Shown here: positions 1 through 64,000 of the stretch, piece after piece | Position numbering within the stretch: position 1 is the stretch's first letter | How the letters are laid out: each line of letters begins with the position of its first letter | DNA from: an uncultured Alphaproteobacteria bacterium | GTDB lineage: Bacteria; Pseudomonadota; Alphaproteobacteria; ATCC43930; CGMCC-115725 | DNA: 64,000 nucleotides | Reading direction: 5' to 3' | NCBI GenBank assembly: GCA_963773665.1 | Contig: CAVZBZ010000004.1 | Coordinates: 275,430-339,429 of the forward strand | Translations under genes and position numbers: made by a program | Notes under the pieces: generated by a model | Databases searched by the model: none | What the model saw: the letters and a program-made list of their open reading frames with translations, nothing else | Told to the model about the DNA's origin: nothing

Positions 1-998
1 CATGACGGGAAGCTCAGGAGAAAGAGCGCCGGCACCGCGAAATTGTTCTTGAAGGCGGCAAACCCGGCTGCGAATTGCGGCAGCTTGTCGACGCCGGCCG
101 CGATCGCCATGAACCCTACGAGCGCCAGAAGCCCGAGCATCAGTGAATAGCCGGGTAGAAGCGCGGCGTTGCGCCGGATCGCATGGCCGCTGTTCGCGCT
201 CAAGATGCCCGTGAGCGAGTGGGGATAGAGGAAGAGCGCGAGCGCCGAGCCCAGGGCGAGCGTCGAATAGACGCCGTAGGAGCCCCAGCCGGTGGCCGGC
301 GGCGCAGCCAGCAGCAGCTTCGCCTGCGGCACCGCGGCGAAGATCTTGCCGTAGCCGCCGAGTTCGACCGGTATGACGATGACCGCGGCGAATGCCGTGA
401 GATAGATCAGCGCATCCTTGACGATCGCGATCGCCGCCGGCGCGCGCAGCCCGCTCGAATAGGTGAATGCGGCGAGAATGACGAAGGCGATGACGAGCGG
501 CAGGTCGCCGACCCAGCCTGCGCCATAGACACCCATGGCGCCGATCACGACCTGCAAACCTACGAGCTGCAAGGCGATGTAGGGCATGGTGGCGACGATG
601 CCGGTGATCGCGACGGCGAGCGCGAGCCAGCGATTGCCATAGCGACCGCGCACGAAGTCGGCCGATGTGATGTAGCCGTGCTTGTGCGCGACGTTCCAGA
701 TGCGCGGAAAGACCAGGAACAGGATCGGATAGATCACGATCGTATAAGGCACGGCGAAGAACGCCACCGCGCCGGCGCCGAAAGCCAGGGCCGGAACTGC
801 GATGAAGGTGTAGGCCGTATAGAGGTCGCCGCCGACCAGGAACCACGTCACGACGGTGCCGAAGCGCCGCCCGCCCAGGCCCCATTCATGCAGTTGGTCG
901 AGATCGCCCTTGCGCCAACGCGCCGCGGCGAAGCCGAGCCAGGTGATGAACCCGAACAGCAATACGAAGACGATGAGCGCCGTCCAATTGACTGCCAC
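1..998 (-). CDS. sodium:solute symporter family transporter (N-terminal part; 3' end runs off the window)
   Basis: Absent from the ORF track because it has no in-window stop. My translation from GTG at 998 (GGAGGG about 7 nt upstream) reads VAVNWTALIVFVLLFGFITWLGF...GGDLYTAYTFIAVPAL... and stays open and hydrophobic down to position 1. It lies directly downstream of a DUF3311-type mini-protein, the usual partner of this symporter subfamily. Confidence 0.8.
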   Translation of the reverse strand, partial: MAVNWTALIVFVLLFGFITWLGFAAARWRKGDLDQLHEWGLGGRRFGTVVTWFLVGGDLYTAYTFIAVPALAFGAGAVAFFAVPYTIVIYPILFLVFPRIWNVAHKHGYITSADFVRGRYGNRWLALAVAITGIVATMPYIALQLVGLQVVIGAMGVYGAGWVGDLPLVIAFVILAAFTYSSGLRAPAAIAIVKDALIYLTAFAAVIVIPVELGGYGKIFAAVPQAKLLLAAPPATGWGSYGVYSTLALGSALALFLYPHSLTGILSANSGHAIRRNAALLPGYSLMLGLLALVGFMAIAAGVDKLPQFAAGFAAFKNNFAVPALFLLSFPS

Positions 999-1020
999 GC
1001 GACCCTCCTGTGCTTATCCC

Positions 1021-1236
1021 TCAGCGGCGACCGGATTCCGTGGCGAAATAGACGATCGCCGTCAGCACCGCGCCAATCAGCACCCAAAGAAGCTGATACC
1101 AATAAAAGAAGGGGATGCCGTGCCAGGAGGGCTCGGCCTTGTTGTAGAAAGGAGGCCACAGCACGACCACGAACTGCACGAGAAAGAGCAGGTACCACCA
1201 GCTCCATTCACGCGGCTTCGGCGTTGGGCTTTTCAT
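1021..1236 (-). CDS. DUF3311-like small membrane protein
   Basis: Internal ATG of ORF 1021..1320 (MKSPTPKPREWSWWYLLFLVQFVVVLWPPFYN...) with GGAGGGGAG upstream. Two hydrophobic helices. Positioned as the first gene of the symporter operon. Confidence 0.7.
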   Translation of the reverse strand: MKSPTPKPREWSWWYLLFLVQFVVVLWPPFYNKAEPSWHGIPFFYWYQLLWVLIGAVLTAIVYFATESGRR

Positions 1237-1575
1237 CCGGCGATCTCCCCTCCAACGCAGTTTATTATACTTGGCATTCAGACGACTTGGCCGCCCTGCC
1301 CGTCTGGCGGCGCATTTCATATATCATAAAATTTCCCAGCTCACAGCCCAGATTGCGCTGTGGTTACGAGCACGATGGTGCTGTCCGAGCGATTAGTTTC
1401 AGTCCGATTGCGCGCCATTCCTTGCGCGCCGCAGACCGCGCGCGTGCGCGAGGCGATGTCGCACGAGATCGACTCCTGCTTCGCGGACGAGGACGCCGAG
1501 CGTGTCATGCGCAAATTGGGCGAGCAACAGGTCCGGCGCCATCCGGCGATGAGCCGCGTGAACCGCGGCGTGTGC

Positions 1576-2007
1576 TTACGACTTGACCGCCGCCTGCTTG
1601 GCCGCCTCGAAGCGGCGCAGCATTTCCGCCGCCGTCTCCTCGTCGATCTCGCGCTCGGCGACGATGATGATCTCGCCCTCCTCTTCTTCGGCGTGCTCCT
1701 GCACCGCCTCCTCGAGCAGGGCGAGAAGATCGGCCTGCTCCTCGTCGTCGGCCTTGACGATTTCCGCCAGTAGCGCGCGCACCCTCCGATGATCGTCCTG
1801 CGCGCCCGTCACCTTGTCCTCCAGCGGCCCGAGCCTTTCGAGCACGGGATAAAACGCCTTTTCCTCGCCCTGCGCGTGTGCCTCGAGCGCATTCATCAGC
1901 TCGGCGATGAGCCGCGCCCGTTCGTCGCTTCGCTCGCAATCCGCGATTTTCTCGAACAGCGTATCGAACGCGTCGTGATCGTCCCTGATGGCTTGCCAGA
2001 TATCCAT
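1576..2007 (-). CDS. hemerythrin-like (HHE cation-binding) domain protein
   Basis: C-terminal 143 aa of ORF 1576..3390, starting MDIWQAIRDDHDAFDTLFEKI.... His/Glu-rich helical pattern. The rest of the 604-aa ORF is antisense to the LLM gene and is spurious. Confidence 0.7.
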   Translation of the reverse strand: MDIWQAIRDDHDAFDTLFEKIADCERSDERARLIAELMNALEAHAQGEEKAFYPVLERLGPLEDKVTGAQDDHRRVRALLAEIVKADDEEQADLLALLEEAVQEHAEEEEGEIIIVAEREIDEETAAEMLRRFEAAKQAAVKS

Positions 2008-2154
2008 TTGCCGCCTCGATGAAGCGGCGCCCGTGCGCCGCCTCAGGAGCAACGCCCATATCCCCGGTCCGTTCCTCGCCCGCGGCCTCGGGGTTTGAAC
2101 TCGGGCGGGCTTTTTGTCATTGTGCCGGAGCGAGGCCGCGCGGAGGATGCGCCC

Positions 2155-3327
2155 ATGAAGATCTTCAACTTCCACTTGATGCCGTACGCTGATGCCGATC
2201 TCGATGCGATCGAGAAGAATGGCTCGGCCTGGATCACCTTCTCGAACCGCAACTACGATCCGGTGAAGGGCGCCGAGCTCTATCATCGCTATCTCGACGA
2301 GCTCGAATATGCCGACAAGCTCGGCTTCGACGGCGTCGTCCTCAACGAGCATCACCAGACGGCCTATGGGCTGATGCCGACGCCGGGCGTGCTTGCGGGC
2401 GCGCTCGCGCGGAGCGTCAAGCGCGCGACGATCGCGGTCCTGGGCCGTGCGCTGCCGCTGCTCAACAACCCGCTCGTCGTCGCCGAGGAATTCGCGATGC
2501 TCGACAACCTCGCGCGCGGGCGGTTCATCGCCGGGTTCGTGCGCGGCATCGGCGCCGAATACCATTCGACCGGCATGAACCCCACGGAATCGCAGGACCG
2601 GTTCAACGAGGCGCACGATCTCATCATCCGCGCGTGGACCGAGCCGGGGCCGTTCCGCTATGCCGGCCGCCATTACCGCTTCGAATACGTCAATCCCTGG
2701 CCGCGCCCGTACCAGAATCCGCATCCGCCGATCTGGATCCCCTCGCAAGGATCGAGCTCGACGATCAAGTGGGCGGCCAAGATGCGCTACACCTATTGCC
2801 AGACGCTGAGCCCGATCGCGGCGGTCGCGCGCTTCTTCCAGATGTATCGCGACGAGGCCGAGAAATCGGGCTATCAGGCCACGCCCGATCAGCTCGCCTG
2901 GTCGAACTCGATCTATGTCGCCGAGACCGACGCGAAGGCGATCCGCGAGGCGAAGCCGCATCTCGAGGCGCTCGCCAACCGCTTCCTCAAGATGCCGACC
3001 GAGATGCTGCTGCCGCCGGGCTATACCAGCAACGAGTCGCTGAAGCGCATCCGCGCCGTCAAGACCACCGGCAAGCCGCAGACCGCCGAGGACTTGGTCA
3101 AGATGGGCGTCGTCATCGTCGGCAGCCCGGCGACGGTGCGCGAGAAGCTCGCCGAGTACCAGGACCTCGCCGGCTTCAACACGTCGCTCACCAAGACCCA
3201 GTTCGGGACATTGCCCGCCGACATGGTGAAGGCGAATCAGGAAGCGATCGCGGCCGAAATCCTGCCCTATTTCCGCGACCGCGTGCCCGCCAAGGCGCAG
3301 CCGGCCGCTGTTGCTGCAGCGCAATAA
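2155..3327 (+). CDS. LLM-class (luciferase-like) flavin-dependent oxidoreductase
   Basis: MKIFNFHLMPY...VVLNEHHQTAYG...FIAGFVRG pattern. The ATG at 2155 is preceded by GGAGGA. Confidence 0.85.
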   Translation: MKIFNFHLMPYADADLDAIEKNGSAWITFSNRNYDPVKGAELYHRYLDELEYADKLGFDGVVLNEHHQTAYGLMPTPGVLAGALARSVKRATIAVLGRALPLLNNPLVVAEEFAMLDNLARGRFIAGFVRGIGAEYHSTGMNPTESQDRFNEAHDLIIRAWTEPGPFRYAGRHYRFEYVNPWPRPYQNPHPPIWIPSQGSSSTIKWAAKMRYTYCQTLSPIAAVARFFQMYRDEAEKSGYQATPDQLAWSNSIYVAETDAKAIREAKPHLEALANRFLKMPTEMLLPPGYTSNESLKRIRAVKTTGKPQTAEDLVKMGVVIVGSPATVREKLAEYQDLAGFNTSLTKTQFGTLPADMVKANQEAIAAEILPYFRDRVPAKAQPAAVAAAQ

Positions 3328-3396
3328 AGGCGATGCATTGCTGACCTGCCGGGGGGTTGCTTGACCGGCGCGCCGCCGGCCGCGCATCATGCGTCC

Positions 3397-4605
3397 ATGC
3401 CGCGGCGCGAATTACGGGTCAATCTATTGATCTCGATGGGACACACGCTGTCCCATTTCTATTTCCTGTGCCTGCCGCCGCTGTTCATCGTGTGGCAGCG
3501 CGATTTCGGCATCAGCTTCGCCGAACTCGGCCTCGCCGTCGTGGTGATGAGCATCATGTCGGCCTCGCTCCAGACGCCGATCGGGTTCCTGGTCGACCGC
3601 TATGGCGCGCGGCCGTTCCTGATCGGCGGCACGCTGCTCATGTCGCTGGCGATCTCGGGCATGGCGTTCGCGACCAGCTATTGGCAGGTGGTGGCGCTCG
3701 CGACGGTGTCGGGCATCGGCAATGCCGTGTTCCATCCGTCCGACTACTCGATCCTCGCCGGCTCGATCGCCAAGGAGCGCATCGGCCGCTCCTTCGCGCT
3801 GCACAGCTTCACGGGAAACATCGGGTTCGCGTTGGCGCCGCCGGTCGTGGCCGGCCTCATGCTGGTCATGGGCTGGCGCGAGGCGCTGTTCATTCTGGGC
3901 CTTTTGGGCCTGCCGGTGGCGTGCGCCGTGATCTGGCAGAGCTCGATCCTCCAGGACGAGGCCAGGCGCGACAAGAAGAAGGAGGGCCGGCTCACGGTGC
4001 GCGACCTCGTGCTCGACCGCACCATGCTGCTGTTCTTCGCGTTCTATCTGCTCGGCTCGATGGCGGGGAGCGGCGTCCAGGCCTGGCTCATTACCGTGCT
4101 GCACCAGGTGAAGGGGATCGAGATCGCGCTCGCCTCGGCGGCGCTCACCGCATACTTGCTCGGATCGGCGGCGGGCGTGCTGTTCGGCGGCTGGGCGACC
4201 GACCGCGCCAAGTCCCATCGCCATCTTTCGACCTTCGTCATCGCGCTGACGAGCCTGTCGGCCGTGACCACGCTGCTGGTCGGCGTGACGCCGGTCGGAG
4301 GGGTCGTGGCGATCGCGATGATGTTCTTCTCCGGCCTCTGCCTCGGCGGCAGCCGGACGCCGCGCGACGTGATGCTGAAGGACGCCGCACCGCCGGGCGA
4401 GATCGGCAAGGTGTTCGGCTATATCAGCGCATCGCTGCCCTTGGGCAGCGCGCTCGTGCCGGTGCCGTTCGGGTTTTTGATCGACCACGGCCATCCCGAA
4501 TACGTGCTCGTCGTGGCCGCCATCCTGCTCGCCGGAAGCCTGTTCTGCATGGGCTCGGCCAAGGCCTCGATCAAACAGCGCACGGTGCCGGCGCCGGCCG
4601 AGTGA
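3397..4605 (+). CDS. MFS transporter
   Basis: About 12 hydrophobic segments and an MFS-type loop (FLVDRYGARP). The start could be TTG 3361 or ATG 3397. Confidence 0.85.
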   Translation: MPRRELRVNLLISMGHTLSHFYFLCLPPLFIVWQRDFGISFAELGLAVVVMSIMSASLQTPIGFLVDRYGARPFLIGGTLLMSLAISGMAFATSYWQVVALATVSGIGNAVFHPSDYSILAGSIAKERIGRSFALHSFTGNIGFALAPPVVAGLMLVMGWREALFILGLLGLPVACAVIWQSSILQDEARRDKKKEGRLTVRDLVLDRTMLLFFAFYLLGSMAGSGVQAWLITVLHQVKGIEIALASAALTAYLLGSAAGVLFGGWATDRAKSHRHLSTFVIALTSLSAVTTLLVGVTPVGGVVAIAMMFFSGLCLGGSRTPRDVMLKDAAPPGEIGKVFGYISASLPLGSALVPVPFGFLIDHGHPEYVLVVAAILLAGSLFCMGSAKASIKQRTVPAPAE

Positions 4606-4715
4606 TCCGGCATTATGCAGTAGCCTCCGGTGATGTTGCGCCGATGCTCGCCGTAGACGTACGATGCCCCCAAAACAACCGGGGGGCGTACCTCCCGCAC
4701 CATTGGGGGGACGAC

Positions 4716-5648
4716 ATGGCTCGGCCAAGGCCGTTTCTGTTTTGCCGATACCGGCTGCTCGTCAACGATGATCCGCTTAACGCACGCGCTCAGCTACAGG
4801 CGCTTACAGAGTTACAGGGTCAATATTTCGCTGCCAGCGCCGCCGCTGAGCGGCAAGGGCGACGCGACAGCGCCATATTCCGCGCGCGTACGCTCGTTGC
4901 TAAAGGCGAGCGCGCGATTACATGGTCCGTCGGGCGCAAGGTCGGCACGCGAATAACGGTCGAACCCAATGATGATGGCTCTGCGTTGCAAATGGGAAAC
5001 GTTCCGGACCGAGGCGTTCATTACTCGGATTTCGTTGCCATTCCTCGGCTTGGGGCGCTGGCCGTAGACGACCGTAGCGGCGAGCCGCATTTAGGCGGCA
5101 AAGCCGCGATCAATCGCTTCCAAGCTGTCTTTGAGCATCTTCCTGGCGCAGCATCGGAGATTTCGCAGACCACGACCAACGCGGAAGTTCAACGAGCGCT
5201 CAGGCGATGGCAGCTGACCGAATTTTCTTTCGTAGTTCGCCCGGCAAATCCTCATCCGCCCAGTGATCTATCGGAAGAATTGAGCGAGGAATATCGCAAG
5301 GATAGGATTGGGCTCGAGCGCGGGATGTTTCGTCCGCGTCCCGGAGAGCAGATGCGTCCCTCCGAGGATGGCCCGATTGCGGCTGTGAGAGAATTGGCTG
5401 ACGACGGGTATGGCCAGTACGCCTTCAAGGGCGTTACGCCGGATGGCCACAGCGCACAGATTAAGGCCCCGAAATTCGACGAAAGCAAAGCCAAGAACCA
5501 AGAGCGGCAGGCGCAACCTCGCGAGCTGCGGATCGTTATTGAAACGGACGTGGATGTAGATGACGCGGTTCTGCGCAATGCGATCACTGCGCTAGGTCCT
5601 GTTTACAAAGTAGCGAGACGTAGGCATCTGCGGATGGTAGCGAGATGA
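4716..5648 (+). CDS. hypothetical soluble protein (island gene A); native 3' end displaced by the IS insertion
   Basis: In-frame ATG at 4716 within track ORF 3357..5648, with a GGGGGGA Shine-Dalgarno sequence. Lower-G+C codon usage than the neighbours, no TM segments, and no family I recognise. The reading frame runs 57 nt into the IS. Deleting the IS restores ...NAITALGQFYG-stop, which overlaps the next start codon. Confidence 0.6.
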   Translation: MARPRPFLFCRYRLLVNDDPLNARAQLQALTELQGQYFAASAAAERQGRRDSAIFRARTLVAKGERAITWSVGRKVGTRITVEPNDDGSALQMGNVPDRGVHYSDFVAIPRLGALAVDDRSGEPHLGGKAAINRFQAVFEHLPGAASEISQTTTNAEVQRALRRWQLTEFSFVVRPANPHPPSDLSEELSEEYRKDRIGLERGMFRPRPGEQMRPSEDGPIAAVRELADDGYGQYAFKGVTPDGHSAQIKAPKFDESKAKNQERQAQPRELRIVIETDVDVDDAVLRNAITALGPVYKVARRRHLRMVAR

Positions 5649-6451
5649 AGGGTATCGAGGAAGGAGCGCGCGAGCTTGTCATATCGGGTGGCGATGGCGC
5701 GGTTCACCTTGAGATGGCCGATCATTCGCTCGATGCGGTTGCGCTCGCGGTAGATGCGTTGGTTCCAGCGGATTGCGTAGATGCGATGGGACCGCGGCGG
5801 GATAACGGCGCGGATGCCGCGTCGGTGGAGCGCAGCGCGGATGGGATCGGTGTCGTAACCCTTGTCGGCGAGCAGATGAGCCGGGCGCGCCGGAGCGCGC
5901 GCGGTCACGGTTTCGAAGGCCGTGCAGTCCGCCGCTTCGCCGCCGGTGAGATGAAAGACGAGCGGGATGCCGTGGGCATCACTGAGACAATGAACTTTAC
6001 AGGTGAACCCGCCCCGCGAGCGGCCAAAAGCCTGTTCGCGAGTCCCCCTTTTGCGCCGGCTGCCGAGACGTGGCCTCGGACCGTCGTCGAGTCGATGCTG
6101 TGGCGGGAGTTGTCCGCCATCGCCCGGGCCAGCCTGGAGGCGACCGCCTCCCAGACGCCGGCCTGGCTCCAGCGTCGAAAGCGTTGGTACACGGTGATCC
6201 ATTTGCCGTACTTCTCGGGAACATCGCGCCACGGCGCGCCCGTGCGCAGGCGCCACAATATGCCGTTCACAATGGTCCGGTTGTCATGCGCAGGCCGGCT
6301 ATTCCGGCCGCGCTCGGCCGGCAACAGGTCTTTCAGCAGCCACCACTCCGCTTCGCTCAAATCGCCTCGACTCAACGACCCCTCCTCTCCAAGAGGAATC
6401 CTTGAATCAGAAGGCGATTCCCGCGTCAATAAGTTTGTAAACAGGACCTAG
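5592..6451 (-). mobile_element. IS5-family insertion sequence (IS427-like organisation, two overlapping transposase frames)
   Basis: Perfect 18-bp terminal inverted repeats: ctaggtcctgtttacaaa at 5592-5609 and tttgtaaacaggacctag at 6434-6451. The outer CTAG (or its TA core) may be the target duplication. The transposase stop codon lies inside the left repeat. Confidence 0.9.
5603..6429 (-). CDS. IS5-family transposase, orfA/orfB joined by a probable programmed -1 frameshift
   Basis: orfA (5905..6429) reads ...LSRGDLSEAEWWLLKDLLPAE...NGILWRLRTGAPWRDVPEKYG. orfB (5603..6256) reads ...GRSRGGFTCKVHCLSDAHG...LLADKGYD...YRERNRIERMIGHLK. The frames overlap at gcAAAAGGGGGAct (plus-strand 6043-6054), an A-run/G-run slip candidate. 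Confidence 0.85.
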
Positions 6452-6460
6452 GGCAATTTT

Positions 6461-7069
6461 ATGGCTGACGAACCGCTCGAACGGCCACGGTTTCTGCCGT
6501 CGTACATAGACGCGGTTGCGCAGAGCGCCCGAAAGCGCGGATGGCGAGCGCTGTGCCCATCATGGCTCGCCGCGTGCGGTGCCGGCGCCGCCGCAACGAC
6601 CTATTTCATGCCATACAACTTTTGGTCAGACGAGCGCCTAGACGTTTCTGTCGTTGTATATATCGGGATTTTGACGCTGAACGGGTTGATTCTGACCCTC
6701 AGCTGGAACGCGTTCTCCCGCATCTATGAAGCCATTAGTTCGCCGCGATTTGCCTCTTATCTGATGGCCAAGAAACTGATGAACCGATATATCGTGTATA
6801 TCGGTTACGTGCATGTTGCGCAGCTGGCCGCGATCATCACAAGTGCTGCAGGGCTTCTGTTGCTACTCTGCTCGATTGAGGAAGTGGCATATAATCGAAC
6901 CGCTTTTGCCGTAATGATCGCGGCATCGGCTTACGCCATCGTTACAGCGGCGAGAGCTGTAGAGGTCGTCCACGATCTCATCTGGCAGAAAGCAATATTT
7001 GACGATTTTATCGCTCGCCAAGAGGGTAAAAACGTCGTGCCCTTTGGCCGCAACAATGACGCGGTATAG
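6461..7069 (+). CDS. hypothetical integral membrane protein (island gene B), 3-4 TM helices
   Basis: 202 aa. Hydrophobic stretches are VSVVVYIGILTLNGLILTLSWNAF, YIVYIGYVHVAQLAAIITSAAGLLLLLC and AFAVMIAASAYAIVTAARAV. A/T-rich codons. The ATG overlapped the ancestral stop of gene A (ATGGCTGA). Confidence 0.65.
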   Translation: MADEPLERPRFLPSYIDAVAQSARKRGWRALCPSWLAACGAGAAATTYFMPYNFWSDERLDVSVVVYIGILTLNGLILTLSWNAFSRIYEAISSPRFASYLMAKKLMNRYIVYIGYVHVAQLAAIITSAAGLLLLLCSIEEVAYNRTAFAVMIAASAYAIVTAARAVEVVHDLIWQKAIFDDFIARQEGKNVVPFGRNNDAV

Positions 7070-7419
7070 AGCGTCCCTATAAATCTTCGAGCCTCACGCC
7101 CTCCAGTTCCAGCGCCGCAATGCAGGCCAGGAAGAACGTTGCCGCGTGGAGAAAACTGTCACGAAGCGCATCAGCGCGTGCTTGCGGCACCGCGGCACCA
7201 TCGGAACAAGGGGTTACTGCGGTCGCGCGGCGGCATCGGCAACCGCATTGTCTGGGGCGTTGTTCCCAAGAGCGAATCGCGCGCGAGATTCGCACGAAAT
7301 TCGCGCATGCCCAGCATCGTGCCCGCGCAAGCCATTGATCCCGTTAACGATTCGCAGCCATGTTGCGGTGCGCCCGCGCGTGTCTATATGTCTTTGCCCC
7401 TCATCGTGGCGAGGGATGC

Positions 7420-8061
7420 ATGGACGCGACCTACAATCTCAATGGCGGCTTCAAGCCAACGACAAAGCGATCGGCCGATCTTGATGGCCCAGATTTCTTC
7501 CCGACGCCGAGATGGGCAACGCACGCACTGATTGACAACGAGCCATTTCGCGGCGGCATCTGGGAGTGTGCTTGTGGCGATGGCTCTATGTCCGAAGTTC
7601 TCGCCGAAACCGGAAATCCTGTCGAAAGTTCCGATCTATTCGACCGAGGCTATGGCGAGATCGGCATAGATTTCCTGCACACAACGCGCCGTGCGAAGAA
7701 CATCATCACGAACCCACCCTACAACAGCGCCGAGGGCTTCGTCTCGACAGCGCTGAAGCAGGCAGAGAACAAGTTTGCGCTGTTGCTGAGGCTTGCATTT
7801 CTTGAAGGCGCGAACCGGGCGAAGACGATCTTCCATGTCACGCCGCCCAGCCGTGTATGGGTGTTCAGCGAGCGCATCACCTTCTACATGAAGAATGCCA
7901 AGATCGCTGGCAGCGGGACAACCGCCTACGCGTGGTTTGTCTGGGACAAGCATCATACAGGACCAACCGAATTGGCGTGGTTCAAACCGGGATATAAGGC
8001 CCGATACAGCGGCACAACTACTTCTTCAGTGACTCGACAAGGCGCTTTCCTGCCGCCGTGA
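7420..8061 (+). CDS. orphan DNA N6-adenine methyltransferase, gamma-class motif order, very short target-recognition region
   Basis: Motif order is FFPTP (motif X), then ECACGDG (motif I, SAM pocket), then NPPY (motif IV). ATG at 7420 with GAGGGA upstream. About 213 aa. No restriction endonuclease gene is adjacent. Confidence 0.7.
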   Translation: MDATYNLNGGFKPTTKRSADLDGPDFFPTPRWATHALIDNEPFRGGIWECACGDGSMSEVLAETGNPVESSDLFDRGYGEIGIDFLHTTRRAKNIITNPPYNSAEGFVSTALKQAENKFALLLRLAFLEGANRAKTIFHVTPPSRVWVFSERITFYMKNAKIAGSGTTAYAWFVWDKHHTGPTELAWFKPGYKARYSGTTTSSVTRQGAFLPP

Positions 8062-8314
8062 TCTTGAACCCGCGATAGATTTCGACGGCTAATCCGGCTT
8101 TCACGAGCGTTTTGTGGCTCTTGAGATTGCGGACCTTCTGCGAAAATTTCGTATCGGATCGCTGCTCCAATATCTCGGCATCTTCGCCTTCTGGCTTAAA
8201 TTGCGAACTAAGCGCCTCAATGATTTCCGTCGTCTTCATCTCGCCGTCAGGGGCGTTATAAAGAAGCTCCAAAGTCGGGATCACCAGTTCAGGCTCAGGA
8301 ATGCGCTTGGGCAT
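8018..8314 (-). CDS. stand-alone winged-helix protein resembling the N-terminal DNA-reader domain of Mrr-type restriction enzymes
   Basis: MPKRIPEPELVIPTLELLYNAPDGEMKTTEIIEALSSQFKPEGEDAEILEQRSDTKFSQKVRNLKSHKTLVKAGL... matches my recollection of the Mrr_N pattern. GGAGG lies about 9 nt upstream of ATG 8314. The 3' end overlaps the methyltransferase 3' end by 44 nt. Confidence 0.55.
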   Translation of the reverse strand: MPKRIPEPELVIPTLELLYNAPDGEMKTTEIIEALSSQFKPEGEDAEILEQRSDTKFSQKVRNLKSHKTLVKAGLAVEIYRGFKITAAGKRLVESLKK

Positions 8315-8425
8315 ATGCTTCATCCTCCACCCCACCGGGCGGCGCGACTCATGCCTCAGGCAGTCCCCTCAAGTCAAACCGGAGACTGCTATCTAATGCC
8401 AGAATAATCGGCCAGCGCAGCCCGC

Positions 8426-9307
8426 CTATTCGGCGGCGACCGCCGTGACGCCGCTTTTCCCGCTCTCGAGGCCGCGCAGATCGGGCAGGCCCAGATGCAG
8501 CATCTCGACCGGCTCGCGCGCGACGATGGCCGCGCGCTCGCCGTGCTGGAGATAGATCGTGGTGAGCGCTTGCAGCGTTTCCCCCGCCACGGTTCCGGCG
8601 CCCTTCAGAACGACGTAGATGCCGCGCCCCTCGGCCGCGAAGGTGGCACCCGGATCGAGCCGCAGGAAACGGGCCGAGCTGCGCCGCTCGGTGAAGGTGC
8701 CGACGAATTTCTCGGCGACGCCCGGCGCGCCCTCGACCGGCACCCACTCGAAATGTGCGGGGTCCATCATGAAGGGGCGCGAATAGCGCGCCTGCGGATA
8801 GGTCATCGGCCGCTTGTTGGCGTGTTCCCAGATCGCCTGATAGCCGTCCACGTTGCGCTTGCCGGGAACGTCGTGGTGGCGGCGGAACACGCCGTCCTTG
8901 AACTCGCCCTCCGAGCGGAGCGCGTCCATGCCGGCCTTCACTTCGTTGCGCGAGAGATAGCCGCTGCCGCTGGCGCCGCCCATTTGCAGCACCACGGTCA
9001 TCGGCGTGCCCTCGGGGTCCTGCGACTGCGGCCCGTAGGCCATGCCCTCGGGGAAATATCCGACCATGCCGGTCTTCATCTTGCCGTCGCGCGCGAAATC
9101 CAACTCGCCCGCGAGCTGAAACCGGATCTGCTCGAAATTATGCCGGTGGCGCGGCGAATAGAACGCGCCGCCCATGCGGCCGAGCGAGAGCTGGAAATTG
9201 TCGATGGCGCCCGGCTCGCCTTCCATGAGGCGGCGGAAATGGAACATGCCGCCGCGATGCTCGAGCCCGCGCTCCCATTGCAGCTCTTCGCCCTGCACGA
9301 TCTTCAT
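8426..9307 (-). CDS. cupin-fold protein (bicupin-like)
   Basis: 293 aa with SPRHRHNFEQIRF and a second beta-barrel half. GGAGGAAAG lies upstream of the ATG at 9307. Confidence 0.7.
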   Translation of the reverse strand: MKIVQGEELQWERGLEHRGGMFHFRRLMEGEPGAIDNFQLSLGRMGGAFYSPRHRHNFEQIRFQLAGELDFARDGKMKTGMVGYFPEGMAYGPQSQDPEGTPMTVVLQMGGASGSGYLSRNEVKAGMDALRSEGEFKDGVFRRHHDVPGKRNVDGYQAIWEHANKRPMTYPQARYSRPFMMDPAHFEWVPVEGAPGVAEKFVGTFTERRSSARFLRLDPGATFAAEGRGIYVVLKGAGTVAGETLQALTTIYLQHGERAAIVAREPVEMLHLGLPDLRGLESGKSGVTAVAAE

Positions 9308-9352
9308 CGCTTTCCTCCGCAGACAAGGACTTTGGCGATTATACCCGATTCC

Positions 9353-10516
9353 TCAGCGCCCCCACAGGGTCTTGCTGGCGAGCCGCGCGCCTTCGGCCAT
9401 GGCCTCGAGCTTCGCCCACATGATCGAGGGATGGACGCGGCGGTGGAACGGGCCTTGCGCGAAGCCGCAATCGGTGCCGGCGATGACGTTCTCGCGGCCG
9501 ACGAGGCGGGCGTAGCGCCCGATGCGCTCGGCCACCAGCTCGGGGTGCTCGACGATGTTGGTGGCGTGGCTGATGACGCCGGGGATCAGCACCTTGCCGG
9601 GCGGCAGCTTGACGCTTTCCCACACGCGCCATTCGTGCTCGTGGCGCGGATTGGCGCCCTCGATCACATAGGCGCCGGCGCGCACCTGGAGAACGAGATC
9701 GACGATGTCCTTCAGCGGCACGTCGGTCGTGTGCGGGCCGGGCCAGCTCCCCCAGCACACGTGATAGCGCACGCGGTCCTCGGGAATGCCCTCGAGCGCG
9801 CGGTTCAGGGCATCGACGTGCCGGCGCACCCAGGCGCGGTACTGATCGAACGTGCCGGGCGGCACCATGCGGTCGAAGGTGACCGCCGCGCGGGCGTCGT
9901 CGATCTGCACCAAAAGCCCGGCATCGACGATGGTCTTGTATTCGGTGCGCATCGCCGCGGCGATCGCATCGACCAGCTCGTCATCGTTTTTATAGTACTC
10001 GTTCTTGCGGTCGGGGATGACGCTCGACGGCGCCGCCACCGGCAGGAACCCCTCCTCGACGTGCGAGCCCGCGAGCGCCGCCTTGAAATTGTCGATGTCG
10101 CGCTGCAGCGCCGCCTGGCCGGTATAGGCGACCGGCCCAACGCATACGCTGTCGAAGATGGTGGTGCGCGGGTCCTGGGCGTCGAGCTCGGCATAGAATT
10201 CGGAGAAGCGCTCGCGGTCGGCGCCGCGCGCGTAGGGATCGGACTTGGCCGGGCGGCGCTCGAAGCCGGACAGGCGCTCGAGCACGTATTGCGACCAGCT
10301 GAAGGATTTTCCGAACTCGCCGTCGCTGACCACGTCGATCCCGGCCTCCGCCTGCCGGCGCACCACCGCGGCGACGCCGTCCTTGAGGCAGCGCCGATAG
10401 GCCGCGTCGTCATAGCTTCGCCCGCCCTGCTTCGCGCGCAGGAATTCGAGCAGCTCGGGCGGCCGGATGAGGCTTCCGGCGTGCGTGGTGAGGATGCGCC
10501 TGTCGCTCTTCTTCAT
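9353..10516 (-). CDS. cobalamin-independent methionine synthase II (MetE C-terminal-like) family protein
   Basis: MKKSDRRILTTHAGSLIRPPEL...VSDGEFGK...YHVCWG...AGTDCGF. This is the last 387 aa of the over-long track ORF 9353..11131. Confidence 0.8.
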   Translation of the reverse strand: MKKSDRRILTTHAGSLIRPPELLEFLRAKQGGRSYDDAAYRRCLKDGVAAVVRRQAEAGIDVVSDGEFGKSFSWSQYVLERLSGFERRPAKSDPYARGADRERFSEFYAELDAQDPRTTIFDSVCVGPVAYTGQAALQRDIDNFKAALAGSHVEEGFLPVAAPSSVIPDRKNEYYKNDDELVDAIAAAMRTEYKTIVDAGLLVQIDDARAAVTFDRMVPPGTFDQYRAWVRRHVDALNRALEGIPEDRVRYHVCWGSWPGPHTTDVPLKDIVDLVLQVRAGAYVIEGANPRHEHEWRVWESVKLPPGKVLIPGVISHATNIVEHPELVAERIGRYARLVGRENVIAGTDCGFAQGPFHRRVHPSIMWAKLEAMAEGARLASKTLWGR

Positions 10517-11226
10517 GATCTTTCCTCCTGCAATCCCACGAGCACGGCGAGGCTCTCGCGGTCGGCGGCGAGTGCCGTGCTTTCGCCGCGCCAGACGACC
10601 TGGCCCTTGTCGAGCACGAGGGTGCGCTCGGTGAGCTCGAGGGCGATGTCCACCTGCTGCTCGACGAGCAGCGTCGCGATCCGGCTTTCGCGCCGCATCC
10701 GCACGAGCGCCGCCGCGAGCGTGTCGATGATGACCGGCGCCAGGCCCTCGAACGGTTCGTCGAGCATCAACAGCTTGGGATTGCCGGCGAGCGCGCGGCC
10801 CACCGCCAGCATCTGCTGCTCGCCGCCCGAAAGCTGGTTGCCGTAGTTGCGGCGCCGCTCGGCGAGCCGCGGAAAGAGATCGTACACGCGCTCGCGCGTC
10901 CATTCGCCCGGCCTGAGCGCCACGCGCAAATTCTCGTCCACCGTGAGCGAGGGAAAGATCTCGCGCTCCTGCGGCACGAGGCCGAGGCCGCGCTGCGCGC
11001 GCCGGTGCGGCGCCGCCGAAGTCACATCCGCGCCATCGAAGACGATGCGGCCGCCGCGCAATTCGGTGAGCCCCATGATCGTCAAAAGCAGCGTTGTCTT
11101 GCCGACGCCGTTCCGTCCGAGGAGCGCCCACGAATCTTCTGAGCCGATGCCGAGCGAGATTTCTTCCAGCACGATCGTGTCGCGATATCCGGCCGTGACG
11201 CCGTCAAGGTTCAGCATGTCAGCCAT
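10513..11226 (-). CDS. ABC transporter ATP-binding protein, LivF-like
   Basis: Walker A GRNGVGKTT, signature LSGGEQQ, Walker B LLMLDEP. An alternative start exists at 11217. Confidence 0.9.
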   Translation of the reverse strand: MADMLNLDGVTAGYRDTIVLEEISLGIGSEDSWALLGRNGVGKTTLLLTIMGLTELRGGRIVFDGADVTSAAPHRRAQRGLGLVPQEREIFPSLTVDENLRVALRPGEWTRERVYDLFPRLAERRRNYGNQLSGGEQQMLAVGRALAGNPKLLMLDEPFEGLAPVIIDTLAAALVRMRRESRIATLLVEQQVDIALELTERTLVLDKGQVVWRGESTALAADRESLAVLVGLQEERS

Positions 11227-11974
11227 GCGAGCGCTTTCCGAGATAGACGTCGCGCACGCGCGCGTCGGCGCGAATCTCGGCGGGCGCGCCCTCGACCAGC
11301 ACCTCGCCCTCGACCATGACCGTTATGCGCTCGGCGAGGCGGAAGACGAGGCTCATGTCGTGCTCTATCACCAGCACTGTGAGCGAGGAGGGCAGCCGCA
11401 GCAGAAGATCGAGCACGGCGTGCCGGTCGGACGAGGCGAGGCCCGCCGCCGGCTCGTCGAGGAGCAGCGTCTTCGGCTCGAGCGCCAGCACGAGCGCGAT
11501 CTCGACGAGACGGCGCTGGCCGTAGGGAAGATCGGCGATCGTGCGCGCAGCGATGGCGAGGAGGCCAAGGCTGTCGAGACACCGCGCCGTGCCGTCGACG
11601 ATCTCCGCGCGCGAGCGGAGCCGGCCCACGATCATCTGGTCTTCGCCGAGCCGCGCCTCCAGCGCGAGCGCCACGTTCTCGGCGACAGTGAGCTGCGGGA
11701 AGAGCGAACTGATCTGGAACGTGCGCGCGAGGCCCAAGGCCACGCGCCGCTCGGGCGCCAGCGCGGTCACATCGACGCCGTCGACCCGGATCGCGCCGCC
11801 CGACGGGCTCAGGAGCCCGGTGATGAGGTTGACGAGCGTGGTCTTGCCGGCGCCGTTCGGACCGATGAGCGCGTGCCGCGCCCCAGGTTCCAGCGCCAGC
11901 GACACTTCGCGCGCGACGCGGAGCGCGCCAAAGCTTTTCGAGACATGGTCGACCTCGAGCGCGGGCGTGCTCAC
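11219..11974 (-). CDS. ABC transporter ATP-binding protein, LivG-like
   Basis: GTG start (VSTPALEVDHVSKSFG) overlaps the permease stop as GTGA. Walker A GPNGAGKTT and LLLDEPAAG. Confidence 0.9.
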   Translation of the reverse strand: MSTPALEVDHVSKSFGALRVAREVSLALEPGARHALIGPNGAGKTTLVNLITGLLSPSGGAIRVDGVDVTALAPERRVALGLARTFQISSLFPQLTVAENVALALEARLGEDQMIVGRLRSRAEIVDGTARCLDSLGLLAIAARTIADLPYGQRRLVEIALVLALEPKTLLLDEPAAGLASSDRHAVLDLLLRLPSSLTVLVIEHDMSLVFRLAERITVMVEGEVLVEGAPAEIRADARVRDVYLGKRSHG

Positions 11975-12981
11975 GCGCGGCCTCTGCCCCAGCCCGCGCG
12001 CGCGGCCCCGCGCTCGATGAGGCCGACGAGCCCCTGCGGCGCAAACCGCACCGCGAGGATGAGGACGATGCCGACCGCAAACAGCCAGTTGAACGGATCG
12101 ATCGCGGCGGCGCGGTCGGACAGCACCACAAACAGCGTGGCGCCGAGGAATGCGCCATAGAGGCTCCCGATCCCGCCCAGGATCAGCATGACGAGCACGT
12201 TGCCCGACTGCATGAAGGCGAGGCTGTCGAGTCCGACGAGTCTCGTCACCTGCGCCGATAGGCTGCCCGCGACCGCCGCGAACGCGCCCGAGATGACGTA
12301 GAGCACGACGAGACGGCGGATAACGGGCACGCCGAGCATGCGCATGCGCACCGGATTCTCGCGGATGCCGCGGATGGTAAGGCCGAACGGCGAATTGACG
12401 ATCGCTTTCGACAGCAAGAACACGACCGCCATGGCGGAAGCCGCGTACCAATAGCCGGTGCGGCCGGCGAGATCAAAGGAGAAGAGGCCGAAAATCGGTG
12501 CGATCTCGTAGCCGAAAAGCCCGTCGGCGCCGCCCGTGACCGGCTTGAACCATTCCGCGTTCGCAACCGCCTGGAGCAGCGTCGCGACCGCGAGCGTCAG
12601 CATGACGAGCGTGAGGCCGCGGGTCCGCAGTACGAGCGGCCCGGCGAGGAGCGCCCCCACGCCGCCCGCGATCCCGGCCACGACGAGCCCCGAAATCGGC
12701 TCGGACGTGACCTCGAGCGCCCAGAGTCCGGCGGCATAGGCGCCGATGCCGAAGAACGCGGCGTGGCCGAGGCTCGCGACGCCGCCATATCCGAGCGCCA
12801 AATCGAGCGCCAACGCGAAGATGATGGCGATCATCACTTGCGTGCCGAGCTGCAGGTAGGTCGGAAAAATCAAATAGGCGAGAAGCACCGCGAGCCACGG
12901 CAGCGCGTCGAGCCACGACAGTTTATGACGCGAAAACGCGTCCCGCACCGTCGCCCCGCGCATGGACGCAGCCTCTTCCAT
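11971..12981 (-). CDS. branched-chain amino acid-type ABC permease, LivM-like
   Basis: Only the C-terminal 336 aa of track ORF 11971..15360 are real (MEEAASMRGATV...LDLALGYGGVASLGHAAFFGIGAY). The start overlaps the LivH-like stop by 1 nt. Confidence 0.85.
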   Translation of the reverse strand: MEEAASMRGATVRDAFSRHKLSWLDALPWLAVLLAYLIFPTYLQLGTQVMIAIIFALALDLALGYGGVASLGHAAFFGIGAYAAGLWALEVTSEPISGLVVAGIAGGVGALLAGPLVLRTRGLTLVMLTLAVATLLQAVANAEWFKPVTGGADGLFGYEIAPIFGLFSFDLAGRTGYWYAASAMAVVFLLSKAIVNSPFGLTIRGIRENPVRMRMLGVPVIRRLVVLYVISGAFAAVAGSLSAQVTRLVGLDSLAFMQSGNVLVMLILGGIGSLYGAFLGATLFVVLSDRAAAIDPFNWLFAVGIVLILAVRFAPQGLVGLIERGAARAGWGRGRA

Positions 12982-13856
12982 CAGGCTGCGCCCCGCGCGA
13001 ACACCCCGTGCGGCCGCCACAGCAGCAGCGCGACCACCACGAGATAGATCGTGAACGCGCCCAGGGCCGGCACGTAATAACGCCCGAACGTATCGACGAT
13101 GCCGAGAAGAAGGGCGGCATAGAACGAGCCCTTGAGGCTGCCGTGCCCGCCCACCGCCACGATCATCAACACCGGCACCAGATACTCGAGCGCGTACCAG
13201 GGCTCGAGCGGAAGGAAAGGGCTGCCGAGGAAGCCGGCCACGGCGGCGAGCCCGCAGCCGACCGAGAAGGTGCCGGCGAACATGCGCGGCACGTCGATAC
13301 CGACGCAGCGCGCCATGCGCGGATTGTCCACGGCCGCCCTGAGCCGCGCGCCGTAATTCGTGTATTCGAGGATCGCCCACAGCACGACGGCGATCACCGT
13401 GCTCACCGCGATGATGAAGACGCGGTAACCGGAAATGGCGATCGCGCCCAAATGCATGTCCTCGGTCAAGCTGAGCGGCAGCGGCAGCGCGTGAAGGGCG
13501 GAGCCGTATGCCAGGTTCGCCGATGCCACCATCACGAAGGTGAGGCCGATCGTCATCAGGATCTGGCCGAGCTCGCCCGTGGCATAGACCCAGCGATAGA
13601 CGGTGCGCTCGAGCGCAGCACCCAGCGCCATGGTCGCCGCCGCCGCAAGACAGAGCGACGACAGCACGTCGAACCCCGCCCGCGCCACGAGCGCGAAGCC
13701 GATATAGCCCCCGATCATGGCAAAGCCGCAATGCGCGAGGTTGGCGATCCGCATCACGCCCAGCGTGATGGTGAGGCCGACCGACATGAGAAACAGGATC
13801 ATCGCATAGGCGATGCCGTCGACGAGAAGCGCAAGCGCCGTCGCCAGGAGCTTCAT
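12981..13856 (-). CDS. branched-chain amino acid-type ABC permease, LivH-like
   Basis: MKLLATALALLVDGIAYAMILFLMSVGLTITLGVMRIANLAHCGF.... Internal ATG of ORF 12981..14072. Confidence 0.85.
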   Translation of the reverse strand: MKLLATALALLVDGIAYAMILFLMSVGLTITLGVMRIANLAHCGFAMIGGYIGFALVARAGFDVLSSLCLAAAATMALGAALERTVYRWVYATGELGQILMTIGLTFVMVASANLAYGSALHALPLPLSLTEDMHLGAIAISGYRVFIIAVSTVIAVVLWAILEYTNYGARLRAAVDNPRMARCVGIDVPRMFAGTFSVGCGLAAVAGFLGSPFLPLEPWYALEYLVPVLMIVAVGGHGSLKGSFYAALLLGIVDTFGRYYVPALGAFTIYLVVVALLLWRPHGVFARGAA

Positions 13857-14103
13857 CAACACCGGGCCGCTCTCCCTCGCGAGATGAAAGACAGGAATAA
13901 ACGCGGCGCTTGCCGCGAACAAGGACCATCGCGCCGGCTTGGCGTCGGCCCCGGCACGAGCATGGGACGCGGCCCATAAAGTGGGCGGGTGGGACGAAAC
14001 GCGCCCACGCGCGCGAAGTTTCGCCCCTCGCGCGCGCGGATTTCGTTGCGGCTTTGAGGCCGGGCGCTCCATAATGGCGGAAAATCATGCGGGAGGAAAA
14101 CAT

Positions 14104-15297
14104 ATGAAGCGGACTCTCTTCGCACTTGTCGCGGCGTCGATCCTGGCAGCGGGCACTGCATCCTGGGCCGACGAACCGATCAAGGTCGGCATCCTCATCA
14201 CGACCACCGGTCCCTATGCGCCCTGGGGCACGGACTACAAGCAGGGCGTCGACCTCTACATGGCGCAGCACAACGGCAAGGACGGCAATCCCAAGATCGA
14301 GGTGGTCTATAGCGGCGACGTGGGCGGCGATAACCCGCCGCGCGCGCATCAGCTCGCACAGGAGTTGGTGGTGCGCGACCACGTGGCGGTGCTGGGCGGG
14401 CTCGAATTCACCACCACCACGCTCGCGATGGCCGACATCATCAATCAGGCAAAAATTCCGTTCGTGATCTTCAACTCGGCGACCTCGTTCGTCACCGACA
14501 AGTCGCCCTATTACGTGCGCCCCGCATTCAATCTCTGGCCATCGGCCACGATCGCCGCCAAATATGCGACCGACAATAAGAAGATGCACGGCACCATCGT
14601 GTCGGCGGACTATGCCCCGGGCAAGGACGCGATCGACGCCTTCACCTATGGCATGAATCAGGATGGCGGCGACGTCCTCGACGTCATCAAGGTGCCGATG
14701 GGCACCACCGACTTCTCCAGCTACTTCCAGCGCATTTCCGACCACAAGCCGCAAGTGCTCTACGTCTTCATGCCGGGCGGGCCGATGTCGGTGGGCATGG
14801 CCAATGGCTACGTCGAGCGCGGCTGGGCCAAGGAAGGGATGATTTTTATCGGCGGCGGCGTCAACGAACGCGACCTGCCGGCGATGGGCAACGCCGCGGT
14901 CGGCCTCATCTCGGTGCTGGCCTACGCGCCGTTCCTCGACAATCCGGTGAACAAGGAATTCCGTGCCGCGTTCGCCAAAAAGTACGGCAACAAGCTGCCG
15001 GACGACCTCCCGACCTTCGCGACGGTCGATGCCTATGACGGCATGGACGTCATCTTCCACATGCTGAAGGCCACCGGCGGCAAGGGCAACGGCGACGCGA
15101 TGATCGCCGCTGCCAAGGGGTATTCCTGGCAGAGCCCGCGCGGGCCCCTCATGATCGATCCCAAGACGCGGGAGGCAGTCCAGAACTTCTATGTGACGAA
15201 GGTCGAGCGCGAAGACGGCATCATGGTCAACAAACCGATCGCCACCTACGAGCACGTGAAGGACCCCTGGCACGAGATGCATCCGCCGACGCAGTAG
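14104..15297 (+). CDS. ABC transporter substrate-binding protein (Leu/Ile/Val-binding family)
   Basis: Signal peptide MKRTLFALVAASILAAGTASWA followed by the periplasmic-binding fold pattern (IKVGILITTTGPYA...). Confidence 0.9.
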   Translation: MKRTLFALVAASILAAGTASWADEPIKVGILITTTGPYAPWGTDYKQGVDLYMAQHNGKDGNPKIEVVYSGDVGGDNPPRAHQLAQELVVRDHVAVLGGLEFTTTTLAMADIINQAKIPFVIFNSATSFVTDKSPYYVRPAFNLWPSATIAAKYATDNKKMHGTIVSADYAPGKDAIDAFTYGMNQDGGDVLDVIKVPMGTTDFSSYFQRISDHKPQVLYVFMPGGPMSVGMANGYVERGWAKEGMIFIGGGVNERDLPAMGNAAVGLISVLAYAPFLDNPVNKEFRAAFAKKYGNKLPDDLPTFATVDAYDGMDVIFHMLKATGGKGNGDAMIAAAKGYSWQSPRGPLMIDPKTREAVQNFYVTKVEREDGIMVNKPIATYEHVKDPWHEMHPPTQ

Positions 15298-15392
15298 GAC
15301 GGTGCCGCGGGCGGCGTGGGGGCGTTCGTGCTCATCCTTGCCGCCCGCGCCCGAGCCCATCCGCCGAACTGAACGAACCAGCGAGACCAGCC

Positions 15393-16511
15393 TTGCCGCA
15401 ACGTACCGAGCCGCCGTTCCGCGCCGATCATGTCGGCTCCCTGTTGCGCCCGGAGAAGCTGCGCCGGGCGCGCGAGGCGCGCGACCGCAACGAGCTCTCC
15501 TCGGCCGAGCTTGCCCGCATCGAGGACGAGGCGATCCGCGAGGCGGTGCGGCTGCAGGAGGACGTGGGGCTCAAATCGATCACCGACGGCGAGTACCGGC
15601 GGACCTCGTGGAACCGCGATTTCCTCGAAGGGTTCTCGGGCGTGCGCACGGTCGAGGGCCAGATCGCGACGCGCTTCCATTCCGAGGAAGGCGAGTTCGA
15701 GACCAAGCCCACAGGATTCCGCATCGAGGGCAAGCTCGCGCACCCCAAGGGCATCTTCGTCGATGCCTTCAAGTTCCTGAAGGGGGTGGCGCACGGCGTG
15801 CCGAAGGTGACGATCCCGTCGCCGACGCTGCTGCACTTCCGCGGCGGGCGCAAGGCGGTGGACCAGAACGCCTATCCCGACATGGACGGGTTCTTCGCCG
15901 ATCTCGCGCGGGTCTATCAGGAGGAGATCGCCGAGCTTGCCGCCGCCGGGTGCCGCTATCTCCAGATCGACGACACCAATTACGCCTATCTGTGCGACCC
16001 GACCTTGCGCGCGCAGGTGAAGAGCAATATCGGCGAGGACCCGGCCAAGCTGCCGCAGGTTTACGCGAACCTCATCAACGCGGCGATCGCCAAGCGGCCG
16101 AAGGACATGGCGGTCGGCATCCATGTCTGCCGCGGCAACAACCAGAGCGCCTGGGTTGCCGAGGGCGGCTACGAGCCGGTCGCCGAATCGCTCTTCAACG
16201 AGGTCGGCGTCGAGGCCTATTTCCTCGAATATGACAGCCCGCGCGCCGGCGATTTCCGGCCGCTGCGCTTCCTGCCGAAGGGCAAGATCGCGGTGCTCGG
16301 CCTCGTCACGACGAAGCGGCCGGAGCTCGAAACCAAGGACGAGCTGAAGCGCCGCATCGAGGAAGCGGCGCGCTATGCGCCCCTGGACCAGCTTGCGCTG
16401 TCGCCGCAATGCGGCTTCTCGAGCACGATGCAGGGCAACAAGGTCACGGTCGACGACGAGGTCAAGAAGCTCCGCCTCGTCGTCGAGGTCGCGCGCGAGG
16501 TCTGGGGCTAG
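15393..16511 (+). CDS. MetE C-terminal-like (cobalamin-independent methionine synthase family) protein
   Basis: PFRADHVGSLLRPEKL...ITDGEYRR...HVCRGN...LSPQCGF. TTG start with a weak RBS, so the start is uncertain. Confidence 0.75.
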   Translation: MPQRTEPPFRADHVGSLLRPEKLRRAREARDRNELSSAELARIEDEAIREAVRLQEDVGLKSITDGEYRRTSWNRDFLEGFSGVRTVEGQIATRFHSEEGEFETKPTGFRIEGKLAHPKGIFVDAFKFLKGVAHGVPKVTIPSPTLLHFRGGRKAVDQNAYPDMDGFFADLARVYQEEIAELAAAGCRYLQIDDTNYAYLCDPTLRAQVKSNIGEDPAKLPQVYANLINAAIAKRPKDMAVGIHVCRGNNQSAWVAEGGYEPVAESLFNEVGVEAYFLEYDSPRAGDFRPLRFLPKGKIAVLGLVTTKRPELETKDELKRRIEEAARYAPLDQLALSPQCGFSSTMQGNKVTVDDEVKKLRLVVEVAREVWG

Positions 16512-16521
16512 GCTCCGCCCG

Positions 16522-17505
16522 TCAGGCCGCCTCGGTCCGGTAGAAGCGCGCGAACCGCATCAGCGGCTCGTCCGACAGCTCGAAAAGCTGCGCATCGCTG
16601 GTGGCGCGGTGCTCGAACCAGGACCAGCACGGCGCGATGAAGGCGTCGCCCTCATGCCATTCGAAGCGCTCGCCGCCGACGATGCTTTCGCCGCTCCCTG
16701 CCATGCAGCAGAAGATGCGGTTCGTGGTCGAGCGCTGGCGCCGCGTCTTCATGCCGGAGGGAAGGCGCTGCACCAGCAGCAGCATGGTCGGCATGGTCGG
16801 CGCCTCGAGCGCGATGCGCGGCCCGTGGAAGCCCTCGTTGTCGGCCGTCGCCTTGTCGAGGCGGCGCGCGATGTCGGCCTTGGTGAAGCGATAGGGCGAG
16901 GTCGTCACCGCCTTCGCGTTCAGCGCGTAGCGCTCGGGATTCTCCTCGTAGAACATGCTCTCGACGCTATTGACGAGCGGCACGTCGAGCCCGTCGAGCC
17001 AATAGGCCGGCTCGTCGCCGTCATGTCCGTGCTCGTGCCACGACCAGCCGGGCGTCAGCACGATGTCGCCGGTTTCCATCGGCGTCTTCTCGCCATCGAC
17101 GGTCGAATAGGAGCCTTTGCCGTCGATGATGACGCGCAGCGCATGCGCGGTGTGGCGGTGCGAGGGTGCCTTTTCGCCCGGCAGGATCATCTGGTACGCG
17201 CTGACGAGCGTCTTCGTGGTGGCGTATCCCGGCCCTTTCGTCGCCGGGTTGCGCAGCACGAGATTGCGCCGCTCGGCCAGCGACACGTCGATGAGCCGGC
17301 CCGCGGCGTCGAGCGCCGCCTTGCATTCGTCATAGCGCCAATGGGCCGGCACGAAGGCCGATTGCGGCGCGTCGGTCAGGATCGGCTCCTGGCGCCTGAT
17401 CCAGCCGGGCGTCATGTTGAGGCCGGTCGTCTCCTCGTAGAGCGCCTCGAGCGTGGGCACGCCGCGAATGCGCTCGATCCGCTCAGCCGCCGCACCGTCT
17501 GCCAT
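16522..17505 (-). CDS. gentisate 1,2-dioxygenase-like bicupin dioxygenase
   Basis: PGEKAPSHRHTAHALRVIIDGKG plus a second cupin half. In-frame ATG at 17505 with AGGAGG 7 nt upstream. Confidence 0.75.
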   Translation of the reverse strand: MADGAAAERIERIRGVPTLEALYEETTGLNMTPGWIRRQEPILTDAPQSAFVPAHWRYDECKAALDAAGRLIDVSLAERRNLVLRNPATKGPGYATTKTLVSAYQMILPGEKAPSHRHTAHALRVIIDGKGSYSTVDGEKTPMETGDIVLTPGWSWHEHGHDGDEPAYWLDGLDVPLVNSVESMFYEENPERYALNAKAVTTSPYRFTKADIARRLDKATADNEGFHGPRIALEAPTMPTMLLLVQRLPSGMKTRRQRSTTNRIFCCMAGSGESIVGGERFEWHEGDAFIAPCWSWFEHRATSDAQLFELSDEPLMRFARFYRTEAA

Positions 17506-17621
17506 GGCATGACCTCCTGTAAGGATTTGCGCCATTGTGCCCCAGATGCGGCGCGCGCGGAACCCTTGACCGCGGCTTCGTTCCGGGTCCAACAATCCTA
17601 TCGACAGCGAGGGAGCGGACA

Positions 17622-18635
17622 ATGAAATGCATCGAGCTGCAGAACGGTTCCGGGTTCGAGGCGCTGAAGCCGGTCGAGCGCGCGACGCCCAAGCCGGGGC
17701 CAGGCCAGGTTCTGGTGCGGGTGCGGGCGGCCTCGTTCAACTACCGCGACGTTATGATCGCCGGCGGCGGCTATGCCGGCCGCGCCAAGTATCCGCTGAT
17801 CCCGCTGTCGGACGGCGCCGGCGAGGTGGTCGAGGCGGGGAGCGGCGTCAGCCGCGTGAAGCCCGGCGACCGGGTCTGCGGCACCTTCTTCCAGCGCTGG
17901 ATCGCGGGGCCGGTGCGGCCCGACATTCAGGACGCGGCCCTGGGCGGCACGGCCGACGGGATGCTGACCGACCACGCGCTCCTCGAGGGCGAGGGCGTCG
18001 TGCCGATCCCTGAGAATTTCTCGTACGAGGAGGCGGCGACGCTGCCGTGCGCCGCGCTCACGGCGTGGCATGGCCTGGTCGAGGCGGGCGGGGTCAGGCC
18101 GGGCGATGCCGTGCTGCTGCTCGGCACCGGCGGCGTGTCCATCTTCGGCCTGCAATTCGCCAAGGCGGCGGGCGCGCGCGCCATCGTGGTCTCGAGCAAC
18201 GAGAAGAAGCTCGGGCACGCGCGCGAGCTGGGCGCGAGCGAGGCGATCAACTCCAAGACCGAGCCCGAATGGCAGGACCGCGTGCGCGCCGCGACCGGCG
18301 GCCGCGGCGTCGATCACGTGCTCGACGTGACCGGCGGCGAGACCACGGCAAAATCCTTGGCCTCGATGCGGCCCGGCGGCCACATCGCCATCATCGGCGC
18401 GCGCAGCGGCCCGGGCGGCGAGCTCGACCGCCGCCAGATCCTGCAGCGCGGCCTCAAGGTGAGCGGCATCAATGTCGGCAGCCGCGCCATGTTCGAGGCG
18501 ATGAACCGCGCGATTGCGGCAAATCGCATCAAACCCGTCATCGACCGCGTCTTCCCGTTCCGCGACGCAGTCGCGGCTTATCGCGAGTTCGCCACCGGCC
18601 GCCATTTCGGCAAGGTGGTGATCGCAATCGAGTGA
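17622..18635 (+). CDS. zinc-binding dehydrogenase / NADPH:quinone oxidoreductase family protein
   Basis: MKCIELQNG...VLVRVRAASFNYRD...LLLGTGGVSIFGLQFAK (MDR superfamily nucleotide fold). Confidence 0.85.
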   Translation: MKCIELQNGSGFEALKPVERATPKPGPGQVLVRVRAASFNYRDVMIAGGGYAGRAKYPLIPLSDGAGEVVEAGSGVSRVKPGDRVCGTFFQRWIAGPVRPDIQDAALGGTADGMLTDHALLEGEGVVPIPENFSYEEAATLPCAALTAWHGLVEAGGVRPGDAVLLLGTGGVSIFGLQFAKAAGARAIVVSSNEKKLGHARELGASEAINSKTEPEWQDRVRAATGGRGVDHVLDVTGGETTAKSLASMRPGGHIAIIGARSGPGGELDRRQILQRGLKVSGINVGSRAMFEAMNRAIAANRIKPVIDRVFPFRDAVAAYREFATGRHFGKVVIAIE

Positions 18636-18637
18636 CC

Positions 18638-19928
18638 ATGGTCAAGACCGCGACGCGCGTGGTGCGCCGCGCCGCGGCGGCGCCCGCGGCAACGATCGAG
18701 GCCGAGATCTGCGTCGTGGGCGCCGGCATCGCCGGCGTCTCGGCGGCGCTCGAAGCGGCGCGGCTCGGGCGCAAGGTGGTGCTGGTTGACGGCTTGCCGG
18801 CGCTCGGCGGGCAGGCGGTCAATTCGGTGATCGGCACGTTCTGCGGCCTCTATTCGAACGGCACGCACGGCTATCAGCTCACGCACGGCATCGCCGACGA
18901 CATCCTGCGCGAGCTGGGCGCGCGAGGGCGCGCTGCATTACCGCCACGGCCCCACCACCACGGTCGTGATGTATGACGAGGTGGCGCTTGCGCGCTGGAT
19001 CAACGAGGCGGTGCGCCAATCCTCGATCGTGCCGGTGCTGGGCGCGATCCTGCGCGAGGCGGAGTGGCAGGGGCGGCGCATCGCCAAGCTCCATTGCGCC
19101 ACGCGCTTCGGCGACCTCACCATCGTGGCAAAGGGCTTCGTCGATGCGAGCGGCGACGCGGCGCTTGCCTGGCTTGCCGGATTGCCGTGCCGCGAGGCGG
19201 CGGACGGGCCGATCTACGGCACGCAGATGATCGTGCTCGAAGACATCGACGAAGCGGCGCAGCCGTCGCGCGAGGAACTTTCCGCCCGCGTCCGCGAGCG
19301 CGCAGCGGCGGCGGGCCTCGTGCGCCACGACGGCTTCGCCTTCGTCTTTCCCGGCCGCGGCACGGCGCTCGTGAACCTGACGCATGTCGAGACGCCGCTC
19401 GAGCCGGTGGCGGCGTCGCAGAACGCGCTCGAAGGCCGCGCCCAGGCCGACAAGGTGGTCGAGTTCCTGAAGCGCGAATATCCGGCCGCTTTCGGCAAGG
19501 CGCGGGTCAGGACCTATGGTTTCCCGGGCATCCGCCAGACGCGCTGGATCGTAGGATCCCGCCAGCTCACGGCCGCGGACGTGCGCGCCGGCACGCGCTT
19601 TGCCGATGCGGTGGCGCGCACCGGCTGGCCCATCGAGCTGCACGACCGGCCAGAAGGCTATGTCTGGGAGCCGTTCGGCGAGGACCATTTGCATTACGTG
19701 CCGTTCGCGAGCCTGACGCCGCCCGACGCGGACAATCTCGTGGCGGCGGGGCGCTGCATCGACGGCGACGTGGCAGCGCTGTCGAGCGTGCGGGTGATGG
19801 GCCCGTGCATCGCCATGGGCGCCGCCGCCGCCCACGCGCTCGACCTCGCAGGCTCCGGCAGCGTCCACCAGCTCGACCCCGCCGCGCTCGCCGCGCGCGT
19901 GCGCGCGAACGTCGAGGGCGGAGGCTGA
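18638..19928 (+). pseudogene. FAD-dependent oxidoreductase, interrupted by a +1 frameshift near 18920-18933
   Basis: N-terminal part (frame of ORF 18047..18976) has ICVVGAGIAGVSAALEAARLGRKVVLVDG. It continues in ORF 18966..19928 as ALHYRHGPTTTVVMYDE.... One extra nucleotide in gcgcgcgagggcgcg separates the two parts. Confidence 0.7.
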
Positions 19929-19940
19929 ACTCGCTCGCCG

Positions 19941-20291
19941 TCAGATCGCGATCTTGGTCTCGATCGCGTCGTAGTCGGCGCGCACACCGCCATCGGTGGC
20001 GTCGAGAAGCCCCGCGGCCGTCAAGGCTTGGACATCCGCGTGAACGTTGCTGTAGTCGCGCTCGAGCGCCTTCGCCAGGGCGCGGACGCTCGTGACTTTG
20101 TGTCGGCGGACATAGCGTAGCAACTCCATCCGTTTGCCGGTCAGGACACGGGCGAGGGCGTCCCAGCTCTCGAACGCCAGATGTCGCTCGTGGAAAGTCT
20201 CGCCGCGGTCGGCGCGGTGCCAGGCATCAACGAACCGGCGCGACGCCTCGTCTTCCATCGCGCCGCCGACCGTGATCTTCACTTTGCTCAT
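19941..20291 (-). CDS. HTH DNA-binding protein, putative antitoxin (TumA / HVO_A0114-like)
   Basis: MSKVKITVGG...ESWDALARVLTGKRMELLRYVRRHKVTSVRALAKALERDYSNVHADVQALTAAGLL. The ATG overlaps the upstream gene stop (ATGA). Paralog of 58207..58548. Confidence 0.6.
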   Translation of the reverse strand: MSKVKITVGGAMEDEASRRFVDAWHRADRGETFHERHLAFESWDALARVLTGKRMELLRYVRRHKVTSVRALAKALERDYSNVHADVQALTAAGLLDATDGGVRADYDAIETKIAI

Positions 20292-20577
20292 TTGTTACCC
20301 CGCAAGGCCCGCACATCGGACCAGAAATCGGTCAACAGCTGTTCGACAGTGCTGAACGCATAGGCCGAAACGGCGCCCTGAAAATGGCGATGATCGCCTT
20401 TGCCGCGCTCATTGTCGTACCCGACCTCCCGGACGCCGGGCGACCGTAGAACAGCGAATATTTCAGGCCGTGGGTTGCTGGCGGAACCGGCGACGGGACG
20501 CGCCAAAGCACCATTTCCACGATCGCGCCGTCGTCATAATCGATGCGCTGGTGGAAGAGCAGTTCGGCCTTCGTCAC
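20288..20577 (-). pseudogene. TumE / DUF6516-like putative toxin, frameshifted
   Basis: ORF 20332..20577 (...VEMVLWRVPSPVPPATHGLKYSLFYGRP) continues in ORF 20288..20506 (VREVGYDNERGKGDHRHF...YAFSTVEQLLTDFW). One G is missing from a G-run near 20436-20440. It is colinear with the intact paralog at 58545..58829. Confidence 0.6.
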
Positions 20578-20586
20578 GCGCCCATA

Positions 20587-20603
20587 ATGGTCTTATAGAC
20601 CAT
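20587..20603. promoter_or_regulatory. perfect 7-3-7 palindrome ATGGTCT-TAT-AGACCAT, candidate operator/promoter of the TumE-like module
   Basis: Lies 10 nt upstream of the GTG at 20577. On the coding strand the centre reads TATAAG, a -10-like hexamer. Confidence 0.4.
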
Positions 20604-20642
20604 ATGGTGTCAATAGCCATCGCCGGAAGAGTGTGCTTGGGG

Positions 20643-21437
20643 CTATCCCGCGCTGGCGCCGCCGTCGATCGGGATCACCGTGCCGGTGATGAAGCTCGAG
20701 GCGGGGGACGCGAGGAGGAGGGCGAGGCCCTGCAGCTCCTTGGGGTCGGCGATCCGGCCCAAAGGCACCATCTGCTCGAACTGCCGCACCACATCGCGGT
20801 CGCGATGGAGGCGGCCGCCGGCGATGTTGGTGAGGAAGGGGCCGGGCGCGATCGCGTTCACCATGACGTTGTAGGGCGCCAACTCGAGCGCCGCCTGGCG
20901 CACGATGTTGATGATCGCCGCCTTGGTCGCGGCATAGGCATAGCCCACCATGCGCTCGGCCTTGAGGCCGGCGATCGACGCGGTCACGACGATGCGCCCG
21001 CTGTTCTGGCGCTTCATCGGCACGGACGCCGCCCGCATCGTCTCGAACACGCTCGTCAGGTTCACCTGCAGCACCTCGTTCCACTTGGCGAGCGAGACTT
21101 CGTTCATGGCGCCTTCCTGCGTCATGAAGCCGGGGCCGGCGCTGATCCCGGCATTGGCGAAGGCTGCGTCGAGCCGCCCGTGACGCTGCGCCACCGCCTC
21201 GACCGTGGCGCGCAGCGCGGCGAGATCGGCGACATCGACGACCGCCGCCTCGACCGCGTACCCGGCAGCCGAGAGCCGCGCGACCTCGCGCTCGAGGGCG
21301 GGAGAATCCTTGTCGGCGAGCGTGACGCGGGCGCCGTTCTCGGCCATGACCTCGGCCATCGCGAGGCCGAGGCCGCTCGCGGCACCCGTGACCAGAGCGA
21401 CGCGATCCCGCACGTCGAAGAGCGATTCGGCTTTCAT
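20643..21437 (-). CDS. SDR-family oxidoreductase
   Basis: TGAASGLG cofactor motif and YAYAATK catalytic motif. The ATG overlaps the upstream stop (ATGA). Confidence 0.9.
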   Translation of the reverse strand: MKAESLFDVRDRVALVTGAASGLGLAMAEVMAENGARVTLADKDSPALEREVARLSAAGYAVEAAVVDVADLAALRATVEAVAQRHGRLDAAFANAGISAGPGFMTQEGAMNEVSLAKWNEVLQVNLTSVFETMRAASVPMKRQNSGRIVVTASIAGLKAERMVGYAYAATKAAIINIVRQAALELAPYNVMVNAIAPGPFLTNIAGGRLHRDRDVVRQFEQMVPLGRIADPKELQGLALLLASPASSFITGTVIPIDGGASAG

Positions 21438-24025
21438 GTCTTCCTCCCTTCCAGTTCGAGCTTCAGCGTGGCGATGCGGTCGTGCAGCGCGTCGGCGATC
21501 CCTTGCGCCGCGCCGCCGCCGGCCGCGACGAGCGCCGCCGCGTCGATCGGCGTGCCGAAGCGCAGGCGGATCGGGTGAAAGCTCTTGAAGCCCCCGGGGA
21601 AACCGCCGCTATAGGGCCACGCCTCGAACGTGCCGTCGATCGCCACGGGCACGATCGGCACGCGATGGCGCTCGACGAGCACGCCGATGCCGGCCTGAAA
21701 GCGCTGCAGCTCGCCGTCGCGCGAGAGGCCGCCTTCGGCAAACCAGACGAGTGCCGCATCGCGCGCGAAAACCTCGGCCGCGAGGTCGAGGCTCGCGCCG
21801 CCGCCGCGATACTGGTCGACCGGCAGGATCTGCGCGATCCGGCTGAAGAAGCGGCGCGCCGCCGAGGTGAACAGGATGCCGGTCCAGCCGGCCCACCACG
21901 TGCGCGCGAGGCGGCCCCTCGGCAGCGAGGCCGCCACCGCGAACGGATCGAGATAGCTTTCGTGATTGGGGCAGATGAGAAACGGGCCATTCGCCGGCAG
22001 GTTCTCCTGTCCCTCGGCGGCGAGCTTGAAGAGCCGGCGCAGCAAAAGCCGAAGCAGCGCCGCCAACATGCCCTGCAGCACGTACGACGCTGCACCGAGC
22101 CGCGGCAAGGCCGCGGCCGGCGTCGCGCGCGCCGGCGCCGGCCGGCCGCGCGCCGCCATAGCCTCGCGCAAGAAATCCCGCAGCGTGACGATGCGGCCGA
22201 TCTCATGCTCGGTCAGGCTTATGCCGAGCTCGCGATCGAGCGCGAGCGTGAGATCGACCCAGGCGAGCGAATCGATGCCGAGATCGATCTCGGGGCTCAT
22301 CTCGAGACCGAGCCCATGCCCGGGAAAACGCGCGCCGAGCCAGGCCCAGACTTTCGCCGCCGTTTCGTCCTCGAGGAGCGTCTTGTCCTCGGGCGAAAGC
22401 TCGGCGGGCTTCAGCGCCGGCGGCGCGGCAAGCGCCTCGTCGTAAAGCGCGGGCACGAGGTGGCGGCGAATTTTCCCGAGCTGCGTGCGCGGCAGCTTGT
22501 CGCGCGCGATGGCAAAGCCGGTGAGGCGCGCATGGCTCGGCAGGAGCCGCGCGCGGTCGGAAAGCGCGTCGCGCATCACGTCCCTGAGCCGCACCGCGCC
22601 TTGCGCGCGGAGCCTGTCGAGGTCGGGCACGACGAGCGCCACGAGCGCGCCCTTGAGCGCAAAGAGCGCGATCTCCTTGATGAGCGGATTGCCGGCATAG
22701 ACCGCTTCGACCGCTTCGGGAAAGAGCTTCTTGCCGTCGGCGAGCACGATGGTCTCGGAGACGCGGGCGACGATGAAGAGAAAGCCGCCGGGATCGAGGC
22801 GGCCGAAATCGCCGGTGCGGAACCAATGGTCTTCGGTAAAGGCGCGCGATGTTGCCGCCTCGTCGCCGCGATAGCCGTGGAACACGCTCGCACCCCGCGC
22901 CTCGATCTCGCCTACGCCCTCGGCGTCGGCATTGGCGATGCGCAGCTCGACGCCGGAGAGCGCACGGCCCGCCGAGCCGGCGCGCGCGGCGCGGAGCGAA
23001 TTGAAGGTCAGGATCGGCGATGTTTCGGTCAGGCCATAGCCGGTCATCACGTCCCAGCCGAGCGCGCCGAGGAACTCCTCGACCTCCTCATCGAGCATCG
23101 CCCCGCCCGAGACCAGGAGCCGCAAGGACGGCGCGAACTGGCGATGGAGCGGCCGGAAGAGGAAGCGCGGGCTCGAGCCGAACGCGCGCCTGAGACGCAA
23201 CGCCAGCGCGAGAAGCAGCACGAAGATGCGCCGCGCGAAGTTGGGCTGCGCCGCGATCCGTTGCCTGATTCCGGCGAGCAGCGCGGAATAAAGCCGCGGC
23301 ACGCCCATGAGAATGGTCGCGCGGCCGCGCTGCAGTGCCGTGATGAGCTCCGGCCCCGAGACGCCCGAAGGCAGAACGAGGGTCGTGCCGCACGCGAGCC
23401 CCGTCATCATGCCGACGGTAAGCGGATAGGCGTGATGAAGCGGCAGCGGCACGAGCGCGCGGTCTTTCGCGCCGGCAAGCCCGGCCGCCAGGATGGCGTT
23501 GACGTTGGAGAGGAGATTGGCGTGGGTGAGCGGCACCGCCTTGGGCGTGCCGGTCGTGCCCGACGTGAACAGCAGCACCGCCACGTCGTCGGGCTTTTGC
23601 CTCGCAAACGGCGCCGAGCCGTTCGCGGCCGACGGCAATTCCCGGTCGAGCGCAATCGCGGCACATTTGATGCGCGCCGCGCGCGCCGCGGTGGTGAAGA
23701 CGAGCCGGCATTTCGTGAATTCGAGGCGGTGATCGAGGTCGTCATCCTCGGTCTGCGCGTCGATCGGGATCGCGGTCGCGCCGGTCGCGACGATCGCCCA
23801 GAACGCCACGATCCACGAGGCACTGTTCGGCGCGACGATCGCGACGCAGCTGCCGGGGCCGATGCCGCGCCGCACGAGATCGCGGCCCAAACCTTGCGCG
23901 CGGGAGGCCAAGGCGGCAAAGCTCGTTTCCTCGGCGCGCTCGCCGGCGAATGCGAGGAGCGCCGGTGCTTCGCCGCGCTCGCCGATCCGGCGCAGCAGCG
24001 TCTGCAACGTGTCGCCTTCGGCCAA
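21434..24025 (-). CDS. tri-domain protein: acyl-adenylate-forming ligase + phosphopantetheine carrier domain + PlsC-type acyltransferase
   Basis: LLFTSGTTGTPKAV (AMP-binding), LGIDSLAWVDL (carrier Ser), CPNHESYLDP (HX4D acyltransferase). 863 aa. Apparent TTG start. Confidence 0.85.
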   Translation of the reverse strand: MAEGDTLQTLLRRIGERGEAPALLAFAGERAEETSFAALASRAQGLGRDLVRRGIGPGSCVAIVAPNSASWIVAFWAIVATGATAIPIDAQTEDDDLDHRLEFTKCRLVFTTAARAARIKCAAIALDRELPSAANGSAPFARQKPDDVAVLLFTSGTTGTPKAVPLTHANLLSNVNAILAAGLAGAKDRALVPLPLHHAYPLTVGMMTGLACGTTLVLPSGVSGPELITALQRGRATILMGVPRLYSALLAGIRQRIAAQPNFARRIFVLLLALALRLRRAFGSSPRFLFRPLHRQFAPSLRLLVSGGAMLDEEVEEFLGALGWDVMTGYGLTETSPILTFNSLRAARAGSAGRALSGVELRIANADAEGVGEIEARGASVFHGYRGDEAATSRAFTEDHWFRTGDFGRLDPGGFLFIVARVSETIVLADGKKLFPEAVEAVYAGNPLIKEIALFALKGALVALVVPDLDRLRAQGAVRLRDVMRDALSDRARLLPSHARLTGFAIARDKLPRTQLGKIRRHLVPALYDEALAAPPALKPAELSPEDKTLLEDETAAKVWAWLGARFPGHGLGLEMSPEIDLGIDSLAWVDLTLALDRELGISLTEHEIGRIVTLRDFLREAMAARGRPAPARATPAAALPRLGAASYVLQGMLAALLRLLLRRLFKLAAEGQENLPANGPFLICPNHESYLDPFAVAASLPRGRLARTWWAGWTGILFTSAARRFFSRIAQILPVDQYRGGGASLDLAAEVFARDAALVWFAEGGLSRDGELQRFQAGIGVLVERHRVPIVPVAIDGTFEAWPYSGGFPGGFKSFHPIRLRFGTPIDAAALVAAGGGAAQGIADALHDRIATLKLELEGRKT

Positions 24026-24093
24026 GCTTCCCTGCCTTCCGATCCAAGGGTAGGGTGATAGACGGCCCGTCGCGGCCGGAAAAGGGGGACGCC

Positions 24094-25278
24094 ATGAAGA
24101 AGATCGGGATCGGAGTTGCCGCCATCGCGCTCGCCGGCACGCTGGCCGCGCCGGCCGGAGCGCAGACCGTGAAGATCGGGGTCATGAACAGTCTCTCCGG
24201 CTTTCTCGCGCCCGGCGGCGACGAGATGGAGAAGGGCATCGACCTATATCTGAAGGTGCACGAGAAAGACCTGCCGCCCGGCGTCAAGATCGAGCTCATA
24301 AAGCGCGACGATACGTCGTCAGCCGACGTGGCGAAGCGACTCGCGCAGGAGCTCATCACGCGCGACCATGTCCAGCTTCTCCTGGGCGATGTCGGCTCGC
24401 CGCAGGCTGCGGCGATCGCGCCGATGACGGCCGAGGCGAAAATCCCGTTCATCATCACGAATGCGGCAGGGGTCGCCATTCCGCGCATGTCGCCCTACGT
24501 CGTGCGCGATAGCTTCACCATCTGGCAGCAAGCCTATCCGCTCGCGAAATGGGCGGCCGACCAGGGCTGGAAGAAGGCCTATACGGCGGTGAGCGATTTC
24601 ATCCCCGGACACGACGCCGAGGACGCCTTCACCAAGGGCTTCAAGGACGCGGGCGGCACGATCTTGGGAGCGGTGCGGTTCTCGCCCTCGAGCCCCGATT
24701 TCCCGCCGGTCGTACAGCGCATCAAGGACGTGAAGCCCGACGTCGCCTTCCTCTGGGTTCCGGCCGGCACGCAGGCGACGGCGATGATGAAGGCGGTGCA
24801 GGACCTGCAATTGCGGCAGATCGGCATCAACATCATCTCGACCCAGGACCTCGTGCCCGACGAGGAGCTGCCGAACATGGGCGACGCGGCCCTGGGCCTC
24901 GTCACGTCGGGGATCTATTCGGCCGCCGCCGACCGGCCGGCGAACAAGGCGTTCCTCGCCGCCTGGAACAAGGAATATCCCAACGCCACGCCCGATTTCC
25001 TCTCGGCCGACGGCTGGGACGGGATGGCGATGGCGGTGGCGCTCATCAAGGAGACGAAGGGCAAATTCACCGCCGACGAGGCGATGAAGTTCCTCAGCAA
25101 CTGGAAGGACCCGAACAGCCACAAAGGCCCGGTGTCGATCGATCCGGCGACGCGCGACGTCATCCAGAACGTCTATATCCGCAAGATCGAGAAGCAGGGC
25201 GGCAAGCTCGCCAATGTCGAGTTCGTCACCATCCCCAACGTCAAGGACCCGTGGAAGGAGCTCAATCCGCCGAAATAG
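24094..25278 (+). CDS. ABC transporter substrate-binding protein (Leu/Ile/Val-binding family)
   Basis: Signal peptide MKKIGIGVAAIALAGTLAAPAGA followed by VKIGVMNSLSGFLA.... Confidence 0.9.
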   Translation: MKKIGIGVAAIALAGTLAAPAGAQTVKIGVMNSLSGFLAPGGDEMEKGIDLYLKVHEKDLPPGVKIELIKRDDTSSADVAKRLAQELITRDHVQLLLGDVGSPQAAAIAPMTAEAKIPFIITNAAGVAIPRMSPYVVRDSFTIWQQAYPLAKWAADQGWKKAYTAVSDFIPGHDAEDAFTKGFKDAGGTILGAVRFSPSSPDFPPVVQRIKDVKPDVAFLWVPAGTQATAMMKAVQDLQLRQIGINIISTQDLVPDEELPNMGDAALGLVTSGIYSAAADRPANKAFLAAWNKEYPNATPDFLSADGWDGMAMAVALIKETKGKFTADEAMKFLSNWKDPNSHKGPVSIDPATRDVIQNVYIRKIEKQGGKLANVEFVTIPNVKDPWKELNPPK

Positions 25279-25279
25279 A

Positions 25280-26123
25280 CTATTTGGCCTTCCCCGCGCC
25301 CTTGAGCTTGAACGGCTCGTAGGTCGGCTTGTAGCTCTTGTCGTCGAGGAACTGGCTCATGCCGGTGCGGTAGGAATCCTCCTGGTCGCCGACGCGGATC
25401 GCCTTGCCCTTCTCGGCGAGATAGTCGTACGCCTGATCGACATCCATCCGGCGCACGTGCTTGATCGCCTGCTTGGTCGCGCGCAGCACGTTCGGGCTTT
25501 TCTTCATCAGCTCGTCCGCGAGCTCGACGGTGGTTGCCTCGAGCTTTTCCTTCGGCACGGCGAAATTCACCATGCCGATGCGCGCCGCCTCGGTGCCGTC
25601 GAACGGCTTGCCGAGGCAGGCGTAGTAGAGCGCGTGGCGCGGCAGCACCATGTCCGCCACCGCCTTGGAGACGAGCGCGCCGGGCAGGATGCCCCAATTG
25701 ACCTCGGAGAGCGAAAACGTGGCGTCCTCGGCCGCGACGGCGAAATCGCAGGCAAGGAGCTGCATGAAGGCGCCGCCGACGCAGTAGCCGTGCACCATGG
25801 CGATGGTCGGCTTGTCGTATTGATAGAGCCTGGCCCAGCGCCAGCGGTTGGCGGCCTCGGCGGCCTTCTTGCGCTCGCGCGGATTGCCCTCGAGCGCGCG
25901 GAAGAACAGCTTCAAATCCTGGCCCGCGCTGAAATTGCCGCCGGCGCCGGTCACCACGACGACCTTCACGTTCGGATCGACCTCCATCTCGGCCAGCGCG
26001 TTATCCATGTCGTAGTGCGAGCTGCGGGCTCATCGCGTTGCGCTTTTCGGGGCGGTTCAGGATCGCCCAGCCGATGCCGTCCTTGATCTCGATCTTGACG
26101 CATTCGTACTTGTAATCGGCCAT
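25280..26123 (-). pseudogene. crotonase-fold enzyme resembling hydroxycinnamoyl-CoA hydratase-lyase, frameshifted near 26018
   Basis: N-terminal part MADYKYECVKIEIKDGIGWAILNRPEKRNAMSPQL (tail of ORF 26001..26921) continues as HYDMDNALAEMEVDPNVKVVVVTGAG... (ORF 25280..26008) if one nucleotide in cagctcGcactac is removed. Confidence 0.7.
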
Positions 26124-26134
26124 GCTCTCCTCCG

Positions 26135-27307
26135 TCATCCGAAGCTGCGCAGCACATGCCGCGCCAGCGTCATCTTGAGAATCTCGATGGGGCCCTCGGT
26201 GATCATGAAGCTGCGCTGGTTGCGCCAGAATTTCTCGATCGGCAGATCGGTGGTGAGGCCGATGCCGCCGTGGATCTCCATGCAGCGGTCGGCCGCCTCG
26301 AACGATTTCGTGTCGCCGAAAATCTTGGCCATGTAGGCCTCGACGCGGATGTCCTCGCCGCGGTCGTGCTTCCACGCCGCGTGATAGACCATGAGGCGCA
26401 GCATGTGCAGGTCCATGAAGCCGTCGACCAGCATCCACTGCACCGCCTGGCGGTCGGCCAAGGGCCGTCCGAACGTGACGCGCTGCTTCGCATAGCTCGT
26501 GCCGAGCTCGAGGCAGCGCTCGATCACGCCGGCGCCGCGGGCGCCGTGCCGGACGCGGCCGGTGCTGATCCAGTTCTGCGCGTGCTTGAACCCGTCGCCT
26601 TCTTCGCCGATGCGGTTCTCGACCGGCACGCGCACATTGTCGAAGGCGATCTCCCACGGCCGGTCGTCCATCATCGTCTGCTGCGCGCGCAAAAGCTTCA
26701 CGCCGTTCGATTTCATATCGACGAGAAACGCCGAGATGCCGCCATGCGAGCCCTTGGCGCGGTCGGTCGCGGCGAACACCTGGCCCCAGTCGGCCTCGTC
26801 GGCGCCGGTGATGAAGCGCTTCATGCCGTTCAGGACATAGTGGTCGCCGTCGCGGACTGCGGTCGAGCGCATGGAGCCGGGATCGCCGCCGGCATCGGGC
26901 TCGGTCTGGGCGAAGCACCATTTGATCTCGCCGCGAATGGTGGGAACGAGGAAGCGCCGCTTCTGCTCGTCATTGAGGTGGTAGAGGATCGGGCTGACGT
27001 TGGGCCCGAAAATCTCCGAGGCGCGCGAAGGGAGCGCGATGCTGCGCGCCATCTCGGACCACACCACGACCTTGGCGAGAAGCCCCAGTCCGAGCCCGCC
27101 ATATTCCTTCGGCACGTCGTAATTGCCGAGCCCAAGCTCCTTCGCCTTCGCCTCGAGATGGCGGCGCATGTCGGGCTTGAGCTTCGGCCCGTCGCACGCC
27201 TCGCGCTCGATCGAGATGAGCTCACGATCGACGAATTTGCGCACCGTCTCCTTCAGCATCCGGAGTTCTTCCGGCAGCTCGAAATTCATGCCATCTGTCG
27301 CGTCCAT
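26135..27307 (-). CDS. acyl-CoA dehydrogenase
   Basis: MDATDGMNFELPEELRMLKETVRKFV...CFAQTEPDAGGD...ITEGPIEILK. Confidence 0.9.
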   Translation of the reverse strand: MDATDGMNFELPEELRMLKETVRKFVDRELISIEREACDGPKLKPDMRRHLEAKAKELGLGNYDVPKEYGGLGLGLLAKVVVWSEMARSIALPSRASEIFGPNVSPILYHLNDEQKRRFLVPTIRGEIKWCFAQTEPDAGGDPGSMRSTAVRDGDHYVLNGMKRFITGADEADWGQVFAATDRAKGSHGGISAFLVDMKSNGVKLLRAQQTMMDDRPWEIAFDNVRVPVENRIGEEGDGFKHAQNWISTGRVRHGARGAGVIERCLELGTSYAKQRVTFGRPLADRQAVQWMLVDGFMDLHMLRLMVYHAAWKHDRGEDIRVEAYMAKIFGDTKSFEAADRCMEIHGGIGLTTDLPIEKFWRNQRSFMITEGPIEILKMTLARHVLRSFG

Positions 27308-27314
27308 CGCATCC

Positions 27315-29384
27315 TCACCTGTCGCGGCCGAGAAGGCGCACATCGACGGCGCGCACGCCGTGGCCTTCCTCCAGCACCATGAGCGGATTGATCTCGAGAT
27401 CGGCGAGGAACGGGCGGTGGTCGAGGAAGAGGCGCGAGAGCCCCGCCATCGCCCGCGCCGCAGCATTCACGTCGCGCGGGCGCCGCCCGCGGAACGGCCC
27501 CAGAAGCTTCGCACCCTTGAGCGCGCGCAAAACCTCCTCGGCCATCGCCTCGTCGACCGGCAGCAGCCGCACCTGCACGTCGTCGAGCGCCTCGACCAGC
27601 ACGCCGCCGAGCCCCGCCGCCATCACCGGCCCATACTGCGCGTCCTCGCGCACGCCGACGATGAGCTCGAGCCCGTCCACCATCTCCTGCACCAGAAACC
27701 CCTCGCACGGCCCCGGCACGCGCGCCGCCATCGCAGAAGCTGCAGCGCGCACCGCATCGCGATCGGCAAGGCCGAGCGCCACGCCGCCGACCTCCGTCTT
27801 GTGCAGCGCCGCCTGCGACAGGATTTTGACGGCGACGGGAAAGCCGATTTCAGCGGCGCGCGATGCCGCCTCCTCGGGCGTTCTGGCGCGCGCGGTCTTC
27901 GGCAGAGTGAGTCCGTGCGCTTCGAGCAGCCGGTCGAACGACGCGCCCGCGAGCGACGCCGCCTCGCCGCGCGGCGGCAACAGAGGCGCGATGCCGCGCG
28001 CCAGCGCCTCGGCGTGCGCGATGAGGCCGTTGGCGGCGCGGATCGTTTCGGGCAGGCCCTGGATGAAGGGTATGCCGGCCTTCGCCTGGAAGGCGCGGCC
28101 GGCTTCGCTGACGTTCTGCGCCGTGCGGCCATAGGCGATCACCGGTTTCTGGGTCGCGGCGAGCACGTCCTGGAAGGGGGCGAGCGAATAGGGCTCGTCC
28201 GCCGTCATCGGCAGCTGCCCCTGCATGATGAAGAGATCGACATTGGGATCGGCGCAGATGACGCGGCAGATCTCGCTGAATTTCTGCGGCTGCACGCCGG
28301 TCGTGGCGCCGACGTCGAGCGGGTTCTCCGCCGGGAGGCCGGGGTCCACGCGCGGCTTGAGCGCCGCCGCGGTCGCGGGCGCGAAAGCGGCCAACTCCGC
28401 CTCCTGCTCGCTGGCATAATCGAGCAGAAGCCCTTTGGCCCCGCCCGAGAACCCGGCGATGGCGATGCGCCGGCCGCGCGGCAGACGGCCCGGACCGAAG
28501 GCAAGGCAACCCTCGATCAGATCGTCGAGCGTCGGCACGCGCAGCACGCCGTACTTGCGGCAGACGGCATCGAACACCCGATCGTCGCCCGCGAGCGCGC
28601 CGGTATGGCTCGCCGCAGCATCCTGGCCGCGCGCGCTGCGGCCGAGCTTCAGCACGAGGAGCGGTTTCTTGGCGGCAAGCGCCTTCGCGGCCGCGGCCAA
28701 GAAAGCGTCCGGCCGGCGCACGCCCTCGACCATGCAGGCGATGATGCGCGTGCCGTCGTCCTCGACGAGAAAATTGATGTAGTCGGCAAGATCGAGGTCG
28801 AGCTCGTTGCCGCTCGAGACCGCGTAGGAGAAGCCCAGGCCCCGCGTCGCCGCCTGCTGCAGCCAGAACTGGAACGTGCCGCCCGACTGGAAGACGATGC
28901 CGACATCGCCGGCCGGAAGGGCGCGCACGCGGGATGCCGGATAAAGCAGCAGCCGCTCGCGCAAGGCGACCGAACCCATGCAATTGGGACCGGAAACGCG
29001 AAGACCTTTTCCATCGCACAGCGCGCGCACCGCGGCGGCGCGCGCCTCGCCCTCTTCATCGCCGCCCTCGCCGAAGCGCGCGGCATAGATGAGGGCGCAT
29101 TTCAGGCCATGCTCGGCGGCCTCGGCGAGCGCATCGGGAATGGCGGGCGCGGGAATGATGGTGAGCGCGAGATCGACGCGCTCGGGCAGCGAGGCAAAAT
29201 CCGGATAGACCGTTTCGCCCCACAGCTCGCTGCGCTTCGGGTTGACGAGATAGACTTTCGCCGGGAAGCCGCAATAAGCGAGATTGTCGTAGATCGCCTT
29301 CGACCAGCCGTCGCCGCCGCGGTCGGTCGCGCCGATGATGGCGATCGTCTTTGGCCGCAACAGATCGGTGACGGAACGGAACAC
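27315..29384 (-). CDS. ADP-forming acyl-CoA synthetase (acetate--CoA ligase family, fused CoA-binding and ATP-grasp parts)
   Basis: LRPKTIAIIGATDR...GPNCMG...SHTGALAG plus a C-terminal ATP-grasp part. GTG 29384 has GGGAGG upstream. The track start is 29429. Confidence 0.8.
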   Translation of the reverse strand: MFRSVTDLLRPKTIAIIGATDRGGDGWSKAIYDNLAYCGFPAKVYLVNPKRSELWGETVYPDFASLPERVDLALTIIPAPAIPDALAEAAEHGLKCALIYAARFGEGGDEEGEARAAAVRALCDGKGLRVSGPNCMGSVALRERLLLYPASRVRALPAGDVGIVFQSGGTFQFWLQQAATRGLGFSYAVSSGNELDLDLADYINFLVEDDGTRIIACMVEGVRRPDAFLAAAAKALAAKKPLLVLKLGRSARGQDAAASHTGALAGDDRVFDAVCRKYGVLRVPTLDDLIEGCLAFGPGRLPRGRRIAIAGFSGGAKGLLLDYASEQEAELAAFAPATAAALKPRVDPGLPAENPLDVGATTGVQPQKFSEICRVICADPNVDLFIMQGQLPMTADEPYSLAPFQDVLAATQKPVIAYGRTAQNVSEAGRAFQAKAGIPFIQGLPETIRAANGLIAHAEALARGIAPLLPPRGEAASLAGASFDRLLEAHGLTLPKTARARTPEEAASRAAEIGFPVAVKILSQAALHKTEVGGVALGLADRDAVRAAASAMAARVPGPCEGFLVQEMVDGLELIVGVREDAQYGPVMAAGLGGVLVEALDDVQVRLLPVDEAMAEEVLRALKGAKLLGPFRGRRPRDVNAAARAMAGLSRLFLDHRPFLADLEINPLMVLEEGHGVRAVDVRLLGRDR

Positions 29385-29491
29385 TGAGCCTCCCTTGCCG
29401 ATCGTCCGGTCCTTTATGCAATTCTGCATGGGTCGAAGGGGGTGTCAACGAGCCACCGGCCGCGCTATCTTCGCGCGAGGAGGTTCTCGCA

Positions 29492-30517
29492 ATGAAGATC
29501 GTGTCATTTGGTCCGGATCGGCGCACGGGCGTGCTGCGCGACGAGACGGTGGTCGATATCTCGCTCGCCTTCGCCAAGTATCTGCATGAGCGCCAGGGCG
29601 AGAGGCATGCGCAACGGCTTGCGAACGCGCTGTGCCCGCCGGAGCTTGGACATTTCATCGAGGGCGGCCAGCGCTCGCTCGACAATGCGCAGAAGGCGCT
29701 CGACTATCTCTTCAGCGAGGTACAGCACCAGAAGGGCATGCGCGGCGAGAAGATCATCCAGACGGCAAGCGAGGTGATCCTGCACGCGCCGCTGCCGGCC
29801 GGCGCGCGCATCGCCTGCGCCGGCGGCAATTTCGCCGACCACGCCGCCGCCATGGCGAACCGCAACCGCACCGGCGACGTGAAGCCGTTCACCGGCGATC
29901 CGGCCGCCGAGATCCGCAAGACCGGCATCTGGGGCTTCTGGAAGATCACCCGCGAGATGGTCGGGCCGGACGGCGACCTCGTCTATCCCGCGCGCTGCAA
30001 CCGGCTCGACTACGAGGGCGAGCTCGCGATCGTCATCGGCAAAGAGGGCAAGGACATCCGCGCCAAGGACGTGAAGGATTACGTCTGGGGCGTGACGCTG
30101 TTGGGCGACTGGAGCATCCGCGGCGTTGGCGAGCCCGGCCCCTTGCGCTTTGCCATGCAGAAGAATTTCGACAGCTGCTGCTCGCTCGGGCCCTGCATCG
30201 CCGTGGGCGAGGCCGATCCGTTCGACGCCCCGGTCGAGACCTACGTCAACGGCGAGCGCCGGCAGAGCTTCAACACCAAGGACATGGTGTTTTCGTTCGG
30301 CGAGTATCTCGAGTTCCTGTCGCGCGATCTGACGTTCTATCCGGGCGACATCATCAGCGGCGGCACCGCGGCGGGCACAGCCGCCGATTCGAGCCCGCTC
30401 CAGGCCGACGGCACGCCGTCGCCCGCGCGTTTTCTGAAGCCCGGCGACCTCGTCGAAGTGAAGTCGCCCACGATCGGCACACTGCGCACGAAGGTCGTCG
30501 CGAAGAAGAACGCGTAG
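29492..30517 (+). CDS. fumarylacetoacetate hydrolase (FAH) family protein
   Basis: DYEGELAIVIGKEGKDI...GDIISGGTAAG. GAGGAGG RBS. Confidence 0.85.
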   Translation: MKIVSFGPDRRTGVLRDETVVDISLAFAKYLHERQGERHAQRLANALCPPELGHFIEGGQRSLDNAQKALDYLFSEVQHQKGMRGEKIIQTASEVILHAPLPAGARIACAGGNFADHAAAMANRNRTGDVKPFTGDPAAEIRKTGIWGFWKITREMVGPDGDLVYPARCNRLDYEGELAIVIGKEGKDIRAKDVKDYVWGVTLLGDWSIRGVGEPGPLRFAMQKNFDSCCSLGPCIAVGEADPFDAPVETYVNGERRQSFNTKDMVFSFGEYLEFLSRDLTFYPGDIISGGTAAGTAADSSPLQADGTPSPARFLKPGDLVEVKSPTIGTLRTKVVAKKNA

Positions 30518-30574
30518 AGCGGAAGCCGGCATACCCTAATCCGTCATGCCCGGCCTTGACGAACGGGGCGTGGC

Positions 30575-31768
30575 CTAAACGGCGCCGTTTTTCCGGAACG
30601 ACTCGATCTCGGCCGCGCCGTAGCCGAGTTCGCGCAACACCTCGTCGCTGTGCTCGCCATATTCGGGCGCGGCGGCGGCGAGGCGGCTTTTCGTGCGGCT
30701 GAGGCTCACCGGCTGGCCGATCAGGGCGATCGCGCCCAAGAGTTTCGACTGCACCTGCTGGGCGATGCCGAGGTGCTGCACCTGCGGATCGGCGAACGCC
30801 TGATCGATCGAATAGATCGGCCCGCAGGGGATGCCGGCGGCATTGAATTTCTCGATGAGCGCCGCGCCCTCCTCCTGCGAGGTGATCTCGTCGATGAGGG
30901 CATTGAGCCGCTCGCGGTTCTTGCGCCGGGCGGGCGGCGTCGCGAAATCGGGATCCTCGATCCATGCCGGGCGCCCGATCGTCGTGCAGAAGCGGCGCCA
31001 CATCGGCGGCGTCGGCGCGATGTTGATGTGGCCGTCGCGCGTCTTGAACGTGCCGGTCGGCGAGCCGGTCGGATGGTTGTTGCCGACCTGGCGCGGCACT
31101 TCGCCTTTCATGAGATAGCGCGCGCCCTGGAAATCGAGCATGAAGAGCAGCGCCTCGAGCAGCGAGGTCTTGATCCATTGCCCTTCGCCCGAACGTTGCC
31201 GCTCCCACAGCGCGGTCATGATGCCGAGCGCCGCCAGCAGCCCGGCCGCGAGATCGCCCACGGCGATGCCGACGCGCATCGGTCCGCGTCCCGGCTCGCC
31301 GGTGATCGACATGAGGCCCGACATGCCCTGTGCGATCTGATCGACGCCCGGCCGATCGCGATAGGGACCGTCCTGGCCGAAGCCCGAGATGCTGGCATAG
31401 ACCAGGCGCTTGTTGATCGCCTTCAGCGATTCGTAATCGATGCCGAGGCGGAATTTCACGTCGGGCCGGTAGTTCTCCACGAGCACGTCGGCGCGCTCGA
31501 CGAGGCGGCGGAAAATCCCAATGCCGTCGGGGTGCTTCAAGTCGAGTGTGATCGAGCGCTTGTTGCGGTGGAGGTTCTGGAAATCGGGATCGTTGCGCTG
31601 GGCGAAGTCGGTTTGCGTGGCGCTGCCCGGCTCCTCGCGCATCTCGATCTTGATGACGCTCGCCCCCCAATCGGCGAACTGGCGCACGCAAGTGGGCCCG
31701 GCGCGCACGCGCGTCAAATCGAGAACCGTAATTCCCTCTAGCGCGGTCGAGGCTGGCGGAAGGCTCAT
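30575..31768 (-). CDS. CaiB/BaiF family (class III) CoA-transferase
   Basis: LEGITVLDLTRVRAGPTCVRQFADWGASVIKIE. The ATG overlaps the upstream stop (ATGA). Confidence 0.9.
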   Translation of the reverse strand: MSLPPASTALEGITVLDLTRVRAGPTCVRQFADWGASVIKIEMREEPGSATQTDFAQRNDPDFQNLHRNKRSITLDLKHPDGIGIFRRLVERADVLVENYRPDVKFRLGIDYESLKAINKRLVYASISGFGQDGPYRDRPGVDQIAQGMSGLMSITGEPGRGPMRVGIAVGDLAAGLLAALGIMTALWERQRSGEGQWIKTSLLEALLFMLDFQGARYLMKGEVPRQVGNNHPTGSPTGTFKTRDGHINIAPTPPMWRRFCTTIGRPAWIEDPDFATPPARRKNRERLNALIDEITSQEEGAALIEKFNAAGIPCGPIYSIDQAFADPQVQHLGIAQQVQSKLLGAIALIGQPVSLSRTKSRLAAAAPEYGEHSDEVLRELGYGAAEIESFRKNGAV

Positions 31769-32937
31769 GCGGCGCCTCCGAGCAGCAGCGCGCCGTAATT
31801 GGCGGTGCTCGAGTCCCAAGCGAGCGCGCGGTGCGCGGCGACGGCGTAGAGGTCGCGGATCTGGCGCTGCATCGCGTTCTCGACGAAAAGCGCGCGGCCG
31901 CCGGCGGCATTGAAGAGACGCTGGACGGCGGCGAGCGAAAGCTGTGCCGCGAAGGACGAGCCGAGCCGCGTTCGCGTGCGCTGCTCCTTGGAAAGCCGCT
32001 CGCCCCGCTCGAGGGTAGCCATGGCGTCGCGCGCGGCGCCGATCGCAAGGCGCCCGGCCGCCAGGATTTCCGCCGCCGATTGGCCGATCCCCATATGCGT
32101 GCCCATGAGATCGGCGAGCGCCGTGCCGCGCGACTGGCGCGGCTTGGTGAATTTGAGGTACTCGTCGAAGAAGCCGTCCGCGATCCCGACCGCGATCGAG
32201 CCGAAGCCGGTGCCGGCCACGTCGTGGCGCGGCATGCGGTAGACGACGCCCGGATTGAACGCGGCGCCCGGCACGTCGCCTTCGTCGGAGGCGTCGCCGT
32301 CGAGAATGCGGTGCGCCGGCACGAACACGTCCTTCACCTCGAAGCTTTTGCTGCCGGTGCCGGACAGGCCGATGACGTGCCAGTCGTCGATCACGCTGAC
32401 ATCGCTCTTAGGCACGAGGAAATAGCTGCGCTTCGGCGCCTTTCCGTCCTCCTCGAGATGGCCGCCGCAAAGGAGCCAGTGCGCATGGTCGATGCCGCTG
32501 GCATATCGGTGGCGGCCGGAATAGCGGGCACCGCCGGGCACCGTGCGGCCCTTGCCCACGGGCTCGACCGAGGCGGACAGCCGCGCGCCCTGATCCTTGC
32601 CCCAGACATCGGCTTGCGCCTCGAGCTCGAACATGCCGAGGAGCTGCGTGTGATCGCAGTAGATGTTGCCAATCCACGCCTGCGAGCCGCAGCCGCGCGC
32701 CAATACGCGGCTCACTTCGCACAGCACGTCCCACGGCTGCTCCCAGCCGCCGAAGCGCGCCGGCTGACAGATGCGCAGGAGGCCGGCGGCGGCGAAATCC
32801 GCGACGGTTTCCGCAGGGCATTGCCGCAATTCCTCGGCCTTCGCCGCGCGCGAGCGCAGCACGGGCACGAGCTGCGCGGCGCGCTCGAGCAATTCCTGCC
32901 GCAGGGCGGCGGGCTCGCTTGCGATCGTATCGGCCAT
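31765..32937 (-). CDS. acyl-CoA dehydrogenase-fold flavin-dependent monooxygenase (HpaB/HsaA-like group)
   Basis: MADTIASEPAALRQELLERAAQLVPVLRSRAAKAEELRQCPAETV...VIGLSGTGSKSF. Paralog of 44102..45289. Confidence 0.75.
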   Translation of the reverse strand: MADTIASEPAALRQELLERAAQLVPVLRSRAAKAEELRQCPAETVADFAAAGLLRICQPARFGGWEQPWDVLCEVSRVLARGCGSQAWIGNIYCDHTQLLGMFELEAQADVWGKDQGARLSASVEPVGKGRTVPGGARYSGRHRYASGIDHAHWLLCGGHLEEDGKAPKRSYFLVPKSDVSVIDDWHVIGLSGTGSKSFEVKDVFVPAHRILDGDASDEGDVPGAAFNPGVVYRMPRHDVAGTGFGSIAVGIADGFFDEYLKFTKPRQSRGTALADLMGTHMGIGQSAAEILAAGRLAIGAARDAMATLERGERLSKEQRTRTRLGSSFAAQLSLAAVQRLFNAAGGRALFVENAMQRQIRDLYAVAAHRALAWDSSTANYGALLLGGAA

Positions 32938-32950
32938 GCGCGCGGGAACC

Positions 32951-33721
32951 TCAGGTGCGATATGAGGGATCGGTGCGGTCGAGCGAGCGCAGCACGCCCT
33001 GCCATTCGTCGCGCCGCCCGTGCTTTCTGGCGAGGTTCTCGAACTGCTGCGCCGTGCGCTCGCACACCTCGGGCGGCGGCTCGCTGATCTCGGCGCCCGT
33101 TGCCTCGATCTCGAGCTGCACTTCGGCCGACATGATGAGCGTCCGCAGCCTGAGCGCCGCCTGGGCTACCGTATCGCCGCAGGTGAGGAGGCCATGATTG
33201 CGCAGGATCATCGCGTTGTTGCGGGCGAGATCGCGGCCCAGCCGCTCGCGCTCGCCGCCGTCGAGCGCGATGCCCTCGAAATCGTGATAGCTGACGCGGC
33301 CGTAGAACTGCATCGATTCCTGGCACAGGAAGCGCAGGCCCCCCTTGCGCGCGCTGATCGCCATGCCGGGCTTGCTGTGCAGATGCATCACCGCGTTGAC
33401 GTCGGGCCGCGCCTGATAGACCGCGGAATGGATGGTGAAGCCCGCCGGGTTCACGTCCTCATCAGTGCCCACGGGCGCGCCGCCGGCATCGACCTTGACG
33501 AGATTGGACGCGGTCACCTCCTCGAACAGCAGCGTGTGGCGCTTGATGAGGAAGCGGTCGGGCTCGCCCGGAACGCGCACGGTGAAATGGTTGAAGATGA
33601 GGTCGGTCCAATCGTTGGCGGCGGCCAGGCGGTGCGCCGCGGCGAGATCGACCCGCGCCGCCCATTCGTCCGCGGACACATCGTTGCGGCGCGCGTTGGC
33701 GAAGCCCTGCGATTGATCCAT
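32951..33721 (-). CDS. class II aldolase/adducin family protein
   Basis: NHFTVRVPG...AVMHLHS...ILRNHGLLTCG. Confidence 0.85.
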   Translation of the reverse strand: MDQSQGFANARRNDVSADEWAARVDLAAAHRLAAANDWTDLIFNHFTVRVPGEPDRFLIKRHTLLFEEVTASNLVKVDAGGAPVGTDEDVNPAGFTIHSAVYQARPDVNAVMHLHSKPGMAISARKGGLRFLCQESMQFYGRVSYHDFEGIALDGGERERLGRDLARNNAMILRNHGLLTCGDTVAQAALRLRTLIMSAEVQLEIEATGAEISEPPPEVCERTAQQFENLARKHGRRDEWQGVLRSLDRTDPSYRT

Positions 33722-33859
33722 GACGATCCTCCTTAGCGCCGGAGATTAGCCCTTGGCGAGTGCCACGTCATCAGAGCGGCGCTGCCGCGACCGTCTTGCC
33801 CGTCCGGGTCCCGTCCTCTACGGTCGCGGCGACAACGAACTCGCAAAGCGGAGGCAGTG

Positions 33860-35612
33860 ATGGCGGCGGAACCTGAGAACTGGACGACGGCACCGGCGGA
33901 TTATCGCGGCGACGCGGTCGTCGCGGCGATGGCGATGGGCGGCGTCGATCATCTCTTCTTCACGTCGGGCTCCGAACTGGCGTTCTATCAGGAATCCATC
34001 GCCAAGGCGCGCCACCACAACCGGCCGGTGCCGCGCATCGTCACCGTGACGCACGAGCATGTCAGCCTCAACGCCGCCTTGGGCTATGCCGCGGTGAGCG
34101 GAAAATGCGCGGCGACGGCGGCGCATGTCGATTGCGGCACCCAGCATCACGGCGGCGCCATCCATACCGCGTGGCGCAGCGGGCTGCCGGTGATGATCAC
34201 CGCGGGCGGCGCGCCCTCGGCCTATCCGGGCTCGATGCCGGGCTCGCGCGAGGAAGGCGCGCATCTCTGGTCGCAGCAGGTGTTCGACCAGGGCGGCATC
34301 CTCCGGCAATACACCAAGTGGGACAAGCGGCTCGAGTACCAGGACAATCCCGGGCTTATGGTGAGCCGCGCGCTGCAAGTGGCGCGGACCGAGCCGATGG
34401 GCCCGGTCTATATGAGCTTCCCGCGCGAGATCATCCTGCTGCCGATGCAGGGCGACGCGAAATTCCCGACCGCCGACCAGCTCGGCATCGCGCGCCCGGC
34501 GGCGGTCGATCAGGACAGCGCCAAGGAGATCGCCCAGAAACTCATCAAGGCGAAGAACCCGGTGGTCGTCGTGTCGGGCTCGGGCAAGTACAAGGAGACG
34601 GTGCCGGAGCTCGTGTCGCTGTGCGAGCTCCTGGGCCTCGCCGTCGTCGATGGCGCGGCGCGGCACTTCCTTTCATTCCCGATGAACCATCCGCTCTACC
34701 AGAACACCATGTCCTTGAAAGATGCGGACGTGGTTCTGGTGCTCGAGGCGACCGTGCCGTGGATGCCGGGCCCGATGGCACCGGGCCCGAGCGCGTGGAT
34801 CGCGGCCATCGATCAGGATCCGGCGAAGAACCGTTTCCCGACGTACGAGTTCACCGCGGATATCCGGCTCAATGCCAGCCCGCTCCTCGCCATCCGCGCG
34901 ATCCGGGCCGAGGCCGAGAAGCTCCTGGGCGCAAGCGACCGCAGCGCCGCCGCCGACCGCAGCAAGCGATTGGCGGAGACCGGCGCGGCGCGGCGCAGAA
35001 ATCTCGCGGACGAGGCCATGGCGAAGGCGAAGAATACGCCGGTGGACCCGATGTTCGTCAGCCACACGATCGCGCAGGCGATCGACGACAACTGCATCGT
35101 GCTCGACGAATCGCTGCAGGAGCCCGCGCTTTCCGGAATTCGTCAACTGCTCGAAGCCCGGCTCCTATATCCACAATCCGGGATCGAGCGGCGGCTGGGG
35201 GCCGGGCGCGGCCCTGGGCGCCAAGATCGCGGCTCCCGACAAGGATGTCGTCCTGGTGTTGGGCGACGGTTTCTGGCAGTTCGCCGTGCCCAATGCGGCG
35301 CTCTGGTCGGCGAACCACCATCGCGCGCCGTTCCTGTCGATCATCCACCAGAACCGCAGCTTCTCGACCGGCACAAGCGGCGTGAAGTCGGCGTTCGGCG
35401 AGAGCTACGCGCACAAGGCGGATTATCCCGGCGGCTATTTCGATCCGCCGATCGACTACGCCAAGGAGGCCGAGGCCGCCGGCGCCTATGGCGAGAACGT
35501 GCGCGACCCGGCCGAGCTCGGCCCGGCGATCAAGCGCGGCCTCGCGCAAACCCGCCGCGGCACCCCCGCCGTCATCGCGGTGTGGGAAGCCCGGATCGGC
35601 CACAAGGATTGA
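33860..35612 (+). pseudogene. thiamine-diphosphate-dependent enzyme (acetolactate synthase-like fold), frameshifted near 35115-35132
   Basis: The N-terminal and central domains lie in ORF 33857..35641 up to ...DDNCIVLDESL. The C-terminal TPP-binding domain (GSSGGWGPGAALGAK...LGDGFWQF...IIHQN) lies in the frame of ORF 34722..35612. Confidence 0.7.
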
Positions 35613-35616
35613 GAAA

Positions 35617-35685
35617 GATTGCTTCGCTTCGCTCGCAATGACAGCCGACGGTTGTCATTGCGAGGAGCGAAGCGTCGAAGCAATC
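35617..35685. repeat. REP-like imperfect palindrome between convergent genes (probable bidirectional terminator)
   Basis: The arm gattgcttcgcttcgctcgcaatgaca pairs with tgtcattgcgaggagcgaagcgtcgaagcaatc. It generates the typical spurious CFASLAMT peptide in ORF 35488..35784. Confidence 0.7.
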
Positions 35686-35686
35686 C

Positions 35687-36398
35687 CTACGTCGCCGCGC
35701 CGGCGCGGCGTGACCAGTATTCCCAGGCGCGGGAATGGCCGGTCTGAGCCATCTTCTGCATCTCGGCGATCTCGCCTTCGCTGAGGAAAATGAGGTCGCT
35801 GCCGAGGCGCATCGCCTCGGACTGGAGATGCGCGTTCACCTTGAGATAGACCGCGGTGTGAACCGCGTCCTGGATCGAGATGCCGGAGACGGCGCAACCG
35901 TGGCCGCGCATCAGCACGATGCGGTTCTTCCCGAGCTTGTCCGCGAGGTCGCGGCCGTGCGCGAGCGTCGTCACCAGAAGGTTGGTGTCGCCGAATTTGT
36001 CGCGAATGTCCCAGACCGGAAGCTCGGCGCCCAAGCCCGCCGAGGTGTGCAGCAGCGGGCGGAGCTTCGCGCCCCTCGCCACCGTGAAGGGGATGACCTC
36101 GTAGGCGTGATTGTGGATGACCGATTTCACCTCGGGGCGGGCGCTGAAAGATCGCGCCATGGATCGGGCGCTCGGTATATTGCGCGCGGCCCTTTTGGTC
36201 GATCGGGTTGCAGTCGAGATCGTACTCGATGATGTCGTCGAGCGTGACGAGTTCGGGACTGCGCGAGCCGGAGAGAAAAAACCGGTCGGGCCGGTCGGGA
36301 TGGCGCACGCTGATGTGGCCATAGGCATCGACCACGCCCTCATGCGCCAGGATGCGGTTCGCGGTGACGAGATCGTGCAAGAGATCTGGCAGGCTCAT
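35687..36398 (-). pseudogene. class II aldolase/adducin family protein, frameshifted near 36134-36146
   Basis: MSLPDLLHDLVTANRILAHEGVVDAYGHISVRHP...HGAIFQ (ORF 35655..36527) continues as RPEVKSVIHNHAYEVIPF...LMRGHGCAV (ORF 35687..36343). Confidence 0.7.
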
Positions 36399-36408
36399 AT
36401 CGGTTCCC

Positions 36409-37270
36409 CTATTTCCGGCCGGTGAGTTCGCGGCCCTTGTCGAGCGCGGCGTAGCTTCGCACCGGCGCCGCCATGAGGAAGCGATAGCCTTCCTTGACGA
36501 TGCGCTCGACATTGCCGGTGCCGACATGCGGGTGGCCGACCGGCACGTTGGCCGCCTTGCACACGCGCACGATCTCGCCCATCGCCTCGACCACTTTCGG
36601 GTGCTCGTACTGGCGCGGATAACCCAATTCCTGCGACAGGTCGCCCTCGCCGATGAGGACGACGCCGACGCCCGGCACCTTTTTGAGAATGTCGGGCAGA
36701 TTGGCGATCCCGACCGTGTCCTCGATCATCAGGATGACGAGAATCTCGCCCTTGGGATTGAGCGGCCAGACATCGGCGCGCTCGTAATATTCCTGCTGCG
36801 AAATGCCCCAGTAGCGCACCGCCGCCGTCGGCCCGTCGCCGCGCAGCCCCGCGGGCTCGTAGAGCGCCGCGCCCTTCAAGCTGCGGATAGCGGCACGCGG
36901 CGACCGCGTTATAGGCCTGATCGACCGTGCTGATATGCGGCCAGACGATCCCGTAGGCGCCGAGATCGAGCGCCTGCTTGGCGTAGGTCTGGTTCATCTC
37001 GCCGCCGTTGGGCGGGATGCGCACGATCGGCGTCACGCCGGGCGCCACCGAACCGGACTTCGCGATCTGGCTGCGGTTCAGCATGTATTGCAGCGCGTCG
37101 CGGAGCGCCCTGATGTCCCACGGGTTGTGCTCCATCTCGAACACGATGCCGTCGTATTTCGCCGCGCTCATCGCGATTGCCGTCTCGCTGTCGGCGTTGG
37201 CGAAGGCGGTGAAGGCGTGGCCCTGCTCGAGCGCGCGGATGACGCCGTTCAGTCGCGGAAGTTCGGACAT
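36409..37270 (-). pseudogene. HpcH/HpaI-family aldolase, frameshifted near 36880
   Basis: MSELPRLNGVIRALEQG...IVRIPPNG...AACRYPQ (ORF 36395..37270) continues as LKGAALYEP...LVILMIEDTVGI...IGEGDLSQELG (ORF 36409..36879). Confidence 0.7.
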
Positions 37271-37379
37271 GCTGTCTCCATTCGTTTTCTCTCGCCCGGC
37301 ATCGTACCAGATACGCCGCGGTTTGACAGCGAGCGGGCGCCTTCATAGCATCGCCGAAAGACCGAGGGGAGACTCCCAG

Positions 37380-38399
37380 ATGATCATCGACTGTCACGGC
37401 CACTACACGACCGCGCCCAAGCAGCACGAGGGCTGGCGCCAGCAGCAGATCGCGGCGTTCGATGCGAAGCAGGCGGCCCCGGCGCGCCCCGCCATCAGCG
37501 ACGACGAGATCCGCGACAGCATCGTCAACGCGCAACTGAAGCTGCAAAAGGAGCGCGGCACCGATCTCACGATCTTCTCGCCGCGCGCGGCCGGCATGGC
37601 GCATCATTTGGGCGACGCGCAGACGAGCGCGCAATGGTCGCGCGCCTGCAACGACCTCATCCACCGCGTCTGCACCCTCTTCCCCGAGAATTTCGTCGGC
37701 GTCTGCATGCTGCCGCAGACGACCGGCGTCTCGCCCGCCAATTGCCGCGACGAGCTCGAGCGCTGCGTCAAGGAGCTGGGCTTCATCGGCTGCAACCTCA
37801 ATCCCGATCCGTCGGGCGGATGGTGGAAGGATCCGCCGCTCACCGACCGCTACTGGTATCCGATCTACGAGAAGATGGTCGAGCTCGACGTGCCGGCGAT
37901 GGTGCATGTCAGCGCCTCGTGCAACCCGTGCTTCCACAGCACCGGCGCGCACTACATCAATGGCGATACCTCGGCCTTCATGCAGTTCATCACCGGCGAT
38001 CTGTTCAAGGATTTCCCGACGCTGCGCTTCATCATTCCCCATGGCGGCGGCGCGGTGCCGTTCCACTGGGGCCGCTACCGCGGCCTGGCGCAGGACATGA
38101 AGCGGCCGCCCTTGAAGGACTACCTCCTCAAGAACGTCTGGTTCGACACGTGCGTCTATCACCTGCCGGGGATCGAGCTTTTGACGCGCGTCATCCCGAT
38201 CGAGAACATCCTGTTCGCGTCGGAGATGGTGGGCGCGGTGCGCGGCGTCGATCCCGACACCGGGCACAATTACGACGACACCAAGCGCTATGTCGACCAG
38301 CTCAAGATCGGCGCCGGCGACAAGCAGAAAATCTTCGAGGGCAATGCGCTCAAGGTTTTCCCGCGGCTTGCCGGAGCGCTCGCCAAGGCCCGGAAGTAG
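37380..38399 (+). CDS. amidohydrolase_2-family hydratase, LigJ (4-oxalomesaconate hydratase)-like
   Basis: MIIDCHGHY (HxH metal site) ...GCNLNPDP...PPLTDRYWYPIYEKMVELDVPAMVH...IIPHGGGAVP. Colinear with my recollection of LigJ. Confidence 0.75.
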   Translation: MIIDCHGHYTTAPKQHEGWRQQQIAAFDAKQAAPARPAISDDEIRDSIVNAQLKLQKERGTDLTIFSPRAAGMAHHLGDAQTSAQWSRACNDLIHRVCTLFPENFVGVCMLPQTTGVSPANCRDELERCVKELGFIGCNLNPDPSGGWWKDPPLTDRYWYPIYEKMVELDVPAMVHVSASCNPCFHSTGAHYINGDTSAFMQFITGDLFKDFPTLRFIIPHGGGAVPFHWGRYRGLAQDMKRPPLKDYLLKNVWFDTCVYHLPGIELLTRVIPIENILFASEMVGAVRGVDPDTGHNYDDTKRYVDQLKIGAGDKQKIFEGNALKVFPRLAGALAKARK

Positions 38400-38410
38400 C
38401 GGCGGCGGGC

Positions 38411-38803
38411 CTAGCCCGCGACCGCGAGCGCGTCGATCTGCAGCAGCACGCCGCCGCGGAGCGGCAGGACGAGCGTGTGCCGCGCCGGGCGCTTGGCCGC
38501 GTCGGGCCAGCATTCGAGCCAGTATTTGTTGAGCGCGTCGCGGAAGCCGTCGTCCGTCACCCAGCAGGTGACCTTCACCACGTCGCCCAACCCCATGCCG
38601 CCCTTCGCCAGGATGGTCTTCAGGTTCTCGAACGCGAGCCGCGCCTGGCCGTCGGCGTCGGGCGCGAGCTTGCCGGTCTTGGCGTCGCGCCCGCTCACCG
38701 CCGAGGTGGCGATCACGTTGCCGACGCGGCTTGCGACCGGAATGGGCGCGCCGTGGGCGATCCCTTCGACATCGATGCTTTGCTGCCGCCGTGCCTCCGC
38801 CAT
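38411..38803 (-). CDS. RidA/YjgF-family protein
   Basis: MAEARRQQSIDVEGIAHGAPIPVASRVGNVIATSAVSG...VVKVTCWV. Internal ATG of ORF 38411..38929. Confidence 0.8.
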   Translation of the reverse strand: MAEARRQQSIDVEGIAHGAPIPVASRVGNVIATSAVSGRDAKTGKLAPDADGQARLAFENLKTILAKGGMGLGDVVKVTCWVTDDGFRDALNKYWLECWPDAAKRPARHTLVLPLRGGVLLQIDALAVAG

Positions 38804-38910
38804 CGCTTCCTCCCTTGCTCGAGCGTGGGGCGATGCTGGCAAGTCGCGGCGACGAATGCAACGCCCCGCTCGGGATGCTAGACTTGCGCAAAACCGGGGG
38901 AGGAAATTCG

Positions 38911-40110
38911 ATGCGACGCATTCCGGCACTGGCCGCAGGGCTTTTGGCGTTGGTCGCGGGCGGCGCGGCCTTGGCGCAGAACGCGCCGGGCATCAGCGCG
39001 GACGAGATCAAGATCGGCCAGACCATGCCCTATAGCGGGCCGGTCGCCGCGTTCAGCGCGCTCGGCAAGGGCGAGATCGGCTACTTCAACATGATCAACG
39101 ACCAGGGCGGCATCAACGGCCGCAAGGTCAAGCTTCTGTCGCTCGACGACGGCTATGTCCCGGCCAAGACGGTCGAAGACACGCGCAAGCTCGTCGAGCA
39201 GGAGGGCGTCGCGTTCCTGTTCAGCTCGATCGGCACCGCAACCAACACCTCGGTCCAGAAGTACCTCAACGAGCGCAAGATCCCGCAGCTTTTCATCGGC
39301 TCGGGCGCCAGCAAGTGGAACGACCCGAAGAACTTCCCCTGGACCATGCCCGGCGTGCAGGCGACGTTCCGCTACGAGGCGCGCATCTATACGCGCTACA
39401 TCCTCAAGCAGAAGCCCGACGCCAAGATCGCCGTGCTCTATCAGAACGACGATTACGGCAAGGACTACATCCTCGGCATCAAGGACGTGCTCGGCGCCGA
39501 TTACGACAAGCGCGTGATCGAGGCGAGCTACGAGTTCACCGACCCGACCGTCGATTTGCAAATCGTGTCGCTGCGCGGCAGCAACGCCGACGCGGTCATC
39601 GCCGCGGCGACGCCGAAATTCATGGCGCAGGCCATCCGCAAGATGTACGACCTGCAATGGAAGCCGATGTTCTTCATGAGCAACGTGTCGATCTGGCTCA
39701 ATTCGGTGATCGAGCCGGCCGGACCCGAGAAGGCCGTGGGCGCGATCTCGTCGGCCTATTACAAGGACCCGAGCGATCCGAGCTGGGCCAACGACCCCGG
39801 CATTCTCGTTTGGCGCGGCTTCATGAAGAAATACATGCCGAACGAGGATCAGAACGACCAGAATTTCGTCAATTCCTTCGGCGAGGGCGCGACGCTCGTC
39901 GAGGTCCTGAAAGCGGCGGGCAACGATCTCTCGCGCGAGAACATCCTGAAGCAGGCGACGCATATCGGCGGGCTCGATATCCCGGTGCTGCTGCCGGGAA
40001 TCAAGGTGGCCACGAGCCCCGACAACTACACCTCGATCCGCGACATGCAGCTGATGCGCTTTGACGGCACGCACTGGGTCCGGTTCGGCGACGTGCTGTC
40101 GGGCTCCTAG
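38911..40110 (+). CDS. ABC transporter substrate-binding protein (Leu/Ile/Val-binding family)
   Basis: Signal peptide MRRIPALAAGLLALVAGGAALA followed by IKIGQTMPYSGP.... GGGGGAGG RBS. Confidence 0.9.
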   Translation: MRRIPALAAGLLALVAGGAALAQNAPGISADEIKIGQTMPYSGPVAAFSALGKGEIGYFNMINDQGGINGRKVKLLSLDDGYVPAKTVEDTRKLVEQEGVAFLFSSIGTATNTSVQKYLNERKIPQLFIGSGASKWNDPKNFPWTMPGVQATFRYEARIYTRYILKQKPDAKIAVLYQNDDYGKDYILGIKDVLGADYDKRVIEASYEFTDPTVDLQIVSLRGSNADAVIAAATPKFMAQAIRKMYDLQWKPMFFMSNVSIWLNSVIEPAGPEKAVGAISSAYYKDPSDPSWANDPGILVWRGFMKKYMPNEDQNDQNFVNSFGEGATLVEVLKAAGNDLSRENILKQATHIGGLDIPVLLPGIKVATSPDNYTSIRDMQLMRFDGTHWVRFGDVLSGS

Positions 40111-40168
40111 GCGCGGCGGGGCGGCAAAACTTAGCAAAAGATTTACGTGCTGCTGCCATCATGCGGCA

Positions 40169-41663
40169 ATGCTTCGCGTCCTCTATGTCTGCGTTGCCGA
40201 GCAGCATGACCTTCGGCTCGTGGCGCTTGCCGCGTTCGTGTGCCTCTTCGCCTGCTTCACCGCGACAAATCTATATGCGCGGGCGGAAGAGACGCACCGC
40301 GCGCGCCGTCTCCTGTGGGTGTCGGCTGCTGCCGTGGTGTTCGGCTGCGGCGTGTGGGCGACGCACTTCGTCGCCGAGCTGGCCTACCGCCCGGGACTTC
40401 CGATCGTCTATGACGAGAGCCTGACGGCGCTTTCGGCGGCGATTGCCGTCGTGGTCGCGGGCACGGGCATTGCCGTCGCGACCCAGCGCGGCGCGGTCAA
40501 GCTGGGCGGCGCGATCGTCGGCGCGGCCGTCGGTGCCATGCACTACGCCGGCGTCGCCGCAATGCACGCGCCTGCGATCTATCACTGGAGCGGCCTCTAT
40601 GTCGCAGCCTCGCTGGCGATCGGCATGGCGCTTTCGGCCACGGCCTTTGCCGTCCAGTCGCACGGCGCCGGACTTGGCCGGCGCATCGGCGCGACCGGGC
40701 TTCTCGTGCTCGCGATCGTCGGCCTGCACTTCACCGCAATGGCGGCGCTGACGCTCGAGTTCGATCCGTCCGTGCAAATTCCGCCCGAAGCGGCCGCGCC
40801 CGAGCTCCTGGCGGTCGCCGTCGCCGGCGTCACGGCGGTGATCATCACCATCGGCCTTGCCAGCGCCGTCGCCGACGGCCAGCTCGTGCGGCAGGCGACG
40901 CTGCAAACGGCGCGGCTCACGGAACTGGTTGACGAGCGCACGTCCGCGCTGCACCGGGCGCAAGCCGAGCTGCTGCGCAACGAATGGCTCTCGACCATGG
41001 GCCAGCTCACCGCGACGGTCGCGCACGAGCTGCGCAACCCTCTGAGCGCCGCGCGCAACTCGCTGTTCGTCATCCGCAAGACGCTGAGCACCCAGGGCAT
41101 CGAGCTCGAACGGCCGATCGCCCGCGTCGAACGCAGCGTCGCGCGCTGCGAACGCATCATCAGCGACCTGCTCGATTACACCCGCGGGCGCGAGCCGCGC
41201 CGCGCGCCGCTTCCCCTCGAGGCCTGGCTCGAGGATTCGCTGCGCGAGCAGCGCCTGCCCGAAGGCATCGTCCTGGTGCGCGACTTCCGCGCGCCGGATG
41301 CGCTCGTCAGTCTGCGATGCCGAGCGGATGCGGCGCGTGCTGGACAACGTCATCGAGAACGCGGTTCAGGCGATCGGCGAGACCGGCGGCGCGGGCCGGA
41401 TCGAGGTAAGCACACGGATTGCCAAGGGCGCATTCGAGCTCGCCATCGCCGACACCGGCCCCGGCGTCGCTCCCGAAATCCTGCCGCGGGTGTTCGAGCC
41501 GCTTTACAGCACCAAGAGCTTCGGCACCGGGCTTGGGCTCCCGGCGGTGAAGCAGATCGTCGAGCAGCACGGCGGAGACGTCCGCTTCGAAAACACGCCC
41601 GGGCAAGGCGCGCGAATCGTCATGCGCCTGCCGCTCGCCAACTCCCAAGCCATCGCCGCCTGA
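40169..41663 (+). pseudogene. MHYT-domain sensor histidine kinase, frameshifted near 41306-41313
   Basis: Membrane MHYT repeats (WATHF, GAMHYAG, GLHFTAM), HisKA TVAHELRNPL, then a frame change into ORF 41298..41663, which carries DTGPGV and GTGLGL ATPase motifs. Confidence 0.7.
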
Positions 41664-41667
41664 GCCG

Positions 41668-42279
41668 CTAGTCGGCCGGAACGAGCCGGCCGCCGTCGCG
41701 GCGGAAGCAGCCCTCCTCGGTCACGACGTGATCCATCGGTATGTCGTGCGGCTGCGGATGGATCGTCGGCAGGCGGCCCAGCGCGAATCCCACGCCGAGC
41801 GCTAATGGCTTGACGCCGTAAGAAGCGAAGGTGCGGTCGTAATACCCCGCGCCATAGCCGAGCCGGTATCCGGCATCGTCGAAACCGAGGAGCGGCACGA
41901 TGAGCGCGGCGGGCGCCAGCGCATCGCCTTCGGCGGGATAGGGTATGTCGTAGACGCCCTTCGCCATCTTGGTCGCGTCATTCCAGCGGCGGAATTCGAG
42001 CGGCATTCCCTGGCCCACGACGACCGGCAACGCGACGTCGCCGCCCGCCGCGATGAAGCGGCGCGCAAACGGCAAGGGATCGAATTCGTGCCGGATCGGC
42101 CAGTAGATCCCGACGAGGCCGCGCCGAAGCTCCGGCAGGAAGGCATCGAGCCGCGCTTCGAGGACGCGGCTTTTCGCCCGGTGCGCCGTGGGCCCCAGCG
42201 CCGCGCGCTCGGCGAGCAGCCTTTGCCGCTGCTGCCGCCGCCAGGCCGCGATCTCGCGCCAGCTTTGCGCCGCGGTCAC
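41668..42279 (-). CDS. 5-formyltetrahydrofolate cyclo-ligase
   Basis: C-terminal 203 aa of ORF 41668..42819 (...[12 protein letters not shown]...LPVVV...[17 protein letters not shown]). The GTG overlaps the fhs stop (GTGA). Confidence 0.8.
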
Positions 42280-43961
42280 GACAGGCCGACGATGCGGCCG
42301 TCGCGCTCGACGCTGACGCCCACCGCCGAGGGGACGCGCGGCAGGCCCGGCATGGTCATGATGTCGCCGCAGATCGCGACCACGAACTCGGCGCCGGCGG
42401 AAAGCCGCACCTCGCGCACCGGCAGCGCGAAGCCGGTGGGCGCGCCGCGCAACTCTGGATCGGCGGAGAAGCTGTATTGCGTCTTCGCCATGCACACGGG
42501 CAACGCGCCGAAGCCGAGTTTTTCCAGCTCTTCGAGGCGGTCCGTCACCGGCTTCGGCGCCGTCACCTCGGCCGCGCCGTAGATTTCCTTGGCGATCGTG
42601 CGGATCTTGTCGATGAGCTTCATGCCGTCGGGATAGAGCACGCGGAAGTCGGCCTTGCCCTCGGCGATCGTCTCGGCCACGGCGCGCGCGAGCGGCTCGG
42701 CGCCGGCGCTGCCCTTGGCCCAGTGCTCGCACACGAACGCCTTGACGCCCAAGGCGCGGCTTCCCTCCACCACCGCCGCAAGCTCGGCGTCGCTGTCGGA
42801 GCCGAAGCGGTTCACGCACACGAGCGGCGGCACGCCGAACCGCTTCACGTTGACGATGTGGCGCTCGAGATTGGCCATGCCCTTCGTCACCGAAGCGGCG
42901 TTTTCCTTGCCGAGATCGGCGCGCGCCACGCCGCCGTGGAATTTCAGCGCGCGCACCGAGGCGACGATCACCGCGGCATCAGGCTTGAGGCCCGCCTTGC
43001 GGCACTTGATGTCGAAGAATTTCTCGGCGCCGAGATCGGCGCCGAATCCCGCCTCGGTCACGACGTAATCGGCGAGCTTCAAGGCAAGCCGCGTCGCCAT
43101 CGTCGTGTTGCAGCCGTGCGCGATGTTGGCGAACGGGCCGCCATGGACGAAGGCGGGATTGTGCTCGAGCGTCTGCACCAGATTGGGCTTCAGCGCGTCC
43201 TTCAGCAGTGCCGCCATCGCGCCCTGCGCCTTCAGATCCTGGGCGCGCACCGGCTTCCGGTCGCGGCTCGCGCCCACGACGATGTTGGCGAGACGCCGCT
43301 CCAGATCCTCGGTCGATTGCGCAAGGCACAGGATCGCCATGACCTCGGACGCGACGGTGATGTCGAACCCGTCCTCGCGCGGGAAACCGTTGGCGACGCC
43401 GCCCAAGGACGAGACGACCTGGCGCAGCGCGCGATCGTTCATGTCGAGGCAGCGCCGCCACGTCACGCGGCGCGGGTCGAGCGCGGGCTCGCTGCCCCAA
43501 TAGATGTGGTTGTCCACCATCGCCGCGAGCAGGTTGTTGGCCGCGGCGACGGCGTGGAGGTCGCCGGTGAAGTGCAGATTGATCTCGTCCATCGGCACGA
43601 CCTGCGACCAGCCGCCGCCGGCGGCGCCGCCCTTGACGCCGAAGCACGGGCCCAGGCTCGGCTCCCTGAGGCACAGCATGGCCTTCTTGCCGATGCGGTT
43701 GAGCGCGTCGGCGAGCCCGACGCTGGTCGTCGTCTTGCCTTCGCCGGCCGGGGTCGGATTGATCGCGGTGACGACGATGAGCTTGCCGTCCGGGCGCTCG
43801 TCGAAACAGCGTTGGGCAAATCCCAAACCGATCTTTGCCTTGTAGTGACCGTAGGGCTCGACGGCCTCGGCCGGGATGCCGAGCCGGTCCCGCGCGATGT
43901 CGAGGATCGGCCGCGGCGTGACCGAGTTCGCAATATCCCAATCCGTCTTCGCCTCGGCCAT
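42276..43961 (-). CDS. fhs: formate--tetrahydrofolate ligase
   Basis: [14 protein letters not shown]...[19 protein letters not shown]...[18 protein letters not shown]. Confidence 0.95.
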
Positions 43962-44101
43962 TGCCCACACCTCTCGTCGGGAGCCCGGGCGATTCGAGGC
44001 GAGGGGGTGGTGGGATGCAACCACAAAATCTGCCCATCTCGGAAGTGGGCGGCGGGCGCACCGGCTTGCGCCGTCCGCGCCCGCGGTCTATGCGGACCGG
44101 C

Positions 44102-45289
44102 ATGAGCGAGCCCTCCCCGCCCGATTTCGCGACCCTCAAGGCAAGGGCCGAAGCGCTCGTGCCGGCGCTCAGGGCGCGGGCGCGCGAGGCCGAGGAACTG
44201 CGCCGCGTGCCCGACGCGACGATCGCCGATCTGCACGCCAGCGGCCTCTTCCGCATGCTGCAGCCGCGGCGCGTCGGCGGCAGCGAGCTGCTCTATCGCG
44301 CGCTCGTGGAGCTGGGCGCGATCGTGTCGCAGGGGTGCGGCTCGACCGGCTGGGTGCTGACCAATCTCGCGAGCCACCACTGGATGCTCGGCATGTGGCC
44401 CAAGGCGGCGCAGGACGAGGTGTGGGGCGGCTCGCCCGACCATCTGATCGGCTCGGCCTTCGTCTTTCCCGGCGGGCGGGCGCGCGCCGTCGAAGGGGGA
44501 TATCTGCTGCGCGGCCGCTGGCCGTTCTCGAGCGGCATCGACGCCTCGCAGTGGAACCTCGTCGGCGGCGTGGTGCGCGACGAGCGCGACCGGCCGGTCG
44601 AGCAGCGCATCTTTCTCGTTCCGGCCAAGGACTATCGCATCATCGACACCTGGTTCGTCGCGGGGCTGCGCGGCACCGGCAGCAAGGATGTCGAGATGGA
44701 CGAGACGTTCGTTCCGGCGCACCGCACGCTGCCGCCCGCCGCCATCGCCGGCGGCGCCACGCCGGGCAGCGCGGTCAATCCCAGCGCGCTCTACAAGCTG
44801 CCGGCCTTGGGTCTGTTCTCGTTCGTGGTGGCGTCCGTCTCGCTCGGCCTCGCGCGCGGCGCGATCGAGGATTATCGCGCGCAGATGCGCGACCGCGTCG
44901 GAACCTATACCGGCAAGCGGCTCGCCGATCTCGCCGGCGTGCAGCTTCGCCTCGCCGAAGCCTCGGCGCTCGCCGACATCGCCGCGGCGCTGATGCTCAA
45001 GGATTGCGACGACGCGACCCGCATCACCGAAGCGGGCGGCGCGCTTTCGAGCGAGGACAAGGCGCGCTGGCGCCGGAACGGCGCCTATGCCGCCGGCATG
45101 TGCACCAAGGCGGTCGAGCTCATCTTCACGGCGACCGGCGGCGCCGGGGTCTATCTGAGCCATCCGGTGCAGCGCGCCTTCCGCGACGCCGCCGCCGCCA
45201 ATGCGCATTACGCATTGAGCTGGGACGTGAACGGCACGCTGTGGGGAAGGGTCGCGCTCGGCCTGCCGATCGACGCGCCGGCGCTCTAA
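44102..45289 (+). CDS. acyl-CoA dehydrogenase-fold flavin-dependent monooxygenase (paralog of 31765..32937)
   Basis: MSEPSPPDFATLKARAEALVPALRARAREAEELRRVPDATI...VAGLRGTGSKDV. Internal ATG of ORF 43961..45289. Confidence 0.75.
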   Translation: MSEPSPPDFATLKARAEALVPALRARAREAEELRRVPDATIADLHASGLFRMLQPRRVGGSELLYRALVELGAIVSQGCGSTGWVLTNLASHHWMLGMWPKAAQDEVWGGSPDHLIGSAFVFPGGRARAVEGGYLLRGRWPFSSGIDASQWNLVGGVVRDERDRPVEQRIFLVPAKDYRIIDTWFVAGLRGTGSKDVEMDETFVPAHRTLPPAAIAGGATPGSAVNPSALYKLPALGLFSFVVASVSLGLARGAIEDYRAQMRDRVGTYTGKRLADLAGVQLRLAEASALADIAAALMLKDCDDATRITEAGGALSSEDKARWRRNGAYAAGMCTKAVELIFTATGGAGVYLSHPVQRAFRDAAAANAHYALSWDVNGTLWGRVALGLPIDAPAL

Positions 45290-47305
45290 GGCGTCGTTCT
45301 CGTCGCCGCGGCGGCGGGCTGGCCGCCGCCGAAGATCGAATGCAGCAGGTTCTGGAGGCCGCCGAAGAGGCCTGGCTCCTCGGCCCTGGGCGCGCTGGCC
45401 TGGGCGATGCGCGGAGCCTCCTCGCCCAAGGGCAGCGGCCGCACCGGCATGGCTTGCGTCGCCTGCGCCATGAAAGTCTTCCAGGTGCGCGCCGGCAATG
45501 TCCCGCCGGTGACATTCTTCATCGGCGAATTGTCGTCGTTGCCGAACCACACGCCGGTGACGAGATCGGCGGTGAATCCGACGAACAGCGCGTCGTGAAA
45601 ATCCTGGGTCGTGCCGGTCTTGCCGGCGGCAGGACGGTCGAGCTGCGCGGCGCGGCCGGTGCCGTGCGCGATGACGCCCATCAGCATCCCGTTCATCTCG
45701 CCGGCGATGCCGGGATCGATGACGCGGCCCGGCCCGGCGCCGCTGCGGCGCCACAGCACGGTGCCTTGCGGGTCGCGGATCTCGCCGATGCCATAGGGCC
45801 AGGCGCCGATGCCGCCGCTCGCAAAGGCGCAATAGGCCGAGGTGAGATCGATCAATGACACGACGCTGGTGCCGAGCGCGAGGCTGTCGTCGCGCGTGAG
45901 GTTGCTCGCGATGCCGAGCCGGTGCGCCGCCTCGATGACGTTGTCGACGCCGGCGCGCTCGATCACCTGCGCCGCCACCGAATTGAGCGACTCCGCCAGC
46001 GCTTGGGCTACGGTCACGTCGCCCAGATACTTGTTCTCGAAATTGTGCGGCTCCCATTTGCCGATGCGGATGCGGTGGTCGTTGAAATGGTCGGACGGCC
46101 GCACGCCATGCTCGAGCGCGGCGAGATAGACGAACGGCTTGAACGACGAGCCGGGCTGGCGCAGCGCCTGGGTCGCGCGATTGAACTGGCTTTCGGCATA
46201 GTCGCGCCCGCCCACCATGGCGCGCACCGCGCCGTCGGGCGACATGGCGACGAGCGCGCCCTCGTCCACTTGCGCTTTGTCGCCGTCGCGGTCGAGCGTC
46301 GCGAGCACCGCGCCTTCGGCTTCGCCCTGCATGCGCGAATCGAGCGTCGTGACGACGACGATGTCGCGGCCCTGCGCCTCGTGCAGCCGCCCGAGCTGAT
46401 CGGCGATCCAATCGGCGAAATAGCGGCTTCCCGGCGGCGTCCGCGCGGCCGCCGCAAGGGCGCGCTTCTCGTCCGTCGCCGCGGCCGCCGCCTGGGCATC
46501 GGTGATGTAGCCGGCATCGACCATGTTGGCGAGGACCTGCTGCGCGCGCTCGGCCGCGCGCCCGCCGTCGCGCGCCGGGCTGAATTTCGTCGGCGCCTTC
46601 AGGAGGCCGGCGATCACCGCCGCCTCGTACAGCGTCAAATGGCGCGCGGATTTCGCGAAATAGCGGTGCGACGCGGCGTCGACCCCATAGGTGCCGGCGC
46701 CGAGATAGACGCGGTTGAGATAGATCTCGAGGATCTGATTCTTGGTGAACTCGTGCTCGAGCCAGAGCGCGAGCAGCGTCTCCTGGATCTTGCGCGAGAA
46801 CGTGCGCTCGTTGCGTGAGGAAGACGTTCTTGGCGAGCTGCTGCGTGATGGTGCTGCCGCCCTGGACGACGTGGCCGGCGCGCAGATCGGCGAATGCCGC
46901 GCGCATCGTGCCCCAGAGATCGATGCCGAAATGGCTGTAGAAGCGCCGGTCCTCGGTCGCGATCACCGCCTCGGGCAGGTATTTCGGCATCTCGTTGATG
47001 CGCAGCGGCTCGCCGAAGAGATCGCCGAACGTGGCGACAAGCGAGCCGTCCGCCGCGAGCAGCGTCACCGACGGCCGCCGCTCGGCCACCGCAAGGTCCT
47101 TGGTCGAGGGCAAGGTCAGCGCGAAATAGCCGAGCGCGCCCCCGCCCAGGATCGCCACCCACAGCGCCGCGACGAGGCCCCACTTCCACCAGCGCCCGCG
47201 CGGCCGCCGTTTCCGCGGCGGCTTCTTCTCCGGCGCGGCCTTGGGCGCCCGCCGCTCGCCGCGATCGGCCGGATCGGCACGCAAATCGAAATCCTTTCCC
47301 GGCAT
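45286..47305 (-). pseudogene. mrcA: class A penicillin-binding protein (PBP1A-type transglycosylase/transpeptidase), frameshifted near 46813
   Basis: GT51 motifs EDRRFYSHFGID and GGSTITQQLAKNVFLT lie in the N-terminal frame. After one extra nucleotide (ctcacgCaacgag) the sequence continues NERTFSRKIQE...SSFKP...SLN...KTGTT in ORF 45286..46638. Confidence 0.8.
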
Positions 47306-47376
47306 GCGCGCGCTTTTAGCACAGCTTCCGGCACGCGCGGCAGCCGAACAGGCCCTGCCCCAAAATCGCCTTAGGC

Positions 47377-48666
47377 GTGAAAGCCCGCCCGGACGGGGGA
47401 TGGGCTTGCGGCGCGAAGCGGCGGGTCCGAAGCTGGCGCACTTCCCGCCGCCGGAGCCCCCGCCTGCTCGCCACCCTGATCTTCGTTGCTACCTATGCCG
47501 TGATCGCGCTGGGGCGCCTGCCGGGCGCGCGGCTCGACCGCGCCGGCGCTGCACTCATCGGCGCGAGCCTCATGGTCGCAAGCGGCACGCTCGACCTCGA
47601 CGAGGCGTTTCGCGCGATCGATCCGGCGACGATCGTGCTGCTGCTCGGCATGATGATCCTCGTCGCGAATCTGCGCTTTTCCGGGTTCTTCGGGCTCGCC
47701 GCGCTCGCCATTGCGCGCGGCGCGCGCCATCCCGTGCCGCTTCTCGTCGGCGTCGTCGCCGTCTCGGGCGTGCTGTCGGCGTTTCTCGTCAACGACACCG
47801 TATGCCTCATGCTGACGCCGCTCGTGGCCGAGACGGTGGCATCGCTGAAGCGCAATCCGGTGCCCTATCTTCTTGCCGTGGCGATGGCGTCGAACATCGG
47901 CAGCGCCGCCACCATCACCGGCAATCCGCAGAACATGATCATCGGCAGCCTGTCGCACATTCCCTATGGCACGTTCGCCGCCGCGCTTGCGCCGGCGGCT
48001 GCGGCGGGACTCGCGGTGGCGGCGCTGTTCATCGTGCTGTCGTTCCCGCGCGAGTTTCTGACGCGCGAGCGGCTACCGGCCGTGACGCTGCGCGTTCGCG
48101 TCAACCACGCGCTTCTCGCCCGCTCCCTCATCGCGACGGCGGCGCTCATCGCGCTTTTCTTCATGGGCGCGCCGCCGGCCAAGGTCGCGATCGTCGTCGG
48201 CGCGCTCCTCCTCATCACGCGGCGGGTGAAGCCCGAGCGGGTCTATGCCGAGATCGATTGGGCGCTGCTCTTGATGTTCGCGGGATTGTTCATCGTCGTC
48301 GCGGGGTTCGAGACGGCGGTCTTGACGCCGCAGCACACGCGCGCCATCGCCGGGCTCGGCCTCGGGCGCCCGGCGGTGCTGTCGCTGGTAGCCGCGGTGC
48401 TGTCCAATCTCGTGAGCAACGTACCCGCGGTGCTCGTCCTGAAGCCGTTCATCGCCGCACTGCCCGCGCCGCAGCACGCCTGGCTCGTGCTTGCCATGGC
48501 CTCGACATTTGCCGGCAATTTCGCGATCGTCGGCTCGGTCGCGAATCTCATCGTGGTCGAGCGCGCGCGCCGCCACGGCATCGAGATCGATTTCTGGAGC
48601 TACGCCCGCATCGGCGCGCCGCTCGCGATCGTCACGATCGCGCTCGGCGTGCTGATCGTCGGATGA
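47377..48666 (+). CDS. anion permease of the ArsB/NhaD (citrate-transporter-like) superfamily
   Basis: About 10-12 TM segments, including LLATLIFVATYAVIALGRLPG...MASNIGSAATITGNPQNMII. The N-terminus and start are uncertain. Confidence 0.75.
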   Translation: MKARPDGGWACGAKRRVRSWRTSRRRSPRLLATLIFVATYAVIALGRLPGARLDRAGAALIGASLMVASGTLDLDEAFRAIDPATIVLLLGMMILVANLRFSGFFGLAALAIARGARHPVPLLVGVVAVSGVLSAFLVNDTVCLMLTPLVAETVASLKRNPVPYLLAVAMASNIGSAATITGNPQNMIIGSLSHIPYGTFAAALAPAAAAGLAVAALFIVLSFPREFLTRERLPAVTLRVRVNHALLARSLIATAALIALFFMGAPPAKVAIVVGALLLITRRVKPERVYAEIDWALLLMFAGLFIVVAGFETAVLTPQHTRAIAGLGLGRPAVLSLVAAVLSNLVSNVPAVLVLKPFIAALPAPQHAWLVLAMASTFAGNFAIVGSVANLIVVERARRHGIEIDFWSYARIGAPLAIVTIALGVLIVG

Positions 48667-48672
48667 GGCCGC

Positions 48673-49554
48673 TCAGGCCGCGTAAATGAAGTCGTTCGCG
48701 GCTTTCGGCAGGCTCGCCGGATGCGTCATCGCATGACGCAGCTTTTCGAGCGCGCGCACTTCGATCTGGCGGATGCGCTCGCGCGAGACGGCGTAGCGGT
48801 GCGACAGCTCCTCGAGGGTCGAGGGATCGTCCTTCAAGCGGCGCTCGACGATGATGTCGCGCTCGCGCTGGTTGAGCATCTTCAGGGCCAAGCCGAGCTG
48901 CTCCTTGCGCTGCTGGAACTCATCGCGGTCGGCGAGCAGGTTTTCCTGGCTCGGCCGCTCGTCCGGCAGCATCTCGAGCCACTCGCTGTCGCCATCGGTG
49001 CCGACGAGCGCGTTGAGCGACGTATCGGCCCCGCCGAGGCGGCGGTTCATGTCGACCACCTCGAACTCGGGCACGTCGAGCTCGGTCGCGATCGCGTGCA
49101 CGGTCTCGGCCGAGAGATCGCCCTGCTCGAGTTCCTCCATGCGGCCCTTGAGCTTGCGCAGATTGAAGAACAGCTTCTTCTGCGCCGCGGTCGTGCCCAT
49201 CTTCACGAGCGACCAGGAATGCAGCACGTATTCTTGAATGGCGGCGCGGATCCACCACATCGCGTAGGTGGCGAAGCGGAAGCCGCGCTCGGGGTCGAAT
49301 TTCTCGGCCGCCTGCATCAAGCCGACATTGCCCTCGGCGACGAGGTCGGAGAGCGGCAGGCCATAGCCGGAAAAGCCGCGCGCGATCTTGACGACGAGCC
49401 GCAGGTGGCTGCCGACGAGTTCCTTGAGCGCGGTGCGGTCACGCGCGTCGCGCCACGCGGTCGCAAGCTCGTGCTCGCGCTCGAGTGTCAGCATCGGGAA
49501 GCGCTTTGCCTCCTCGACGAACCGGACGAGACTGGTATCGATCTTCGTGTTCAT
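48673..49554 (-). CDS. rpoH: RNA polymerase sigma-32 (heat-shock) factor
   Basis: RpoH box QKKLFFNLRKLK plus sigma-70 regions 2 and 4 (FATYAMWWIRAAIQEY, VSRERIRQIE). Confidence 0.95.
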   Translation of the reverse strand: MNTKIDTSLVRFVEEAKRFPMLTLEREHELATAWRDARDRTALKELVGSHLRLVVKIARGFSGYGLPLSDLVAEGNVGLMQAAEKFDPERGFRFATYAMWWIRAAIQEYVLHSWSLVKMGTTAAQKKLFFNLRKLKGRMEELEQGDLSAETVHAIATELDVPEFEVVDMNRRLGGADTSLNALVGTDGDSEWLEMLPDERPSQENLLADRDEFQQRKEQLGLALKMLNQRERDIIVERRLKDDPSTLEELSHRYAVSRERIRQIEVRALEKLRHAMTHPASLPKAANDFIYAA

Positions 49555-49664
49555 AGCCGTTTCTCTTTATGGCGGCCGTCCCCGGCCGCCGTCGCGACAT
49601 GACCGCCAACGCTGGCAGCCTGTCCCTTTGCTCCCGACAATACGGGTTCCCTGGTAACGAATGA

Positions 49665-49695
49665 GAAAATGGCGCTGCACAAGGCCAAATTCAAG
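49665..49695 (-). promoter_or_regulatory. candidate rpoH promoter CTTGAA-N17-CCATTTTC
   Basis: Read on the minus strand about 110-140 nt upstream of the rpoH ATG. It resembles both a sigma-70 box and the CTTGAA...CCCCAT-type sigma-32 box. This rests on a pattern match only. Confidence 0.3.
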
Positions 49696-49801
49696 ACCAA
49701 ATCGGTACTATTTCGCACCCGCGAAGGGAATGGCAGCCATGCGCCAGACCTCAAAAAGGCAGGCGCTCGGTCGCCGGGATCAGGCTTGGAAAATGAAGGG
49801 C

Positions 49802-50026
49802 TTAGGCCGCGAGGGGTTCGGCGTGGCCGGACGGGGTGACGCGCATAAGGGGCACGAAGGGCGGCTCTTCCGTGACGTGATGCCCTTCCGGCAGCAGCAT
49901 CAGCCTTCGCTCGGCACCCTCGATCCACCAGCCGATCACGAACCGTGCGCCGGCCCGGCGCGCGGCGAGTCGGGCCGCCAGCATCACCTCGGAGTCGATC
50001 GCCTGAAATAGCTCTCGCGTTCCCAT
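49802..50026 (-). CDS. small hypothetical protein (74 aa)
   Basis: ATG preceded by GAGAGG, same strand as the neighbours. I recognise no family, so it could be spurious. Confidence 0.35.
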   Translation of the reverse strand: MGTRELFQAIDSEVMLAARLAARRAGARFVIGWWIEGAERRLMLLPEGHHVTEEPPFVPLMRVTPSGHAEPLAA

Positions 50027-50094
50027 TGCAGCCTCTCAGCCGCCATGCTCGGCCCGGCGCCGGCCGGGGCGCGAGTGTCAAACTTGAGGCTGTC

Positions 50095-50883
50095 TCAGAG
50101 GGCAAGGTCGAGCGCCGGCGTATCCGGCTTCGACCCGGCGGCTTCACGCTCGCGCTCGAGGCGCATGTATTTGTCGAGCGCATCCATCATTTTCTGCGAG
50201 ATATCGACCGGCGCCTGCGGGTTCGGCGGCGCGGCGGCGGCGGCGGCCGGCAGCGCGCCCGCCGGGAGGACGAGCGGCACCGGCGCCGTCGGCTGAAAGC
50301 CGGCAGCGCGCGGTGCGGCCGCGGCCGGCCGAAGGGCGCCCGCGTTCCGCGCCAGGAACTGCTGCGCCGGCGTCTGCGACGAGGACGCCGCGGCGGCGAA
50401 GGCAGGCGGCGGCTGGGCGATGCCGCCGAACAGCGGCATCGGCGCATGGTCGAGCCGCGGCGGCGGGGCGGCGCTCGCCACAGTGGCAGGTGCCGGGGAT
50501 GCGGGCGCGGTCGCGGCGGCGGCGGTTGCGGCGGGCGCGGTCGCGGCGGCGACGGCGGTGGTCTTGGCATCCGAGCCGAACACCGCGGCAAGGGCGCGTT
50601 CGCCGAGGTCGCGGCCCTGGGAATCCTCGGCCGCGGCGCTCACGAGGCCAACCGCGGCGCCGATCGGCCCGCCATAGAGCGCATCGCCGGCGACCTGCGC
50701 CACCGCTCCCGGCCGGTCGCCGGTCAGCCAGCGATAGAGCGAGCCGATGATCGGCAGGTGCTGCAGCGGATTGACGATGTCGAGGATGTCGCGAAAGCCG
50801 AAGCCGCTGGGGTCATGCCAGGCGGTCCGGACCTGCGGTGCGGGGACGGAAGCGGACGAAGCGGCGGCGACGGAATCGCTCAT
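50095..50883 (-). CDS. Ala/Pro-rich hypothetical protein
   Basis: MSDSVAAASS...DILDIVNPLQHLPIIGSLYRWLTGDRPG (conserved-looking N-terminal part), then low-complexity A/P tracts and a charged C-terminal helix. Confidence 0.55.
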   Translation of the reverse strand: MSDSVAAASSASVPAPQVRTAWHDPSGFGFRDILDIVNPLQHLPIIGSLYRWLTGDRPGAVAQVAGDALYGGPIGAAVGLVSAAAEDSQGRDLGERALAAVFGSDAKTTAVAAATAPAATAAAATAPASPAPATVASAAPPPRLDHAPMPLFGGIAQPPPAFAAAASSSQTPAQQFLARNAGALRPAAAAPRAAGFQPTAPVPLVLPAGALPAAAAAAPPNPQAPVDISQKMMDALDKYMRLEREREAAGSKPDTPALDLAL

Positions 50884-50984
50884 GCCCCCGTTCAGGAGCA
50901 AGCGCCGTGCCAGAGCGAAAGCGCGGATAGAGGCCGGTTTTCCGAGCTACCCTGCGCGCGGGCGGCAGAATCTGCCCGGCAGAG

Positions 50985-52104
50985 TCAGAGCAGATGGCCG
51001 TGGCGCGTCGCCTTGGCGCGGAGATAGCGCTCGTTGTGCGCGTTCGCCGGGAAGACGTGCGGCACGCGCTCGACCACCTCGATGCCGCAGCGCGCGAGCG
51101 CCGCGACCTTGTCCGGGATTGTTGGTCATGAGCCGCACGCGCGCAAAACCGAGCTGCCGCAGCATTTCCGCGGCCGGCAGATAGACGCGCTCGTCGGCGT
51201 CGAAGCCCAGTTGCTCGTTGGCGTCGAACGTGTCGAGCCCGGCATCCTGGAGATTGTAGGCGCGCAGCTTGTTGACGAGGCCGATGCCGCGGCCTTCCTG
51301 CGCGAGATAAAGGAGGATGCCGGCGCCCGAGCGCGCGATCTCGGCGATCGCGCCGCGCAGCTGGTCGCCGCAGTCGCAGCGCAGGCTGCCGAGCAGGTCG
51401 CCGGTGAAGCACTCGGAATGGAGCCGCACCAGCGCCGGCTGCGCCGGATCGGGCGCGCCGATCACGATGGCGATGTGGCCGGTGCCGCCGTCGCTTGGCC
51501 GGAAGGCGATGATGCGCGTGTTCTCGGCATCGGCGAGCGGCACGCGCGCCTCGGCAACGGCGCGCAATGATTGCGCCGCATCCTGCTGATACGCCATGAC
51601 GTCGCGGCTCTGCACCGTATGGACACCGTCGCGCGCGAGCGCGGCGGCCATGCGCGGCGCGACCGGGCCCAGCATCGCCGCGGGCAGAAGCCGGGCGAGC
51701 TTCATCAGCTCGACCGCCGCGTCCGCCGCCGGCTGCGGCACGGTTGCAACGCCGCCGTCAGGCGGCGCGCCGGGATGCGAAGCGGGGTCGGCAAGCTCGC
51801 GCAGGAACTCGACCTCGCTGCCCTCGGGAATCGGGATGACGACGGTGCCGCCGGGACCCTGCGGCGCAGGGCCGAGGCCGAGCACCGCCGCGCGCCGCCG
51901 CGACAGAGCCAGCGACAATTGCCGCAGGGTGAGCCGCGCCAGCCGCGCCAGATCCTCCGAGGTCAGCGTCTCGGCGGCGATGACGGCGAGCGTTGCGCCG
52001 TCATGCGTCAGCAGCACCAACTCGCCGCGCCGCAGTTCGGCGATGGCGCGGTCCACGTGGCGCAAGCGATGCGCGGGCTCGGAATCGAGAACGTCTTCGG
52101 CCAT
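50985..52104 (-). pseudogene. ribA: GTP cyclohydrolase II with long N-terminal extension, frameshifted at a C/G run near 51113-51117
   Basis: [24 protein letters not shown]...[23 protein letters not shown]...RLMTNNP, then a frame change to [21 protein letters not shown]...HGHLL with a stop at 50985. Confidence 0.75.
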
Positions 52105-52116
52105 GGTGCGGAGTTA

Positions 52117-52458
52117 TTATAGGGGAACGGCGCGCGCCCGGTAGCATCCCACGCAATCGATCGCGAACGACAGCGCGAGAAGGAAGAGCCCTGCCGCGAC
52201 AAAGAGATAGCGCATCGCCCCGCTCGCCAGCACGAAGGTTCCGGCCTGCCCCGCCGCGAGCACGAGGAGCGAAAGGGCCAGCACCATGGCGGCGTCGACC
52301 TCCATGTCGAAGCGGGCGCCGAACGCGCTGGCGGCGCCGAGGCGGCGGGCGAGCCAGCCGCCTCGGCCCGCGAGCAGCAGGAGTGCCGCCGCGGCGCGCG
52401 CCGCGGTGACGGCGTTCGCCAGATTGACTCGCGCGAAATCGTGTATCGCTTCAGACAC
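52117..52458 (-). pseudogene. short CDP-alcohol phosphatidyltransferase-like remnant
   Basis: GGWLARRLGAASAFGARFDMEVDA fits the G(x)2AR(x)8G(x)3D(x)3D core, but the first Asp is Gly. The ORF is only about 113 aa, with a GTG start. Confidence 0.4.
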
Positions 52459-52707
52459 GAAATCGGGATTAACAACGTTCGAACGGTGATCTCCACTACT
52501 ATCAGAGCGGGCCAGGGGGCGGCGATAACATGAAAGAGAGCGGCCGGAGAGCATGCGACAATCCGGTGCGCGTGGTGATCGACCCGGCGCGGCGGCGCTG
52601 CTTCTCGCCGGGTTCGAAGCGGAAATCATCGAGCTGAGCTGGTACGGCGACGGGTTCGTGCGGGCGCCGCTCGGCGCCGAGTTCCATGCGCTATTCGCGA
52701 GGAAGCG

Positions 52708-53112
52708 ATGTATAGCCTTGCCGTCAGCGGCCACATGATGATCGCGCACAGTTTCGTGGGCGAGATTTTCGGGCCGGCGCAGCAGCTCCATGGCGCGACC
52801 TATGCGGTCGAGATGGAGCTGCGGCGCGCCGAGCTCGACGGCAACGGACTGGTCTGCGACATCGGCCTCGCCAAGGCGCTCCTGGACGAGGTGCTGGGCG
52901 AGCTCGGCTATCGCAATCTCGACGATGTGCCGGCTTTCCGCGGCCGCAACACCACCACCGAATTCTTGGCCGGCGAGATCTTCCGGCGCGCGAAGGCGCG
53001 GATCGCCAAGGGCGCGCTCGGCCCCGGCACGGCGGGCGCGCTCTCGTCCCTGCGCGTCAGCTTGCGCGAATCGCCGATCGCGTGCGCCGCGTTCGAGGGC
53101 GCGCTCGGGTGA
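52708..53112 (+). CDS. 6-pyruvoyl-tetrahydropterin synthase / QueD-fold protein with an incomplete zinc triad
   Basis: MIAHSF...LHGATY aligns with the AAHRL...LHGHSF pattern of QueD/PTPS, but the second His of HGH is Ala. GAGGAAG RBS. Confidence 0.7.
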   Translation: MYSLAVSGHMMIAHSFVGEIFGPAQQLHGATYAVEMELRRAELDGNGLVCDIGLAKALLDEVLGELGYRNLDDVPAFRGRNTTTEFLAGEIFRRAKARIAKGALGPGTAGALSSLRVSLRESPIACAAFEGALG

Positions 53113-54164
53113 GACCGTTCGCGCTGCTGCTGCCCGGGCCGATCGGGCAAGTGACCGGCGGCTATCTTTACGCGCGGCGCCTCGTCGAAGGCTTGCGTGC
53201 GCGGGGCGGCGAGGTTTCGGTGCATGAGCTACCCGGCCGCTTTCCCGATGCCGACGATGAAGCGCGAAGCGCTTGCGCACGGGCGCTCGCCGGCCTTGGC
53301 GACGGCGATGCCGCCGTCATCGACGGGCTCGCCCTTCCCGGATTTCGCGACTGCCTCGAGCGCGAGGCGCGGCGCCTCAAAATCCTCGCGCTCGTGCATC
53401 ATCCGCTGCCGGACGAGACCGGCATCGGCGCGGCGGAGGCGAATGCCTATCGCGCGCTCGAAGCGCGGCTGCTGCCGCGCCTCAGCGGCGTCGTTTGCCC
53501 GAGCGAGCGCACTGCCGGCGCGGTCGCTTCCTATGGCGTGCCGCGCGCGCGCATCGCAGTCGTGGTGCCCGGCACGATGAAGCCCGCCGCCGTGCCGACG
53601 CGCGCCGCCCGCCTAGGGCCGCTTCGCCTTCTCTCGGTCGCGACGGTGACGCCGCGCAAGGGCCACGGTCTTTTGATCGAGGCGCTCGCGCGGAATGCAG
53701 CGCGGCCGTGGCGCCTCACCATCATCGGCAGCCTGACGCGCGATCCCGAAACCGTGGCCGGAGTGCGCGCCGCGATCGCGCGCCATGGCTTGGGCGACCG
53801 CGTGACGCTGGCCGGCGAGTGGGAACAGGAGCGGCTCGGCGCGGCCTATGAAGCGGCCGATATTTTCGTGCTGGCGTCTTATCACGAGGGCTACGGCATG
53901 GCGTTCGCCGAGGCGCTGGCATACGGATTGCCAATCGTCGCCACGACCGGCGGCGCCATTCCCGAGACGGTGCCACAAGGGGCCGGATTGCTCGTGCCGC
54001 CGGGCGATGCCGCTTCGCTGGCCGATGCGCTTGCGCGGGCGATGGACGATGGCGCGCTGCGCACAGCGCTCGCGGCGGGCGCGGCGGCGGCCGGGCAATC
54101 GTTGCCGAGCTGGGACGAGGCGGTCGAGCGCTGGATCGAAAGCGCCGGGGCGCTGCTCGCGTGA
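53109..54164 (+). CDS. GT4-family (group 1) glycosyltransferase
   Basis: The GTG start overlaps the PTPS-like stop (GTGA). C-terminal EX7E region SYHEGYGMAFAEALAYGLPIV. Confidence 0.8.
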   Translation: MRPFALLLPGPIGQVTGGYLYARRLVEGLRARGGEVSVHELPGRFPDADDEARSACARALAGLGDGDAAVIDGLALPGFRDCLEREARRLKILALVHHPLPDETGIGAAEANAYRALEARLLPRLSGVVCPSERTAGAVASYGVPRARIAVVVPGTMKPAAVPTRAARLGPLRLLSVATVTPRKGHGLLIEALARNAARPWRLTIIGSLTRDPETVAGVRAAIARHGLGDRVTLAGEWEQERLGAAYEAADIFVLASYHEGYGMAFAEALAYGLPIVATTGGAIPETVPQGAGLLVPPGDAASLADALARAMDDGALRTALAAGAAAAGQSLPSWDEAVERWIESAGALLA

Positions 54165-54343
54165 AAAACTTTGCCGCCGACTGGCTTGCGCCGCGCCTCG
54201 CCTGGGCCGCGCGCTCCGGATTTTCGGCGCGCGACAGGGCCGCCGGGCTGACGGTTGGGACCCACGGTGCCGGCGCTTCGCCCGCCGTCGGCCACCGCGA
54301 CCTGCTGGCATTCCCGCCCGATCCGCGACAAATTGCCCCCTAA
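54161..54343 (+). pseudogene. 60-codon fragment, possibly the N-terminal remnant of a methyltransferase that normally follows the glycosyltransferase
   Basis: The GTG overlaps the GT stop. VKNFAADWLAPR... recalls the FxADWLALREP N-termini of SAM-dependent methyltransferases seen in similar clusters. This rests on memory only. Confidence 0.25.
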
Positions 54344-54358
54344 ACCCGGAGGTGAGGC

Positions 54359-54643
54359 ATGGCACGCGCGCTATGGAACGGCAAGGTGATCGCCCAGAGC
54401 GACCGGTTCGAACTGGTCGAGGGCAACGTCTATTTCCCGCCCGATACGGTCGACCGGCGCTATCTCAAGGACAGCGCCACGACGACCGAGTGCTCGTGGA
54501 AGGGCACGGCGCACTATTACACGCTCGCCGTCGAGGGCGCCGAGAACGAAGACGCCGCCTGGTACTACCCCTCGCCGAAGCAAGAAGCCGCCCAGATCCG
54601 CGACCACATCGCCTTCTGGCGCGGCGTCACGGTCGAGCGCTAA
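54359..54643 (+). CDS. DUF427 domain protein
   Basis: WNGKVIAQSD...EGNVYFPPD...CSWKGTAHYYTL...FWRGV. GGAGGTGAGG RBS. Confidence 0.75.
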   Translation: MARALWNGKVIAQSDRFELVEGNVYFPPDTVDRRYLKDSATTTECSWKGTAHYYTLAVEGAENEDAAWYYPSPKQEAAQIRDHIAFWRGVTVER

Positions 54644-54695
54644 CGGGGAGGGCGGGCGCGGAAACCGCCTATAAGAAGCGGGAGGTTGCATCCGC

Positions 54696-55385
54696 ATGAG
54701 CGCCGGCCGCACCATTCTGATCGTCGATGACGACGCGCTGCTGCGCCGTTCGCTTGCCGAGCAGCTCCAGCTGCACGAGGAATTCTCGACGCGCGAGGCC
54801 GGCTCGGGCGCCGAGGCGCTCGACGACGTGCGCGCGCACCATTGCGACGCGGTCCTGCTCGATGTCGGGCTCCCGGACATGGACGGGCGCGAGCTGTGCC
54901 GCCTGATGCGGCGCAACGGCGTGCGCGCCCCCATCCTGATGCTGACCGCGGCCGACGGCGAGGCGGACACGATCCTGGGCCTCGATTCCGGCGCCAACGA
55001 CTACATCACGAAGCCTTTTCGGCTCAACGTCCTGCTCGCCCGGCTGCGCTCCCAGCTGCGCCAGCACGAGCAGAGCGAGGACGCGGTCTTTACGATCGGC
55101 CCCTACAGCTTCCGTCCCGGCGCGAAGCTCCTGGTGGACGAGAGCGCGCGCAAGAAGGTGCGCCTCACCGAGAAGGAAACCGCGATCCTCAAATATCTCT
55201 ACCGCGCCGGAGAGCGCATCATCGGCCGCGACATACTGTTGAACGAGGTGTGGGGCTACAATTCGGGCGTCACGACGCACACGCTCGAGACGCACGTCTA
55301 TCGTCTCCGCCAGAAGATCGAGCGCAATCCCGCGAAGGCCGAGCTTCTCGTCACCGAGCCGGGCGGATACCGCCTCGTGCCGTAG
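54696..55385 (+). CDS. OmpR-family response regulator (CenR-like in alphaproteobacteria)
   Basis: Receiver ILIVDDD...LLDVGLPDMDG...ANDYITKPF plus a winged-helix output LTEKETAILKYL...THVYRLRQKIE. Confidence 0.9.
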   Translation: MSAGRTILIVDDDALLRRSLAEQLQLHEEFSTREAGSGAEALDDVRAHHCDAVLLDVGLPDMDGRELCRLMRRNGVRAPILMLTAADGEADTILGLDSGANDYITKPFRLNVLLARLRSQLRQHEQSEDAVFTIGPYSFRPGAKLLVDESARKKVRLTEKETAILKYLYRAGERIIGRDILLNEVWGYNSGVTTHTLETHVYRLRQKIERNPAKAELLVTEPGGYRLVP

Positions 55386-55439
55386 CGCACGCTGCATCGG
55401 TACCGTGCGCCCCTTCGGGGCGTAGTCGAAGGACGCACA

Positions 55440-55928
55440 ATGCCGCCGCTCGAAACTTCGCGGCTTCGCATCGCGCCGCTCGAACGGAGGGATGCCGAGG
55501 CGCTCCGCGCGATCACCGACGATCGGGCGATCACCAGCGCTATCCATTTCCTGCACGAGCCCTTCACGCTCGCCGATGCCGAGGCGCTGATCCGCGGCGG
55601 GATTCACGGCGTCGAGCGGTTCCTCGGCGTGTGGAAGGAGCAGGAGCTGATCGGCGTCGTCGGCACCGGACGGCGCGGCGAGGATGTCGAGGTGGGATAT
55701 TGGTTCGGCACCCGTTTTTGGCGCCAGGGATTTGGCGGCAAGGCGGTGGGAGCCGTGGTAACGGCATTGCAGCGCGAATTTCCCGGGCGCGAAATCATCG
55801 CCGAGTGCCGGCGCGAAAACCGCGCCTCGTGGCGCCTGCTCGAACGGCTTGGCTTTGCGGCGACCGGGAGCGCGGGCGAGCGGCCGGGGCGCGAGAGGCT
55901 GCGCCTCAGCCCCGCGCCAAGTCCCTGA
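55440..55928 (+). CDS. GNAT-family N-acetyltransferase
   Basis: LRIAPLERRDAEAL...WRQGFGGKAV...ENRASWRLLERLGF. Confidence 0.85.
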   Translation: MPPLETSRLRIAPLERRDAEALRAITDDRAITSAIHFLHEPFTLADAEALIRGGIHGVERFLGVWKEQELIGVVGTGRRGEDVEVGYWFGTRFWRQGFGGKAVGAVVTALQREFPGREIIAECRRENRASWRLLERLGFAATGSAGERPGRERLRLSPAPSP

Positions 55929-57309
55929 TCGCGGGATAACGCGCCAGAAGCCCGGCGCACTCGGCCATTTCCTCGACATTGTTGAAGGTCGGCACGCCGG
56001 CCTGCTCCATCGCCGAAAACCATTCGGCCTTGCCCGGCAGCGTCCCCATCATGCTGTGGAAATAGGGTAATCCAACATCGGGCGCCTGCGCCGCGAGCCG
56101 TGCGATGATCGGCCCGGCATCGACCATGAAGGGCACGACATGGATGCCGAGGATCGCGTCGAACGCGCCCTTGCCTTCGCGCACCGCGGTCTCGAGCGTC
56201 GCCGAAAACCGCTCCTCGCGCGCGTCGGCGAGAAGATCGACGGGATTGGCGACCGCGGCTTCCTGCGGCAGGTCGGCGCGGAGCCGCGCCGCCATCGCGG
56301 CGGGCAAGGGCGGCAGCTCGAGCCCCTGCGACGCCGCCTCGTCGGTGCAGAGGACGCCGGGCCCGCCCGAATTCGACAGGATGAAGACGCGCCTTCCGAT
56401 GCCGTGCGGAAATGCGCCGAACCCCTTCGCCGCAAGGAGCAGCTGGCGCAATGACATGACGCGCAGCAGCGCGGCGCGCGCGGCGAACACCGTGGCTTGC
56501 GCCGCGCTCATCGCGGCGGCACCGGTATGGCGCTTGGCGGCATCCGCGCCCGGACCGGTGCGGCCGCCGATGAGCGCCACGACCGGCTTTTGAGCCGCAA
56601 CCCGCCGTGCGACCGCGGCAAAGCGCGCCTCGTCCTCGACGCTCTCGATGTAGAGCAGCACGGCCGCGGTCCCGGGATCGTCGCCGAGATGATCGAGATA
56701 ATCGGCGACGCCCAGTTGCGTCGCGTTGCCGACCGAGACGATCGTGCCCAACGGAATGGCGAGCCGGTGCGCCGCCGCGATCAGCTCCTCGCCCAGGGCG
56801 CCCGACTGGGTGATGAAGGCGATGGCGCCGTTCCGGTTGGGCCCGGGCGGCATGTCGCGCAAAAACGTCGCGGCAAAGCGCGCGCCGCGCGTCAGGTGGA
56901 TGATGCCGGCGCAGTTGGGGCCGACGACGGCAAGACCGTGCTCGGCGATGAGGCTTTTGAGCTCGTTGTCGCGCGCGCGGCCGGCCTCGCCCGCCTCGGC
57001 GAAGCCGCCCGGCAGGATGATGATGTGGCGGTGGCGGGTCGCCGCCGCCTCGCGTACGGCGTCGAGAATGAGGTCGGGGCGGATCGCGATCACGACCGCG
57101 TCGGCGGGCTCGTTCAACTCGGCGAGCGAGCGCCGCACCGGCAGGCCGAACATCGTGCCGCCGCGCGGATTGACCGGGATGATGGTGCCGGAGAAGCCGG
57201 ATATGCGCAGCATCTGCAGCACGGCGCCGCCGGTCGAGCTTGGCCGCTCGCCGGCGCCGACCACGGCGACGCTGGAGGGCGCGAAGAACGGTTTCAGGTC
57301 GTGCGCCAT
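55906..57309 (-). CDS. CoA-binding protein of the ADP-forming acyl-CoA synthetase family (alpha-type, no ATP-grasp part)
   Basis: MAHDLKPFFAPSSVAVVGAGERP...GPNCAGI...KRHTGAAA. The 3' end overlaps the GNAT gene by 23 nt. Confidence 0.8.
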   Translation of the reverse strand: MAHDLKPFFAPSSVAVVGAGERPSSTGGAVLQMLRISGFSGTIIPVNPRGGTMFGLPVRRSLAELNEPADAVVIAIRPDLILDAVREAAATRHRHIIILPGGFAEAGEAGRARDNELKSLIAEHGLAVVGPNCAGIIHLTRGARFAATFLRDMPPGPNRNGAIAFITQSGALGEELIAAAHRLAIPLGTIVSVGNATQLGVADYLDHLGDDPGTAAVLLYIESVEDEARFAAVARRVAAQKPVVALIGGRTGPGADAAKRHTGAAAMSAAQATVFAARAALLRVMSLRQLLLAAKGFGAFPHGIGRRVFILSNSGGPGVLCTDEAASQGLELPPLPAAMAARLRADLPQEAAVANPVDLLADAREERFSATLETAVREGKGAFDAILGIHVVPFMVDAGPIIARLAAQAPDVGLPYFHSMMGTLPGKAEWFSAMEQAGVPTFNNVEEMAECAGLLARYPAIRDLARG

Positions 57310-57310
57310 C

Positions 57311-58108
57311 TCATCCGTCGAGCCGGACCATGACGGGGACGTGGTCGGACGCCTTGTCCCAGCCGCGCACCGCGCGATGCACTTCGGCCGCGCCGAGATG
57401 CGGCTGCAATCCGGGCGTGACCCACACGTGATCGAGCCGGCGGCCGCGGTCCGAGGCGGCCCAGTCGCGATTGCGATAGCTCCACCAGGTGTAGAGCCGC
57501 TGCTCGGGTGGGACGAAGTGGCGCACCGCATCGACGAACTCGGCCGAAGCCTGAAGCTGGGCCAGTTTCTTCACCTCGACCGGCGTGTGGCTGACGACGG
57601 CGAGGAGCTGCTTGTGCGACCAGACATCGGTTTCGAGCGGCGCGATGTTGAGGTCGCCCACCAGCACCATCGGCTTTTGCGCCTTGCGCCTGCCGCGGAA
57701 CCAGCGCGTCAGCTCGTCGAGAAAGCGCAGCTTGTGCGCGAATTTCGGGTTCTCGTCGGGATCGGGAATGTCGCCGCCGGCGGGCACATAGACATTGTGC
57801 AGCTCGACCCCGCCCGGCAGCTCGGCGATGGCGTGGCGGCAATCCTCGCGCTCGCACCAATGCTCGACGCGCGCGTTCTTGAGCGGCACGCGCGACAGGA
57901 TGGCGACGCCGTTATAGCTCTTCATGCCGTGGAAATGCTGATGCCGGTAGCCCAGCGCCTCGATCTCGGATTTGGGGAAGTGCTCGTCCGGCGTCTTCGT
58001 CTCCTGGAGGCAGAAGACGTCGGGCTGGAACTCGGCGACGATGCGGCGGACGTTGTCGATGCGCAGCCGCACCGAGTTGATGTTCCATGTGAGGATCGAA
58101 AGGGACAT
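57311..58108 (-). CDS. xthA: exodeoxyribonuclease III
   Basis: MSLSILTWNINSVRLR...FCLQETK...GDLNIAP...SDHVPV. Confidence 0.95.
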   Translation of the reverse strand: MSLSILTWNINSVRLRIDNVRRIVAEFQPDVFCLQETKTPDEHFPKSEIEALGYRHQHFHGMKSYNGVAILSRVPLKNARVEHWCEREDCRHAIAELPGGVELHNVYVPAGGDIPDPDENPKFAHKLRFLDELTRWFRGRRKAQKPMVLVGDLNIAPLETDVWSHKQLLAVVSHTPVEVKKLAQLQASAEFVDAVRHFVPPEQRLYTWWSYRNRDWAASDRGRRLDHVWVTPGLQPHLGAAEVHRAVRGWDKASDHVPVMVRLDG

Positions 58109-58206
58109 CGGAGGCCACACACATGCGTGAGGAAGAGGGCCGCTACCAGATCATAGTCCCAGGAAACGCGCCCGCGGCATTAGCAGGTCTCCAGCCCCCA
58201 AGCCCC

Positions 58207-58548
58207 TCAGGCGGCGCGCAGCACGAAATCGACATGCACTTCGTCGTAGGGAAAGACGATCCGCCCATCGTCAACGCGGTCGAGAACGCCAGACTTGAGA
58301 AGCGCCTGTAAGTCACCGTGGACGGATTTCACGTCGCGGTCCACCCGGCGCGCGACTTCGCGAACCGCGATCGGTCCGGCCCCGGTCATCGCGCGCAACA
58401 CCTCCCATCGTTTCGGCGTGATCACTTTCCACAGCAACTCGGCTGATGCGAAGCCGATGAAGGCCCGCTGTTTTTGGCCCTCAAATGCGCGGCGCATTCT
58501 CGCTTTGGTATCGTCCACGGAGGAAATGCCTATCGTCACCGTGGTCAT
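58207..58548 (-). CDS. HTH DNA-binding protein, putative antitoxin (TumA / HVO_A0114-like)
   Basis: MTTVTIGISS...LLWKVITPKRWEVLRAMTGAGPIAVREVARRVDRDVKSVHGDLQALLKSGVL. The ATG overlaps the upstream stop (ATGA). Confidence 0.6.
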   Translation of the reverse strand: MTTVTIGISSVDDTKARMRRAFEGQKQRAFIGFASAELLWKVITPKRWEVLRAMTGAGPIAVREVARRVDRDVKSVHGDLQALLKSGVLDRVDDGRIVFPYDEVHVDFVLRAA

Positions 58549-58829
58549 GAGGGCCTCCACATCTCGATCTCGTCCCAGAAATCCGCCACGAGCTGCGTCA
58601 AGCTCGTGAAGGCATAGCTCACTTCTTCAACTCCGACGTGCTTGTGATCGCCCTTTCCAGTTTCATTGTCGAAACGCAGCACGCACACCTCGTCAACAAT
58701 GAAGGCCAGGCGGTACTTGAACCCATGCACGCTTCCCGATACCGGGCTGGGCAGCTGCCAGATTACCATATCGGCGAACCGCCCTTCGCTTACGATCCGC
58801 CTTTCGCGAAGCAACAGCCGGACCTTCAT
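58545..58829 (-). CDS. TumE / DUF6516-like putative toxin (intact copy)
   Basis: MKVRLLLRERRIVSEGRFADMVIWQLPSPVSGSVHGFKYRLAF...FDNETGKGDHKHV...YAFTSLTQLVADFW. The start is chosen by colinearity with the paralog at 20577. The track start is 58889. Confidence 0.6.
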   Translation of the reverse strand: MKVRLLLRERRIVSEGRFADMVIWQLPSPVSGSVHGFKYRLAFIVDEVCVLRFDNETGKGDHKHVGVEEVSYAFTSLTQLVADFWDEIEMWRPS

Positions 58830-58847
58830 GTTGGTATTTATACCAAC
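58830..58847. promoter_or_regulatory. perfect 7-4-7 palindrome GTTGGTA-TTTA-TACCAAC abutting the toxin ATG; candidate operator with an embedded -10 box
   Basis: On the coding strand it reads GTTGGTATAAATACCAAC, immediately followed by ATG. The TATAAA lies 8 nt from the start codon and there is no Shine-Dalgarno sequence. Confidence 0.4.
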
Positions 58848-58918
58848 AGCGATAACCCGGTCAACGCCGGAAACGGCGTTCCAACACATGGGATTGGGAC
58901 AAGAAAATCGGCATTAGA

Positions 58919-59464
58919 CTAGAACACGAAGAGCGTATCCCCGACAACACCGAGCGGCCAGCGGCCGCCGCCGAAGAGCCGGAATTTCGCGGCAAAGGCG
59001 TGCGCCGCGCCGACAGCGGCCGCGCGCGCCAGCGCGGCCTGGTGGCACGCTTGCGCCGCGGCACCCGAGGCGACGCGCGCCAACGCCTCGTCCGCGACTT
59101 GGGCGCGCGCCAGCGCCATAGCGGCAGCGCCGTTCAAGGCTCCGGCCGCCAGCATGACGCGGCTCAAGCCTTCGAGGAGGGCGACATCGCCGAAGCGCGC
59201 AGACGCTTCCGACTTGAGCCGGGATTCGGCGGCGCTTTCGGCATCCCACCAAGCGCGGCTCCAATCCAGGCGCTGCGTCAGATGCACCGCCTCGCGCCAG
59301 TCCGCGACCGGCGCCAGCGCGATCCCGGCAAAGCCCAAGGCGCCCGCCAGAAGCCGCGCGTCGATCCGCTCGCTTTCCGCCAGCTCCTCGCCGCAGGCGG
59401 CGAACCAGGCGGCCTGGGCGATCTCGGCGATGATTTCGCCGATCGCCGCGTCGAGGCCGCTCAC
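58919..59464 (-). CDS. hypothetical Ala-rich protein, translationally coupled to the diiron oxygenase-like gene
   Basis: The GTG start overlaps the upstream stop (GTGA). 181 aa. I recognise no family. Confidence 0.5.
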   Translation of the reverse strand: MSGLDAAIGEIIAEIAQAAWFAACGEELAESERIDARLLAGALGFAGIALAPVADWREAVHLTQRLDWSRAWWDAESAAESRLKSEASARFGDVALLEGLSRVMLAAGALNGAAAMALARAQVADEALARVASGAAAQACHQAALARAAAVGAAHAFAAKFRLFGGGRWPLGVVGDTLFVF

Positions 59465-60168
59465 GCCGCCTCACGCACCTCGGGCAGCTTCAGGTGGAGA
59501 TGATCCTCGACCAGCGCGCGGGCGCGGCCGATGAAGTCCGCGCGCATGTCCGCATTGGTGTGCTGCTTGATGCCCCATTTGCGGAAGAGCGCGTTGTTGG
59601 CGGACTCGTTCCGGCCGAAGAACGGCGGCAGCAATGGGAAATAGCGGTCGATCGCGTCCTGCACCTTGGCGCGGCCTTCCGCGGTCCGGCACAGCTCGGT
59701 GCAGAAATCCTTGCCGAACTGGGCATGGAATTTCTCTTCCGGCATGGTGACGCGCGCGAGGTTGCGGAGCGGCTGGAAGCTGCAATGATTCAAGTCCTCG
59801 ACCTGGATGATCTCGGCGAGATCGGCCAGGAGCTTGATGACGCAGAATTCCTCCCACGTCTTCAGCGGGAACTCGAAGATCGAGAGCGGGCGGCGGCCTT
59901 TGGGCGTCATCTCATCTTCGGACAAGCCGATCTGGCGGCCCAATTCGCGGAAGCGCACGTGATGGCCGTATTCCTCCATGGCGACGCGGCAGGTGAGCCA
60001 CTTCGCATAGGGCGTCGGCGCCAATGCGATCGCCGGCTCGTCGAACACCTGCGCGCCGTAGAGCTCGTTCACCGCGTGGCTGCGCACGATCTTGCGCACT
60101 GCCGTCTGGTAGTCCTCGGGCGCGGCGTTGAAGGCTTCGACGTTGGCGATGGTCTTGGCGGCGGGCAT
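59461..60168 (-). CDS. ferritin-like diiron protein of the PaaA/phenylacetate-catabolic-protein family
   Basis: MPAAKTIANVEAF...VAMEEYGHH and PEEKFHAQFG supply two ExxH motifs. Internal ATG of ORF 59461..60507. Confidence 0.65.
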   Translation of the reverse strand: MPAAKTIANVEAFNAAPEDYQTAVRKIVRSHAVNELYGAQVFDEPAIALAPTPYAKWLTCRVAMEEYGHHVRFRELGRQIGLSEDEMTPKGRRPLSIFEFPLKTWEEFCVIKLLADLAEIIQVEDLNHCSFQPLRNLARVTMPEEKFHAQFGKDFCTELCRTAEGRAKVQDAIDRYFPLLPPFFGRNESANNALFRKWGIKQHTNADMRADFIGRARALVEDHLHLKLPEVREAA

Positions 60169-60184
60169 GGGCTTTCCCTTTCGT

Positions 60185-61114
60185 TCAGAGAACAGGCTCC
60201 GAGCCGAAGGCTTCGAGATCGGACGACAGCGGCAGGAAATGCGGCGCGAGCGTATGGGCGACGGTCTCCCCGATCTTCGCGCGGTCGGGCAGAACGGTGC
60301 GCACGGATGGCCTCGGCTGCGAGAACAGCATGAGCTCGCGCCCGCGCACGCCGAACAATTGGCCCGACACGTGGAGCGATTCGGGCCCCGCGAGCCAGGC
60401 GACGAGATCTGCCACCGGCTGCGCCGGCACTTTGAGCGCGTGCGCTTTGTAGGCTTCCTGGGTCGGGTTCTGCGGCTTGATGCTCTCGGTGACGCGGGTC
60501 GCGGCAAAGGGCGCCACCGCGTTGCACGTGACCTTGGTGCGCGCCATGTCGAGCGCCACGACGCGCGTCAATCCCAGGAGCCCGGCCTTGGCGCTGGCAT
60601 AGGCCACTTGGCCGAAATTGCCGTAGAAACCCGCGGTCGAGACGATGTTGACGATGCGGCCCCAGTTGTAGTCGCCGCCGCCGCCGCGCCCCGATTTCTG
60701 CTGCTCGCGCATCACCGGCGTCGCCGCGGCGAGCACATAGAAGGGCGCCGAAAGATTGGTGCGGAGCGCCGCTTCCCAGTCCATCGGGTCGGCGCGGAAG
60801 ATGAACGCATCGCGCAGGATCGCGGCGTTGTTGACGACGATGTCGATGCCGCCGAATTTTTCCACCGCAAGAGCGACCGCGGCGGCGGCGGCCGAGGGGC
60901 TCGCGATGCTTTCGCTAAACGGGACGGCGCGCGGGCCGAGCGCCTTTGCCACGGCGGCCGCGACGCGCGGATCGGCACCGTCGCCGCGCATGTCGGTTCC
61001 GGAATCGGCGACGATGACCGCCGCTCCTGCAGCGTGAAGCGTCTCGGCGATCGCCCGCCCGATGCCCCGTCCGGCGCCGGTGACGAGCGCCACCCGTCCG
61101 TCGAGCGCGCCCAT
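60185..61114 (-). CDS. SDR-family oxidoreductase (MFE-2-type hydroxyacyl-CoA dehydrogenase-like)
   Basis: TGAGRGIGRA, NNAAILRD, YASAKAG. Confidence 0.85.
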   Translation of the reverse strand: MGALDGRVALVTGAGRGIGRAIAETLHAAGAAVIVADSGTDMRGDGADPRVAAAVAKALGPRAVPFSESIASPSAAAAAVALAVEKFGGIDIVVNNAAILRDAFIFRADPMDWEAALRTNLSAPFYVLAAATPVMREQQKSGRGGGGDYNWGRIVNIVSTAGFYGNFGQVAYASAKAGLLGLTRVVALDMARTKVTCNAVAPFAATRVTESIKPQNPTQEAYKAHALKVPAQPVADLVAWLAGPESLHVSGQLFGVRGRELMLFSQPRPSVRTVLPDRAKIGETVAHTLAPHFLPLSSDLEAFGSEPVL

Positions 61115-61266
61115 GTCAGACCTCCCGCAGGGTCATTGGCCCGCTATCCACTATACGCCTCGCCGTCCGGCCGGCAAATCAGCATGAATACCAATTATCA
61201 GCAATACGAACAGTTGTCAACCTCATCCGGGTTGCGCCGCAGCGGCGGGCGAGCCAGATTGGCGCC

Positions 61267-62433
61267 ATGGCTTCTCTCCGTGAGCACAAACTTGCGCCGC
61301 TCAAGCGCCCACCCTTCGAGGACGTCGTGCTGCTGTTGCAGGGCGGCGGCGCGCTCGGTGCCTACCAGGCGGGCGTGTACGAGGCGCTCGCCGAGGCCGG
61401 GCTGCATCCCGATTGGGTCGCCGGCATTTCGATCGGCGCGATCAACGCCGCGATCATCGCCGGCAATCCGCCGGAGACGCGCGTCGAGAAGCTCAAGTCC
61501 TTCTGGGAGGGACTCACCGCGTACTCCGCCTGGGATTATCTCGCCGATCCGTTGGCCCGCTTCGCGCGCGGCACCGACGCGCGCATCTTCGTCAATCAGT
61601 TGAGCGCCAACACGACCGTTATGGCGGGGGTGCAGGGATTCTTCGCGCCGCGCTTTCCCAATCCGTGGACCCAGCCGCGCGGCAGCGTCGAGGCGACGAG
61701 CTATTACGACACCTCGTCCCTCAAGGGCACGCTCGAGCGGTTCGTCGATTTCGACCGCATCAATCGCGCCGATGCAATGCGCTTTTCAGTGGGCGCGGTC
61801 AATGTGCGCAGCGGCAATTTCACTTACTTCGACACCCGCACGCACCGCATCGCGCCCGAGCACGTGATGGCGTCGGGCTCGCTGCCGCCCGGCTTCCCCG
61901 CGACCGAGATCGAGGGCGAGCACTATTGGGACGGCGGTCTCGTCTCGAACACGCCGCTGCAGTGGGTGCTGCAATACGGCCCGCGCCGCGACACGCTCGC
62001 CTTCCAGGTCGATCTGTGGAGCGCGCACGGCGACTTCCCCGAGAGCATGGCCGAGGTGACGACGCGGCAGAAGGAGATCCTCTATTCGAGCCGCACGCGC
62101 GAGAACACCGAGCGCTTCAAGGGCATGCAGCACATCCGCCATGCCACGGCGAAACTGCTCGACGCGGTTCCGCCCGAGGCGCGGCAGTCGCCGGAATACG
62201 CGTTCCTCGCCGACTATGCCGACCACAAGGTCTACAGCATCGTCGAGCTGATCTATCACGCACACCACTACGAGGGCGACTCCAAGGACTATGAGTTCTC
62301 GCGCCTCAGCATGGAGGAGCATTGGCGCACGGGATACAGCGATACCGCCCGCACGCTGCGCCATCCGGCGTCGCTGGCGCGGCCCAAGAGCGGCGACGGG
62401 CTCGCCCTCTTCGACATCCACGATTACGACTGA
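61267..62433 (+). CDS. patatin-like phospholipase
   Basis: GGGALGAYQAG (oxyanion hole), GISIGA (GxSxG), DGGL (catalytic Asp), and a long C-terminal extension. Confidence 0.9.
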   Translation: MASLREHKLAPLKRPPFEDVVLLLQGGGALGAYQAGVYEALAEAGLHPDWVAGISIGAINAAIIAGNPPETRVEKLKSFWEGLTAYSAWDYLADPLARFARGTDARIFVNQLSANTTVMAGVQGFFAPRFPNPWTQPRGSVEATSYYDTSSLKGTLERFVDFDRINRADAMRFSVGAVNVRSGNFTYFDTRTHRIAPEHVMASGSLPPGFPATEIEGEHYWDGGLVSNTPLQWVLQYGPRRDTLAFQVDLWSAHGDFPESMAEVTTRQKEILYSSRTRENTERFKGMQHIRHATAKLLDAVPPEARQSPEYAFLADYADHKVYSIVELIYHAHHYEGDSKDYEFSRLSMEEHWRTGYSDTARTLRHPASLARPKSGDGLALFDIHDYD

Positions 62434-62451
62434 GCCGGACCCTAAAACGAG

Positions 62452-62482
62452 GGCGCCCGGTCAGGGGGGATGACCGGGCGCC
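62452..62482 (+). terminator. 12-bp perfect stem hairpin downstream of the patatin gene
   Basis: ggcgcccggtca-gggggga-tgaccgggcgcc, 19 nt after the stop codon. There is no U-tract, so rho-independent function is uncertain. Confidence 0.45.
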
Positions 62483-62624
62483 GGAAGTCCCCGCGGAGGG
62501 GGAGCCCAGCACGGTGGCCGGGCCGCCGGCTAGCGCCGGCCGCTTCTGTTACACGTAATTAGGAACGGTCCCGCGCGGCAAAAACCGGGATAAATGCATG
62601 GCGGGCCCGCGCCGATGGCATGGA

Positions 62625-63548
62625 TTACGCGCGCAGGCTGTCCCCGACCAGATCGGCACAGCGCCGCGGTTGCTCCGAAATGAGGAGATGGCCGGCGCCG
62701 CGCACCTGCACGAGATGCGCGTTGGGCATTTGCGCCGCCAGTTCCGGCAGCGCGCTCGAGACCCAATCGTTGTCCGGCATCGCCGGATCGCCGCCGATCA
62801 GCGTTACCTGGCGCGTCACTGCGGCAAGGCGCGGCCAGGTATCGGCGTCCGACTGGCTCTTGAAGATGAAGCTCTCGATCTCGGGCGGACAGCAGAGACG
62901 GAAGCCGCCGCCTTGCGCCGGACGAAGCGTCGCGCGGCAATGCGCCTCGAGCATATCCCGATCGAAGCGGGCGAACATACCGCGGCCCTTGAGCCGTTCG
63001 GCAAGCGCGTCGGGGCTCGGCCACTCCGCGCGGCGCTTCAGCGTGCCGGCGACGAGACGCTGCTGCTTCTCGACCGCCTCGGCGCGGGCGGCTGATCCGG
63101 CCGGCGGAAAGATCGGCGGCTCGAACGCCGTGAACGAGCGCCAGTCCGGCGCGCGGCCGAGCGCAAGGAGACGCAGCGCCGCGGCCGCGCCGAGCGAATG
63201 GCCGACATACGCCACCTGCGCCACGCCCGCCTCGGCTGCGACGCGGCGTGTCAGATGGACGAGATCGTCGGCGATGCGGTCGACGGCGAAGACGGTCTCG
63301 ACCGGCCCGCCGGGCCACGTCGATCCGCCGTGCCCGCGCGCGTCGAACGCGAAGACGCGCGCTTGCGCCGCGAGCATGCGCAGCCATGGCTCGTAGGATC
63401 CCGCCGCCATGCCGTTCGCATGGCCGAAGAGCAGCACCGGCCCGTCCTCGGGCCCGTCGATGCGATAGACCGGCAACTGAGCGCCATCCGGCATTGCGAC
63501 CGTGATGACGGCGTCGGCGTCGGCGAGCGAGCAAAAGGCGGGAGTCAT
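62625..63548 (-). CDS. alpha/beta hydrolase
   Basis: LLFGHANG...YVGHSLGA (GxSxG)...GAGHLL. Confidence 0.85.
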   Translation of the reverse strand: MTPAFCSLADADAVITVAMPDGAQLPVYRIDGPEDGPVLLFGHANGMAAGSYEPWLRMLAAQARVFAFDARGHGGSTWPGGPVETVFAVDRIADDLVHLTRRVAAEAGVAQVAYVGHSLGAAAALRLLALGRAPDWRSFTAFEPPIFPPAGSAARAEAVEKQQRLVAGTLKRRAEWPSPDALAERLKGRGMFARFDRDMLEAHCRATLRPAQGGGFRLCCPPEIESFIFKSQSDADTWPRLAAVTRQVTLIGGDPAMPDNDWVSSALPELAAQMPNAHLVQVRGAGHLLISEQPRRCADLVGDSLRA

Positions 63549-63583
63549 GACCGGCCGGGCGCGGCGCAGCTATACTGGCGGCG

Positions 63584-64000
63584 ATGAAGGGCGAAGTGCC
63601 TTCGAGCGCGAGCGAACGGACGGCGAAGCCGCGCGCCGTCCGCTTGGGATTTCTCGACACGCTCATCGGCTATCACCTGCGCCGCGCGCAGGTCGGCCTG
63701 TTCCAGCATTTCGCGCGCACCGTCGGCCGCGCCGGGGTGACGCCGGGGCAACTCGGCGCCGTCGCCACGATCGGCGCCAATCCCGGCTTGAGCCAGACCC
63801 GGCTCGGCCGCGCGCTCGGCATCGACCGCTCGACCATGGTGGGATTGATCGACGGGCTCGAGCGGCGCGGCCTGGTCGTGCGCGAGGCGTCGCCCAACGA
63901 TCGCCGCTCGCACGCGCTCCGCCTTTCCGGCAAGGGCGCGGAGCTGCTGGGCCGGCTCGAGGATGCGGCGCGGGCGCACGAGAGCGAATGGGCCGCGACG
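63584..64000 (+). CDS. MarR-family transcriptional regulator (3' end beyond the window)
   Basis: Absent from the track because it has no in-window stop. My translation reads MKGEVPSSASERTAKPRAVRLGFLDTLIGYHLRRAQVGLFQHF...LSQTRLGRALGIDRSTMVGLIDGLERRGLVVREASPNDRRSHALRLS.... Divergent from the hydrolase gene. Confidence 0.75.
   Translation, partial: MKGEVPSSASERTAKPRAVRLGFLDTLIGYHLRRAQVGLFQHFARTVGRAGVTPGQLGAVATIGANPGLSQTRLGRALGIDRSTMVGLIDGLERRGLVVREASPNDRRSHALRLSGKGAELLGRLEDAARAHESEWAAT

What the first reader, a model, noticed from the sequence alone, without database searches (positions are those of the whole stretch)
4606..8425. About 3.8-kb low-G+C island wedged between an MFS transporter and a cupin gene
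The flanking genes use the GC3-saturated codon style of the rest of the window. Between about 4.7 and 8.4 kb, A/T-ending codons and AT-rich stretches become frequent (for example 6600-7060 and 7560-8330).

Every gene here is unrelated to the surrounding metabolism: unknown protein A, an IS5-family element, membrane protein B, an orphan m6A methyltransferase and a stand-alone Mrr_N-like winged helix. I found no integrase, tRNA or flanking direct repeat, so the acquisition route is not evident.
Basis: partly seen in the sequence, partly recalled or inferred. Interest (0 to 1): 0.65.

Follow-up and report, generated by a model that had tools for sequence, protein, structure and literature searches.

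The report
Acquired four-gene phage-defence-type islet
The low-G+C stretch is a genuinely foreign 3.8-kb insertion, and its genes are not a random mix: they are a compact four-gene cassette seen in other genomes (a lambda RexAB-like suicide-defence pair plus a DNA methyltransferase with a DNA-binding partner), here split by an insertion sequence.

Summary
Window 4606-8425 has 58.7% G+C against 67.9% elsewhere, GC3 of 0.61-0.66 against 0.87-0.92, and a tetranucleotide z-score of 11.5. In four related Stellaceae-like genomes the MFS and cupin genes lie tail to tail, 14-180 bp apart, with none of the island genes.

The content is not a random mosaic.
- Protein A has an RdgC/lambda-RexA fold and belongs to a distant DUF4747 branch. 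Removing the IS5 element restores its C-terminus, and its stop codon then overlaps the start of B (ATGGCTGA).
- B is a roughly 200-aa protein with four hydrophobic segments. A-B therefore has the architecture of RexAB, Sbash gp30/31 and CarolAnn gp44/43.
- The "orphan" methyltransferase and the "stand-alone" winged helix form a conserved convergent pair. The helix's relatives are N-terminal domains of HNH nucleases that sit next to m6A methyltransferases.
- All four genes recur together in at least six other loci, in three gene orders. One locus carries a DUF4747/membrane pair with no detectable sequence similarity to A/B.
- Each pair also occurs alone.

The acquisition route is unresolved: no integrase, tRNA or significant direct repeat. 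My verdict is an ordinary small defence islet of modest novelty. The new element is the recurrent link between a RexAB-like pair and a restriction-modification-like pair that lacks a nuclease. No function was tested.

The parts
4602..8401 (.). Foreign DNA, about 3.8 kb (about 2.95 kb without the IS). It is inserted at the last codon of the MFS gene.
   Evidence: Similarity to the empty sites of L001-L004 stops after GA at 4600-4601 and resumes at GAATAA at 8402-8407. Composition. The same junction, 99.9% identical, is seen in two other sequencing runs (L124, L125).
3361..4605 (+). Flanking MFS transporter gene. Its last codon and stop (GAG TGA, 4600-4605) are now partly supplied by the island, and the protein still ends ...PAPAE.
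   Evidence: PF07690 at E 1.5e-45. It is 79-88% identical to the MFS genes next to the cupin gene in L001-L004.
4716..5594 (+). Gene A, native part (codons 1-293). It is a cytoplasmic protein with an RdgC/RexA-like fold from a distant DUF4747 branch. The present ORF runs on into the IS, to 5648.
   Evidence: AF2 pLDDT 94. Foldseek against PDB: RdgC 2owl at E 6e-6, lambda RexA 8twq_B ranked 4 (E 8e-3, probability 0.85). 51 of 57 family members give weak PF15931 hits. The family profile retrieves proteins that pass Pfam's DUF4747 threshold. pN/pS is 0.26-0.31.
5595..6448 (-). IS5-family insertion sequence, 854 bp. It has perfect 15-bp terminal inverted repeats (GGTCCTGTTTACAAA) and a TA target duplication (5593-5594 and 6449-6450) inside a CTAG. 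Two overlapping ORFs: 5905-6429 and 5603-6256.
   Evidence: Inverted repeat I1. Sequence. NCBIfam transpos_IS5_3 at 129.9 and 148.3 bits against a cut-off of 110. DUF4096 and DDE_Tnp_1. Single copy in the window.
6451..6468 (+). Displaced last five codons and stop of gene A (GQFYG*). The stop overlaps the start codon of B (ATGGCTGA, 6461-6468).
   Evidence: Removing the IS and one TA gives a 298-aa protein ending ...AITALGQFYG*. This fits the family consensus ...ALxxFY and the 298-aa length of P0003, P0004 and P0006. The same 8-nt A/B overlap is seen in L007, L008 and L011.
6461..7069 (+). Gene B: a 202-aa membrane protein with four hydrophobic segments (about residues 28-50, 62-80, 111-137 and 149-167). 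It is the obligate downstream partner of A.
   Evidence: Hydropathy and alignment of 11 homologues. It follows A in every locus with enough sequence. No Pfam or PADLOC match.
7420..8061 (+). Small N6-adenine DNA methyltransferase, 213 aa. The SAM motif ECACGDG is at 7564-7584 and NPPY at 7711-7722. An upstream ATG at 7360 is an alternative start.
   Evidence: phrog_799 'DNA methyltransferase' at E 3.7e-63. It is 38% identical to PhiLM21_p027, which methylates GANTC (PMC5537653). pN/pS is 0.14-0.21.
8018..8314 (-). Winged-helix protein, 98 aa (an alternative GTG start at 8335 gives 105 aa). It is convergent with the methyltransferase gene and their 3' ends overlap by 44 bp.
   Evidence: Mrr_N at 26.7 bits, below the 29.5 cut-off. 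AF2 pLDDT 93.8, a generic winged-helix fold. 154 homologues, almost all about 100 aa, with an invariant DTKFSQKVRNL-type helix. The convergent MT/WH pair is found in about 20 loci.
8402..8425 (.). Relic of the ancestral end of the MFS gene (GAATAA) and of the short palindromic spacer between the convergent genes.
   Evidence: It aligns with GCCGAATAAGGCCAGC... of L001/L002.
8426..9307 (-). Flanking cupin gene.
   Evidence: Cupin_7 and Cupin_2. It is 72-88% identical in L001-L006.

Best explanation
The island is a compact, horizontally acquired cassette of the phage-defence type. It landed exactly at the stop codon of the MFS gene and was later hit by an IS5-family element. It is built from two separable two-gene modules that repeatedly travel together.

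Module 1 is A-B, which has the architecture of lambda RexAB, Sbash gp30/31 and CarolAnn gp44/43. A is a roughly 300-aa cytoplasmic, probably DNA-binding protein with an RdgC/RexA fold. It is translationally coupled to B, a roughly 200-aa four-segment membrane protein. By analogy, A senses an infection-specific DNA or protein-DNA state and activates B. B then dissipates membrane potential and aborts the infection.

Module 2 is a small m6A methyltransferase (NPPY) with a convergently transcribed winged-helix protein. The relatives of this winged helix are the DNA-binding N-terminal domains of HNH restriction nucleases. The pair therefore has the layout of a restriction-modification system without the nuclease. 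The methyltransferase marks resident DNA. The winged helix is a sequence-specific, probably methylation-sensitive, DNA binder that acts as a reader or regulator.

In this genome the IS replaced the last five codons of A and put 857 bp between A and B. This breaks their translational coupling, so the copy may be weakened or deregulated.

Shown here: the insertion, the composition, the gene architecture, the folds, the recurrence of the cassette and purifying selection. Inferred: every biochemical activity and the defence role.
For: Insertion. The site is empty in four relatives, and the compositional outlier has z = 11.5.

A-B operon. The restored stop/start overlap ATGGCTGA and the 298-aa length. 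A is always followed by B.

Identity of A. RdgC and RexA are the structural matches. It links to DUF4747. The papers PMC6426596, PMC6426606 and PMC7542560 describe pairs of a DUF4747 protein and a 4-TM protein as prophage defence systems modelled on RexAB.

Contexts typical of defence cargo. A P4-like integrase/primase island (L009), SocAB (L008), nSTAND3 with AAA_15/DUF2813 (L012), and viral contigs (L014, L017, L018).

MT/WH pair. Found in window, L007, L011-L013, L019, L022-L026, L100, L109/110, L112, L113, L116 and L120-L122. WH-HNH fusions sit next to D12 m6A methyltransferases in L108 and L111; L115 has the methyltransferase but no detected HNH, and the L117 fusion sits next to an AlwI-type restriction endonuclease instead.

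Four-gene linkage. Window, L007, L011, L012, L013, L122 (B fragment at the contig end) and L023, in three gene orders. L023 carries a canonical DUF4747 (PF15931, E 1.4e-25) plus a multi-TM partner, and neither is detectably similar to window A/B.

Rarity of the A family. Only 171 clusters among 1.84 billion representatives, so chance adjacency is implausible.

Selection. All four genes show pN/pS of 0.14-0.31 with saturated synonymous sites.
Against: No function was tested. The window's A does not itself hit PF15931 or PF15969, even at E 1. hhalign of the family profile against lambda RexA gives no signal. B does not hit RexB (PF15968). PADLOC has no model that matches any of the four proteins. 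Foldseek TM-scores to RdgC and RexA are low, 0.24-0.39.

Each module is often found without the other. A-B occurs alone, or with a DUF6471 gene, in L008, L009, L014, L017, L018, L104 and the P0011 contig. MT/WH occurs alone in at least 12 loci. Co-location could therefore be hitch-hiking.

In cultured rhizobiophages, relatives of the methyltransferase sit in replication modules, and a regulatory role that mimics CcrM has been proposed for them (PMC5537653).

No mobility function explains how the cassette moves.
Confidence: 0.55

Rival explanations
1. A single integrated four-component system. The methyltransferase marks self DNA. The winged helix binds the same motif only when it is unmethylated, as on incoming phage DNA. 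The RexA-like protein A recognises that winged-helix/DNA complex and opens the membrane protein B. This would be restriction-modification-style self/non-self discrimination wired to an abortive-infection effector in place of a nuclease.
For: The four genes make up the entire island here and in L011 and L012. The linkage survives three different gene orders and IS insertions. It recurs with a DUF4747/TM pair with no detectable similarity to A/B in L023, where all four genes share a low GC3 of 0.31-0.37 against about 0.6 in neighbouring genes. Relatives of the winged helix are target-binding domains of HNH nucleases, several of them next to m6A methyltransferases. The classical Rex model invokes a protein-DNA complex as the trigger for RexA (quoted in PMC7542560).
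Against: Both pairs are common on their own, so neither needs the other. There is no evidence that the winged helix is sensitive to methylation or that it contacts A. If the methyltransferase has GANTC specificity like its characterised relative, it would duplicate host CcrM marking and discriminate poorly.
Confidence: 0.25
2. Debris of a degraded prophage or satellite with no current defence role. The methyltransferase would be a phage CcrM-mimic once used for phage replication control, with the winged helix as its regulator. A would be an RdgC-like recombination modulator. The genes persist only because the insertion is recent.
For: Relatives of the methyltransferase lie in the replication modules of phages 16-3 and PhiLM21. 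Both modules occur inside IMG/VR viral contigs, next to portal or tape-measure genes. The island has not drifted towards host composition. The IS has already damaged the A-B operon.
Against: All four genes are intact and under purifying selection across deeply diverged copies. The cassette occurs as a precise four-gene unit without any phage structural or replication genes here and in L011, L012, L120 and L121. In prophage contigs the modules are low-GC3 inserts relative to the phage genes themselves. They therefore behave as moron-like cargo, not as core phage functions.
Confidence: 0.12
3. The region is native: the relatives lost it, or the low G+C merely reflects the amino-acid composition of the encoded proteins.
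For: No integrase, tRNA or significant direct repeat marks an insertion.
Against: Four of four informative relatives have an intact short spacer between the convergent genes. A relic of the original MFS stop, GAATAA plus spacer, survives at the right edge of the island. GC3, which depends little on protein sequence, drops from about 0.9 to about 0.63. Homologous cassettes sit in unrelated genomic contexts.
Confidence: 0.03

Closest known systems
Lambda RexA/RexB exclusion system (Pfam PF15969/PF15968; RexA structure 8TWQ)
   Same: A two-gene operon: a cytoplasmic protein of about 280-300 aa followed by a small protein with four membrane segments. The predicted fold of A matches RdgC and RexA. 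Both sit on mobile or prophage-type DNA beside a small DNA-binding protein (cI in lambda).
   Different: No sequence-level match of A to PF15969 or of B to PF15968. B is 202 aa against 144 aa for RexB. The host is an alphaproteobacterium, and there is no repressor operon. The exclusion phenotype is untested.
Mycobacteriophage Sbash gp30/gp31, Gordonia phage CarolAnn gp44/gp43 and Butters gp30/gp31 (the 'DUF4747/CarolAnn' defence type)
   Same: A DUF4747-related cytoplasmic protein plus a 4-TM protein immediately downstream. They are expressed from prophages or islands, and the proposed mechanism is abortive infection like RexAB (PMC6426596, PMC6426606, PMC7542560).
   Different: The window's A is a distant branch that does not itself reach the Pfam threshold. 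The cassette carries two extra genes, the methyltransferase and the winged helix, which are not reported for those systems.
Small alphaproteobacterial phage m6A methyltransferases, e.g. PhiLM21_p027 (GANTC, CcrM-like specificity)
   Same: About 200 aa with an NPPY motif. 38% identity over 84% of the length. Same PHROG family.
   Different: In phages 16-3 and PhiLM21 the gene lies in the replication module and has no convergent winged-helix partner. The specificity of the island enzyme is unknown.
Type II restriction-modification systems with a winged-helix-HNH nuclease and an m6A methyltransferase (seen in L108 and L111)
   Same: The same winged-helix family, sharing the F[ST]Q[KI]VRNL recognition-helix motif, adjacent to an adenine methyltransferase. 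The M and 'R' genes are convergent or adjacent.
   Different: The island's winged helix has no nuclease domain. About 150 homologues keep the same length of about 100 aa. The methyltransferase belongs to a different family (phrog_799 rather than D12 class).
Loci with a restriction-modification operon, a regulator (CapK/CapS) and a DUF4747/CarolAnn operon (EMBO J 2026, PMC13373217)
   Same: A published precedent for physical linkage between methylation-based defence and a DUF4747 abortive-infection operon, with a DNA-binding regulator between them.
   Different: No CapK kinase or CapS is present here. The restriction-modification part here lacks a nuclease.
PrrC anticodon nuclease embedded in the EcoprrI type Ic restriction-modification locus (from my own knowledge, not checked here)
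   Same: An abortive-infection effector genetically and functionally tied to a methylation-based system.
   Different: The effector is unrelated (an RNase rather than a membrane protein). Functional coupling is not shown here.

Membership tests
Genomic island (horizontally acquired insertion) | Composition deviates from the host genome. | tested here: met
   G+C 0.587 against 0.679; GC3 0.61-0.66 against 0.87-0.92; tetranucleotide z = 11.5.
Genomic island (horizontally acquired insertion) | Absent from the syntenic site in related genomes. | tested here: met
   The MFS and cupin genes are adjacent in L001-L004, and no A, B, MT or WH is present.
Genomic island (horizontally acquired insertion) | An integrase, a tRNA target or flanking direct repeats. 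| tested here: not met
   No tRNA in the window. The best direct repeat is at chance level, P 0.5-0.9. No recombinase gene lies in the island. The only mobility gene is the internal IS5 transposase.
Pfam DUF4747 (PF15931) | The protein scores above the gathering threshold (27 bits). | tested here: not met
   The window's A gives no hit even at E 1.
Pfam DUF4747 (PF15931) | A family-level (transitive) link to bona fide members. | tested here: met
   51 of 57 relatives hit PF15931, best E 3.7e-6. The A-family profile finds P0347 and P0349 at E about 1e-7 among 1.84 billion proteins, and these score 56.7 and 30.6 bits on PF15931.
Lambda RexA (PF15969 / PDB 8TWQ) | Sequence similarity to RexA. | tested here: not met
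   No PF15969 hit. hhalign probability 0.2. The PDB profile search finds nothing relevant.
Lambda RexA (PF15969 / PDB 8TWQ) | The RdgC/RexA fold. | tested here: inconclusive
   Foldseek: RdgC at E 6e-6 and probability 1.0; RexA 8twq_B at E 8e-3 and probability 0.85. TM-scores are only 0.24-0.39.
RexAB/CarolAnn-type two-gene exclusion system | A cytoplasmic sensor gene immediately followed by a gene for a small protein with about four membrane segments. | tested here: met
   The restored A stop overlaps the B start. B has four hydrophobic segments. The pairing is conserved in all loci examined.
RexAB/CarolAnn-type two-gene exclusion system | Phage exclusion with loss of membrane potential. | not testable with these tools
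   Needs phage challenge and membrane-potential assays.
RexB (PF15968) | A sequence match. | tested here: not met
   B has no Pfam hit at E 0.1. Lambda RexB scores 305 bits on PF15968.
N6-adenine DNA methyltransferase | A SAM-binding motif I and the catalytic (D/N)PPY motif. | tested here: met
   ECACGDG at residues 49-55 and NPPY at residues 98-101. phrog_799 at E 3.7e-63.
N6-adenine DNA methyltransferase | Methylation activity and target motif. | not testable with these tools
   Only a 38%-identical relative has been characterised (GANTC; PMC5537653).
Pfam Mrr_N (PF14338) | A score above the gathering threshold (29.5 bits). | tested here: not met
   26.7 bits, E 6.2e-6. The fold is a generic winged helix.
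Type II restriction-modification system | A cognate nuclease alongside the methyltransferase. | tested here: not met
   The winged helix is 98 aa with no nuclease domain. Only its relatives in L108, L111 and L117 carry HNH.
IS5 family insertion sequence | A transposase of the family, terminal inverted repeats and a target duplication. | tested here: met
   transpos_IS5_3 at 129.9 and 148.3 bits against a cut-off of 110. Perfect 15-bp inverted repeats and a TA duplication within CTAG.

The most novel reading that the evidence does not exclude
The four genes form one new kind of defence system. A methyltransferase marks self DNA. A nuclease-less winged helix, derived from the target-recognition domain of HNH restriction enzymes, reads unmethylated foreign DNA. 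The signal passes to a RexA-like protein that opens a RexB-like membrane channel. This would be restriction-modification logic coupled to abortive infection rather than to DNA cleavage. It would also give the long-debated Rex trigger ('a protein-DNA complex') a concrete, testable form.
Probability: 0.25. Interest if true: 0.8.

Novelty: new variant of a known kind. Interest (0 to 1): 0.45.

Why it matters
For this genome the result is mundane: a small, recently acquired, IS-damaged defence-type islet.

More broadly, two points stand out.

First, RexAB/CarolAnn-like DUF4747 pairs are documented here in soil Alphaproteobacteria and their (pro)phages. They form a rare, distinct branch of only 171 clusters among 1.84 billion representative proteins.

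Second, they are repeatedly welded to a pair with the layout of a restriction-modification system but no nuclease. The 'restriction' subunit of that pair has been reduced to a conserved DNA-binding winged helix.

How RexA senses infection has been unclear since the 1990s (my own knowledge, not checked here). A natural cassette that puts a sequence-specific DNA binder and a methyltransferase next to a RexA-like sensor offers a tractable system to test whether a DNA-bound protein is the trigger.

Separately, the MT/WH pair is a widespread, unannotated two-gene module whose function is unknown.

Tried and rejected
- PADLOC models: no hit for A, B, MT or WH.
- NCBIfam: no hit for the four proteins.
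- PDB sequence searches for the A profile, MT and WH: nothing meaningful.
- hhalign of the A profile against lambda RexA and against the L023 DUF4747: no signal. A single-sequence template gives little power.
With a smaller alignment it returned only three loci, so co-occurrence had to be estimated from about 40 loci gathered in other ways.
- Flanking direct repeat or target duplication: the candidate GCCGAGTGA / GCCAGAATAA is at chance level.
- Terminal inverted repeat: a 14/18 match (P about 0.013) is most simply inherited from the ancestral site. That site is itself palindromic, because both convergent genes end GCCGAATAA/G. I therefore do not claim a transposon-like end.
- Sigma-70 promoter scan: none found. 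Terminator-like sites are at background level.
- Rfam and tRNA searches: nothing.
- A hairpin upstream of A that would sequester the Shine-Dalgarno sequence: visible in some loci but not significant against shuffles, except in L104.
- Foldseek of the winged helix: only generic MarR, PadR and forkhead matches.
- GANTC sites in the winged-helix promoter regions: inspected by eye and not consistent between loci.

Full report
**Observation.**

A sliding-window profile shows G+C falling from 0.64-0.70 to 0.50-0.60 between about 4.6 and 8.4 kb, with a G+C-richer block at 5.8-6.4 kb. Quantified:
- Window 4606-8425 has G+C 0.587, or 0.573 once the IS is removed, against 0.679 for the rest.
- It is the lowest-G+C 3.8-kb stretch in the whole 64-kb window.
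- GC3 is 0.61-0.66 for the four cargo genes. It is 0.87-0.92 for the luciferase-like monooxygenase (LLM), MFS, cupin and ABC genes around them.
- The tetranucleotide distance to the rest of the window is 11.5 standard deviations above same-size background chunks.

**Is it an insertion?**

A scan of one genome per species with the cupin protein returned six loci from Stellaceae or uncultured alphaproteobacterial MAGs, 72-88% identical. In L001-L004 the cupin and MFS genes lie tail to tail, 57, 67, 180 and 14 bp apart. The LLM gene and the ABC/g9353 genes flank them, wholly or in part, as in the window. None of A, B, MT or WH is present.

Similarity to these empty sites runs up to the GA of the last MFS codon (4600-4601). 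It resumes at 8402 with GAATAA, the original last codon and stop of the MFS gene, followed by the original spacer. The foreign DNA therefore entered exactly at the MFS stop codon. It supplies a new G-TGA, so the transporter still ends ...PAPAE.

Two short contigs from other sequencing runs carry the same right junction at 99.9% identity.

No tRNA gene exists in the window. Candidate flanking direct repeats are at chance level. A 14/18 inverted match at the two junctions (P about 0.013) is most simply explained by the palindromic nature of the ancestral site, because both convergent genes end GCCGAATAA/G. The route of acquisition stays unresolved.

**The IS element.**

Perfect 15-bp inverted repeats (GGTCCTGTTTACAAA) delimit an 854-bp element at 5595-6448. 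It is flanked by a TA duplication inside a CTAG. It has two overlapping ORFs that each exceed the NCBIfam IS5_3 cut-off. It is the only copy in the window.

Removing it together with one TA restores gene A to 298 aa ending ...AITALGQFYG*. This is the family consensus and the family length. The TGA of A then overlaps the ATG of B (ATGGCTGA).

The IS is therefore a secondary hit. It swapped the last five codons of A for 17 IS-encoded ones and uncoupled B from A.

**Genes A and B.**

A has no Pfam, NCBIfam or PADLOC match of its own. Its 73 database homologues are mostly tagged with weak DUF4747 hits, and 51 of 57 aligned members hit PF15931 at E <= 1.

An exhaustive profile search found only 171 clusters among 1.84 billion representatives. 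Its weaker tail includes proteins that pass Pfam's DUF4747 threshold.

An AlphaFold model (pLDDT 94) matches RdgC best (E 6e-6) and lambda RexA at rank 4 (probability 0.85). It also matches uncharacterised proteins of about 300 aa from uncultured phages.

B has four hydrophobic segments and conserved LTxNGLxLxLxW and DLIWQ motifs.

In every locus with enough sequence, A is followed by a B homologue, in most of them with overlapping stop and start codons.

Pairs of a DUF4747 protein and a 4-TM protein are experimentally shown prophage defence systems in actinobacteriophages Sbash, CarolAnn and Butters. Their authors model them on lambda RexAB: the sensor activates a membrane channel, membrane potential is lost and the infection aborts (PMC6426596, PMC6426606, PMC7542560).

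The contexts of A-B elsewhere fit defence cargo:
- an integrase plus primase island (L009);
- next to SocAB (L008);
- next to nSTAND3 and AAA_15/DUF2813 genes (L012);
- low-GC3 inserts in viral contigs (L014, L017, L018).

**The methyltransferase and the winged helix.**

The methyltransferase has motif I (ECACGDG) and NPPY, and matches phrog_799 at E 3.7e-63. It is 38% identical to PhiLM21_p027, which was shown to methylate GANTC.

The winged helix scores just under the Mrr_N threshold and models as a generic winged helix. It has 154 homologues, almost all about 100 aa, with an invariant recognition-helix motif.

The two genes are convergent here, with a 44-bp 3' overlap. The same convergent pair is found in about 20 loci, both cellular and viral.

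Relatives of the winged helix also occur fused to an HNH nuclease in L108, L111 and L117. In L108 and L111, and beside the related 267-aa protein of L115, the neighbouring gene is a D12-class m6A methyltransferase, an ordinary restriction-modification layout. In L117 the neighbour is an AlwI-type restriction endonuclease. The pair thus has the layout of a restriction-modification system whose nuclease subunit has been reduced to its DNA-binding domain.

It is not a decaying remnant. Both genes show pN/pS of 0.14-0.29 with saturated synonymous sites.

**The four genes as a unit.**

A, B, MT and WH occur together in the following gene orders:

| Loci | Gene order |
|---|---|
| Window, L011, L012, and apparently L122 (B fragment at the contig end) | A>B>MT><WH |
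| L007 | A>B>[transposase, P63C]>WH><MT |
| L013 | WH>A>B>[IS1595]<MT |

In L011 and L012 the four genes are packed into about 2.6 kb, as in the window once the IS is removed.

L023 is an IMG/VR contig. There a canonical DUF4747 (PF15931, E 1.4e-25) and a multi-TM partner show no detectable similarity to the window's A and B. They nevertheless lie next to homologous WH and MT genes, and all four share a GC3 of 0.31-0.37 against about 0.6 around them.

Given how rare the A family is, this adjacency is not chance.

Each pair is also common alone:
- A-B without MT/WH, often with a small convergent DUF6471 gene instead: L008, L104, the P0011 contig, L009, L014, L017 and L018.
- MT/WH without A-B: at least 12 loci.

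**Interpretation.**

I therefore favour a cassette of two separable modules that cooperate or are co-selected (confidence 0.55). A fully integrated four-component mechanism is the main, more novel, alternative (0.25).

A published precedent for linkage between restriction-modification operons and DUF4747/CarolAnn operons, through CapK/CapS regulators, exists (PMC13373217). In lambda and CarolAnn the rexAB-like genes sit beside the repressor.

**Verdict.**

The description of the cargo as unrelated orphans is not supported.

The island is an ordinary small defence-type islet, damaged by an IS and of unknown entry route. The recurrent link between a RexAB-like pair and a restriction-modification-like pair that lacks a nuclease appears undescribed in the literature I could search. 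It is a modestly interesting new variant of known kinds.

No biochemical function was tested. All mechanisms are inferred from architecture, fold and analogy.

Noticed in passing
window 58207-58889 (- strand): A second low-G+C spot (1-kb G+C 0.597). It holds a two-gene toxin-antitoxin-like pair: a TumE toxin (PF20126, E 4e-14) and an HVO_A0114-type helix-turn-helix protein (PF25212, E 2e-28)..
   Followed up: partly
L008 9565-9795; L104 7341-7580; P0011 contig 8559-8837: In A-B loci that lack the methyltransferase/winged-helix pair, a small DUF6471 gene (76-92 aa) lies immediately after B and convergent with it. It may be an alternative small partner for the RexAB-like pair.
   Followed up: no
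L023 5983-8420: An IMG/VR contig carrying a canonical DUF4747 protein (282 aa), a multi-TM protein (192 aa), the winged helix and a convergent methyltransferase. All four have GC3 of 0.31-0.37 against about 0.6 in neighbouring phage genes, so the block is a moron-like insert.
   Followed up: partly
L108 3836-5786; L111 3833-5762; L115 2809-4769; L117 3302-5868; L118 3921-5249; L119 3852-5249: The same winged-helix family occurs fused to HNH nucleases in L108, L111 and L117. L108 and L111, and also L115 (no HNH detected there), have a D12-class m6A methyltransferase next door; L117 has an AlwI-type endonuclease instead. The family also forms the C-terminal domain of Bro-N proteins (L118, L119).
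   Followed up: partly
L013 2083-2952; L019 4930-5892; L120 7484-8422; L008 9902-10864; L121 6975-7877; L007 9492-10709: IS elements lie inside or directly beside these cassettes in many loci: IS1595 family four times, one IS1-like and one DDE_Tnp_1. This hints at IS-assisted mobilisation or a shared target preference.
   Followed up: no
L104 5113-5742; P0011 contig 11422-12159: Fragments of a Mg-chelatase/ComM-like gene flank the A-B-DUF6471 cassette. This suggests insertion into comM, a known island hot spot (the hot-spot status is from my own knowledge).
   Followed up: no
L003 about 10856-11034 (the empty MFS-cupin spacer): In this relative the spacer is 180 bp rather than 14-67 bp and contains two long near-perfect palindromes. 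The same spot between the convergent genes may therefore attract small insertions.
   Followed up: no
window 4666-4715; L013 443-492; L104 5821-5870: A C-run upstream of gene A can pair with its G-rich Shine-Dalgarno sequence, giving a possible translation-limiting hairpin. The fold is better than shuffled sequence only in L104 (z = -3.4).
   Followed up: partly
window 5571-5648: The IS-encoded replacement tail of A (…ALGPVYKVARRRHLRMVAR) happens to keep a V-Y where the family has the nearly invariant F-Y. A may therefore remain folded despite the insertion.
   Followed up: no
L124 and L125 (runs ERR11748454, ERR12036785): Short contigs 99.9% identical to window 7285-9089. The same organism, with the island in place, is present in other public metagenomes.
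   Followed up: partly

Follow-up and report, generated by a model that had tools for sequence, protein, structure and literature searches.

Two-gene exclusion systems of the kind represented by lambda RexAB and by the Sbash, CarolAnn and Butters pairs have been described as combining a DUF4747-type cytosolic protein with a protein of four transmembrane (4-TM) segments (PMC6426596, PMC6426606, PMC7542560), and a "DUF4747/CarolAnn prophage system" is listed in PMC13373217. The cytosolic proteins of the actinophage pairs are described in this literature as matching DUF4747 weakly and acting in a Rex-like manner (PMC6426596, PMC6426606, PMC7542560), and the link between DUF4747 and RexA, gp44 and gp30 consists of weak published HHpred matches (e.g. 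Butters gp30 at probability 69 and E 140). RexA is a published structural homologue of RdgC (PMC11077077) and its crystal captures a closed conformation. Exclusion by lambda does not strictly depend on DNA binding by RexA, which leaves the sensing step uncertain even for the prototype. A chromosomal pair from a cryptic prophage of P. putida, RexABpp (PP_5643/PP_5644), was found via a RexA-like fold and a 4-TM partner; its A component binds DNA, and excess RexApp inhibits growth in a RexBpp-dependent manner (PMC12894663).

Here we analyse a pair of genes, A and B, in a 64,000-nucleotide stretch of DNA from an uncultured alphaproteobacterium (hereafter the window), which the original prediction had read from the letters as a candidate novel defence or abortive-infection module. 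We find that the pair is real, conserved, translationally coupled and split by an insertion sequence (IS), and that modules of this kind have already been recognized. The defence reading is reasonable, but the claim of novelty does not hold, since Rex/CarolAnn-type exclusion had already been described.

Results

An insertion sequence separates two overlapping genes

Gene A begins with an ATG at position 4716 that is preceded by a GGGGGGA Shine-Dalgarno sequence, and stays in frame to position 5594 (ending AITAL), where it is interrupted by an IS5-family element (Table 1). Removal of positions 5596-6451 in silico restores gcgCTAGGGCAATTTTATGGCTGA, such that A ends in ALGQFYG at 298 amino acids and its stop codon (TGA, 6466-6468) overlaps the ATG of gene B (6461-6463) by 8 nt. 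In alignment, this restored junction is colinear with the uninterrupted junctions of two related loci, L021 (whose A is 77% identical) and L001. An 8-nt overlap is also present in L001, L010 and L013, four further loci overlap by 4-20 nt, and in homologues the ATG of B sits within the conserved F-Y codons of A (TTCTATG). The open reading frames, the restored frame and the uninterrupted homologues therefore bear out the boundaries of the IS, the 298-residue ancestral protein and the coupled 8-nt junction as originally reconstructed.

Table 1. Features of the A-B locus and its surroundings, in window coordinates
Feature	Position	Strand	Description
Gene A, native codons	4716..5594	+	Codons 1-293 of the ancestral 298-aa cytosolic protein, assigned to the DUF4747 superfamily with a modelled RdgC fold; ORF and Shine-Dalgarno
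Present-day chimeric A ORF	4716..5648	+	310 aa: 293 native and 17 IS-encoded residues (GPVYKVARRRHLRMVAR); stop TGA 5646-5648
Left target-site duplication	5592..5595		CTAG (or TA within a CTAG target)
IS5-family insertion sequence	5596..6447	-	852 bp; perfect terminal inverted repeats
IS transposase orfB	5603..6256	-	DDE domain (DDE_Tnp_1); PF01609 E 8e-15; NF033580 positions 107-258, E 3e-43
IS transposase orfA	5905..6429	-	DUF4096 / N-terminal half of IS5_3; PF13340 E 2e-28; NF033580 positions 2-111, E 1e-37
Right target-site duplication	6448..6451		CTAG
Displaced 3' end of gene A	6452..6468	+	Encodes the end of A (G QFYG, stop) in the restored frame; holds the ribosome-binding region and ATG of gene B
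Gene B	6461..7069	+	202-aa inner-membrane protein; TM segments at about 31-49, 62-80, 119-137 and 149-167
DUF6471 gene remnant	7080..7142	-	Small HTH-like gene, 21 codons; tblastn 81% identity, E 2e-6
Phage-type DNA methyltransferase	7420..8061	+	NPPY motif; phrog_799 E 8e-63; weak PF05869 (Dam); in the same low-GC islet
Mrr_N-like winged-helix protein	8018..8335	-	105 aa; PF14338 at 26.7 bits, below the cut-off of 29.5

The IS is bounded by perfect 15-nt terminal inverted repeats (GGTCCTGTTTACAAA) at 5595-5609 and 6434-6448; a search for this repeat found it twice in the window where 0.02 occurrences were expected. Its DDE transposase, encoded in two overlapping frames, is that of the IS5 family, as are the short terminal inverted repeats and the 2-4 bp duplication at CTAG or TA, and the overlap between orfA and orfB implies that the two frames are joined by frameshifting into one IS5-family transposase. 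Within this family the element would fall in the IS427-like group of ISfinder. A megablast search against plasmids gave no match to the IS, and a search in distant mode found only relatives at 65-70% nucleotide identity, which are IS5-family elements on alphaproteobacterial plasmids.

The insertion site is a CTAG located 13 nt upstream of the ATG of gene B; at the position of the left CTAG copy in gene A, homologues carry CTGA. On insertion at this CTAG, the element replaced the last five residues of A with 17 encoded by the IS. Gene A is hardly shortened as a result (293 of 298 native residues are kept), and of the conserved C-terminal positions in the A-family alignment, the chimeric protein retains L293 and lacks the nearly invariant F296. 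The insertion shifts B 856 bp away from A, which has probably uncoupled the copy in the window and left the module attenuated or inactive, and a promoter scan of positions 4400-8500 predicted neither a sigma-70-like site nor an outward promoter from the IS. We give an even chance that this copy is a decaying remnant that lacks a current function. The IS parts the two genes and changes the conserved C-terminus of A, the neighbouring DUF6471 gene has been reduced to a fragment and B has no predicted sigma-70-like promoter of its own. Against decay, both frames are otherwise intact and align over their full length with homologues, the perfect ends of the IS indicate a recent event, and the insertion left the ribosome-binding site of B untouched, since this site is downstream of the point of insertion, with the right CTAG copy on one side and the ATG on the other. 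Such a reading bears only on whether the pair is active today and does not conflict with an ancestral function of the Rex type.

Gene A groups with DUF4747 and is modelled with an RdgC/RexA-type fold

The original prediction could place no motif in A and no domain in B, and direct scans of both proteins against Pfam, NCBIfam, PADLOC and PHROGs likewise returned nothing usable. For gene A, a placement was nonetheless obtained through its family. The lead to DUF4747 came from precomputed Pfam tags on homologues and not from direct scans, with most of the 73 homologues of A tagged as PF15931 (DUF4747). When A-family members were compared with PF15931, 49 of 65 matched at E<=0.01 (best 3.6e-8), although most homologues fall under the gathering cut-off of 27 bits, close homologues reach 14-25.6 bits, and the restored A of the window gives no match at E<=1. 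In the reverse direction, the A-family profile (A3) retrieves, both at E about 1e-7, two proteins that pass the DUF4747 cut-off, P0227 with 56.7 bits and P0229 with 30.6 bits. At the level of sequence profiles, gene A is thus a member of the DUF4747 superfamily by the homology of its family and not by its own score, and the A family is a rare and divergent branch. Out of 1.84 billion proteins, the A3 search recovered just 169 clusters, and matches in named genomes were all alphaproteobacterial, mostly Hyphomicrobiales. A PDB sequence search with the A profile gave noise only, and none of 50,697 phage genomes searched by tblastn contained a match to A.

An AlphaFold2 model of A (pLDDT 94.5) was compared with the PDB using Foldseek, which placed RdgC first (2owl/2owy, E 1.4e-5, probability 1.0, TM 0.43) followed by a weak match to lambda RexA (8twq, E 0.019, probability 0.69, TM 0.26); a search of BFVD also returned a "recombination-associated protein". 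The model suggests an RdgC/RexA-type two-domain fold for gene A. The weakness of the RexA match, together with the better match to RdgC, a recombination protein, was counted against a Rex reading.

The predicted layout of a soluble protein and a small multi-TM protein stands, with A cytosolic and B containing four hydrophobic segments. An exact look-up of the B protein returned no record. All 28 homologues of gene B lack a Pfam assignment and, by hydropathy, four TM segments are present in 22 of the 27 B-family members. Hydropathy and charge give B an N-in/C-in topology with a basic central loop, which places its conserved regions on one cytosolic face: an N-terminal ERPKF motif, the start of the basic central loop and, in the B alignment (A2), a C-terminal helix with the sequence HDLIWQKAIFD. 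The AlphaFold2 model of B is all-helical (pLDDT 84), and a Foldseek comparison of B with the PDB found only generic helical bundles. Neither protein contains an enzymatic domain.

The A-B pair is conserved on mobile DNA

Conserved adjacency in other genomes had been proposed as a check on the pair, and a search with a 20-sequence A alignment found B directly downstream of A in all 14 related loci examined (A identity 35-77%), with the stop of A and the start of B overlapping in most of them. L011 and L012 carry a frameshifted B beside an intact A. The pair lies in a Mu-like prophage in L007, where it adjoins an IrrE-type gene, and, in L005, in a prophage that carries TerL and tape measure genes; other copies are found in integrase-AlpA-primase islands, or adjoin an N6_N4 methyltransferase and restriction endonuclease, SocAB or IS1595 transposases. 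An intact A-B orthologue is present in a prophage of Methylocystis parvus M6-2022 (NZ_CP187161), at positions 8001-9504 of L007. A-B is lower in GC than its surroundings by 7-13 points; in the window, GC is 50-60% over positions 4600-8400 against 65-70% in the flanks, in keeping with the foreign appearance noted originally.

Downstream of B, the DUF6471 remnant of the window has intact counterparts convergent to B in L004, L010, L013 and L025, and in these same four loci A, B, DUF6471 and an IS1595 transposase form a block that has co-diverged. A search for inverted repeats around this block found none that were convincing. The methyltransferase encoded further downstream, which has a homologue of 77% amino acid identity near A-B in L001, is treated here as a neighbour of the module and not as a part of it. 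Convergent with and overlapping this gene is the Mrr_N-like gene, whose product has a 77% identical homologue in the same convergent overlap in L001; its description as a restriction-type DNA reader goes beyond a Pfam match that stays below threshold (Table 1).

Discussion

We consider it fairly probable that A and B together constitute an exclusion (abortive-infection) module of the Rex type that resides on mobile DNA. If A behaves as RexA and its homologues do, it would dimerise and clamp nucleic acid or sense an infection-specific intermediate. The conserved cytosolic face of B (ERPKF, the start of the central loop and HDLIWQKAIFD) would then take the signal from A, and activated B would dissipate the membrane potential, so that neither the cell nor the phage infecting it could grow further; the overlap of stop and start codons would set the ratio of A to B. 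Because no sequence homology of A and B to RexAB or CarolAnn gp44/gp43 could be detected, we infer this mechanism. More broadly, profile comparisons with RexAB and with the CarolAnn, Sbash and Sejanus proteins detected no sequence-level homology to an experimentally validated system. Neither protein matched PF15969/PF15968 or the PADLOC RexA and RexB models. The PADLOC models do recognise lambda, and the positive control, lambda RexA, hit the RexA models at 1e-97 and 9e-110. Alignment of profiles with hhalign gave probabilities of 0.2-0.3 for A profiles (including an extended one) against lambda RexA, 0.15 for the A1 profile against CarolAnn gp44, and 0.06 for a 71-sequence A profile (A6) against a 27-sequence gp44-family profile (A5) that includes Sbash gp30 and Sejanus gp46; for the B profile the values were 0.2 against RexB and 0.4 against CarolAnn gp43.

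A search of the literature found no phenotype for any bona fide DUF4747 pair. Such pairs of a DUF4747 protein and a 4-TM protein could form a separate lineage, linked to Rex and CarolAnn only by an ancient RdgC-type fold and following a trigger and effector logic of their own, with part of the family travelling as a co-diverging cassette of A, B, the DUF6471 HTH gene and an IS1595-type transposase. We regard this as rather unlikely; were it true, the block would be a self-mobilising defence cassette.

It is improbable, in our assessment, that the pair serves as an addiction or toxin-antitoxin-like module that stabilises a mobile element, in which B would be a membrane toxin restrained or triggered by A. 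The pair does lie on mobile DNA beside IS1595 transposases, integrases and the SocAB toxin-antitoxin system, its tight translational coupling recalls toxin-antitoxin pairs, and Rex-type systems become toxic when their two proteins are out of balance. However, the fold of A resembles DNA-clamp proteins and not known antitoxins, and the pair occupies prophage immunity or early regions, as rexAB does. Moreover, separation of A from B by the IS is tolerated in the window and L011 and L012 carry a frameshifted B with an intact A, which argues against a strictly required antitoxin.

We consider it quite improbable that A instead modulates recombination, replication or transposition in the manner of RdgC, tethered to or regulated by B, and serves a mobile element such as the co-diverging IS1595-type transposase. 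In structure, the model of A matches RdgC best, the BFVD search points the same way, and the four-gene block co-diverges in L010, L013, L025 and L004 and has left its DUF6471 remnant in the window. Yet A has no PF04381 match, and RdgC, whose gene is conserved on chromosomes and stands alone, lacks a membrane partner, whereas A is always accompanied by B, lies in low-GC mobile DNA and has a patchy distribution (the 169 clusters being its total). The transposase is missing from most loci, no transposon-type inverted repeats surround the block, and RexA, of the same fold, works in exclusion. Finally, a defence system with a non-Rex mechanism, such as Kiwa-like membrane sensing or another effector chemistry, that shares the layout alone would account for the undetectable sequence homology to Rex and CarolAnn proteins and for the lack of a PDB structural match for B, but it is quite improbable given that PADLOC matched neither protein to Kiwa or to any other system, that neither has an enzymatic domain and that A appears to share its fold with RexA.

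Returning to a Rex-type module, our analysis extends this layout, an RdgC-fold cytosolic protein with a candidate 4-TM effector, to soil Alphaproteobacteria, mostly Hyphomicrobiales, ties it to true Pfam DUF4747 members through reciprocal profile search and supplies intact prophage orthologues for testing. The IS-disrupted copy in the window is of little interest alone. The divergent and well-modelled A family, together with the conserved cytosolic motifs of B, could help to map the A-B interface.

Comparison with known systems

Kiwa, to which the pair had originally been likened, also joins a membrane protein (KwaA, 4-TM) to a soluble one (KwaB, DUF4868), but its gene order is opposite, A belongs to a different fold family, and neither A nor B has a PADLOC or Pfam match to it; we rejected this assignment, and it is the Rex-type systems that have the A-B order.

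DUF4747 and 4-TM systems are closer, with the A family reciprocally linked to PF15931. A pair of this type sits in a dnd cluster on a cyanobacterial (Picosynechococcus) plasmid, where the DUF4747-like protein has PxNP and GYG motifs in common with the A family and is followed by a 177-aa 4-TM protein. The window A and most of its close relatives differ in scoring below the Pfam cut-off, and there is no capK/capS regulator upstream. RexABpp, compared here by its published description, was identified by the same route of a RexA-like fold and a 4-TM partner, although PP_5643 has a 98% HHpred match to RexA and hhalign finds no such match for A.

In lambda, the rex genes lie 15 nt apart whereas A and B overlap, RexB is 144 aa long against 202 aa for B, and the A-B locus is not beside a cI repressor. 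Shared with RexAB are carriage on prophage or mobile DNA, the gene order of (putative) sensor then membrane protein, probably, going by the model of A, an RdgC-type fold of the cytosolic protein, and, judged by hydropathy and charge only, the 4-TM, N-in/C-in architecture with a basic central loop of RexB. The actinophage gp44 and gp30 proteins are longer than A (about 370 against 298 aa) and have no PF15931 match in hmmscan. In common with A-B, the CarolAnn gp44/gp43, Sbash gp30/gp31 and Butters gp30/gp31 pairs are two-gene operons that encode a cytosolic and then a 4-TM protein, the N-in/C-in charge pattern of CarolAnn gp43 is similar to that of B, and the reading frames of CarolAnn 44/43 and Sbash 30/31 overlap as do those of A and B.

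Profile searches place gene A in the DUF4747 superfamily, and its model best matches RdgC

Scanned directly against Pfam, NCBIfam, PADLOC and PHROGs, the soluble protein encoded by upstream gene A gave nothing significant. Among 5.8 billion proteins we found 73 A homologues, most of them with a precomputed PF15931 (DUF4747) tag; 49 of 65 A-family members scanned singly matched PF15931 (E<=0.01; best 3.6e-8), and several members checked score slightly under its 27-bit cut-off. In the reverse search, an A-family HMM run against 1.84 billion representative proteins retrieved only 169 clusters at E<=1e-3, with a distant tail that includes two proteins passing the DUF4747 cut-off (P0227, 56.7 bits; P0229, 30.6 bits). 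Searches in both directions thus place A in the DUF4747 superfamily, of which it is, judging from these profiles, a rare and divergent branch.

The AlphaFold2 model of A is confident (pLDDT 94.5, pTM 0.88), and its top Foldseek match in the PDB is E. coli RdgC (E 1.4e-5, prob 1.0, TM 0.43), the next meaningful one being lambda RexA (8twq; E 0.019, prob 0.69, TM 0.26). RexA, whose two-domain structure is homologous to that of RdgC, dimerises and binds DNA non-specifically, and its crystal captures a closed state, unlike the open RdgC-like state (PMC11077077), which can explain the low global TM-score between A and RexA. Against predicted viral structures, the model matched five uncharacterised phage proteins of 277-322 aa (E 1.6e-11 to 3e-8).

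Gene B encodes a four-pass membrane protein linked to A in mobile and defence-like contexts

The downstream gene, B, has 28 homologues and is without a Pfam domain. Its model is all-helical (pLDDT 84) and had no specific structural relative in Foldseek. By hydropathy, 22 of the 27 family members have four hydrophobic segments; the first is only weakly hydrophobic in the window's own B (KD 1.02) and clear across the family (mean 1.77). Charge distribution puts both termini and the central loop (5 K/R, 1 D/E) in the cytoplasm, as it does for RexB and CarolAnn gp43. The best-conserved motifs, N-terminal ERPKF, LSWNAFSRIYE where TM2 ends and HDLIWQKAIFD after TM4, all lie on the predicted cytosolic face, which we infer to be the surface that meets A.

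B lies downstream of A on the same strand in all 14 distinct related loci examined, across A identities from 35% to 77%. All seven matches in species-representative genomes are from alphaproteobacteria or unclassified Proteobacteria MAGs, the named carriers being Bradyrhizobium, Methylocystis, Methylobacterium and Beijerinckiaceae. The GC content of A-B is 7-13 points under its surroundings in loci L003-L008, and that of the window islet about 10 points under its flanks. The contexts of A-B are mobile or defence-like (see table); the intact prophage copy in Methylocystis parvus would be a good experimental candidate. The cyanobacterial pair at L020 sits in a dnd cluster, amid dndD, an HNH endonuclease, HigB and a dnd-associated methyltransferase, and the layout therefore reaches cyanobacterial plasmids in a defence island. 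In one of the 14 loci (L011, 9005-9496; L012, 4600-5209) a frameshift breaks the B homologue beside an intact A, a second example of an inactivated membrane partner. In two independent loci (L003, 3501-6542; L023, 2441-5482), A-B is preceded on its own strand, at a distance of about 1.5 kb, by a 1013-aa ORF that lacks a Pfam domain.

Features of the window and genomic settings of A-B, and of one similar pair (L020), at related loci (L handles) in other genomes
Feature	Position	Strand	Size	Details
Gene A	ATG 4716, in frame to 5594	+		G-rich Shine-Dalgarno precedes start
Present-day A ORF	4716-5648	+		293/298 native residues plus 17 IS-encoded residues
IS element	5596-6447		852 bp	Perfect 15-nt terminal inverted repeats
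DUF6471 (PF20075) remnant	7080-7142	-	21 codons	Small HTH-like gene, just past B
Phage-type DNA methyltransferase	7420-8061	+		phrog_799, E 8e-63
Mrr_N-like protein	8018-8335	-	105 aa	Convergent with and overlapping methyltransferase
L007, Methylocystis parvus M6-2022	NZ_CP187161, 2764-15245			Mu-like prophage; A-B between IrrE/Peptidase_M78 gene and MuB/MuA
L005				Prophage with TerL and tape measure
L015, L024				Integrase-AlpA-primase islands
L025				Adjoins N6_N4 methylase fused to restriction-type nuclease
L010				Adjoins SocAB
L001				Adjoins P63C gene and transposase
L020, Picosynechococcus sp. PCC 8807 plasmid	NZ_CP016488, 3480-4879			DUF4747-like protein (284 aa), then 177-aa 4-TM protein

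Intact DUF6471 genes lie convergent to B in L004, L010, L013 and L025, with an IS1595-family transposase next. Because pairwise divergence is similar for A, B, DUF6471 and the transposase (about 40-58%), the four suggest an old block, which may move as a unit. The methyltransferase/Mrr_N-like pair recurs at 77% amino acid identity near the A-B homologues of L001 (14119-15103), inverted and with the transposase and P63C gene in between. The high-GC flanks (window 1-14000) yield many long, spurious, overlapping ORFs, and ORF length alone is unreliable in the window; one such ORF of 763 aa (3357-5648, +) crosses an MFS transporter gene out of frame and enters gene A in frame.

An insertion sequence probably uncouples A from B

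Deleting 5596-6451 gives an A of 298 aa ending in AITALGQFYG, whose stop (TGA, 6466-6468) overlaps the ATG of B (6461) by 8 nt. This junction aligns base for base with those of the closest homologous loci, L021 and L001, which are uninterrupted and read CTGA where the window has its CTAG target. L001, L010 and L013 share the 8-nt overlap, in four further loci the genes overlap by 4-20 nt, and the B ATG sits within the conserved Phe-Tyr codons of A. The IS-free gene and coupled junction of the original prediction are therefore correct.

The element's inverted-repeat motif has two matches in the window (0.02 expected), and CTAG lies on each side. On its minus strand, two ORFs that overlap encode the N-terminal and C-terminal halves of a transposase of the IS5 family (NF033580, E 1e-37 and 3e-43; domains DUF4096 and DDE_Tnp_1), and relatives at 65-70% nucleotide identity are carried by alphaproteobacterial plasmids. 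Its perfect ends, together with reading frames that are intact, point to a recent insertion.

Since A keeps nearly all its native residues and gains an IS-encoded tail, the damage is less a gross truncation than the loss of coupling and of F296, a residue almost invariant in the family. The IS probably abolishes coupling, and 856 bp of antisense transposase sequence now separates A from B. Promoter prediction gave no sigma-70-like promoter for B, whose ribosome-binding region, which follows the right CTAG copy and precedes the ATG, is intact because it lies downstream of the insertion point. The window copy is probably attenuated or inactive.

A-B is a divergent member of the DUF4747 and four-TM class

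The likeliest mechanism, to which we give somewhat better than even chances, is that an A dimer would sense an infection-associated nucleic-acid or protein signal and then activate B, which would collapse the membrane potential; translational coupling would set the A:B stoichiometry, critical in Rex systems. Rival explanations are defence by a mechanism unrelated to Rex, an addiction-type module, and an RdgC-like accessory to recombination or transposition. The layout of the pair has precedents: lambda RexA/RexB, Sbash gp30/gp31, CarolAnn gp44/gp43 and Butters gp30/gp31 each join a cytosolic protein, for which a DUF4747 match is reported, to a 4-pass membrane protein, and are interpreted as abortive-infection systems whose membrane partner depolarises the cell (PMC6426596, PMC6426606, PMC7542560). 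Among the immune operons catalogued in a 2026 survey is a 'DUF4747/CarolAnn prophage system' (PMC13373217). A pair in P. putida has been classed as RexAB-type, and validated as such, on grounds much like those here; its RexApp binds DNA, and growth inhibition by excess RexApp depends on RexBpp (PMC12894663).

The layout of A-B is like that of the RexAB and CarolAnn/Sbash families, but membership fails at the sequence level. The PADLOC RexA/RexB models matched lambda and neither A nor B; hhalign of an extended A profile (71 sequences) gave a probability of 0.06 against a gp44/gp30/Sejanus profile (27 sequences) and 0.3 against RexA; and B profiles did not match RexB or gp43. CarolAnn gp44 and Sbash gp30 themselves have no PF15931 match by hmmscan. 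The Kiwa parallel drawn in the original prediction falls away, Kiwa being excluded by the PADLOC scan, which gave no match to it. The tests here put A-B in the DUF4747 and 4-TM class, and from its fold, topology, operon structure and context we infer that it may work in a Rex-like manner. The original interpretation thus holds in part, but not in its proposal of a candidate novel system, since the layout has already been described: A-B is a new, divergent member of this known type.

What the first reader, a model, noticed from the sequence alone, without database searches (positions are those of the whole stretch)
7420..8314. Orphan minimal gamma-class m6A methyltransferase converging on, and overlapping, a stand-alone Mrr_N-like winged-helix gene
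The methyltransferase has FFPTP, then ECACGDG, then NPPY, but only about 213 aa in total. This leaves very little room for a target-recognition domain, and there is no cognate endonuclease.

The opposite-strand 98-aa protein looks like the DNA-reader domain that normally sits at the N-terminus of Mrr-type modification-dependent nucleases, here without any nuclease domain. The two 3' ends overlap by 44 nt (8018-8061), so their transcripts would be mutually antisense. A writer of m6A paired with a detached reader of modified DNA is an unusual pairing. It could be a regulatory or epigenetic module, or the accessory half of the neighbouring A/B system.
Basis: partly seen in the sequence, partly recalled or inferred. 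Interest (0 to 1): 0.6.

Follow-up and report, generated by a model that had tools for sequence, protein, structure and literature searches.

The report
Mobile GANTC methylase with winged-helix partner
A very small phage-type DNA adenine methylase, probably writing the same GANTC mark as the cell-cycle methylase CcrM, sits tail-to-tail with a 98-residue winged-helix DNA-binding protein; the pair is a conserved, mobile, nuclease-free cassette in many Alphaproteobacteria and their phages and probably regulates itself through DNA methylation.

Summary
A 213-aa NPPY methyltransferase (7420-8061, +) and a 98-aa winged-helix gene (8018-8314, -) converge and overlap by 44 nt.

The pairing is not chance. 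About 73 of 80 genome loci with an MTase of 64-84% identity carry the same convergent partner. So do 16 of 18 such viral contigs. None of about 80 more distant, unpaired homologs does.

The MTase is not an enigmatic enzyme without specificity. It is 38% identical to PhiLM21_p027, a small phage enzyme shown experimentally to methylate GANTC.

In the paired clade, GANTC sites cluster in the MTase promoter at 21 per kb, against 1.9 per kb in the background.

The partner is Mrr_N-like, below Pfam's threshold. It is closer (58% identity, identical recognition helix) to the N-terminal domain of HNH restriction endonucleases that sit in operons with m6A methylases.

The 44-nt overlap is one value in a range (the mode is 4 nt), and the MTase tail is not conserved.

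Linkage to the neighbouring DUF4747/4-TM pair is local, seen in 3 of 84 loci.

Best reading: a self-regulating writer plus methylation-sensitive DNA binder.

This scan found the same cassette earlier in three other genomes.

The parts
4612..8423 (.). Low-G+C inserted islet that carries the cassette. It also holds an IS5-split DUF4747/4-TM pair at 4716-7069, which is context and not part of the cassette.
   Evidence: G+C is 0.54-0.60 here against 0.64-0.70 in the flanks. In four congeneric genomes the MFS and cupin genes are directly adjacent. Homology to these empty sites ends at about 4611 and resumes at about 8424.
7272..7293 (.). Palindrome GCGAATCGCGC/GCGAGATTCGC holding two GANTC sites (7274-7278 and 7287-7291), 130-145 nt upstream of the MTase start. 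Candidate methylation-sensitive operator.
   Evidence: Inverted repeat I18. Family-wide, GANTC is enriched 11-fold in MTase promoters.
7349..7353 (.). Third GANTC (GATTC) in the motif CGATTCGCAGCC, about 70 nt upstream of the MTase start. The nearest relatives share this element as GATTCACAG(C).
   Evidence: The same element is seen in L001, L004, L058, L061 and L072.
7420..8061 (+). Small gamma-type N6-adenine DNA methyltransferase, 213 aa. The conserved core is residues 1-197 (7420-8010). Residues 198-213 are a non-conserved read-through tail.
   Evidence: phrog_799 E 8e-63. 38% identity, E 1e-32, to the GANTC-specific PhiLM21_p027. Rossmann-fold model whose top PDB hits include M.TaqI, TrmN and METTL5. 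More than 7,840 homologs, the best 120 at 73-86% identity. Tail alignment.
8018..8061 (.). 44-nt overlap of the two 3' ends. It contains one GANTC (GACTC, 8031-8035).
   Evidence: Overlap or abutment is the family rule, but its length varies.
8018..8314 (-). 98-aa stand-alone winged-helix protein, Mrr_N-like. Recognition helix KFSQKVRNLKSH at residues 56-67.
   Evidence: Pfam Mrr_N 26.7 bits, E 6e-6, below the 29.5 threshold. AlphaFold2 pLDDT 92, with a winged-helix topology. Invariant residues Q59, R62, N63 and H67. 58% identity to the N-domain of wHTH-HNH endonucleases. 36% identity to the N-domain of a genuine Mrr.
8336..8423 (-). Promoter region of the wHTH gene. TTGACT, then a 17-nt spacer, then GCATGAGTC, with a GANTC (8346-8350) over the putative -10 element.
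   Evidence: L006, L001, L072 and L058 share TTGACTC ... GA(G/A)TCAT. No strict sigma-70 consensus was found.

Best explanation
This is one copy of a widespread, horizontally mobile two-gene cassette.

Gene 1 is a single-domain, phage-derived N6-adenine DNA methyltransferase. It most likely methylates GANTC, the site of the host cell-cycle methylase CcrM.

Gene 2 is a small winged-helix DNA-binding protein. It is homologous to the target-recognition domain of Mrr-type and, more closely, wHTH-HNH restriction endonucleases, but it has no nuclease domain.

Proposed mechanism (inferred):
- The winged helix binds GANTC-containing operators in the MTase promoter, and in this sub-lineage in its own promoter.
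- Binding depends on the methylation state that the MTase (and CcrM) writes. This closes a feedback loop that sets MTase output.
- Because the genes abut tail-to-tail with no terminator between them, convergent transcription adds mutual interference.
- The R-M relatives slightly favour binding to unmethylated or hemimethylated sites that methylation blocks, over binding to methylated sites.

Shown here: conservation of the pair, homology to enzymes proven GANTC-specific, GANTC clustering restricted to the paired clade, and the partner's fold and relatives.

Inferred: GANTC specificity of this particular enzyme, which protein reads the GANTC clusters, and the sign of regulation.
For: Pairing:
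- About 73 of 80 genome loci and 79 of 84 by clustering.
- 16 of 18 viral contigs with a paired-clade MTase, against 0 of 59 with distant MTases.
- 7 of 7 against 0 of about 25 in a 400-genome class sample.
- Partner types cluster on the MTase tree: 18 changes against 48.7 when shuffled.

Specificity:
- 38% identity, E 1e-32, to PhiLM21_p027.
- That enzyme and the 179-aa Paracoccus prophage enzymes protect GANTC from HinfI (PMC5537653, PMC3925955).

Promoter:
- 180 GANTC sites in 8.6 kb of MTase-proximal upstream sequence (20.9 per kb) against 1.85 per kb in the background.
- GAATC and GACTC are the first and third most widespread 5-mers.
- Recurrent architecture: GANTC-N4-GANTC-ACTTAG, then TTGACTAAC, then GATTC-TGCTAtatt, then ATG.
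- Unpaired homologs have 1.7 per kb and 0.8 per kb.
- Window sites lie at 7274, 7287, 7349 and 8346.

Partner:
- The recognition helix [FW]xQx[VI][RG]NxxSH is invariant across all partner types.
- In 9 loci it is fused to an Xre HTH, with palindromic operators upstream. In L100 and L105 the same palindrome also precedes the MTase.
- The nearest fused relatives are wHTH-HNH endonucleases lying directly downstream of D12 m6A MTases in 68-73 of 80 loci. This wHTH subfamily is therefore repeatedly coupled to adenine methylation.
- E. coli Mrr is elicited by GANTC methylation from M.HhaII (PMC3973329).
Against: - No experiment bears on this protein.
- GANTC specificity is extrapolated from homologs at 38% identity.
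- 15 of 86 loci have no GANTC within 100 nt of the MTase start yet keep the same recognition helix.
- A test for shared exact sequence between the two promoters of a locus was only marginal.
- wHTH promoters are only 3-4-fold enriched for GANTC, and some carry a different palindrome, TGTCC-N6-GGACA.
- GANTC clusters could instead be read by host GcrA or CcrM, or by the MTase itself.
- No consensus sigma-70 promoter is detectable in the window copy.
- The window copy has only three GANTC sites upstream, set further from the start codon than in most loci.
Confidence: 0.55

Rival explanations
1. Ordinary controller. The winged helix is a plain transcription factor, analogous to a C protein, that sets the timing or level of the MTase. 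Its DNA binding is indifferent to methylation. The GANTC clusters are read by host factors (CcrM/GcrA cell-cycle control) or by the MTase itself.
For: - Xre-HTH fusions with classic palindromic operators.
- TGTCC-N6-GGACA palindromes upstream of some partners.
- CtrA-box-like TTAA-N7-TTAA in a few MTase promoters.
- The host has a CcrM homolog.
- 15 of 86 loci lack GANTC clusters but keep the helix.
Against: - GANTC clusters occur only where the wHTH partner occurs.
- The wHTH subfamily is tied to m6A MTases in two unrelated MTase families.
- The recognition helix is invariant while the operators proposed for other domains vary.
Confidence: 0.2
2. Nuclease-free self/non-self module. The wHTH is a sensor of unmethylated GANTC on incoming DNA, descended from or parallel to a restriction-enzyme recognition domain, and the MTase marks self. 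The output is occlusion of foreign DNA. In variant loci the output is release of a toxin (colicin-E3-like RNase with a DUF7683-wHTH immunity fusion) or cleavage (HNH fusion).
For: - wHTH-HNH proteins in R-M operons share 58% identity and an identical helix with the window protein.
- Seven loci have a Pfam Cytotoxic toxin plus a DUF7683-wHTH fusion, and ten have another small gene plus an N-domain-wHTH fusion.
- The window, L004 and L006 place the cassette beside a Rex-like DUF4747/4-TM pair.
- Phages of these hosts carry GANTC MTases of the same family (PMC5537653).
Against: - No PADLOC match.
- The stand-alone form has no effector.
- Host DNA is hemimethylated at GANTC for part of each cycle in CcrM-type organisms, so self would also be bound.
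- The cassette also sits inside phage genomes.
- Linkage to defence genes is rare, 3 of 84 loci.
Confidence: 0.15
3. Anti-restriction decoy. The stand-alone Mrr_N-like domain competes with resident Mrr-type Type IV enzymes for methylated sites. This would protect DNA that the MTase has modified.
For: - Homology to the Mrr N-domain.
- E. coli Mrr attacks GANTC-methylated DNA (PMC3973329).
- The cassette is mobile and found in phages.
Against: - All Alphaproteobacteria with CcrM already carry methylated GANTC, so a Mrr directed at that mark cannot be resident.
- The recognition helix differs from genuine Mrr_N.
- The idea does not explain the GANTC-rich promoters or the Xre and antitoxin fusions.
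Confidence: 0.05
4. Accessory half of the neighbouring DUF4747/4-TM (Rex-like) system, or chance juxtaposition of two unrelated genes.
For: Co-location in the window, L004 and L006.
Against: - 81 of 84 cassette loci lack the DUF4747 pair.
- Its orientation relative to the cassette differs between the window and L004.
- The pairing statistics exclude chance.
Confidence: 0.03

Closest known systems
Small phage/prophage m6A methyltransferases with 'CcrM-like specificity' (PhiLM21_p027 of Sinorhizobium phage PhiLM21; JCM7686_1231/2255/2934 of Paracoccus aminophilus prophages; phrog_799)
   Same: - Single Rossmann domain of 179-218 aa, with an N-terminal FxTP motif, then a GxG motif, then NPP(Y/F/W).
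- 38% identity over 189 residues.
- Orphan enzymes of alphaproteobacterial hosts.
- Experimentally GANTC-specific (PMC5537653, PMC3925955).
   Different: - Those genes sit inside phage replication modules as operon members. They have no winged-helix partner and no GANTC-rich promoter.
- The window enzyme belongs to a distinct, tightly conserved clade (at least 64% identity) with its own N-terminal motif, MDATYNLNGGFKP. This clade is always paired.
Type II R-M operons made of a D12-class m6A methyltransferase followed by a wHTH-HNH endonuclease (metagenomic loci L231-L310; not named in the literature searched)
   Same: - The partner's winged helix is 58% identical to the endonuclease N-domain, with an identical KFSQKVRNLKSH helix.
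- Both arrangements put this wHTH next to an adenine methylase.
   Different: - There is no HNH or other nuclease domain here.
- The MTase belongs to an unrelated family.
- The genes are convergent, not co-directional and translationally coupled.
- Those operons show no GANTC enrichment in their promoters.
Mrr (E. coli Type IV restriction enzyme) and its N-terminal domain, Pfam Mrr_N PF14338
   Same: - Winged-helix fold with a long H2-H3 loop.
- 36% identity to the N-domain of genuine Mrr_N+Mrr_cat proteins.
- Mrr responds to GANTC m6A written by M.HhaII (PMC3973329).
   Different: - Scores below the Pfam gathering threshold.
- Different recognition helix.
- No Mrr_cat domain.
- Encoded beside an MTase, which would be suicidal for a true Type IV enzyme.
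CcrM with GcrA, and the methylation-sensitive ccrM/ctrA promoters of Caulobacter (from established knowledge; Gonzalez et al. 2014 and Haakonsen et al. 2015 appear)
   Same: - A GANTC writer whose own promoter carries GANTC sites.
- A separate protein whose promoter activity depends on GANTC methylation.
   Different: - CcrM is a beta-class enzyme and GcrA is not a winged helix. Neither is homologous to the cassette proteins.
- Those genes are core, unlinked and vertically inherited. The cassette is mobile and compact.
Controller (C) proteins of R-M systems
   Same: - A small DNA-binding protein encoded with an MTase.
- In 9 loci the partner carries an Xre-type HTH with paired palindromic operators.
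   Different: - C proteins are Xre HTH dimers placed upstream of and co-oriented with the R gene.
- Here the constant domain is a winged helix, there is no R gene, and the genes converge.

Membership tests
Small phage-type GANTC-specific m6A MTases (PhiLM21_p027-like, phrog_799) | Significant sequence homology to characterised members | tested here: met
   BLASTP 38% identity, E 1e-32, to PhiLM21_p027. phrog_799 E 8e-63.
Small phage-type GANTC-specific m6A MTases (PhiLM21_p027-like, phrog_799) | Single-domain enzyme of about 180-220 aa with a SAM-binding motif and NPP(Y/F/W) | tested here: met
   213 aa with a 197-aa conserved core. ECACGDG at 49-55 and NPPY at 98-101. The Rossmann model resembles the M.TaqI catalytic domain.
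Small phage-type GANTC-specific m6A MTases (PhiLM21_p027-like, phrog_799) | Methylates the adenine of GANTC | not testable with these tools
   Indirect support only: 11-fold GANTC enrichment in the promoters of this clade. The assay needed is HinfI protection or SMRT sequencing.
Small phage-type GANTC-specific m6A MTases (PhiLM21_p027-like, phrog_799) | Located in a phage replication module | tested here: not met
   The window copy lies in a chromosomal islet between the MFS and cupin genes. Its clade has its own promoter and a wHTH partner.
Mrr_N (Pfam PF14338) | Score at or above the Pfam gathering threshold | tested here: not met
   26.7 bits against a cut-off of 29.5, E 6e-6. Many homologs carry a precomputed PF14338 hit.
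Mrr_N (Pfam PF14338) | Winged-helix fold | tested here: met
   AlphaFold2 pLDDT 92, topology H-b-H-loop-H-b-b-H. Foldseek returns forkhead, MarR and PadR winged helices, probability about 1 but E above 0.01.
Mrr_N (Pfam PF14338) | N-terminal to a Mrr_cat (PD-(D/E)XK) nuclease domain | tested here: not met
   The protein is a 98-aa stand-alone. Genuine Mrr_N+Mrr_cat proteins align at only 36% identity.
Type II restriction-modification system | A cognate endonuclease encoded with the MTase | tested here: not met
   No nuclease domain in the partner and none in the island. Relatives of the partner fused to HNH exist elsewhere.
C-protein-controlled MTase module | Xre-type HTH controller with a C-box palindrome upstream of its own gene | tested here: not met
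   The window partner has no Xre domain and no such palindrome. The feature is met only in 9 variant loci.
Known anti-phage defence systems (PADLOC-DB 2.0) | Match to a defence-system protein model | tested here: not met
   No hit for either protein at E up to 1.

The most novel reading that the evidence does not exclude
The cassette may be a nuclease-free restriction-modification analogue. The winged helix would be a portable sensor of unmethylated GANTC that evolution has plugged into different outputs:
- an HNH nuclease in R-M operons;
- a colicin-E3-like RNase, held by an immunity-wHTH fusion;
- an Xre regulator;
- nothing at all, as in this window.

The small MTase would supply the self mark. 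The stand-alone form would then restrict or silence incoming unmethylated DNA by occupancy alone. Alternatively it would act as a heritable bistable epigenetic switch layered on the CcrM cell-cycle mark.
Probability: 0.15. Interest if true: 0.85.

Novelty: new variant of a known kind. Interest (0 to 1): 0.6.

Why it matters
GANTC methylation by CcrM is the central epigenetic clock of the alphaproteobacterial cell cycle. This cassette would be a second, mobile GANTC writer that travels with its own dedicated DNA-binding partner. It is present in hundreds of genomes and in phages, and it is unannotated: sources call the proteins 'hypothetical' and Pfam has no domain for the MTase.

If the winged helix reads the mark, it would be a new class of m6A-sensitive regulator alongside GcrA, SeqA and OxyR/Lrp-type switches.

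The cassette would also give a compact two-gene system for testing how methylation state is sensed. The close kinship between the partner and the recognition domain of wHTH-HNH restriction enzymes suggests a route by which R-M parts are recycled into regulators or non-nucleolytic defence.

For annotation, the practical result is that the MTase should be named a putative GANTC-specific adenine methyltransferase, and the partner an MTase-associated winged-helix protein.

Tried and rejected
- **Pfam and NCBIfam on the MTase.** Only a sub-threshold Dam (PF05869) hit and noise.
- **PDB sequence searches.** Nothing useful for either protein.
- **PADLOC.** No hits.
- **Terminal inverted repeats** that would make the cassette a transposon. 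None convincing in the window. In L074 and L100 the flanking inverted repeats look like shared promoter or operator elements rather than IS ends. An IS1595 transposase lies beside the cassette in 14 of 84 loci, but on either side and in either orientation, so a passenger-gene model was not supported.
- **Shared exact sequence between the two promoters of each locus.** Only marginally above permuted pairs.
- **Correlation between GANTC count and recognition-helix sequence.** None found.
- **GANTC enrichment upstream of the D12 MTases in wHTH-HNH operons.** None: 1.1 per kb against 2.0 per kb. The target of those R-M systems stays unknown.
- **The unknown N-domain and upstream small protein of variant (c).** No Pfam, NCBIfam or PDB match.
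- **Consensus promoter and terminator scan.** No sigma-70 match and no terminator between the genes.
- **wHTH as the MTase's missing target-recognition subunit.** Rejected. Homologous small MTases are GANTC-specific on their own in E. coli (PMC5537653), and the recognition helix is invariant rather than variable.
- **Literature searches.** No description of the pairing was found.
- **Tools and papers not available.** The primary PhiLM21 paper (PMC4249059) is not held, so its result is cited through the same authors' 2017 paper.
Full report
**Observation.**
- The MTase runs 7420-8061 on the + strand and is 213 aa. It has DFFPTP (residues 25-30), ECACGDG (49-55) and NPPY (98-101).
- The partner runs 8018-8314 on the - strand and is 98 aa. 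Its ATG has GGAGGA 9 nt upstream, and homologs begin at the same residue.
- The frames share 8018-8061, 44 nt.
- Both genes are single-copy in the 5.3-Mb assembly.

**The methyltransferase.**
- Pfam gives only a sub-threshold Dam hit. PHROGs places the protein firmly in phrog_799, 'DNA methyltransferase', E 8e-63.
- The protein collection holds more than 7,840 relatives. The best 120 are 73-86% identical and 197-285 aa long (most 197-218), nearly all unnamed.
- Phage records contain 590 more distant copies, all below 60% identity. These include Rhizobium phage 16-3 p096 and Sinorhizobium phage PhiLM21 p027.
- p027 is 38% identical, E 1e-32. Its authors report it as a GANTC-specific m6A enzyme, unrelated in sequence to CcrM but with the same specificity. 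Three 179-aa Paracoccus prophage enzymes behave the same way (PMC5537653 and PMC3925955).
- The AlphaFold2 model is a bare Rossmann core. Its N-terminal 26 residues and C-terminal 15 residues are disordered. The best structural matches include the M.TaqI catalytic domain and the TrmN, TrmM and METTL5 amino-methyltransferases.
- The enzyme is therefore minimal but belongs to a family with proven sequence specificity. The host also has a CcrM homolog.

**The partner.**
- Pfam Mrr_N scores 26.7 bits, E 6e-6, under the 29.5-bit threshold.
- The model (pLDDT 92) is a winged helix with a long loop before the recognition helix. Foldseek returns generic winged helices only.
- In 73 homologs the invariant residues are E7, P41, D45, L49, D54, Q59, R62, N63 and H67. 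Four of these (Q59, R62, N63, H67) lie in or at the end of the recognition helix KFSQKVRNLKSH, and four lie in the loop before it.
- Genuine Mrr proteins (Mrr_N plus Mrr_cat) align at 36% identity with a different helix.

**The pair is a conserved unit.**
- In 80 genome loci with an MTase of 64-84% identity, a profile of the partner finds a convergent copy in about 73. The hosts include Acetobacteraceae, Rhizobiaceae, Sphingomonadaceae, Paracoccaceae and Azospirillaceae.
- BLAST clustering finds it in 79 of 84 loci.
- In an even sample of 400 genomes of the class, 7 others have an MTase at least 73% identical, and all 7 have the partner. One was seen only by eye (L014). None of about 25 genomes with a more distant MTase has it.
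- Viral contigs replicate this. 16 of 18 contigs with MTases scoring at least 330 bits have the partner. 0 of 59 with lower-scoring MTases do.
- Partner types cluster on the MTase tree, 18 changes against 48.7 for shuffled labels, so the two genes travel together. Kin share labels, so this shows co-inheritance and not co-evolution.

**The overlap.**
- The conserved MTase core ends at ...KPGYKARYS, residue 197. What follows varies in length (0-20 residues) and in sequence.
- Among 81 non-redundant loci, 67 overlap at the 3' ends. The mode is 4 nt (21 loci), and 44 nt occurs in 3.
- Ten loci leave 0-15 nt, and three have an inserted gene.
- No terminator lies between the genes.
- Tail-to-tail abutment, and hence convergent read-through, is the conserved feature. 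The 44 nt is not.

**GANTC-rich promoters.**
- The 100 nt before the MTase start carry 180 GANTC sites in 86 loci, or 20.9 per kb. The background over 837 kb of the same loci is 1.85 per kb.
- GAATC and GACTC are the first and third most widespread 5-mers.
- Many loci share an ordered layout: GANTC-N4-GANTC-ACTTAG (in either orientation, or as a perfect palindrome GGTGAGTCAAAATGACTCACC), then TTGACTAAC, then GATTC-TGCTAtatt, a few bases before the ATG.
- Distant, unpaired homologs have 1.7 per kb and 0.8 per kb. These are mostly operon-internal genes, so the contrast is partly 'own promoter against none'.
- In the window the sites are 7274 and 7287 (within the palindrome GCGAATCGCGC/GCGAGATTCGC), 7349, 8031 and 8346. 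The last lies over the putative -10 of the partner's promoter.
- Partner promoters are enriched only 3-4-fold, and some carry another palindrome.

**What the partner's relatives say.** Within the cassette family the winged helix takes several forms.
- Stand-alone, as in the window.
- Fused behind an Xre HTH (9 loci). These have TCAACG-N5-CGTTGA operators upstream, and in L100 and L105 the same palindrome also precedes the MTase.
- Fused behind DUF7683 and preceded by a Pfam 'Cytotoxic' (colicin E3 RNase) gene (7 loci).
- Fused behind an unknown 120-aa domain and preceded by a conserved 100-aa gene (10 loci).

A profile search of 1.84 billion representatives found 835 relatives. Of the best 150, 49 are stand-alone, 36 are wHTH-HNH proteins of about 250 aa, and 17 are long proteins; the four of these checked carry alpha-CTD and sigma-4 domains.

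The wHTH-HNH proteins are 58% identical to the window protein, with an identical helix. In 68-73 of 80 metagenome loci they lie immediately downstream of, and often overlap, a D12-class m6A MTase. That MTase is sometimes fused to a second MTase domain. These are restriction-modification operons. There, the wHTH must direct a nuclease to DNA that the partner methylase has not modified. This subfamily of winged helices is thus coupled to adenine methylation with two unrelated MTase families.

Separately, E. coli Mrr is elicited by GANTC methylation from M.HhaII (PMC3973329).

**Context in the window.**
- The cassette occupies the right end of a 3.8-kb low-G+C islet.
- Four congeners have the MFS and cupin genes directly adjacent. 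Homology ends at about 4611 and resumes at about 8424.
- The islet also holds a DUF4747/4-TM pair split by an IS5 element.
- That pair accompanies the cassette only in the window, L004 and L006, and in L004 in the opposite relative orientation.

**Mechanism.** The best-supported reading is a self-regulating writer plus methylation-sensitive binder.
- The MTase writes GANTC.
- The winged helix binds GANTC-containing operators according to their methylation state and sets MTase output.
- Convergent transcription adds interference.
- The R-M relatives favour binding that methylation blocks. The Mrr precedent favours the opposite. I put this at roughly 60:40.

Rivals are a methylation-blind controller, a nuclease-free self/non-self module, an anti-Mrr decoy, and an accessory of the A/B pair. 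The last is effectively excluded.

**Novelty.**
- The MTase family is known.
- Literature searches found no description of its obligate pairing with this winged helix, of the GANTC-cluster promoter, or of the link to wHTH-HNH enzymes.
- This scan had already met the cassette in three other genomes and read it the same way. I saw those notes after reaching the GANTC reading.
- Possibly new here are the R-M kinship, the toxin-immunity fusions, the overlap statistics and the paired/unpaired contrast in two data sets; I saw only summaries of the earlier follow-up reports.

**Limits.**
- GANTC specificity is extrapolated from homologs at 38% identity.
- Which protein reads the GANTC clusters is inferred.

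Noticed in passing
L231-L310 (metagenome contigs), e.g. L265:2783-4768: A widespread two-gene R-M operon. A roughly 390-410-aa D12-class m6A MTase (sometimes an N6_N4+D12 fusion of about 680 aa) is followed by a roughly 250-aa endonuclease made of this wHTH plus a McrA-like HNH domain. The two genes often overlap. The recognition sequence is unknown.
   Followed up: partly
L078, L085, L093, L094, L097, L098, L104 (e.g. L094:6647-7590): Cassette variant in which the partner is a DUF7683-wHTH fusion preceded by a roughly 90-aa Pfam 'Cytotoxic' (colicin E3 RNase domain) gene. It looks like a toxin/immunity pair whose immunity protein carries the winged helix. The MTase promoters in these loci lack GANTC clusters.
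   Followed up: partly
L057, L070, L075, L079, L083, L086, L090, L106, L111, L112: Another variant. An unknown 120-aa N-domain is fused to the wHTH, and a conserved roughly 100-aa protein (...SGEVWG...GIDFTT...EDFACI...) is encoded just upstream. Neither has a Pfam, NCBIfam or PDB match.
   Followed up: partly
14 of 84 cassette loci (e.g. L001:9484-10422, L074:4950-5927): An IS1595-family transposase lies directly beside the cassette, on either side and in either orientation. This is more often than any other neighbour, and no enclosing inverted repeats were found.
   Followed up: partly
window 1-64000: GANTC is under-represented about two-fold in the window. There are 81 sites, against 319.5 in dinucleotide shuffles; that figure appears to count both strands of this palindromic pattern, i.e. 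about 160 sites.
   Followed up: no
L040 (G083:C3:1-1819), ORF 65-1291 (-): A 409-aa protein with a Bro-N domain followed by this wHTH subfamily (44% identity to the window protein). It looks like a phage antirepressor-type fusion.
   Followed up: no
L050, L080, L092, L101, L120, upstream of the partner gene: A conserved palindrome TGTCC-N6-GGACA plus a further TTAGGACA half-site about 20 nt downstream. It is a candidate autoregulatory operator in one partner sub-lineage.
   Followed up: no
L042 (G164:C42), 1468-1851 (+): An orphan copy of the wHTH between kdsA- and eno-like genes, with no MTase nearby. It may be a remnant of a cassette.
   Followed up: no
L001-L003 (e.g. L003:8327-8779): A 150-aa gene (weak Pfam 8xMP hit) is inserted between the wHTH and the MTase. 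It is one of three loci where the tail-to-tail abutment is broken.
   Followed up: no
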